Source: a virus (taxonomy: Duplodnaviria > Heunggongvirae > Uroviricota > Caudoviricetes). From it: 54,361 nt of DNA. The notes beneath the pieces are model-generated. The model did not search any database, had not been told where the DNA came from, and saw only the letters and a list, made by a program, of their open reading frames with translations. The stretch's first letter is position 1. The number at the start of each line of letters is the position of its first letter. Of the stretch, positions 1 through 54,361 are shown in pieces. The DNA is taken from the IMG/VR virus record IMGVR_UViG_2925919700_000001; one strand, given 5' to 3'. Position numbers and translations under genes: made by a program.

Positions 1-270
1 ATGGAAAATCTACTTTTTGTGATGTGTTGGATTAAAGATCATCATGTGATGTCATTAACTTTTGGCGTCTTATCTGCAATTTTATGGATTAAATCTGCTA
101 CAGCAAAAGTTGAGTTAGGCAAAAAAATTGTCATGGTTACGTATGAAGATCCCGAACTTAACGTGAATCTCCATGATTTCTTCGCCACTGCGCGGCTTCA
201 ATCTAAGTACAATTCATTTGCAGCATTGTCTGCAGCAGCAACCGCGCTATTCCAGATTATTGGTTTGTAA
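1..270 (+). CDS. Hypothetical small protein, window-edge ORF in AT-rich DNA, possibly partial
   Basis: 89-aa ORF beginning exactly at position 1; hydrophobic stretches; no recognisable motif. Confidence 0.2.
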   Translation: MENLLFVMCWIKDHHVMSLTFGVLSAILWIKSATAKVELGKKIVMVTYEDPELNVNLHDFFATARLQSKYNSFAALSAAATALFQIIGL

Positions 271-407
271 TGCTTACCAGCCCCAAATTAATCAATACCC
301 AGTGGTATTAGCAATGTCCATTTCAAGTACATACGTTCTTAAGACATTTGGGCACTGTCATGTCTGTCGGGGAGGAGGTTAAAATCCTCTCGTGCAAAAT
401 TTCTTAG

Positions 408-770
408 CTAGAGAATACAAAGAACATCATCTGGTGTTAACACAGAGTCTTCTACGTACTCAGGGTGGTTACGTAATACATCTCTCTGATGTCTCAAGAT
501 CTGCGCTGGAATTTCTTGCTCATCCACAATTTTGGCAGTATCCAGCAAAATACTGCCACACCTTATTTCCAGCGAAACAAAGCGATTCCACTCTGGACCA
601 TTAGAACACAAAAGGTCAAACAAAACCTCACCTGTAGCCTGTGAATTGCCCAGTATAACAGAAAGCCTCTTCTCGATTTCGTGAACTGAAGTCAAGGGGT
701 TCTCGTAGCCAGTCGCCATAACGACGGCAATGAGAGCCCCTGAGACGTTAACACCTGTTATTTCAAACAA
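408..770 (-). CDS. rnlB: RnlB/LsoB-like antitoxin
   Basis: 120-aa ORF immediately downstream of the RnlA-like gene, overlapping it by 8 nt. Size and toxin-then-antitoxin order match rnlAB; sequence matches recalled RnlB. Confidence 0.55.
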   Translation of the reverse strand: MFEITGVNVSGALIAVVMATGYENPLTSVHEIEKRLSVILGNSQATGEVLFDLLCSNGPEWNRFVSLEIRCGSILLDTAKIVDEQEIPAQILRHQRDVLRNHPEYVEDSVLTPDDVLCIL

Positions 771-1833
771 TATACAAATCCTTAATAATTCCCCATGCCT
801 GTCTGGCCTTAGTCATCAGTCGTGCCATGTCAGAAACCATACGGCTTGTGTCGACAACTATCTCCATATGAAACAGGCCATGACGTTCTCTGTTAAAGAA
901 AGTATAGGCATCATTAATGGTCTTAACCTTAGCTGACGATAAATTGCGTCCAAATTGTTGTTTCAGAATAAATTCACTCCCAATTTTATCAAAATAAGGC
1001 CCGAAACCATCCTGCGTGATTGGCATGCCATATCGGTACATTGTTGATTTAAGTACTCCCTCAACTGAACGTAATTCAGGATACAACAACATACAGTAAT
1101 CGGGTAAATCGGGGGCGGCGAGTTTAACACACAGCCCAGAAACGAGCAATTTTTCAACATTCTTATGCAATAGTGGGTACGCATCCCCCATTTCACACTC
1201 TAGATGTGAGCGAGCAACTTCTTTCTGAACTATATACGCTTTGCCATCGTCCTGACGAATGAGAACTTTTTCCAGTCCTTGTAAATCGAGTAGCTCTGAC
1301 AAGTTGAATATAAACACTCTATAACATGACAATGGACGCCCTTGTATTTGTAGTGTTCCATTTCTGTGATGCAGACTAACTGTCAACTCATCCTGAAATT
1401 CTGGCGAATGAATTTTCCACACCGTTGTATGAGTGTTCCGTAAGTATTCGTAAAATTGTATATGTGGCTGCTCTGCTGAGAGCTGAAGTACAGATAAAAC
1501 GTTCGCTTCAACGAACCCTTGTAACACCATATTTACCTGTTCAAATTCTGCAGGATTGATGGTTTCATAGAGATTATCAGCCAACTCTTTTCCAAGATTA
1601 CGATTAGCTCCTGTTTGATACTGGACTGTAGACGTCCCTCCGTTATTATAGAAAATGTTAACAGTTGCCAAAGCTTCTCCTGGTTTAGCAAACACAACCC
1701 GAAGTCCTGCTCTTGCACCAGGCATTGGTCCAATTGAATGGACGGAATAGTTTTTATTTTCAATAAATGCCCTAGACGTAGCCTCAATAGTTGTCCGATC
1801 TAAATTTAAATTAGTGTAGTTCCTGACTGTCAT
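763..1833 (-). CDS. rnlA: RnlA/LsoA-like endoribonuclease toxin (RNase LS family)
   Basis: 357 aa from the internal Met (MTVRNYTNLNL...), the size of RnlA; strong resemblance to recalled RnlA along the full length. The listed ORF has a 37-aa upstream extension that is probably not translated. Confidence 0.6.
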   Translation of the reverse strand: MTVRNYTNLNLDRTTIEATSRAFIENKNYSVHSIGPMPGARAGLRVVFAKPGEALATVNIFYNNGGTSTVQYQTGANRNLGKELADNLYETINPAEFEQVNMVLQGFVEANVLSVLQLSAEQPHIQFYEYLRNTHTTVWKIHSPEFQDELTVSLHHRNGTLQIQGRPLSCYRVFIFNLSELLDLQGLEKVLIRQDDGKAYIVQKEVARSHLECEMGDAYPLLHKNVEKLLVSGLCVKLAAPDLPDYCMLLYPELRSVEGVLKSTMYRYGMPITQDGFGPYFDKIGSEFILKQQFGRNLSSAKVKTINDAYTFFNRERHGLFHMEIVVDTSRMVSDMARLMTKARQAWGIIKDLYIV

Positions 1834-1892
1834 TTGCTTAACCCTATAAAAAACTTTAGCAAACTCTACAATATAGCCCCTCTTTAGTCTAA

Positions 1893-2160
1893 TCAGGCGC
1901 TGTATCCTGAAATCGGGTACCGATAATATCCCTCCTGCAGCCATGTGTTGGTGTTAACAAGATACTGTGTATCAATTGAATCCGTCAGATTGCAAAAGTT
2001 GATGCCTCTTTCGCGCAGTTCCTCCACCAGCACGACAAGATGCCGCATACTGCGCCTCAGTCGATCCAGTTTCCAGACCACCAGAGTGTCACCTGCCGAT
2101 AATGTCCTGAGAAATTTTTTAGCCCGGGTCTTTCGGGCGTTGTAACGCTGATTTTATCTT
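1893..2160 (-). pseudogene. Remnant of a Gin/Pin/Hin-type serine DNA invertase (N-terminally truncated, frameshifted, C-terminus replaced)
   Basis: Translation gives ...FEDKIS..RPGLK in one frame and VWKLDRLRRSMRHLVVLVEELRERGINF..LTDSIDT in another, matching the invertase core; the catalytic-Ser N-terminus and the C-terminal HTH are missing. Confidence 0.6.
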
Positions 2161-2233
2161 CAAAATCAGCGCGCATTCTTCTTAGGCCAGCAAGTTCTTA
2201 TATGTGACGTGACTGTGGCTACAACAGATACGA

Positions 2234-2818
2234 TTATTCCATAACAGGGCTTGCAGGCCACTCAATATCCGGTGCAGTTGATGTATCAACACGGTTCAGC
2301 AACACCCGATACTTTTTCCAGGCTTCCAGCAACGAGGTTTCTCCCTCCGTTGCGATTTCCAGATCTGCAGCATCCTGAAGTGGCGCAATATGCTCACTGG
2401 CTACCTGCATCAGGCTGTTTTTTGTTTCTTCCGCCTCCCGGATCCGAAACAGTTTTTCTGCTTCTGCATCTTTCACCCAGGCTGTGCCGTTCCACTTCTG
2501 AAACTCCCCTTCCGGGGATAACCAGGTGACATTTTCCGGTAATGAGCCGAGTTCAGAAATAAATAACGCGTCGCCGGAAGCCACGTCATAGACGGTTTTA
2601 CCCCGATGGTCTTCAACGAGATGCCACGATGCCTCATCACTGTTGAAAACAGCCACAAAGCCAGCAGGAATATCTGGCGGTGCAATATCGGTACTGTTTG
2701 CTGGCAGACCTGTATGAGGCGGAATATATGCGTCACCTTCACCAATAAATTCATTAGTTCCGGCCAGCAGATTATAAATTTTTATGGTCCGTGCTTGTTC
2801 ACTCATTCTGAATGCCAT
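2234..2818 (-). CDS. tfa: Tail fiber assembly protein
   Basis: 194 aa, the size of lambda Tfa; lies immediately downstream of the tail-fiber gene; Tfa-like sequence. Confidence 0.8.
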
Positions 2819-5800
2819 TATGCAAGCCTCACAATATAGTTAAATGCGATGTTTTTGACGGTGTTTTCCGCGTTACCAGCAGCGTTAACGGTGATGGTGT
2901 GTCCATGTGAGCCAATCGCAACGGAGTGCGTATGAGCACCAATACCGACAGTATGTGCGTGTGCACCTGCAGATGCTGCTGTGCCGCTGACACTATGAGT
3001 GTGCGCTCCTGCAGCACTTGTATTCACACTGGCCGCAGACACAACCTTATGTACTGACCCATTTTGTGACCACTGGCTGACTGCTGATGCGCCTGTGACA
3101 CTATGAGTATGGTTTCCGGCACTTGCGGCTGTACCGCTCACACTGTGTGTATGTGCCCCGGTGTTATTCGTAGATTTAGTGCCGTAATCAAACGACGATG
3201 TGGTTTTCGTACCCAAATCCGTACTGGATGCGCTGGCGCTGTGGGTGTGCGATTTAATACCGTCCTGTTCCTGAGACAATACGGCCCGACCACTGGCAGG
3301 TTTGCCCTTAATCGTCCAGCCACGCATATCAGGGATCACGCCTGACGGATAAGCGGCTGCAAGTTTCGGGTAAGCAGATTTGTCAAAAGTCTGCCCCTGC
3401 ATCAGGGCATAGCCAGACGGAACGGTATCTGATGGCCACGGGATTGGTGCACCGACTGGATAAAACTCTGCAGGAGGATGAGCTGAGGTGTAAAGCTGCG
3501 CCCACGGCGACCAGTTTGCGTCGGTCGTATCCCGTCGTGAACGAATAAATGCCGGAGCATGAGCACCGCTTGTACCACTCCAGCCGATGAGTAACTCACC
3601 TTCGCCAACGGCTGTCATCCCTTTCAGGTGAATGATATTTCCATACGCTGTTGGATATCCGTTGTTATACACCTCGTATAACTCAAGACCTGTTGCCCCC
3701 TGCGTATTGTCTGTAAGCGCGGTTACCCGACCTTTTGAAGCCAGATTAACTGATGATACTGCTGTTCCACCTGACGGTAACGCCCCGATCTCTGATGCCG
3801 TTGGCTTATTTCTGGAGTTATAGTCCCTTCGCCAGCCAGGTGAATAATCTGTTCCGTGATTAATATAGGTAAACTGGGCGTTAGTTGTTCCACCACCAGT
3901 GGAGGTGGTCGGTGTGGTAATGCGGATCGTCATCGCTGACTTTATCCCCATTACTTCAATGACAGCTCCGGCGAGATGAATATTACCGCAACCAGTATCA
4001 GTAATGATTTTATTATTGCCATAAGACCAGGAACCCTTGCACATCCAGTATGGATGGTTAAATGCTCCCTGAGAATCCAGCCACTCGATAAACTGTGCAG
4101 TCGTCCAGTCTCCTGTTGTTGTGCTTACTGACCCACCGAAGGCACGGCAGGCACCAATATTTTTCGTAAAGGTGTCTTTGCCAGGGATATCCGCACCGTT
4201 CTGATCTTTCTGCAGACGTTTCTCAGCATTGTCATTGGCTGCTTTTACTGCCTTTGGCGTTGCCGCCAGCGTTTCAGACGTGCTGTTGGTCGCGCTGCTT
4301 AGTTGGACTATCCCTTTCTGTGCTGTCGTTGCATCCTGTGCGGTGTATTTCCCGTTAGCCAGGTCATACGCGGCCTTAACTGCTTTTGGCGTTGCCGCCA
4401 GTGACTCGGAAGTGCTGTTGTTCGCACTGCTGAGCTGTACTACCCCCTTTTTCGTCGTGCTCGCATCCTCAAGCGCCACAGCGGATGCAATATCCTCTGC
4501 CCGTTTTGCCGCTGTCTCGGCGCGCGTTGCCGCGGATTCTGCCGTACTTTTGCTCTGTGCTGCCGCCGTCGCACTGCCAGCTGCCTCTGTCGCCTTCGTG
4601 GATGCCGTCGTGGCGCTACCCTTCGCTGCTGACGCTTGTCTGGTCGCCTCATCTTTTGAAGCAGACGCCGATGAGGCCGATGACGCCGCCGAACTGGCGG
4701 ACGATGCGGCAGCCGTTTTTGAGGATTCTGCGCTGGTTTCCGACGCTTTCGCGTTCGTTTCGGATGTCTTCGCTGCGGAAGCAGAACTCGCTGCTGCGCT
4801 GGCCTGTTCAGTGGCTTCGCCAGCCTTCGTTGTGGCTGTTGAAGCGGATGATGCGGCACTTTCTGCCGACTTTCCGGCAGCGGTGGCACTGGCTGAGGCC
4901 TGCCCGGCACTTGTTGACGCGGCGCTGGCAGATGATGCAGCCGCTGTTTTTGAGTCTGCTGCTGCGGAGGCACTCTGTTCCGCTGCCGTTTCAGAAGACT
5001 TAGCGTTCGTCTCGGACGTTTTTGCCGCCTTCGCGGAATTTCCTGCCGCCGTTGCCGAGGAAGCTGCGCTACTGGCGCTCAAGGATGCGTTCGTTTCTGA
5101 TGATTTCGCTGCCTCTTTTGAGGCCGCCGCATCCCGGGCTGAGGAGGCAGCTTCTGACGCTTTCGTGGTCGCGGTGGATGCAGAAGTGGCGGCTGATTGT
5201 TGTGACGCTGCCGCATTCGTTTCTGACGTTTTCGCCGCACCGGCACTGGTAGCCGCCGCGCTTTTTGAGGACTCTGCAGCGGCAGCACTTTTTGATGCTT
5301 CAGTGGCCTTTGTTGATGCCGTTCCTGCGCTGGAAGACGCTGACTGAGCCGACGACGCGGCCTGTCCGGCTGACGTGCTGGCTGCGCGTGCTGAGTCCGC
5401 AGCATCAGTCGCATGGGTTGCCGCCTCACGGGCTGATGTGCTGGCATCACTGGCTGACTTCTTCGCGGCTGCCGTGTTCTGTGCCACCGCGGACGCGTTA
5501 CGCGCCACCTCTTCCACCATCAGCTCAAAACGGCGCAGTGCCTCCGGACGGGCATCATCCTCCGTCATGGCACCGAGAAAATCATTCAGCGTACCGGGTT
5601 GAGAATCTTCATACACGGTGATGGTCCCGGCATGTGACGGCGGGAATCCTTCCACCAACAGAATAACGCTGTACTGACCGTACTCAACGTCCATGCTGTA
5701 ACGCCCGGCTTCATCCGGATTTTCTGAGGCCAGCGTGTTCACCACCACCGTGGTGCTGTTACGTTTTGCTTTCAGCTGGATTGTGCAGTTCTGTACCGGT

Positions 5801-5844
5801 TTTCCTGTGCCGTCTTTCAGTACACCTGAAATCTTTACTGCCAT
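2818..5844 (-). CDS. stf: Side tail fiber protein with long Ala/Ser-rich periodic repeats and C-terminal His-rich GAHTHS repeats
   Basis: N-terminus [20 protein letters not shown] is lambda Stf-like; ATG at 5844 preferred over the GTG at 5850; low-complexity repeat region 4.2-5.5 kb. Confidence 0.8.
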
Positions 5845-5851
5845 ATTCACC

Positions 5852-5882
5852 CCACAAAAAAGCCCGCCTGAACCGGCGGGCT
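5852..5882 (-). terminator. Intrinsic terminator downstream of lom
   Basis: Hairpin GCCCGCC-tgaac-GGCGGGC followed on the minus strand by a T-run. Confidence 0.5.
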
Positions 5883-5908
5883 GTCATAACACTGTGTTAC
5901 CTGGCTAA

Positions 5909-6508
5909 TCAGAACTTATAACCGACACCCACGATGAAACCGTCAGTGCGCCAGTCGCCACTGCCGGAGCCTTCATAAGCAATATCAATGGCCACGGATT
6001 CGGTCGGGTTAAACTGCACGCCAGCTCCCCACGCCAGAGACGTGTTGCTGTGGCGACCGTCATCACTTCCGGTCAGTACATCGTGCGTTTTCCCCTTGTT
6101 GTCAGTTACGCGAAGATAATCCCCGGAGAAAGTCGACACACGGCTGTAAGCCACACCCGCCATCGCATACGCGCTGAACCATTCATTCACGCGCACAGAC
6201 GGCCCCGCCATCACGCTGAACCAGCGGTTACGCACGGAATCTTCATGCCAGCGGGTATCGCTGTAATGGGTCAGCTGGCGATTCTTGTCTCCTGCATAGC
6301 TGAATGACGTCACCATCCCCAGTGTGTCCGTAAACTCATAACGGTATTTCACGTTAATCCCGTTCAGATCATCACTGCCGGGAACGTTCGTCCGGGCATG
6401 AAGATACCCCGCGCTCAGTGTGGACTGATGTTCAGACGCCCATGCAGGCGCACCGGATACGGCCAGACAAATGGCTGCGGACAAAATGGCGGCATAAAGT
6501 TTACGCAT
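5909..6508 (-). CDS. lom: Lom/Ail-family outer membrane beta-barrel protein
   Basis: 199 aa with signal peptide, C-terminal ...GVGYKF beta-barrel ending, and the lambda position between J and stf. Confidence 0.8.
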   Translation of the reverse strand: MRKLYAAILSAAICLAVSGAPAWASEHQSTLSAGYLHARTNVPGSDDLNGINVKYRYEFTDTLGMVTSFSYAGDKNRQLTHYSDTRWHEDSVRNRWFSVMAGPSVRVNEWFSAYAMAGVAYSRVSTFSGDYLRVTDNKGKTHDVLTGSDDGRHSNTSLAWGAGVQFNPTESVAIDIAYEGSGSGDWRTDGFIVGVGYKF

Positions 6509-6530
6509 AATTACCTCTCGCTTTTCTGCA

Positions 6531-6557
6531 ATAAAAAAGGCGTCATTTCTGACGCCC
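6531..6557 (-). terminator. Intrinsic terminator between J and lom
   Basis: Hairpin GGCGTCA-gaaa-TGACGCC followed by T6 on the minus strand. Confidence 0.5.
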
Positions 6558-6574
6558 GTTATGGGTTATAAAAT

Positions 6575-9976
<3,402 letters not shown>

Positions 9977-9994
9977 TCACGCTCCATAAACGAC

Positions 9995-10016
9995 AAAACC
10001 GCCCGGAGGCGGTTTC
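9995..10016 (-). terminator. Hairpin in the I-J intergenic region (terminator-like)
   Basis: AAACCGCC-cgga-GGCGGTTT palindrome; the same hairpin recurs downstream of the second I copy at ~24817-24840. Confidence 0.3.
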
Positions 10017-10033
10017 ACATAAAACATTTTGCA

Positions 10034-10681
10034 TCAGCGACCAATCACCACAACCTGACCACCGTCCCCTTCGTCTGCCGTGCTGATCTCCTGAGAGACC
10101 ACCCGCGACCCCACGCGCATTTCACCGTACAGAACGGGCAGAACATTGCCCTGGGCAACCATGTTATCCAGTGAGGAGAAATAGGTGTTCTGTTTGCCGT
10201 TATCTGTACTTGCTGCCGTGGGCGTCCTGGCTTTCGGTGCCAGCATCTGCGCCACTCCGCCCAGGATCATACTGGCCCCTGCCGCATACATGCCCGATAC
10301 AACCGCAGCACCCAGCCAGCCCACAGGGTTCCACCATGCCACCGCAATCAGCGCCGCCCCCAGCACCACCTGAAACACACCGCCACTTTTAGCTCCCGCC
10401 AGACGCGGCACGATGTGGATCACGGCACCATTTGCCAGCGGCTCGTTAAGACGGGCAGACAATTCGGTTTCACCTGCATCACGCCCGGCAATGCGTACCT
10501 GGTACCAGCCGTCGCTCAGTTTCTGACGAAACGCCGGGATCTGCATGGCCAGCGCCCGGATGGCTTCGGACCCCGTTTTCACTCGAAGGTCGATGCGGCG
10601 GCCAAATCGTTGTAAATCCCCGTAAAGGCAGATGCGTGCCATGCCCGGTGACGCCAGAGGGAGTGTGTGCGTCGCTGCCAT
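10034..10681 (-). CDS. I: Tail assembly protein I
   Basis: N-terminus MAATHTLPLASPGMARICLYGDLQRFGRRIDL and C-terminus ...EISTADEGDGGQVVVIGR match lambda gpI; start overlaps the 3' end of K. Confidence 0.85.
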   Translation of the reverse strand: MAATHTLPLASPGMARICLYGDLQRFGRRIDLRVKTGSEAIRALAMQIPAFRQKLSDGWYQVRIAGRDAGETELSARLNEPLANGAVIHIVPRLAGAKSGGVFQVVLGAALIAVAWWNPVGWLGAAVVSGMYAAGASMILGGVAQMLAPKARTPTAASTDNGKQNTYFSSLDNMVAQGNVLPVLYGEMRVGSRVVSQEISTADEGDGGQVVVIGR

Positions 10682-11322
10682 TTGTCGGTATACCTCTCTC
10701 GTTTGCTCAGTTGTTCAGGAATATGGTGCAGCAGCTCGCCGTCACCACAGTAAATGGCGGCATGATTCGGCACCGATGAACCAAAACAGCACAGCAGCAC
10801 ATCGCCCGGCTGCGCCGATGACAACGGCACCTGATACAGCCCCGTTGCTTCCAGATTATCCAGATAGAGATTCTGACCGTGACGCCACCAGTCATCCCCG
10901 CGATGAAAATCCGGCATCTCAATCCCCGCCAGATGATAAGCATCCCGGAACAGTGTGTAACAGTCCGTCACCCCGTGCTCAAAGCGCCGCCCGGTAAGAT
11001 GCGGCACACAGCGGAACTTGTGAATCTCACCCCGGCAGACCAGCCACCAAGGCAAATCGCTCTGCACCTGCAGCCGCCTGTCAGCCTCACTCAGCCAGGG
11101 CAGACCACCGGGGTGGCTGTGGACCAGCGCCACAATCTCACCCTGCATCTCTGCCCGCAGCCAGTCCTCCGGCGACATCCGGAAATACGCCTCCGGCTCA
11201 CCGGAGATATTCACGCAGGGAAAATATCTTTCCCCTTCCGGCGTTCTCACCACGAAGCCGCACGACTCCGCTGTCGCACATCGCCGGGCGTGCGCCAGAA
11301 TCGCTGATTCTGTCTGTGTCAT
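10579..11322 (-). CDS. K: Tail assembly protein K (JAMM/MPN plus NlpC/P60-like)
   Basis: Start MTQTESAILAHARRC...; contains HSHPGG (JAMM motif); lambda order L-K-I. Confidence 0.8.
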   Translation of the reverse strand: MTQTESAILAHARRCATAESCGFVVRTPEGERYFPCVNISGEPEAYFRMSPEDWLRAEMQGEIVALVHSHPGGLPWLSEADRRLQVQSDLPWWLVCRGEIHKFRCVPHLTGRRFEHGVTDCYTLFRDAYHLAGIEMPDFHRGDDWWRHGQNLYLDNLEATGLYQVPLSSAQPGDVLLCCFGSSVPNHAAIYCGDGELLHHIPEQLSKRERYTDKWQRRTHSLWRHRAWHASAFTGIYNDLAAASTFE

Positions 11323-11326
11323 GGGA

Positions 11327-12025
11327 TTACTGCGAAAGTTTGTTAATGGAAAGGAAGCCGCCAAAGTTGCCGACGTTATTGCGAAACTTACAGCCGCTCA
11401 GGCATTTGCTGCATTTATCCTTCGTGATATCGGACGTCGGCTGGTCATATTCATCCGCGACAGCCGGACCATGATAACCGCACTCATCACCGCGATAGGT
11501 CCAGGTGCAGGTATTGGCCAGCATGATGCGCCCCGGAAAAACAGCACCATCCGTTTCCGTCGGTGTGGAGAGCACAAAGGAGGCACTGACCGCACTCAGT
11601 TCGCTGCACTGCTCGATGCGCCAGCGGCTGATCACCTCCTGCTCCGGATCGGCGTCGCTGTTTCCGTTGACGAAGTTCACCGCATCCAGAAAACGGGCGT
11701 AAACCTTACGCCTGACCACCGTTCCGCCGACCAGACTCTGCAGGTCTTCCGCCATCCCGGTGACCATGCCGTGCAGGTTAGAGACCGTCAGTGTCGGACG
11801 GGCAGCACTGCCCTTACCGTTCAGTTCAAATCCCGTCCCCTGAATGGGATACGGCTGATACTGTCGTCTCTGCCAGGTGACCGGCTCACCTTTTTCGTTC
11901 TGCTCATTACAGAAAAAATAACGTTCACCACCGACCTCTGTCAGATCGATTTCCCAGAGCACCACCTGGGCTGACTGAGTGAGGCGTGTCGTCTCATGAT
12001 GTGTTTCCTGTGGAATATCCTGCAT
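11327..12025 (-). CDS. L: Minor tail protein L
   Basis: 232 aa, the size of lambda L; MQDIPQETHHETTRLTQSAQVVLWEIDLTEVGGERYFFCNE... is L-like. Confidence 0.85.
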   Translation of the reverse strand: MQDIPQETHHETTRLTQSAQVVLWEIDLTEVGGERYFFCNEQNEKGEPVTWQRRQYQPYPIQGTGFELNGKGSAARPTLTVSNLHGMVTGMAEDLQSLVGGTVVRRKVYARFLDAVNFVNGNSDADPEQEVISRWRIEQCSELSAVSASFVLSTPTETDGAVFPGRIMLANTCTWTYRGDECGYHGPAVADEYDQPTSDITKDKCSKCLSGCKFRNNVGNFGGFLSINKLSQ

Positions 12026-12034
12026 CAGAGCCTC

Positions 12035-12364
12035 CTATGCCACGACCTGTTCAAAATCTGCCGTTATGGTTACCCACAACGCCCCCACGCTTGCCGACCA
12101 TTTACGACAAACCACCCTGATCGGCTTCCAGTCATAAGGTGGCGTCCACTGAAATGCGCGGACGCCACCGTGCCGTTCCAGAAAGGCTTTTAAAGATGGG
12201 TGTTCACATTTACGAACACGTATCGTCACGCTGTAAGTCGACAACTGGTTATTCAGTCCCGCCGCACGACGCTGTTCATAACCATCGCCCAGCTTCACTG
12301 TCACCACTTTCGGCTCTGATACCACATTCATATCCGGGCGCACTTTCCAGTGAAACGTCTCCAT
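12035..12364 (-). CDS. M: Minor tail protein M
   Basis: 109 aa, the size of lambda M, positioned between H and L. Confidence 0.8.
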   Translation of the reverse strand: METFHWKVRPDMNVVSEPKVVTVKLGDGYEQRRAAGLNNQLSTYSVTIRVRKCEHPSLKAFLERHGGVRAFQWTPPYDWKPIRVVCRKWSASVGALWVTITADFEQVVA

Positions 12365-15300
12365 TACCGATATGCTCCACTTAACCGACCACCATCACGG
12401 GCCTGCTGTTGCATAAAGTCCGCTGCCGCTTTTTTCCCGAGGTCATAAACCACCTTCAGGGCAGCCGGACCTATCTGCCCGTTCGTGCCATCGTTATTGA
12501 TCTCGATGTTGTACTGCGGGGCAAACATCGCCATACCTGAACCACCAATATCCGCCACAACCCCCAGCTTACCGTCAGCACCACGACGCAGTGGCAGAAT
12601 GGCTTCAGGTCCAGCTTCCCCCATCACACCCGCACCTTTTGCAAAAGCAAAAAACGTCGGACGGTTAACCACCGTGCCACTGTAGCGACTCAAATCAGCA
12701 GACTGATAAATCCCCCCATTGGCATTCAGGGAAAGGCTGCTGAAATCAAATCCCAGTACACTGCCAATCCCTTTTATCGATTTCATCATGGTTGCCTGCG
12801 CTAGGATTTTCGCCATATCTGACAGCACAGAAGAGGTGAAGGATTTGAAATTGAGTTTGCCGGTAGTGACAAAAGTTGCCAGGCCATTTCCCATGTTGCT
12901 GAAGGCTGACGAGAACACCTGTTCTGCTGTTCCTGCCGTATTATCAGCATCCACGGTAAAATCCTGAAATGCACGCAGGACTCCGTTTTTCCAGTTACCC
13001 TGCACAACTTCAAGCTGTTGCCAGTAACGGCGATTCTCATTCAGTTGTCGGTTCAGGCTCTCCGTCAGCGCCTGCTCGGCCTTTCTGTAGTCATCCGTGT
13101 TATATGTCCCTTTCTGCTCACTATCCCGCCTCAACTGCTCCAGCTGTTGCTGGTATTTCTGGCGAAGACTCAGTTGTTCCTGATATCGCTGCCTCTGCTG
13201 ATCACCCATACCCACCGTGGCGATATCCAGGTCATGTTGCTGACGCTGAGCGCGCTCTTCTTCAGCCAGTTGACTGGTCAGCTGAATTGTTTTTTTCTTC
13301 AGCTCGTTGAGTGCCGTCTGTTTCTGAAGCTCCTGCTGTTTTACATCCAGCAGCGTCAGTGCCTGAATCAGTTCATCTTTACGGGCCAGCACACTCTTTT
13401 CATCTGCCGTCAGTTTTTCCCCGTCCAGGTCGCTGATGCGCTGCTGCAGAGCCAGAAGCTGTTTATGCGCTTCTGTCATCTTTTCAGTGGCAATGCCTGC
13501 TGACTGTCTTGCAGCAGCAATCTGCCCTTCCACCTGTGCCTGTTGCTGACTGTACTGCAGCAATAACCGGGTGGCCTCATCATTACGGGTTTCGCGTGTT
13601 TTTTTCTTACCGGATGCCAGGGCTTTCTCGTAACGTTCATTTTCACGTTGTATCGCCGCATCCCTGACAGCCTGGTCGGCGTACTGCATGGCATTAATAC
13701 GCGCAATTTCACGCTGATGTCGTGCTGCTTCCGTTTCATTCATCCGGTTCAGTGCAGCATTTTCAGCATTACGTCGTTTCTGTTGCTCCTGATAATTCCG
13801 CTCTGCCTGCTCTTTTGCATCCTGCAAATCCTTCTGGCGTTTTTTCTCCTGAAGATCGTTAAGACGCTGCTGATCGTATTCAACCTGAGAAGATGATGCC
13901 GTCCAGGGGAGTCTTTTCGCCCGCGACACTTTCTCCTGTAAAGCGGCAATCTGTTCATCCAGCGAGTCTTCACGACCAATATTCATGGCCGCATCCCAGA
14001 AACGACTCCACAAATCAGACAGATACTTCAGCGTACTGCCAAGCGCATTGAGGTTATTATCAATATCCGCAGTACGCCGACCGGTTTCCTCTGCCAGTGC
14101 AGACATGGCTATCCGTGCAGCATCACTGGACCGTCCCTGATCCCCAAGGACACGTATCTGCTCAAGCTGAGTGGCAGTAAGAAAATGCAGCTCATTGTCC
14201 AGAGCCTTCGCGGCATTTACAGGATCATCCTTCAGCCGCTTAAACTGATTTATGGTATCGCTGACCGACTGGCCAACCGATCGCTCCATCTGTGCGGCAG
14301 CTCTCGCCACCATACCGATATCGTTTCCACGAAATGCACCACTCCCCACCACCTGAGCCAGCGCACCGGCTGCAGCATGTTGCGTGATACCATTCCCGGA
14401 AATAGCACGACTGAGCGTCCACAGCTGCCCGGCAGTGACTCCGGCATAATGCCCCGTCAGCGACAGCTGGCGGTTAAATTCTTCCCCCTCCTTCTGACCG
14501 TCATACCAGGCTTTACCCAGACCATAGACGGCCGCGGTAATACCGCCAATAACCCCGCCCAGCATCATGCCTTTCGGTGACATCAGTGTGTCTATCCATC
14601 CGGCACGGTTAGCCAGCGTTATCCCGGATCCCCTCAGCGCCCCTAAATTGCCGCGGGCCAGTTCACCTATCAGAACGCCTATCTCCTGGCGGGCCGCTGC
14701 ACTTTTCAGACCCAGCGAATGCGTGGCTTTTCCTGCCCGCTCCATTTTGCGGATATACACTTCTGCAGCACTGCTTACCCCCAGCTGGGCAGCCCTGGCA
14801 CGAAGCAACTCAGAAGAAGAAAGATTCTGGCGGGTTGCCTGCTCTTTAAGCTGACGGATAAACGCCACTTTCTGTCGGGTAGCCTCTGCCTCAGCCTGCG
14901 TAAGAACACGGGTTTTCGCCGTAACCTCAGAAATCAGCGCCAGATAATCCTGCTGACCAATCCCGCCACTGTTTCTGGCCTGTCGGATCTGCTGCTGAAT
15001 ACGCTGTAACTCCTGCAACCCCGCACTGGCCTGTTTCACACTGTCAATCTGACGATAAAACGCGGCAGCCGCTTTATCCTGAGCCTCCGCCAGAGCCATG
15101 GCCTGCGCCTGTTCCTCGCGCATTTTCTGGCTCAGCGCCTCCATGCGCTGGCGGGTTTTCTCCACCTCGCGGGCCATGCGTTCATGAGCCTGTGCGTTCT
15201 TCTCCACCGTCTGCGCATGGACGGATGCGGCTGTTGCAGCCGAAGAAGCCGCCTGCGTTGTCTGCCGGGCGGCCTGAGTCTGACGCTCCATAAAACGCTG

Positions 15301-15429
15301 CATACGGGCAGAAGACCGTTCTGCATCGCTGGCTGCACCATTCAGAAGGTTTTTGATACGGGGAATTTCATTTTTAAATTCTGCCGCATCAATCCCCAAA
15401 TCAATGACCAGGTTGGCTATCTGGTCCAT
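12364..15429 (-). CDS. H: Tail tape measure protein H
   Basis: About 1020 aa, coiled-coil-rich (Q/A/R/E), lambda H position; start placed at the internal Met MDQIANLVIDLGIDAAEF. Confidence 0.8.
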   Translation of the reverse strand: MDQIANLVIDLGIDAAEFKNEIPRIKNLLNGAASDAERSSARMQRFMERQTQAARQTTQAASSAATAASVHAQTVEKNAQAHERMAREVEKTRQRMEALSQKMREEQAQAMALAEAQDKAAAAFYRQIDSVKQASAGLQELQRIQQQIRQARNSGGIGQQDYLALISEVTAKTRVLTQAEAEATRQKVAFIRQLKEQATRQNLSSSELLRARAAQLGVSSAAEVYIRKMERAGKATHSLGLKSAAARQEIGVLIGELARGNLGALRGSGITLANRAGWIDTLMSPKGMMLGGVIGGITAAVYGLGKAWYDGQKEGEEFNRQLSLTGHYAGVTAGQLWTLSRAISGNGITQHAAAGALAQVVGSGAFRGNDIGMVARAAAQMERSVGQSVSDTINQFKRLKDDPVNAAKALDNELHFLTATQLEQIRVLGDQGRSSDAARIAMSALAEETGRRTADIDNNLNALGSTLKYLSDLWSRFWDAAMNIGREDSLDEQIAALQEKVSRAKRLPWTASSSQVEYDQQRLNDLQEKKRQKDLQDAKEQAERNYQEQQKRRNAENAALNRMNETEAARHQREIARINAMQYADQAVRDAAIQRENERYEKALASGKKKTRETRNDEATRLLLQYSQQQAQVEGQIAAARQSAGIATEKMTEAHKQLLALQQRISDLDGEKLTADEKSVLARKDELIQALTLLDVKQQELQKQTALNELKKKTIQLTSQLAEEERAQRQQHDLDIATVGMGDQQRQRYQEQLSLRQKYQQQLEQLRRDSEQKGTYNTDDYRKAEQALTESLNRQLNENRRYWQQLEVVQGNWKNGVLRAFQDFTVDADNTAGTAEQVFSSAFSNMGNGLATFVTTGKLNFKSFTSSVLSDMAKILAQATMMKSIKGIGSVLGFDFSSLSLNANGGIYQSADLSRYSGTVVNRPTFFAFAKGAGVMGEAGPEAILPLRRGADGKLGVVADIGGSGMAMFAPQYNIEINNDGTNGQIGPAALKVVYDLGKKAAADFMQQQARDGGRLSGAYR

Positions 15430-15763
15430 AACGCACACCTCCGGAAATACCTTCCCCAAGATGCATCAGTTCTTCGTCCGTTCGCTCCGGTATCCCGTTC
15501 TCTTCCGGTAAAAGGCTGAAATCAGCCACCGCAGCATCACTGCTGCCGGACACCATTCTCACGATCAATGCCTTCAGCGAGGCAAACTGCGCATCCATCC
15601 ACACATCACTGAAGCTCTGCATCCGGAAATAATCGCCCCACTCACCAAGCTCAGTGGCCGACATTTCCGACAGCATCCGCCGCCAGTCTGCCCGCCTGAA
15701 CTCCCGGGCAAGCCGCATGACAAACTGCATTTCCCGCGTCAGGACTTTTCCGGCGTCAGCACC
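15401..15763 (-). CDS. T: T-frame extension of the tail assembly chaperone G-T fusion (reached by -1 frameshift from G)
   Basis: The -1 frame is open from 15763 and overlaps the last ~8 codons of G; the G 3' end reads CCGGAAAAGTCC, containing a slippery-like GGAAAAG. Confidence 0.5.
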   Translation of the reverse strand, partial: GADAGKVLTREMQFVMRLAREFRRADWRRMLSEMSATELGEWGDYFRMQSFSDVWMDAQFASLKALIVRMVSGSSDAAVADFSLLPEENGIPERTDEELMHLGEGISGGVRYGPDSQPGH

Positions 15764-16125
15764 TCATGCTCCAAATCCCCGGCATTCTCAATGGCTCCCA
15801 TACCGCTCAGCGACAGAACCATCTCCGCCCCCGCTCCCAGGGCATCATACGACCATGTTGTAATAACGGATGCGCAAAGCGTCTCAACATCCTGAGACTG
15901 TTCCGCATTCCACAGTGAGCGGGAAACCAGCCAGGCATTGATATCCATCCCCATCCGCAGAAAAGCAATCTGTCGTTCAGCCTCCGGCAGTTCTCCCTCT
16001 TCGGCATCAAACTTTGCCGTTCGCTGCTGAACAAACGCCAGATATTCAATTCTCTGCAGCCCGGACAGCTCACTGAGCACCACGGACTGCTTTTCATAAT
16101 TAAACGTGCCCTGTTTCAGAAACAT
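15739..16125 (-). CDS. G: Tail assembly chaperone G
   Basis: Starts MFLKQGTF after GGTGGAG RBS; lambda gene order V-G-T-H. Confidence 0.75.
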   Translation of the reverse strand: MFLKQGTFNYEKQSVVLSELSGLQRIEYLAFVQQRTAKFDAEEGELPEAERQIAFLRMGMDINAWLVSRSLWNAEQSQDVETLCASVITTWSYDALGAGAEMVLSLSGMGAIENAGDLEHEVLTPEKS

Positions 16126-16147
16126 CATGTTCTCCACCTGCAAAAAA

Positions 16148-16165
16148 GCCCCGGATAATCGGGGC
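16148..16165 (-). terminator. Hairpin plus T-run between V and G (terminator-like, presumably read through under Q antitermination)
   Basis: GCCCCG-attatc-CGGGGC followed by TTTTTTG on the minus strand. Confidence 0.3.
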
Positions 16166-16185
16166 AAATGATGAGTATCGTCCTG

Positions 16186-16929
16186 TTAACCTGCGGCGCT
16201 GACGGCCACCGTAGCCACTGCCACAAAATCGCCGTCAGAAGTCATGCCCACAATGCTGACACTGCCCTGCTTCACGCCTTTCACCGTGGCCACAAGCCCG
16301 TTCAGGGTCACCGTGGCAGTCTGTGGATCTGTCGAATGCACACTGATCGCTTTGTCACTGGCTCCGTCAGGTTTTACTGTAAAGGTCAGCGTGGTGGTTG
16401 CTCCCACTTTTACACTGGCAGATGCCGGTGCCACCGTCAGCCCGGTAACGCCCACGATTTCAGTGCCTTCTTCTGCCAGATACGGACGCCCCACACCGCT
16501 GATTTTCACTGTGCGGGTCATCACGTCTTTTGAGGCAATGGTTTTACCCAGTGAACTCAGCCAGCCACGGAAAACATCAACAGTACCGTTGGGATATTTG
16601 ATACGAAACGCGCAGACTTCACCGGAGTCGAACAACTGAACCAGTTTTTTCTGCCCGCTGTCACCCGGACGCCAGGCCAGCGTCGCCGAAGTATCACCGA
16701 CGGATTTCTGCCCCTGGGTTGTCGTTTTCCAGTCTGCATCTTCATCATCGAGATAAGTGTCATCTTCTGCATCAGCGGTCATTTCGCCAGGCTGCAGATC
16801 CTTCACCATCGCAAGACGCAGCCAGTCAGTGTCCGATAAAGGGTTCGCAAACGCATCGCCCTTGCCGGTGTACATCCAGAACGTCGTTCCCGCACCTTTC
16901 GTTTTTGCCAGTGGATTTGGTGTGGTCAT
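16186..16929 (-). CDS. V: Major tail protein V with C-terminal Ig-like domain
   Basis: Start MTTPNPLAKTKGAGTTFWMY...; about 247 aa like lambda V; C-terminal TVTLNGLVATVKG...AVATVAVSAAG has a Big_2-like pattern. Confidence 0.85.
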   Translation of the reverse strand: MTTPNPLAKTKGAGTTFWMYTGKGDAFANPLSDTDWLRLAMVKDLQPGEMTADAEDDTYLDDEDADWKTTTQGQKSVGDTSATLAWRPGDSGQKKLVQLFDSGEVCAFRIKYPNGTVDVFRGWLSSLGKTIASKDVMTRTVKISGVGRPYLAEEGTEIVGVTGLTVAPASASVKVGATTTLTFTVKPDGASDKAISVHSTDPQTATVTLNGLVATVKGVKQGSVSIVGMTSDGDFVAVATVAVSAAG

Positions 16930-16939
16930 TGCCACCTCC

Positions 16940-17353
16940 TTAATTCGTGTACGTGATCTGGTACGTGATTTCCGCCATCGCCCAGGTGGCCATCTCATTA
17001 TCACGTTGATAGTTAAAACCGAGTGGGATCAGGGTGTCGATGAGTCCGGAAAGTGCCGGTACATCATTCAGGGCCGGGAAAATGGTGCTCTCCATCCACA
17101 TATCCAGCTCTGAATCCGGTGCCTGTGCCCGGATGAAGACAGCAATATGCAGAACAGCCTGCCAGTCATCTTCATCCGTCATTTTTCCGGTGTACTGAGC
17201 ATCACTCAGCCACACCGCCACGGCAGGCAGTTCCTGCGCATCAACAAATGCCGGAAGCCCGTCAAAAAACGTGGCGCTGTCTCCACACTGTTCCCGAAGG
17301 CGTGCCAGTACGACCTGGCGGATTTGTGTATGTCGGTTCATCGGGTCAGCCAT
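16940..17353 (-). CDS. U: Tail terminator protein U
   Basis: GATFFDG..FPAVAV...AELHI.VF....PDSELD.WMES pattern is U-like; lambda position between Z and V. Confidence 0.75.
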   Translation of the reverse strand: MADPMNRHTQIRQVVLARLREQCGDSATFFDGLPAFVDAQELPAVAVWLSDAQYTGKMTDEDDWQAVLHIAVFIRAQAPDSELDMWMESTIFPALNDVPALSGLIDTLIPLGFNYQRDNEMATWAMAEITYQITYTN

Positions 17354-17916
17354 AACCTCAGTTGTTGTTTCAGTGCATACCCCAGCTGTTTCGGCATTTC
17401 TGCAGCAATGATGCGGTCGCGGGCATCTTCAAATGCCTGTGTCAGCGGTCCGGACAGCGGGATTTTCACCACATCAATGGGGTAACGATTTTTGCCATCA
17501 ATACGCCGCATCACATGCCAGCGACCATTCGCCAGTTGCTGAATAAACGCATCCCGGAAAAGATATTTACCCACCTTCAGCACACTGCCACGGTACTGCA
17601 GTTTTCCACCACGCCGGGTCAGTCTGACCCGGGCTGTCCCCAGCTTAATGGCGGGCAGATTGCCCCGGTTAACGCGGATCCTGGCCGTCATTTTTCCTGA
17701 CGGACTGGCTTTAAACACCCGGACACGCTGACGTACCAGTTTCAGGGGGATCCCTTTCACCTGGTTATCTCCCGCAACGGTATTCCCGGCAACCTGCCGG
17801 GTGGCAACCGAGACCGCTTTCTGTGCCACACGGTTTATCGCCCATGCGCTGGCCTGTGGCACCATACGGGTATCAAGGCTGTTCAGATTGCGGATGGCAT
17901 TCTCAAGCCCCTTCAT
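17338..17916 (-). CDS. Z: Tail completion protein Z
   Basis: 192 aa, the size of lambda Z; MKGLENAIRNLNSLDTRMVP...; lambda order. Confidence 0.75.
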   Translation of the reverse strand: MKGLENAIRNLNSLDTRMVPQASAWAINRVAQKAVSVATRQVAGNTVAGDNQVKGIPLKLVRQRVRVFKASPSGKMTARIRVNRGNLPAIKLGTARVRLTRRGGKLQYRGSVLKVGKYLFRDAFIQQLANGRWHVMRRIDGKNRYPIDVVKIPLSGPLTQAFEDARDRIIAAEMPKQLGYALKQQLRLWLTR

Positions 17917-17927
17917 CCCACACCTCT

Positions 17928-18203
17928 TTACTCAATAAAGATCATTGGCTTACCGTTAAAGCGTTCATGCCGTGTGACCGTCCATTGTTGTCCGTCATAA
18001 ACAACGCGATCCCCGCGCCGTGGGCGGTATCCCGAAGAAAATACCACCAGAGAGACCGCAGGTCCGGACAGAGCATTCAGCTCTGCCAGTGTTTCTCCCG
18101 GGATCACAGTCATATCGACATCATTAATCGAGGCTGTCTTTCCCATCTTTCTGACCGTGATCGCATCCATACGCGCTGCCAGCCGGGAAAAGGGATCAGA
18201 CAT
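17928..18203 (-). CDS. Head-tail joining protein (FII-like position)
   Basis: 91-aa ORF between the head module and Z. Confidence 0.45.
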   Translation of the reverse strand: MSDPFSRLAARMDAITVRKMGKTASINDVDMTVIPGETLAELNALSGPAVSLVVFSSGYRPRRGDRVVYDGQQWTVTRHERFNGKPMIFIE

Positions 18204-18519
18204 TGAGTTTTACCGGCACTTCTTCTGCACTGGTTCCGGCATCTGCCCAGACAACCCCGACCAGCGGATCAGAGCCGCTGTTAGTCAGCTGAACTTTTCC
18301 GGACTTCAGATAAACCTTCTTACCCGTTTTCATGTCATCCGTTTTCAGCTTAGGCAGCATAAACACACCTTCGGTCAGGCCGTCGCCTGTTTCACCCTGT
18401 GGAATATCGGTCAGCGCCACCGCAAAAACATCACCCACCTGCACCAGATCTCCGCTGCTGATGGCTGCACTGGCAACAATCGCCACCGTTTTTCCTTCTT
18501 CTACAAAATTCTTTGCCAT
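18196..18519 (-). CDS. Small head protein (DUF2190-like; decoration or head-closure candidate)
   Basis: About 107 aa from MAKNFVEEGKTVAIVASAAISSGDLVQVG..., immediately after the capsid gene. Confidence 0.4.
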   Translation of the reverse strand: MAKNFVEEGKTVAIVASAAISSGDLVQVGDVFAVALTDIPQGETGDGLTEGVFMLPKLKTDDMKTGKKVYLKSGKVQLTNSGSDPLVGVVWADAGTSAEEVPVKLNV

Positions 18520-18605
18520 AACTGTCTCCGCACAGCCCCGTTCAGGGGCTGATTTCAGGTACAAAAAAAGCCCTTACGGGCCATCAGAGTTGTTGTCTGC
18601 GACGT

Positions 18606-20564
18606 TTACGCCGTACATTTCACCAGACCGCGGTGATCAACTGGCGCGACACCGGCGTCAATACGCACTTTCGTTGTCACGCCATCCACACTGAAGCCCT
18701 CCATCTGATCAATATATGGCGTATCCACACCGTTGAGATAAGCCACTTCAATCGTATCGGAGCCTTTTGACGCAGCCAGGTAGAAGGTGGTCTGGCTGTT
18801 ATCATCAAGACGAGGCTCTGCAATAACGGTCGCAAAATCTTTCACCGGGTTAATAATACCGGCGTTAATGTCAGCCCCCTTGACACTTGAGGAGTGAATG
18901 ACCTGGTTAGCAACAGACTCCATCGCCGTCGGTACCAGTACGAACGCAGGACGAATATTCAGATGACGCTCCCCCTCTTTCTGAACGCGCATCAACTGGC
19001 GGGCTTTATCCAGCGATGCCACGTCCATTGCAGCGCTCTCCAGTACGTTTGCATGTTTCGCTTTATCGAACAGACTTACATTATCTGTGGAGATTTTCGG
19101 GTTAGACGTCAGAATGGCATAAACCAGATCGGCAATAGTGGATTTCGCCGCACGGCCCAGTTTCATCGGGACATCGGTCAGCATATTCAGATCATCATTG
19201 ATAATGGCCTGACGGGTGATACTGAACAGCTCGCCATAGGTCGCCAGTGCAATAGTGGCCTGTTTATCTCCGGTGGTGACGTATTTATATTCCGCCCCTT
19301 CACGCACCTGACGCAGAGCACTGAAGCCCCCCATACCCACACGATGGGCAATTTTAAAATCAGACAACTGACCTTTCCGCGTCCACTCCTCATAGGTTTC
19401 AGGGGCATCTTCCCAGCCCTGCAGAATGGCTTTGTTCGCAACATCCAGCAGAATATTACCGAAGTCAGACGTACTGTGTGTGAACGCCGCACCGACCATC
19501 TGCATCGGGTTATAACTGGAAACCCCAATACCCCGTTCAGTCAGTGACATACGGGCATATTCACGCAGGGTCATCCCGTTGTAGACATTATCACGTTCGG
19601 TTTTTTCAAATCCGGCACGCGCCATCAGCGCCTGGCGGATCCCGTCCCCCACAAAATTACCGTTACCGGCATAAATATGAGCCGGGGTATTTTTATTGGA
19701 TGGCGTGGACTCGCGCCCCATCTCGTTCAACAACTTTTCGCGGGCCTGCTCCAGCGAACATTCAGGATCGGCAAGACACTGAGCCTGCAGCGTCTGATAG
19801 CGCCCGCCAAACATGGCAAACAGATCATTAATACCGTTTACACGCGCTTTTTGCTCTGCCAGTACCTGCGCACGGATGCTGTTTTCATCCACCACGGGTG
19901 CTGCTGCCTGCACTGGCGTCCGGGAGGCTGCAGGTTCATCATCCTGTACGCGTGGAGCACTGTTGCGTGGCGGAGTAATCATGTTTCGAATGGATTCCGG
20001 CATCTTTTTAAATTCCTCTGTACGTTTTGACTGAATACATGCCATTGCCTTAACGGCTGGCGTTACCTGATCAGCAAATCCCTGTGCCAGACATTCGGCA
20101 CCGGACATCCAGGTCTCATCCGCCAGCATGGCAGCAATTTCATCGGTGGTTTTCCCGGTTTTCTGTGCATAAGCGGGTAACAGAACCGCCTCAACCTTAT
20201 CGAGCAGGTCGGCATAGGTGCGCATGTCCTCCGCATCACCGCCCGTAAAGCCAAATGGTTTATGAATCATCATGAAGGTGTTTTCCGGCATAATGACGGG
20301 GTTTCCCACCATCGCAATGACCGACGCCATTGACGCCGCCACACCGTCGACATAAACGGTAATGGACGCACCATGTGTTTTCAGCGCATTAAAAATGGCG
20401 ATGCCTTCAAAGACATCGCCACCCGGTGAATTAATATGGAGATTAATGTGGGTGATATCGCCCAGTGCATTCAGATCACTGATAAACTGCTTCGCTGTAA
20501 CACCCCAGAAACCAATCTCGTCATAAATATAAATATCCGCGTCACTCTGGTGACCAGCCTGCAT
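18606..20564 (-). CDS. Prohead protease (ClpP-like) fused to major capsid protein (HK97 fold)
   Basis: N-terminal ClpP/S14-like region (INSPGGDVFEGIAIFNAL...MASVIAMVG) and long C-terminal capsid domain; start at the internal Met (MQAGHQSDADIYIY...) just after the portal stop. Confidence 0.7.
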   Translation of the reverse strand: MQAGHQSDADIYIYDEIGFWGVTAKQFISDLNALGDITHINLHINSPGGDVFEGIAIFNALKTHGASITVYVDGVAASMASVIAMVGNPVIMPENTFMMIHKPFGFTGGDAEDMRTYADLLDKVEAVLLPAYAQKTGKTTDEIAAMLADETWMSGAECLAQGFADQVTPAVKAMACIQSKRTEEFKKMPESIRNMITPPRNSAPRVQDDEPAASRTPVQAAAPVVDENSIRAQVLAEQKARVNGINDLFAMFGGRYQTLQAQCLADPECSLEQAREKLLNEMGRESTPSNKNTPAHIYAGNGNFVGDGIRQALMARAGFEKTERDNVYNGMTLREYARMSLTERGIGVSSYNPMQMVGAAFTHSTSDFGNILLDVANKAILQGWEDAPETYEEWTRKGQLSDFKIAHRVGMGGFSALRQVREGAEYKYVTTGDKQATIALATYGELFSITRQAIINDDLNMLTDVPMKLGRAAKSTIADLVYAILTSNPKISTDNVSLFDKAKHANVLESAAMDVASLDKARQLMRVQKEGERHLNIRPAFVLVPTAMESVANQVIHSSSVKGADINAGIINPVKDFATVIAEPRLDDNSQTTFYLAASKGSDTIEVAYLNGVDTPYIDQMEGFSVDGVTTKVRIDAGVAPVDHRGLVKCTA

Positions 20565-20577
20565 CCTGAACCAGGAA

Positions 20578-22086
20578 TTATTCTTCGGACTGGTCGTCGG
20601 TGTGCTGCGGCTCCTGTCGTTTCGTTGCGGCACTGCTGCCTCCTTTATCACTGGCCGGATCGGTATCAAATACCAGATCCAGCTTGCGGTTTTCATCAAT
20701 TTCGGCCTTGCGCCGACGTTTGACATCATCCGGATTACGACCACCAGCACGTACCCAGTCTGATTCTGTCGCCGCTCCACCACGAATCTGGATTTTCCAG
20801 GCCTCAGCCTCCTTAACAGGGTCAATCCACGGCATCACCGGTCCGGAATACACCGCGGTATACAGTGAAGAACGGTCAAGATCGCGGGGTAGCCTGATAA
20901 CACCGGATGCCACAGCCTGTTTCAGCCAGGCACGGTACATCGGACGGGTGACGGCACCAATAAACCAGTCCTGCAGGATCAGGTAGCCATCAGTGGATTC
21001 AACCAGCTCCTGACGCTGGGCGCTGTAAGTGCCGTTATAGTTGCGTGCCGTACTGGAAAAACTCAGACGACTGCCCGCCGCCACGGCACGCAACTGACCA
21101 TTACGAAAAGTTTCAAGGTTAGGATTGGGACGATCCGACTTCACCATTCCGATTTCTTCGCCGGGTTTCAGATCGTCGTAAATAATGCCTGGCTGAATGG
21201 TAAGCTCGCGTTCATTCTCCTTGCTGCCATTACCATCCGGTTCATAGCTCTGCCCGTCGCCTTTCCGGATGTACATCCCCAGAGCAGCGGCGATCCTTGC
21301 TGCAGTCAGCTCATAATCTTCATAATCTTTCAGGGCACTGAGGCGGATCAGCACACCGGACAACAAAGACGTCCCGCGCATCTGGTGCAGACGGCGAACA
21401 AATTTAAGATGCAGCATTCGCTCTGCATCCACTTCTTTGGTTTCCATCTGCCGTCCGGATACGGGACGGCTTTTATACACCAGATATTTTTCGGGACGCC
21501 CCCAGTCATCAACAAACACGCCCTGATTCAGCCTGTTGCTCTCATCACTGGTCATGGGAATAAAGTCTGGCTCGAGCGCCTCCAGCCAGAAATGAACACC
21601 GGCAGAAGGCGTCAGGCTGTTTATGCGCCCGGAAACCATCTGGGCAAACACCTCACCATCGCGCAGCCAGGTACGCAGCATCAGACGTTCCAGCATCGGA
21701 CGGGTAAACTGCCCGGTGACTTCCGGACTGACAGACCATTCACTCCATCGGGTGCGAATCTCCGCTGCCAGATCACGGGCAATGGCCCCATTGCGTAATA
21801 CCGGATGTGGCTCGACAATAATCCCGTTTTTCCCCACCACCCGTTCTTCCAGCTTGTCAAATACACCAATAACCAGATCGTGGTTGTTATCAAGGTAACG
21901 GGCCTGCTCACGTAACGACACGGCCCCGTACTGGCTTAGCTGGTCGGCAGTTCGGTTCTCCCGTCGGGCTTTGTGTGTCCGCGTCGTTTTTACGGCTTCA
22001 TAAGCCTGGATCACCGCACGGGAACGCAGCCTTGCCGCTTTCCATCCAGGTGAAAAAACGCCAATCACATCATCAAGAATTGCCAT
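20578..22086 (-). CDS. Portal protein
   Basis: About 500 aa, located between the gpW-like gene and the protease/capsid gene; start placed at MAILDDVIGVF..., overlapping the W stop. Confidence 0.7.
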   Translation of the reverse strand: MAILDDVIGVFSPGWKAARLRSRAVIQAYEAVKTTRTHKARRENRTADQLSQYGAVSLREQARYLDNNHDLVIGVFDKLEERVVGKNGIIVEPHPVLRNGAIARDLAAEIRTRWSEWSVSPEVTGQFTRPMLERLMLRTWLRDGEVFAQMVSGRINSLTPSAGVHFWLEALEPDFIPMTSDESNRLNQGVFVDDWGRPEKYLVYKSRPVSGRQMETKEVDAERMLHLKFVRRLHQMRGTSLLSGVLIRLSALKDYEDYELTAARIAAALGMYIRKGDGQSYEPDGNGSKENERELTIQPGIIYDDLKPGEEIGMVKSDRPNPNLETFRNGQLRAVAAGSRLSFSSTARNYNGTYSAQRQELVESTDGYLILQDWFIGAVTRPMYRAWLKQAVASGVIRLPRDLDRSSLYTAVYSGPVMPWIDPVKEAEAWKIQIRGGAATESDWVRAGGRNPDDVKRRRKAEIDENRKLDLVFDTDPASDKGGSSAATKRQEPQHTDDQSEE

Positions 22087-22304
22087 CAGAACCTCGCCAG
22101 CCGGTACCCGGGATGCCCCCGTCGTCGTGTAATCAGAGCCGCAAGGCGGCGCTCCCACTCCTGCCGTCCCTGCCGGATCTCAGATAAGTTTTCCATGGTC
22201 ATCTGCTGACCATTAAAGGTGACGGATTTTCCGTCCAGCACCGCCATTTCAGCTTCCATATAACACTGAATCATGGCTTCGATATCATTCTGGTTCATAA
22301 CCAT
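22086..22304 (-). CDS. W: gpW-like head-tail joining protein
   Basis: 72-aa ORF directly after the terminase large subunit, ending ...RRRGHPGYRLARF, similar to the lambda W C-terminus. Confidence 0.5.
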   Translation of the reverse strand: MVMNQNDIEAMIQCYMEAEMAVLDGKSVTFNGQQMTMENLSEIRQGRQEWERRLAALITRRRGHPGYRLARF

Positions 22305-40509: not shown

Positions 40510-41511
40510 TTAAGCTGTCGCAATTACGCCGATCGCCAGCGCACGATCGATAAAACGAAATATCAGCTCCAGCTGGGAGCCATACATCTCTTCAAATGCC
40601 ACGGTATCCGCATGCAGCTCGTCGTGATGCTTTCTGCACAAAGGCAACACAAAGAGGTCATGCGCTTTTGTTCCCATTCCACCCTGACCGTGACCTATCA
40701 GGTGGTGGGGATCATCAGCAGGCTTTCCACAACATGCACACGGCTGTGTCTTAACCCAGCGCGTGTACTTTTCATTAACCCAGCGGCGACGTTTTGGGCG
40801 TAACATAAAAGACTCCGGCGACTCCGGATCCACTTTCAGCGCCAGCACCTTTTTGGCTTTATCCTGGATGATGCTGGTGGCAGGAATCGAAGGCACAAGG
40901 TCACTTTCCCGGGTAACAGACGGCACAACAGGCTTCGGTAATCTCAGTGCCTTACGGGCTGCACTTTCCGGTAAGGCATCCGCCAGGTCATTACGAACCA
41001 GCCACCAGCACAGTTCCGGCATTGTCACAACGTGACTATCATCAAAACCGAGATCACGGCGCACAACAGATAACACCCAGCGGGCACAGTTATCCGTTGC
41101 CATTGATTCCAGCCGTTCCGTGAACTGATCGCGCAACTGGTTATCGCAGTGCCAGCACAGACGGATTGCGCCCGGCGCGTGCCGCATTGTGGTCATGTTC
41201 TCGCTGTGCCAGTCGGAATGAGGCCACTGGCAGCCTTTTTCACGAAGTAACCAGCTTTCAAGACATTCCACGCCACCAGCACGACGGATCACTGCCTCAT
41301 TGCGGAACACGGCCCGAACGGCAGGATCATCCGCCAGCGGTTGTGATGCCGCCGGAACGGCACCACTGGCGAAAGATGAATAACGCTCCGGCTCAGGCTC
41401 CAGCAGGACACGCCCCTGCATAAACAGGGGCATCAGCTCTGAACCTGGCCTGAACAATACGATCCCCATACGCGGGGCAATTTCAGGGGTCAGTAGTGCT
41501 CTCACGGTCAC
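40510..41511 (-). CDS. DUF968-like protein with C-terminal HNH-like Cys/His motif
   Basis: C-terminal ...CACCGKPADDPHHLIGHG...CRKHHDELH. Confidence 0.45.
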   Translation of the reverse strand: MTVRALLTPEIAPRMGIVLFRPGSELMPLFMQGRVLLEPEPERYSSFASGAVPAASQPLADDPAVRAVFRNEAVIRRAGGVECLESWLLREKGCQWPHSDWHSENMTTMRHAPGAIRLCWHCDNQLRDQFTERLESMATDNCARWVLSVVRRDLGFDDSHVVTMPELCWWLVRNDLADALPESAARKALRLPKPVVPSVTRESDLVPSIPATSIIQDKAKKVLALKVDPESPESFMLRPKRRRWVNEKYTRWVKTQPCACCGKPADDPHHLIGHGQGGMGTKAHDLFVLPLCRKHHDELHADTVAFEEMYGSQLELIFRFIDRALAIGVIATA

Positions 41512-41512
41512 C

Positions 41513-42322
41513 TCAATGAACGGTATCGAGCAGCTTTAACAGCTCAGGGAATCGGGATTCGAAGAAATGCGGCTGCGTCTCGCGCGGATTTGCGGGACTG
41601 GTGATGTTCTTGCCGAACATGCAACCTTTCGCTGTCAGCGACCAGAATTTTTTGATGTTGTTAATCGCGGTACGGCTGTATCGTTCGCGCTGCTCGACGA
41701 TCCCCAGTTTCACCATCTGGTGATATGCCTGATTAGCCGTCAGGCGGATACCATACTGTTTCAGCAGTGCACTCAGTGACAGTGTCGGGCGACTTGAGCC
41801 ATCGTGTGCATCAGCAGGAGCATCAATGGCATAGCGCGGTGCCAGATTCGGTAAGCCAACAGCCTCCTGGAGTTTCTGACAGGCACCAAGCACTGAAGAG
41901 TTAGACAGGTTTAACTCCCTGCGCATAAAGTCCAGCAGAATCACTCCAGCCTGCATCTTGTCAGCAGCCTGCCCGGATAATTTTTCCGGTGCGCTGGTTA
42001 CCATGTCGAAAGTACGGATCACCTTCAGATGGAATGACGGACTGATCCACATTGCATAGGCATACACCAGTTCCTTGCAGACATAAGTTCCCCGTTCATT
42101 TCCCCCATGAATCACACTCACCGGGTCAACACCCAAATTCTGGGTGTTGGTCAATTCATGAACAAGTTCAACAGTTTGTTGGCTGGAAAGAAACTTTCCT
42201 GGCTCCTTGGTTCTGGCATTTGCACCAGATGCTACTGCTGCGCGATGCAGATCGTTCAGGCTGTAACGCCCATAAACATCACGACGAACTTCAATACCAT
42301 CAATAACCATCAGATTATTCAT
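41513..42322 (-). CDS. KilA-N domain protein (antirepressor-like)
   Basis: N-terminal ...GTYVCKELVYAYAMWISPSFHLKVIRTF is a KilA-N-like pattern. Confidence 0.55.
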   Translation of the reverse strand: MNNLMVIDGIEVRRDVYGRYSLNDLHRAAVASGANARTKEPGKFLSSQQTVELVHELTNTQNLGVDPVSVIHGGNERGTYVCKELVYAYAMWISPSFHLKVIRTFDMVTSAPEKLSGQAADKMQAGVILLDFMRRELNLSNSSVLGACQKLQEAVGLPNLAPRYAIDAPADAHDGSSRPTLSLSALLKQYGIRLTANQAYHQMVKLGIVEQRERYSRTAINNIKKFWSLTAKGCMFGKNITSPANPRETQPHFFESRFPELLKLLDTVH

Positions 42323-42341
42323 ACTTCGTTTCTCCTCTTAA

Positions 42342-42731
42342 TCAGGCGGCTGCACCCGCCGGTTTCTCATACTTACTGATAGTGAGCTCGACCTTCCCTT
42401 CCGGGATAACCGGTCCCCACTCCACCAGCATTCTTTTCACCTGGCTGTCGTCTTCCCACACACCCGCGTGGGTCAGAACGTCAAACAGCGCCTTGTTATA
42501 GTTGTCCAGATCGCGGATCCTGTTATCCGGAGGAAACAACACGATCTCCACTGAAGCAGGTGCCGACGTTGGTTTCGGCAGACGACGTAACTGTTCAACT
42601 ATTGCTGCGCACGCCGCGCTCTGAAATTTTCGCCCCGCCGCGCTTATCAGGCTCTTACCTGCAAACGCCCCTTTGTTGGGGTGTCGCCAGTACGTGTTCA
42701 CGCTGGGCGGGAAAGGTAGGATCAGCTTCAT
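42342..42731 (-). CDS. rusA: RusA Holliday junction resolvase
   Basis: 129 aa; the PPSVNTYWRH...DLDNYNKALFDVLT...WEDDSQV motifs match RusA. Confidence 0.75.
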   Translation of the reverse strand: MKLILPFPPSVNTYWRHPNKGAFAGKSLISAAGRKFQSAACAAIVEQLRRLPKPTSAPASVEIVLFPPDNRIRDLDNYNKALFDVLTHAGVWEDDSQVKRMLVEWGPVIPEGKVELTISKYEKPAGAAA

Positions 42732-43054
42732 ACTTTCAGGCCCCTCTCATGTAACCAGTGGGCTGCACGCAGCCTGGCGTTTTCCTCACCGGCAAGCAGT
42801 GAGCGGATAATCCCGACCGCCTCGCTGTCGTCGTCCTTCACCGCGGTATGAAGAGTGATACCCCGGGCCACGCCACGCTTTATCGTGATGACGCCTTTTT
42901 TCTCCAGTGCGCGAAGATGTTCCACCGCTGCATTCACTGAACGGTATCCCAGCATGGTTGCCACCTCCTGATTGGTTGGCGGAAAGCCACGTTCTTGCTG
43001 GTAAGAAATCAGCATATCCAGCACCTGCTGCTGGCATTGAGTTAACGTCGTCAT
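42728..43054 (-). CDS. LexA-like winged-helix DNA-binding protein
   Basis: LTQCQQQVLDMLISYQQERGFPPTNQEVATMLGYRSVNAAVEHLRALEKKGVI resembles the LexA N-terminal domain. Confidence 0.5.
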   Translation of the reverse strand: MTTLTQCQQQVLDMLISYQQERGFPPTNQEVATMLGYRSVNAAVEHLRALEKKGVITIKRGVARGITLHTAVKDDDSEAVGIIRSLLAGEENARLRAAHWLHERGLKV

Positions 43055-43704
43055 GCCGCCATCTCCCTGACAAGTTTTTCTGCCTGCTGGCGAACCTGCG
43101 CCAGAAAGGCCTCACCACATGCCTCAAGTTCATCGCGCCCGATGTAGCTGATTGCCGGTCCCTTCCAGGTCTTGTCGAAAACGGCAATAGCACCAGCGAA
43201 GAAAGCACCGGTTGGCACCTGCTTCTCGTCTTTCGGGATAAACCAGGCAGGCAGTTCAAAACCAATACGCCCGCGAATAAAAGCAATATGATCCGCATCT
43301 TCCGGCCACCACACTTCGCTGGTGGCAGCTTTGATCAGGAAAACATAGCGCCCGCCCTTATCACGCATGGCACTGGCATGTTTCATGATGTAACGCATGC
43401 CGGTGATGTATTGCCCCTCATGCTGACTGGCGCGGCTGTATGGAGGATTTCCAAAGGCAGCACCTTTAAGCTCCGCAAGACGTTCTGACCAGTCATGCGC
43501 CAGCGCGTTGTCTTCCGCCGTGTAATACGCGGCACATTTGGCGTTATCACCGTCAGTAAACAGATCCAGAACAAACGGGCCAAACAGGGTGTTAATTCCC
43601 CAGAAAATGTTGTCCGGTGTGCGCCACTGATCGCCCACTTCCTTCAGTTCATGGGCTGGTTTGTTTCGCAACTCCACCAGCGCCTGGCAATATTTATTAC
43701 TCAT
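43051..43704 (-). CDS. Phage N6-adenine DNA methyltransferase (Dam-like)
   Basis: DQWRTPDNIF...FGNPPY motif IV (NPPY); start at MSNKYCQ. Confidence 0.65.
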   Translation of the reverse strand: MSNKYCQALVELRNKPAHELKEVGDQWRTPDNIFWGINTLFGPFVLDLFTDGDNAKCAAYYTAEDNALAHDWSERLAELKGAAFGNPPYSRASQHEGQYITGMRYIMKHASAMRDKGGRYVFLIKAATSEVWWPEDADHIAFIRGRIGFELPAWFIPKDEKQVPTGAFFAGAIAVFDKTWKGPAISYIGRDELEACGEAFLAQVRQQAEKLVREMAA

Positions 43705-44192
43705 TAAGCCCCCACGTAATTCCCTGACAGATACCACTCTTCACCCGATGCAGCGCGCTTGCTGCTTTTCCGTAAGCACCGCTCACGACGCGCCAGAAAA
43801 TTGTTTCGCTCTTGCTGGGAGTGGCTTTCACGGAATGCCGCCATCCACACCGTTGCAGCACGACGGTATAAGCCCCTGGACTCCAGTTCTTCCGCCTGGC
43901 GAGTCAGGCTCAAAATCTCCCGCGGGTCGTTAGTGCCGACATAGAACTTGCGCACAGGTCTGGTTTCACGAACTGGTTGTGGTTCCGGCTCCTGCGCTCT
44001 CTCAGTCAGGCGTGGGAAATGTCTGCGTGTATCTCCTTCACAACGGTGAGCCACACGCCCACTCTGACGTAACTTGCTTGCTGACTGCAGAACGCGCTGC
44101 CGTGAGTAACCTGCAAAAGCATCCGCAATGTCTCCGGAAGTACACCCCGGATGGGCTTCAATGAATTTCTGAACTTCATTCAAAAGACTCAT
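43704..44192 (-). CDS. Hypothetical regulatory protein (possibly PerC-like)
   Basis: 162 aa; ...LESRGLYRRAATVWMAAF... is weakly PerC-like. Confidence 0.3.
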   Translation of the reverse strand: MSLLNEVQKFIEAHPGCTSGDIADAFAGYSRQRVLQSASKLRQSGRVAHRCEGDTRRHFPRLTERAQEPEPQPVRETRPVRKFYVGTNDPREILSLTRQAEELESRGLYRRAATVWMAAFRESHSQQERNNFLARRERCLRKSSKRAASGEEWYLSGNYVGA

Positions 44193-44194
44193 GA

Positions 44195-45011
44195 TTACCC
44201 CCTGAATCCTGCCGGGATCTGGCTGTAGTCCACGTTGTCGTAACTGGCTTTGAAGTACGGGTCCTCGCGTCTGGCTGCAGATACCGCAGGAACTTCCCAG
44301 GATTCTTCGAAATGACGATCCGGACCAAAGAACGTGACAGCCTGTTTCACAAATTGTGTGCCGCTGTTACCCATCGCAGATACCCAGCCCGCGTAGCGTT
44401 TCACACCTTCCAGCATGGTTTCGGGTTTTACCCCCTCATTCAAACGGGCTTTCCAGGCTTTGAAGGCTGCAGATTTTGAATTGCCACCAGCACGTTTGGG
44501 GTATGCCAGCCATGCCTGCTCAAACTCCGGAGAGTATTCCGGTCGGTTTGAACGAACTCGCACGGACTCATCAACTGATGCACCAACAGCTATTGGTTCA
44601 TTGACTGGTTCTTTGACTGGTTCAAAAGAGTGACTGGTTCTGGGTGAATCTCCTGCACTACCCCCTGGTGCAACTCCTGCACTACCTGGTGAATTTGCTG
44701 CACCAGATAGTGAATTATTTGCACTACCCCTAGTGAATCTCCTGCACCATCCAGATGAAGGAGATAGATATTACTTGAGTTACCTTTTTCACCTTTCCGG
44801 GTGACTTTTTTACCAGCCCGGACTCACAAAGGGCCGCAATATGATTCATCACAGAACGTTTGCTAATCTCGCACTGGTCAGCAATATGCTGGTAGCTGGG
44901 CCAGCACTCCCCCTGATCGCTGGCATTATCAGCCAGCTTGATCAGAACCAGTTTTCGCAATGGATTTCCCACTCGAATTTTCATCGCTTTAACCATCAGC
45001 TCCATACTCAT
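44195..45011 (-). CDS. O: Replication initiator O-like, with in-gene iterons; N- and C-terminal parts are in different frames (possible frameshift)
   Basis: N-terminal HTH part (44730-45011) and C-terminal O-like part (44195-44563) separated by an iteron-encoded Gly/Ser/Ala-rich linker; frames overlap ~40 nt near 44730-44770. Confidence 0.5.
44644..44751. repeat. Iterons (about 5 tandem ~22-bp repeats, core GTGAAT..CTGCAC) inside the O-like gene, ori candidate
   Basis: ggtgaatctcctgcactacc / ggtgcaactcctgcactacc / ggtgaatttgctgcaccaga / agtgaattatttgcactacc / agtgaatctcctgcaccatcc. Confidence 0.6.
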
Positions 45012-45244
45012 GCTGCACCTCCGAGATGCTTCATGTTTTTTCCGGAGCGAAAGGCTATAAGCGGCATACTGACGCGATAATTACGGCCCAGCGGTTCACA
45101 AATCACCTTCTGACATTCACGGTCAACCAGGCTGACACGTAGAACATGCCCTGCAGGCGTGGTGTACCACTGACCGGGGCGAGGACAACGGAAAGTCTGA
45201 TTGGTAAACCGTTTGAAAATATTCCGGATCATTTGCGCCCCCAT
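45008..45244 (-). CDS. Hypothetical 78-aa protein
   Basis: ORF coupled to the O-like gene. Confidence 0.25.
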   Translation of the reverse strand: MGAQMIRNIFKRFTNQTFRCPRPGQWYTTPAGHVLRVSLVDRECQKVICEPLGRNYRVSMPLIAFRSGKNMKHLGGAA

Positions 45245-46380
45245 ACCTCTGAAGGGTTCAGCGACAAATTTATGAGGCAGGCCAGTGCCGAAGCATCATT
45301 AATATAGTCATACAAGCTAACAGCCAGCGGAGATTCGGCTTTTGCCAACATAGGATAAAGCTGCTGCAGCCAGACCTGATGAATTGATGAAATGTAGGAA
45401 CAGAGAACGCTGGCGTTATGTGCAACGTCGCTCGGTACAGAGGGCTTTGAAAGCTGTTTCTCCATCTGGTTAAAGGCATTGATGTATGCCTCCTTGAACT
45501 GGGCAGCACGTTTACCCGTGAAACCCATAGCAAGAAACGCAAAACCGTCGCGTGTGATTTGGTAGCAAGGAAGTTTGCGACCTGTGCAATCAGTGTAATC
45601 ACTCACCGAAAAATTGCGGGCAGTGAATGATGCTGAGCATTCAAGCGTGCGGATCTTTTTCAGTACATCGTCATGACGTTTGGAGAAGAAGTTGGCAACA
45701 GCCAAGGATGAAGTAACAGCCTGACCATCAACGATGGCAATTTCAGGTTGAGTGAGGGTTGGGATCGTAGCCATGATGGCAGCCTCTTTGGTGATTTTTA
45801 ATAACTCACCACCAAGGCTTTCCACGACCTTATTGGTGGTGAGACGTACAGGGGTGGAAATACCGGTCACCAAAGAACCCGGCCCAACCGAAGTTGGCCC
45901 TGCACGCCCCACCATAATTTGGGCGTAATGCTGCTCATGACACAAAAAAACCGCAAGAGCGCGGTTGTGCGCTTTGGTGAATTCCGGGTTTCCACGCCCG
46001 GCACCCGTTTTATAAGGTGCCTGAACAGTGTAACGTCCCGGAATGGCAGAATCAATGTGCTGGTGGTCCTTCACACTCAACAAAATCACGCCTGAATTTC
46101 CACAAAGGACTAAAGCACTCATGCGGGTAGTCTTTGCGAAGATAGATAACGCGCTGTGTTTCTGGCTCCCAACGAATAACATGAACATAAAGTCCTCTTC
46201 CGTCACGAAACCAGCGGTTAAGTTCCTGCACAACTCGCCCCCCACAGTCAGGTAAAGTTCTCTGTGGTTACTTACAGCCAGGTGATTTGGTAATCTGCAT
46301 TCATGCCATAACAACCGGTGTTCAGCGACGCTGACCACCGGTTGTTGCGACAAACGGTTATTTGCCGTTAAACTGTTCAT
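45229..46380 (-). CDS. Rha-family phage regulatory protein (Rha domain in the C-terminal half; the N-terminal 200 aa may not be translated)
   Basis: From MATIPTLTQPEIAIVDGQAVTSSLAVANFFSKRHDDVLKKIR... the sequence is Rha-like; the internal start would be about 45774. Confidence 0.45.
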   Translation of the reverse strand: MNSLTANNRLSQQPVVSVAEHRLLWHECRLPNHLAVSNHRELYLTVGGELCRNLTAGFVTEEDFMFMLFVGSQKHSALSIFAKTTRMSALVLCGNSGVILLSVKDHQHIDSAIPGRYTVQAPYKTGAGRGNPEFTKAHNRALAVFLCHEQHYAQIMVGRAGPTSVGPGSLVTGISTPVRLTTNKVVESLGGELLKITKEAAIMATIPTLTQPEIAIVDGQAVTSSLAVANFFSKRHDDVLKKIRTLECSASFTARNFSVSDYTDCTGRKLPCYQITRDGFAFLAMGFTGKRAAQFKEAYINAFNQMEKQLSKPSVPSDVAHNASVLCSYISSIHQVWLQQLYPMLAKAESPLAVSLYDYINDASALACLINLSLNPSEVWGRK

Positions 46381-46928
46381 GCGTTAGTTTCTCCACAGAC
46401 ACAAAACGCCACGACGCCCGGAGCTGCACACTCGCGGGCGTCACTCTTTTCTGGAGCGCAAAAGATTTTGTAGACCAGTGCTGCATGCTCCTGGAGCTTC
46501 GAAATTGACAGATACAACTCATCATTAATTGCTGTCTGCTCGTGTGGCTCCACGACCCCATCTTCGATTGCCGAACGAATCTGCTTTGAGTAACTCCCGA
46601 TCTGTTCGATGACTTCCAGCAGGCGCTGGTTTATATCGGCGTTCTCTACTTCCTCAATTTCAGGAAGCGATACGAACACCCCACCAGCAGACTGTGCGAC
46701 AGCATCCGCAATGTAGTGAGTGCCAGCCGCGCGCTGTAAAACCATTGCCCATCCCAACGGAAAAAACTGATCACCATCGGCACGAAGGCGATTAAATAAT
46801 GCGTTCTCTGTTACATCCAGCCAATCAGCAGCTTCAGCGTAACCACCTGGCAATGCCGCGATAGTTTTTCTGACAGCTTTCACGTACCAGTCAGGTTGTT
46901 TTTCCACTTTCCAGTGATGCTTACCCAC
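46377..46928 (-). CDS. CII/YdaT-like regulatory protein
   Basis: 183-aa ORF directly downstream of the cro-like gene; weak family resemblance only. Confidence 0.35.
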   Translation of the reverse strand: MGKHHWKVEKQPDWYVKAVRKTIAALPGGYAEAADWLDVTENALFNRLRADGDQFFPLGWAMVLQRAAGTHYIADAVAQSAGGVFVSLPEIEEVENADINQRLLEVIEQIGSYSKQIRSAIEDGVVEPHEQTAINDELYLSISKLQEHAALVYKIFCAPEKSDARECAAPGVVAFCVCGETNA

Positions 46929-47181
46929 GGCTTACCTCCTGTTCCTGTGGTTTAAACCCATTCTGGTTTTGGCTAGATTGAAAACGTGCCGGATAAAGAA
47001 TCTGCATTTCGCTGATTTCACCCTTAAAAAAATTGGCCAGACGTTCTGCAAGGTCGATAGATGGAATTTGTTCCAGTCTTTCAATACGACTCAGCGTCGC
47101 TGGATTGACCTGAACGCCCGCAGCAACATGCTGCAAAGTAAATCCGTGCGCTTTACGCACATTCCGTAATGGTGATTGCAT
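46921..47181 (-). CDS. cro: Cro-like HTH (XRE family) regulator
   Basis: 86 aa, HTH (GFTLQHVAAGVQVNPATLSRIERLEQIPSIDLAERLANFF), divergent from the cI-like gene. Confidence 0.7.
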   Translation of the reverse strand: MQSPLRNVRKAHGFTLQHVAAGVQVNPATLSRIERLEQIPSIDLAERLANFFKGEISEMQILYPARFQSSQNQNGFKPQEQEVSRG

Positions 47182-47195
47182 ATAACCTCCACATA

Positions 47196-47258
47196 TTGCG
47201 TGATAAGCATATTATTTCACGCAAATATTTTGCGCAAGTTGATTTGCTTAACGCGCAA
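47196..47258. promoter_or_regulatory. Operator/promoter region of the immunity switch, with palindromic TTGCG(T/C) half-sites
   Basis: TTGCGTGA-13 bp-TCACGCAA (47196-47224), palindrome TTGCGCAA (47230-47237) and ACGCGCAA (47251-47258) between divergent cro and cI. Confidence 0.55.
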
Positions 47259-47278
47259 TAAAGAAATGTAATAAACGC

Positions 47279-47971
47279 ATGAACATAGGAAATCGAGTCA
47301 GACAACTTCGCCAGGCGAAGAACATGAAAATCGCCGATCTCGCTGAAGCAATAGGAGTGGATGCGGCGAATATCTCACGCCTGGAAACAGGTAAGCAGAA
47401 ACAATTCACTGAACAAGCCCTGAGTAATATTGCCAGGAGCTTAGGTGTTGATATTGCTGATCTCTTTACCTCAGACTTCAAAAGTAATACTGTATGTAAA
47501 AACAGTATTAGTGAGGATGTTGCGCAGGTGAAGGATGTATTCCGTATTGAAATGCTGGATGTCAGTGCCAGTGCGGGAAATGGCCTTATCCAGGGCGGTG
47601 ATGTCATTGATGTGATTCATGCCATCGAATACAGAACTGATAATGCTGTATCAATGTTCGGCGGACGACCAGCCAATCACATCAAAGTTATCAACGTTCG
47701 TGGGGACAGTATGTGTCCAACCATTGAGCCAGGAGATCTCATCTTCGTTGATGTCAGTATCAATCAGTTTGATGGAGATGGTATCTATGTATTTGGTTTT
47801 GATGATAAAATTTATGTCAAACGACTGCAAATGATACCTGACAAACTACTGGTGATTTCTGATAACCAGATTTACCGTGAATGGGGAATTACCAGCGAAA
47901 ATGAACACCGGTTTATGGTCTTTGGAAAGGTCTTAATCAGCCAGTCACAAACCCTTAAGCGACACAATTAA
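47279..47971 (+). CDS. cI: CI-like repressor (HTH plus S24 LexA-type peptidase domain)
   Basis: N-terminal HTH; C-terminal GDSM...VKRL Ser/Lys dyad pattern of S24 autopeptidases. Confidence 0.8.
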   Translation: MNIGNRVRQLRQAKNMKIADLAEAIGVDAANISRLETGKQKQFTEQALSNIARSLGVDIADLFTSDFKSNTVCKNSISEDVAQVKDVFRIEMLDVSASAGNGLIQGGDVIDVIHAIEYRTDNAVSMFGGRPANHIKVINVRGDSMCPTIEPGDLIFVDVSINQFDGDGIYVFGFDDKIYVKRLQMIPDKLLVISDNQIYREWGITSENEHRFMVFGKVLISQSQTLKRHN

Positions 47972-48693
47972 CCCTTACCTCCTCATCAATTAGCCACCCG
48001 AAGGTGGCTTTTCATTACCCACAAAATTGCATATCTCGCAATAAAAATACTTGCATAATGCGCAACTTCATTTTATCTTTCTTTCCAGACCAACAAACAA
48101 GGTACTAACAAAATTTGGTTGTAACACGGCGTATGGCACATGCGTCGTTAGCGGTCTGGTGACGTTAAAGGGGACAATCCACTCCTTGCTCGGGCAAACA
48201 AACCAGGTAGCCGGAATGTGCAAGTCAATGATGATGCTGATAAGACGCCTAACCAGCGTGGCGATTCGGTTTGACGCCTGGGAAGAGACCAGGGTGCAAC
48301 GATGAGGGCATTTATGGAACCGCGACAAAGTGTGGTGCCGTAACTGGCTAAGTGCTCTCAGCGTTGTGGTGAATGCGCAGGCTGATGCGCGAAAGACATT
48401 GCAGCTATTGCGGAAAAGAGCTGTTCGGCGGGGCAATTAAACGCCCGTGAGAGTCTGAAATAACCGCAAGCCGGAGATCAGCACCGGTCACCACAACAGC
48501 CACTGCTTTGGCGGTACCAGTTTGTACACTTGCTTCCGGCTGGTACCGCTCTTTTTACAAAACAGAGAAGAGCATCACCGGACGACGGGCTCATAACCCA
48601 ATCCATCCGGGCGGCTGCCACCGCAGGTGTTCTTCTCTGTTTTGTGGAGAAACTAACCGACCTTGCAGGGTCGATATGATGAGGAGCAGCAAA

Positions 48694-49056
48694 ATGGCTA
48701 GCGAACGCAGTACTGATGTGCAGGCATTTATCGGGGAGCTGGACGGCGGCGTATTTGAAACCAAAATCGGCGCAGTTCTCAGTGAAGTCGCTTCCGGTGT
48801 GATGAACACGAAAACCAAAGGTAAGGTCTCGCTCAACCTGGAAATCGAACCATTTGATGAGAACCGTGTGAAAATCAAACACAAACTCTCATATGTTCGC
48901 CCGACTAACCGCGGGAAAATTTCCGAAGAAGACACCACCGAAACACCGATGTATGTCAATCGCGGTGGTCGCCTGACTATTCTGCAGGAAGACCAGGGAC
49001 AATTACTGACTCTTGCCGGTGAACCTGACGGAAAACTACGCGCAGCAGGTCATTAA
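48694..49056 (+). CDS. YfdP-like early-left protein
   Basis: 120 aa from the ATG with a GAGGAG RBS; followed by YfdQ/R/S/T-like genes in the CPS-53 order. Confidence 0.4.
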   Translation: MASERSTDVQAFIGELDGGVFETKIGAVLSEVASGVMNTKTKGKVSLNLEIEPFDENRVKIKHKLSYVRPTNRGKISEEDTTETPMYVNRGGRLTILQEDQGQLLTLAGEPDGKLRAAGH

Positions 49057-49121
49057 TATCGTTCTTAATTAACTGATTATTTATCTCATCACTGAATATC
49101 TTAATATAGTGAGGACTTATT

Positions 49122-49946
49122 ATGTCTCAGAACTTAGACGCAACCGCAATTAATCAAATCCATGCCCTTATTTCTGCTCAGGGTGTTAATGAAATTATCA
49201 GTAAGATTGGTGCCGATGCTGTGGCATTGCCTGAGAATTTCCGCATTCATGATCTGGAAAAATTTAATTTAAATCGCTTCCGTTTCCGTGGTGCGCTTTC
49301 CACTGCCAGCATCGATGACTTTACCCGTTATTCTAAAGATCTTGCAGATGAAGGTACCCGCTGCTTTATCGATGCTGATAATATGCGTGCCGTCAGTGTG
49401 CTTAACCTGGGTACTATTGATGAACCAGGTCACGCAGATAACACCGCCACTCTCAAACTGAAAAAGACAGCACCGTTCTCTGCACTGTTGTCTGTTAACA
49501 GCGAGCGTAACTCCCAGAAGTCACTGGCAGAATGGATTGAAGACTGGGCCGACTACCTTGTGGGTTTTGATGCTAATGGTGACGCTATCCAGGCAACAAA
49601 AGCGGCTGCGGCTGTCCGTAAAATCACGATTGAAGCAAACCAGACCGCTGATTTTGAAGATAATGACTTCAGCGGCAAACGCTCCCTGATGGAGTCTGTC
49701 GAAGCGAAGACCAAAGACATTATGCCAGTGGCATTTGAATTTAAATGCGTTCCGTTTGAAGGTCTGAAAGAACGTTCGTTTAAATTACGCCTCAGCATTA
49801 TCACTGGCGATCGTCCTGTACTTGTTCTGCGCATTATTCAGCTGGAGGCGGTGCAGGAAGAAATGGCTAATGAATTTCGCGATCTGCTTGTTGAGAAATT
49901 CAAAGACAGCAAAGTAGAAACCTTTATTGGTACTTTCACCGCCTGA
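49122..49946 (+). CDS. YfdQ-like protein (DUF2303)
   Basis: 274 aa, same size and order as CPS-53 yfdQ. Confidence 0.5.
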
Positions 49947-50074
49947 TTTCATTACTGAAAATGCCCCTGCGGGGGCATTTATGGAAACGTAATTAACTCA
50001 ATAATCGCCGGATGGTGAGGGCTTCCTTTTACCAGAATTCAGTGCGGTGCAGCGCAAATAACGTGGAGAACAAA

Positions 50075-50611
50075 ATGTCATTTATTAAAACTTTTTCCGG
50101 GAAGCATTTTTATTATGACAGGATAAATAAAGCCGACATCGTTATTAACGATATCGCGGTTTCCCTTTCAAATATCTGTCGCTTTGCAGGACATCTTTCA
50201 CACTTCTACAGCGTCGCCCAACATGCGGTTCTTTGCAGCCAACTGGTACCGCAGGAATTTGCTTTTGAAGCGTTAATGCATGATGCAACAGAAGCGTATT
50301 GCCAGGACATCCCCGCTCCACTGAAACGCCTTCTTCCTGACTATAAACAGATGGAAGAAAAAATAGACGCCGTAATCCGTGAGAAATACGGGTTACCCCC
50401 AGTTATGAGTACGCCCGTGAAATATGCCGATCTCATCATGCTGGCAACCGAACGCCGCGATCTCGGGCTTGATGATGGCTCTTTCTGGCCTGTACTGGAA
50501 GGCATCCCGGCAACAGAGATGTTCAACGTGATTCCACTGGCACCGGGCCACGCCTACGGGATGTTTATGGAACGTTTTAACGAGTTATCGGAGTTACGCA
50601 AATGCGCATGA
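50075..50611 (+). CDS. YfdR-like HD-domain phosphohydrolase
   Basis: 178 aa from MSFIK; HD-like motifs (H..HD) in FAGHLSHFYSVAQHAVL...LMHDATEAY. Confidence 0.55.
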   Translation: MSFIKTFSGKHFYYDRINKADIVINDIAVSLSNICRFAGHLSHFYSVAQHAVLCSQLVPQEFAFEALMHDATEAYCQDIPAPLKRLLPDYKQMEEKIDAVIREKYGLPPVMSTPVKYADLIMLATERRDLGLDDGSFWPVLEGIPATEMFNVIPLAPGHAYGMFMERFNELSELRKCA

Positions 50612-50964
50612 ATGTTTTCGAAATGGAAGGGTTTCTTCGCGGGAAATGTGTACCGCGAGATCTGAAAGTGAACGAAACAAATGCTGAGTACCTGGTACGT
50701 AAATTCGACGCGCTTGAAGCTAAATGTGCGGCACTGGAAAACAAAATAATACCAGTGTCAGCTGAACTGCCACCAGCAAATGAAAGTGTTCTGTTATTTG
50801 ATGCTAACGGAGAAGGCTGGCTGATTGGCTGGCGTTCTCTCTGGTACACCTGGGAACAAAAAGAAACCGGAGAATGGCAGTGGACATTTCAGGTCGGGGA
50901 CCTTGAAAACGTCAATATCACTTACTGGGCAGTAATGCCGAAAGCACCAGAGACTAAGAAATGA
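50602..50964 (+). CDS. YfdS-like protein (DUF551)
   Basis: 120 aa; CPS-53 order. Confidence 0.4.
   Translation: MRMNVFEMEGFLRGKCVPRDLKVNETNAEYLVRKFDALEAKCAALENKIIPVSAELPPANESVLLFDANGEGWLIGWRSLWYTWEQKETGEWQWTFQVGDLENVNITYWAVMPKAPETKK

Positions 50965-54361: not shown

Follow-up and report, generated by a model that had tools for sequence, protein, structure and literature searches.

The window analyzed here, a 54,361-nucleotide stretch of viral DNA (IMG/VR record IMGVR_UViG_2925919700_000001), carries an rnlA-rnlB gene pair at one end of a prophage. The gene order runs from ssrA through an 89-aa ORF, rnlB, rnlA, a relic of a pin invertase gene, tfa, stf, lom and J and on to int, with the rnlAB module located 0.7 kb from ssrA. 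Judged from the sequence, the host element is a lambda-like prophage at ssrA, and rnlAB is accessory cargo at its att-proximal tail-fibre end, a slot that corresponds to the b region of lambda. Among the structural genes of the prophage, the last to be intact is the tail fibre assembly gene tfa (2234..2818, minus strand; Pfam Caudo_TAP, 7.2e-44). As the module adjoins the pin relic, tfa and stf, the position at the tail-fibre end of the prophage proposed in the initial annotation of this DNA stands.

The product of rnlA (763..1833, minus strand) is a predicted HEPN endoribonuclease toxin of 356 aa, as identified by Pfam, solved structures and alignment; its three domains are the NTD, the NRD and the HEPN/Dmd-binding domain. 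The longest frame, 763-1944, amounts to 393 aa when counted from the most distal ATG. This longer version, starting at 1944, was ruled out as the true toxin by homology to K-12 RnlA and by the conserved ribosome-binding site, and the ATG at 1833 is the start that agrees with K-12 RnlA and with the RefSeq entry (WP_024190590.1, RnlA family toxin). The resulting protein carries a one-residue deletion relative to the 357-aa K-12 RnlA. The length of 357 aa stated in the initial annotation therefore has to be corrected to 356 aa, which is the sole discrepancy with what that annotation had observed.

Pfam families PF19417, PF15935, PF19034 and PF18869 are all matched by RnlA above their gathering cut-offs and in the correct order, giving the three-domain architecture; the E-values are 1.8e-22 for RnlA_toxin_N, 7e-19 for RnlA_toxin, 1.5e-33 for RnlA-toxin_DBD and 3.3e-12 for HEPN_RnaseLS. 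Matches to the solved structures 4i8o and 6y2p reach E ~1e-168 (4i8o_A, E = 7.8e-168 over residues 2-357), and global identity to K-12 RnlA is 71.7%. Residues R255, E258, R318 and H323 of K-12 RnlA have been defined and demonstrated to be essential (PMC8266594). In an alignment to the K-12 protein, all four members of this HEPN catalytic set (R255, E258 and the equivalents of R318 and H323) are kept in the window RnlA, within the stretches LLYPELRSVEG and FFNRERHGLFHME, and the Rx4-6H motif is present. The dimer-interface residues V206 and D245 are likewise kept in the full-length alignment. The Pfam and structure matches are far beyond chance, and the identification of the gene as an RnlA-like toxin is thus upheld.

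The rnlB gene (408..770, minus strand) encodes a predicted 120-aa antitoxin that was recognized by Pfam, structure and alignment. It begins with a TTG codon, and its first 8 nt are shared with the end of rnlA, stop codon included (TTGTTTGA), an arrangement identical to that of K-12; the rnlA/rnlB junction sequence, ATTGTTTGAAAT, is also the same in the window and in K-12. RnlB matches Pfam RnlB_antitoxin (PF15933) at 3.5e-24 and the solved RnlB chain 6y2p_C at E = 4.4e-51, and the RefSeq entry for the antitoxin is WP_000461705.1 (RnlB family). With the PF15933 and 6y2p_C matches, the TTG start and the 8-nt overlap, the coupled 120-aa RnlB-like antitoxin described in the initial annotation is borne out. 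The window antitoxin is 66.9% identical to K-12 RnlB, from which it departs at the C-terminus: the K-12 protein has 123 aa and the final residues are not alignable. Given this divergent C-terminus and the 67% identity, cross-talk and stability may differ from those of K-12 RnlB.

By these matches, rnlA-rnlB is an intact RnlAB type II toxin-antitoxin pair. The pair as such is already known: it is an ordinary, standard E. coli system that is annotated in public genomes. A search of PADLOC-DB returned no matches for either RnlA or RnlB, and NCBIfam gave a single below-threshold, irrelevant match for the two proteins. Because the Pfam and solved-structure matches are unambiguous, we read the silence of these two collections as missing models.

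The closest known system is RnlA-RnlB (RNase LS) of CP4-57 in K-12, which belongs to the same species and shares with the window pair the three-domain toxin, the antitoxin family, the toxin-first order, the TTG start of rnlB and the 8-nt overlap; its resident element likewise uses the ssrA site. The two differ in sequence (in round figures, identity of 72% for RnlA, 67% for RnlB and 73% for nucleotides), and the window proteins are shorter by one residue in RnlA and three residues in RnlB. The neighborhoods differ as well: K-12 rnlAB is flanked by yfjM/abpAB and yfjP, whereas the window module lies between the 89-aa ORF and the pin relic beside lambdoid tail-fibre genes. The two modules point in opposite directions with respect to ssrA, from which the window module is separated by 0.7 kb and the K-12 module by 10 kb. 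LsoA-LsoB, from the E. coli O157:H7 plasmid pOSAK1, shares the toxin superfamily and the anti-T4, Dmd-sensitive logic (PMC5308261). It is plasmid-borne and far more distant: the LsoA structure 5hy3 matches the window RnlA at only E = 4.4e-14, i.e., on the order of 1e-14 versus 1e-168. The alignments to RnlA/RnlB and LsoA/LsoB that had been suggested as a check thus place the window pair clearly in the RnlAB and not in the LsoAB type.

Homology to K-12 rnlAB detected by blastn covers positions 424-1880 of the window with 72.9% identity. Its upstream part, a block at 1834..1880 (minus strand) that comprises the rnlA leader and proximal upstream sequence, is conserved with K-12 and holds TATTGTAGAGTTT and the ribosome-binding site; a putative -10 promoter element may lie in this block. 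It is followed by a spacer (1881..1964, minus strand) that matches neither K-12 rnlAB nor pin and moves with the rnlAB module: it is identical in 5CRE51 and in IMG/VR contigs and missing from K-12 and from strain 98233. A consensus scan for σ70-like promoters found none above the shuffled expectation either upstream of rnlA or inside it. K-12 rnlB has an internal promoter inside rnlA, about 280 nt upstream of rnlB (PMC5535158). In the window, minus-strand promoter-like matches are present inside rnlA at 992-965 and 1258-1229, in a number not above the shuffled expectation. A terminator scan, too, returned nothing above the shuffled expectation. The interval between tfa and rnlA contains no minus-strand terminator-like site, and late-operon read-through into rnlA is therefore possible.

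Next to the module lies the relic of a Pin/Gin-type serine invertase gene (1968..2164, minus strand), a pseudogene that corresponds to PinE residues 31-96 according to tblastn, Pfam, alignment and RefSeq. With PinE of e14 as the tblastn query, residues 46-96 (92% identity) are found at 1968-2120 and residues 31-48 at 2111-2164 in another frame. The reading frame is thus interrupted by a shift between 2111 and 2120, and in the alignment 1-nt deletions are seen near 2120/2121 and in a T-run near 2165-2168, while DNA homology reaches its 5′ limit at about 2173-2185. The Pfam Resolvase profile is matched only at profile positions 68-106. Missing from the relic are residues 1-30, which include the catalytic serine (Ser10 region, MLIGYVRVST), and residues 97-184 of the 184-aa PinE with the C-terminal helix-turn-helix DNA-binding domain; RefSeq flags the gene as frameshifted, with the N- and C-terminus both missing. 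The initial annotation had likewise described a Gin/Pin-type invertase that is frameshifted, lacks its catalytic N-terminus and loses homology after ...LTDSIDT, and each of these points agrees with the tblastn frames and the alignment, which end at PinE residue 96. An invertible segment with inverted crossover sites and alternative tail-fibre genes is present in e14 and in 5CRE51. A repeat search of window positions 1-6600 revealed no convincing inverted repeats and no reversed tfa′/stf′ genes. Since pin lost both ends and its frame, the invertase and the tail-fibre inversion switch must be dead.

In a five-way DNA alignment, pin homology ends at 1965..1969 (no strand assigned), at …TCAATTGATAC/ACAG…, after PinE codon 96; megablast matches to pinE genes begin at 1963-1965 and tblastn homology stops at 1968. 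In strain 98233, a related prophage likewise occupies the ssrA site; its pin is truncated at the 5′ end and frameshifted exactly as in the window but continues to the natural stop. There, pin aligns with PinE aa 29-184 and is followed by three unrelated ORFs where the window has rnlAB, and homology with the window resumes at 1963. The direct fusion of the tfa 3′ end to the 5′-truncated pin is a junction common to strains 98233 and XYEH3314. The comparison with related prophages that had been recommended further showed that 5CRE51 and two IMG/VR prophage contigs also carry this rnlAB module; there, too, it is joined to pin at codon 96, but residues 1-96 of pin are all intact. As can be seen from the alignment, the window relic is a mosaic: positions 2172-2085 resemble 98233 and positions 2019-1969 resemble 5CRE51. 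It is a recombinant of the 98233 and 5CRE51 lineages with a crossover between 2084 and 2020, and the 5′ decay of pin (truncation and 1-nt deletions) is a separate, older event that is common to prophages without rnlAB.

The replaced segment measures ~2.1 kb and extends from just past the ssrA-type att repeat to ~1965, so that it includes the 89-aa ORF at 1-270 and not rnlAB alone. No direct repeats or transposase flanking the rnlAB segment were found in a repeat search, and active insertion of a transposon-like mobile cassette was dropped for this reason; illegitimate or homologous recombination between prophages is likelier than such an insertion of a discrete cassette. The earlier proposal that a cassette took over the invertase locus is supported, with refinements. 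The comparators 98233 and 5CRE51 bear out the replacement of the pin 3′ end; what arrived is a longer segment, the 5′ decay of pin is a matter apart and the relic seen in the window is a recombinant. The comparison shows the following order of events. The segment with the 89-aa ORF, rnlB and rnlA replaced pin from codon 97 on together with everything up to the att site. The window arrangement arose later by homologous recombination with another prophage, within the conserved core of pin; in that second prophage, pin was already 5′-truncated and out of frame.

The 89-aa ORF (1..270, plus strand) is part of the same cargo segment and lies between rnlB and the att repeat of ssrA. Its product has two hydrophobic stretches and a full-length match to PHROG 14357 (4e-33), with no Pfam or NCBIfam match. 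In JJ1886, in 5CRE51 and in CUVET24-CCU25, an isolate from a dog, the ORF and rnlAB are co-linear, and in strain SW071618 the ORF is retained beside ssrA and followed by IS1. No copy of the ssrA 3′ end that would mark the other prophage boundary is present within the window; in JJ1886, an ssrA-3′ repeat of 185 bp occurs at the far prophage end, past the right end of the window. In the window strain, an insert of 11.3 kb interrupts the terminase gene of the prophage, a gene that is intact in JJ1886.

Among 5426 complete E. coli genomes, 73 have both rnlA and rnlB intact and conserved at 99% or more; these 73 come from humans, dogs, chickens, soil and a platypus. Linkage of the module to pin recurs in three chromosomal contexts and also in prophage contigs of IMG/VR. 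A tblastn search of 50,697 deposited phage genomes retrieved no RnlA homologue, and the 89-aa ORF was also not found in deposited phage genomes by tblastn; with no RnlA among these genomes, carriage by an infectious virion is putative. Plasmids yielded only distant RnlA and LsoA-like relatives with at most 42% identity, and a scan of genome contigs (one genome per species) yielded two loci only, both of the K-12 type.

Elsewhere, the slot occupied by rnlAB houses other cargo. In e14, mcrA follows pinE; in XYEH3314, an RT-TIR gene is found, and elsewhere among the handful of examples there are unknown ORFs. The e14 layout, in which tail-fibre genes and the Pin invertase are followed by a defence gene, the cargo closest to the attachment site, is shared by the window. 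The two differ in that e14 has an intact pinE, an invertible stf/tfa segment and mcrA as cargo, whereas the window has only pin residues 31-96 and rnlAB. Variable cargo in a slot beside a shared tfa-pin, seen in this handful of examples, resembles the "moron" or b-region loci of temperate phages and defence hotspots. The system is a known one, and its slot is typical for cargo.

Taken as a whole, the locus is best explained (with a probability of about 0.8) as a complete rnlA-rnlB abortive-infection toxin-antitoxin module that is carried as prophage cargo, probably has an anti-phage role and replaced the 3′ half of pin. Points that weigh against it are the divergence of RnlB, the lack of a promoter above the shuffled expectation, the absence of RnlA from the deposited phage genomes and the interrupted terminase gene of the window strain. 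The anti-phage role is attributed to the module because of its homology to K-12 RnlA and RnlB, for which an anti-T4 phenotype has been demonstrated (PMC5308261, PMC8266594). By the mechanism of the RnlAB family (PMC5308261, PMC8266594, PMC5535158), and extrapolating from K-12, labile RnlB would hold the three-domain HEPN endoribonuclease RnlA inactive; RnlB would be made from the overlapping downstream gene, probably also via an internal promoter. Upon infection by a T-even-type phage, host gene expression would be shut off and RnlB would vanish. The canonical HEPN dimer of RnlA, uniting R255, E258, R318 and H323, would then degrade mRNA, including phage late mRNA, and infection would be aborted unless the phage supplied a Dmd-like inhibitor. 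The prophage would benefit by the exclusion of competing lytic phages, with a penalty for loss of the element as a by-product.

It could be argued that rnlAB is mainly an addiction or stabilization module that guards against losing the prophage, or the ssrA island, through post-segregational growth arrest. Such a role would follow the generic toxin-antitoxin logic of a labile antitoxin and a stable toxin (PMC5308261); it would also suit the location at the extreme end of a mobile element beside the att site and a linkage to the tail-fibre end that survives rearrangements and IS1 events. However, the K-12 orthologue has its demonstrated anti-T4 phenotype (PMC5308261, PMC8266594) and the slot holds dedicated defence genes, mcrA and RT-TIR, in related prophages, which makes stabilization an unlikely main function. 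Addiction and defence roles are not mutually exclusive.

Still less probable is that rnlAB is what remains of an earlier ssrA island resembling CP4-57, joined by a deletion to the end of a lambdoid prophage that arrived later. K-12 rnlAB does reside in the ssrA-integrated CP4-57, the 89-aa ORF is found beside ssrA in the prophage-free strain SW071618, and both RnlA and the 89-aa ORF are absent from deposited phage genomes. Yet, compared with K-12, the module is inverted relative to ssrA, has unrelated flanks and reaches a nucleotide identity of only 73%. In 5CRE51, moreover, the module follows an ssrA-3′ att-like repeat and adjoins pin and tail-fibre genes at a different chromosomal site. IMG/VR prophage predictions contain the module, the 89-aa ORF belongs to a PHROG, and the IS1 of SW071618 abuts this ORF, consistent with deletion of a former prophage. 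That rnlAB is a decaying, non-functional relic like the adjoining invertase is very improbable: the neighbor is a pseudogene and no clear promoter was found, but both ORFs are full length, the catalytic residues and overlap architecture are all kept and 73 genomes from varied sources carry the module with an identity of 99% or more.

Returning to the reading of rnlAB as prophage-borne defence cargo, Pin-type recombinases are described in one study as often lying beside anti-phage genes (PMC12529663). We tentatively propose, at somewhat less than even odds, that the pin core, even as a pseudogene, serves as a homologous-recombination anchor for swapping defence cargo between the tail-fibre genes and att, and that this rnlAB allele is phage-borne, its carrier being an inducible phage that integrates at ssrA and is widespread among ST131-type strains such as JJ1886. 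If both parts of this proposal were true, no RnlAB system before this one would have been shown to move inside a virion.

The locus offers a small worked example of defence-gene trading at prophage ends, in which two independent truncations of one invertase gene were united by recombination. Neither this trading of cargo nor the protection expected from the module alters what is known of RnlAB or of prophage accessory loci. For the lysogens, which include ST131-lineage clinical strains such as JJ1886, the module probably provides protection against T-even-type phages without a matching Dmd, a point that may be of modest relevance to the choice of therapeutic phages against ST131-lineage strains.

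The toxin gene rnlA occupies an open reading frame at positions 1944-763 of the minus strand; its real start is the ATG at 1833, where similarity to the K-12 toxin, the conserved ribosome-binding region and RefSeq all locate it, and the product is 356 amino acids long. The antitoxin gene rnlB (770-408, minus strand, 120 aa) begins with a TTG codon, in an 8-nt overlap with the rnlA stop codon; K-12 has an identical junction, ATTGTTTGAAAT. In Pfam, RnlA matched its three family domains and the HEPN model of RNase LS in the correct order, all above the curated cut-offs, while RnlB matched the Pfam RnlB_antitoxin family (3.5e-24). Among solved structures, E. coli RnlA (4i8o, 6y2p) was retrieved at ca. 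1e-168 and the RnlB chain 6y2p_C at 4e-51, whereas LsoA (5hy3) was matched by RnlA only at 4e-14. Alignment to RnlA, RnlB and LsoA, proposed as a check in the initial annotation, thus bears out the RnlA-like toxin and the coupled 120-aa RnlB-like antitoxin described there, the sole correction being the toxin length, which had been given as 357 aa. Global identity to the K-12 pair is 71.7% for RnlA and 66.9% for RnlB. In alignment with the K-12 protein, R255, E258, R318 and H323, which are essential by mutagenesis, are all kept, as are V206 and D245, which were mutated to probe the transition between RnlA dimer states (PMC8266594). PADLOC and NCBIfam searches with both proteins gave no useful match, which we explain by a lack of models in these libraries. 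In RefSeq, the two are already entered as an RnlA family toxin (WP_024190590.1) and an RnlB family antitoxin (WP_000461705.1). The pair is a known kind of system, annotated before, in a typical prophage accessory slot.

By homology to K-12 (PMC5308261, PMC8266594, PMC5535158), this allele most likely acts through the RnlB/RnlA/Dmd mechanism. The labile RnlB would hold the HEPN RNase RnlA inactive; when a phage of the T-even type switched off host expression, RnlB would disappear, and the freed RnlA would degrade mRNA and block the expression of late phage genes, provided that no Dmd-type phage antitoxin intervened. RNase HI would likely modulate both activation and repression, as in K-12. A consensus promoter scan at rnlAB was uninformative; conservation with K-12 extends over the 47 bp preceding rnlA. 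Since no terminator-like site was found on the coding strand between rnlA and the tail fibre assembly gene tfa, late-operon read-through is possible.

In E. coli JJ1886, the window starts 300 bp after the tmRNA gene ssrA. From ssrA, the order is an 89-aa ORF, rnlB, rnlA, the relic of a pin invertase gene, tfa, stf, lom and J, followed by tail, head, terminase, lysis, Q, replication, repressor, int, AAA ATPase, DNA adenine methylase and glaH. The second end of the inserted DNA is marked by a 185-bp repeat of the 3′ end of ssrA with its downstream sequence, located beyond the methylase gene. The slot that rnlAB occupies is therefore flanked by the tail-fibre genes on one side and the att site on the other; from the lambda map, we take it to be the counterpart of the lambda b region. 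At the far end (window 51403-54361; JJ1886 locus L004, 31129-35323), int is separated from the att repeat by an AAA ATPase gene that continues beyond the end of the window and, in JJ1886, also by the methylase gene; these genes may be a second cargo locus or the remnant of another element. The tail-fibre gene (2818-5850, minus strand, 1010 aa) has a long, repetitive Ala/Ser/Thr-rich central part, with direct-repeat families spaced by multiples of 21 nt that give rise to long spurious opposite-strand ORFs, such as the antisense ORF at 4229-5347 (plus strand).

On translation, the region upstream of rnlA (1831-2240) yielded resolvase-like sequence split between two frames, with ...LTDSIDT as its end. 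In tblastn with the 184-aa PinE of the e14 prophage, residues 46-96 matched window 1968-2120 at 92% identity and residues 31-48 matched 2111-2164 in another frame, so that residues 1-30, with the catalytic serine, and 97-184, including the DNA-binding domain, are absent. The decayed, frameshifted Pin/Gin-type invertase without its N-terminus noted in the initial annotation is therefore confirmed. No inverted repeats or reversed tail-fibre genes are left near it. The relic has none of the defining features of a working Pin/Gin invertase, and is a pseudogene; RefSeq flags it likewise.

Comparison with related prophages supports and refines the earlier suggestion that a cassette had landed in the invertase locus. 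A prophage of strain 98233 at the same ssrA site carries a pin that shares the 5′ truncation and 1-nt deletions of the relic yet runs to its natural stop (PinE residues 29-184) and is followed by three unrelated ORFs; similarity to the window begins at 1963. Strain 5CRE51 and two IMG/VR contigs match window 1-2179 at 99% and carry pin residues 1-96 uninterrupted (MLIGYVRVST...), cut at exactly the window's point, with an inverted gp53-like/tfa gene pair still adjoining pin. When five sequences were aligned, similarity to pin stopped at GATAC|ACAG (1965-1969). The window is of the 98233 type at 14 of 17 informative sites in 2172-2085 and of the 5CRE51 type at all six in 2019-1969, and the 65-bp stretch between these parts is identical in all three. 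In the simplest reading of these comparisons, an rnlAB-bearing segment would have replaced the 3′ half of pin in one lineage, the pin of another would have lost its 5′ end and frame, and homologous recombination in the pin core would have joined the two forms. No repeats, transposase or other mark of an autonomous cassette were found around rnlAB.

Both known E. coli rnlAB alleles are located at the same ssrA site, that of the window in a lambdoid prophage (408-1833) and that of K-12 within the ssrA-integrated element CP4-57 (K-12 locus L017, 1094-12856), which raises the possibility that the window's pair is a fused remnant of an older ssrA island. Against this, the K-12 pair is 10 kb away from ssrA and oppositely oriented; its flanks are unrelated and its nucleotide identity is only 73%. 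Strain 5CRE51 has the window's module, with an ssrA-3′ att-like repeat in front of it, next to pin and tail fibres elsewhere on the chromosome, and MEI2O1-23 likewise keeps it linked with the tail-fibre end, there behind IS1. The 89-aa ORF (1-270, plus strand) also argues against an island, since it matches PHROG 14357, a family of unknown function, over its full length, and in SW071618 it is found alone beside ssrA, followed by IS1, which fits deletion of a former prophage. This ORF, a constant companion of the window allele, has two hydrophobic stretches; no match in Pfam, NCBIfam or deposited phage genomes was found. The rnlAB-bearing tail-fibre ends of 5CRE51 (loci L014/L016) and MEI2O1-23 (L006) are away from ssrA, one close to the lsr operon, where it adjoins an integrase/HsdM/ORC-CDC6 ATPase island, the other close to paoD and behind IS1; such positions imply large rearrangements or tandem elements.

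At the DNA level, 436 of 5426 complete E. coli genomes contain some rnlAB. The window allele, at a minimum of 99% identity, is present in 73 of these; the other 363 fall into the 60-80% identity band and, among the matches listed, all carry the K-12-type allele (72.9% over window 424-1880). The entire 1-2900 arrangement is common to 62 genomes, including ST131 strains JJ1886 and JJ1887. No RnlA homologue was found encoded in deposited phage genomes, and a plasmid search retrieved distant relatives only; the window allele is present in two IMG/VR prophage contigs.

The large terminase gene, uninterrupted in JJ1886, is split into nuclease-domain (22295-23407) and ATPase-domain (34695-35690) ORFs by an 11,280-bp element (23412-34691) flanked by an imperfect 13-bp direct repeat, ACCCT[C/A]CATCCAG (23399-23411 and 34692-34704). 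It encodes its own tyrosine integrase (33295-34533), a D5-like primase-helicase (29089-30921), a ClpP-protease/major-capsid fusion (25593-27506), a Bro-N protein, an SSB, a lambda tail-assembly-I-like protein and a DUF1441 protein. Of 5426 E. coli genomes, 81 have this junction between integrase and terminase. The element resembles a phage satellite, or a second, small prophage, with site-specific integration into a prophage packaging gene; satellites within prophages have been described (PMC10085698).

Genes next to pin vary. In e14, the restriction gene mcrA follows pinE, before the att site (locus L007, 1796-2629); in an XYEH3314 prophage at another site, beside prfC, a reverse transcriptase-TIR gene adjoins a differently truncated pin relic (L003, 2132-3736); and one of the three ORFs of unknown function in the 98233 slot belongs to PHROG 6191 (L002, 2815-4539). 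At least one report describes Pin-type recombinases as often adjoining anti-phage genes (PMC12529663). The few cases examined agree with what is generally seen at prophage ends, where defence cargo varies, and this variety suggests that pin anchors a hotspot for defence or accessory genes. More tentatively, at a probability of roughly one in three, the pin core would serve as a recombination anchor for swapping defence cargo, with the rnlAB allele of the window being truly virion-borne.
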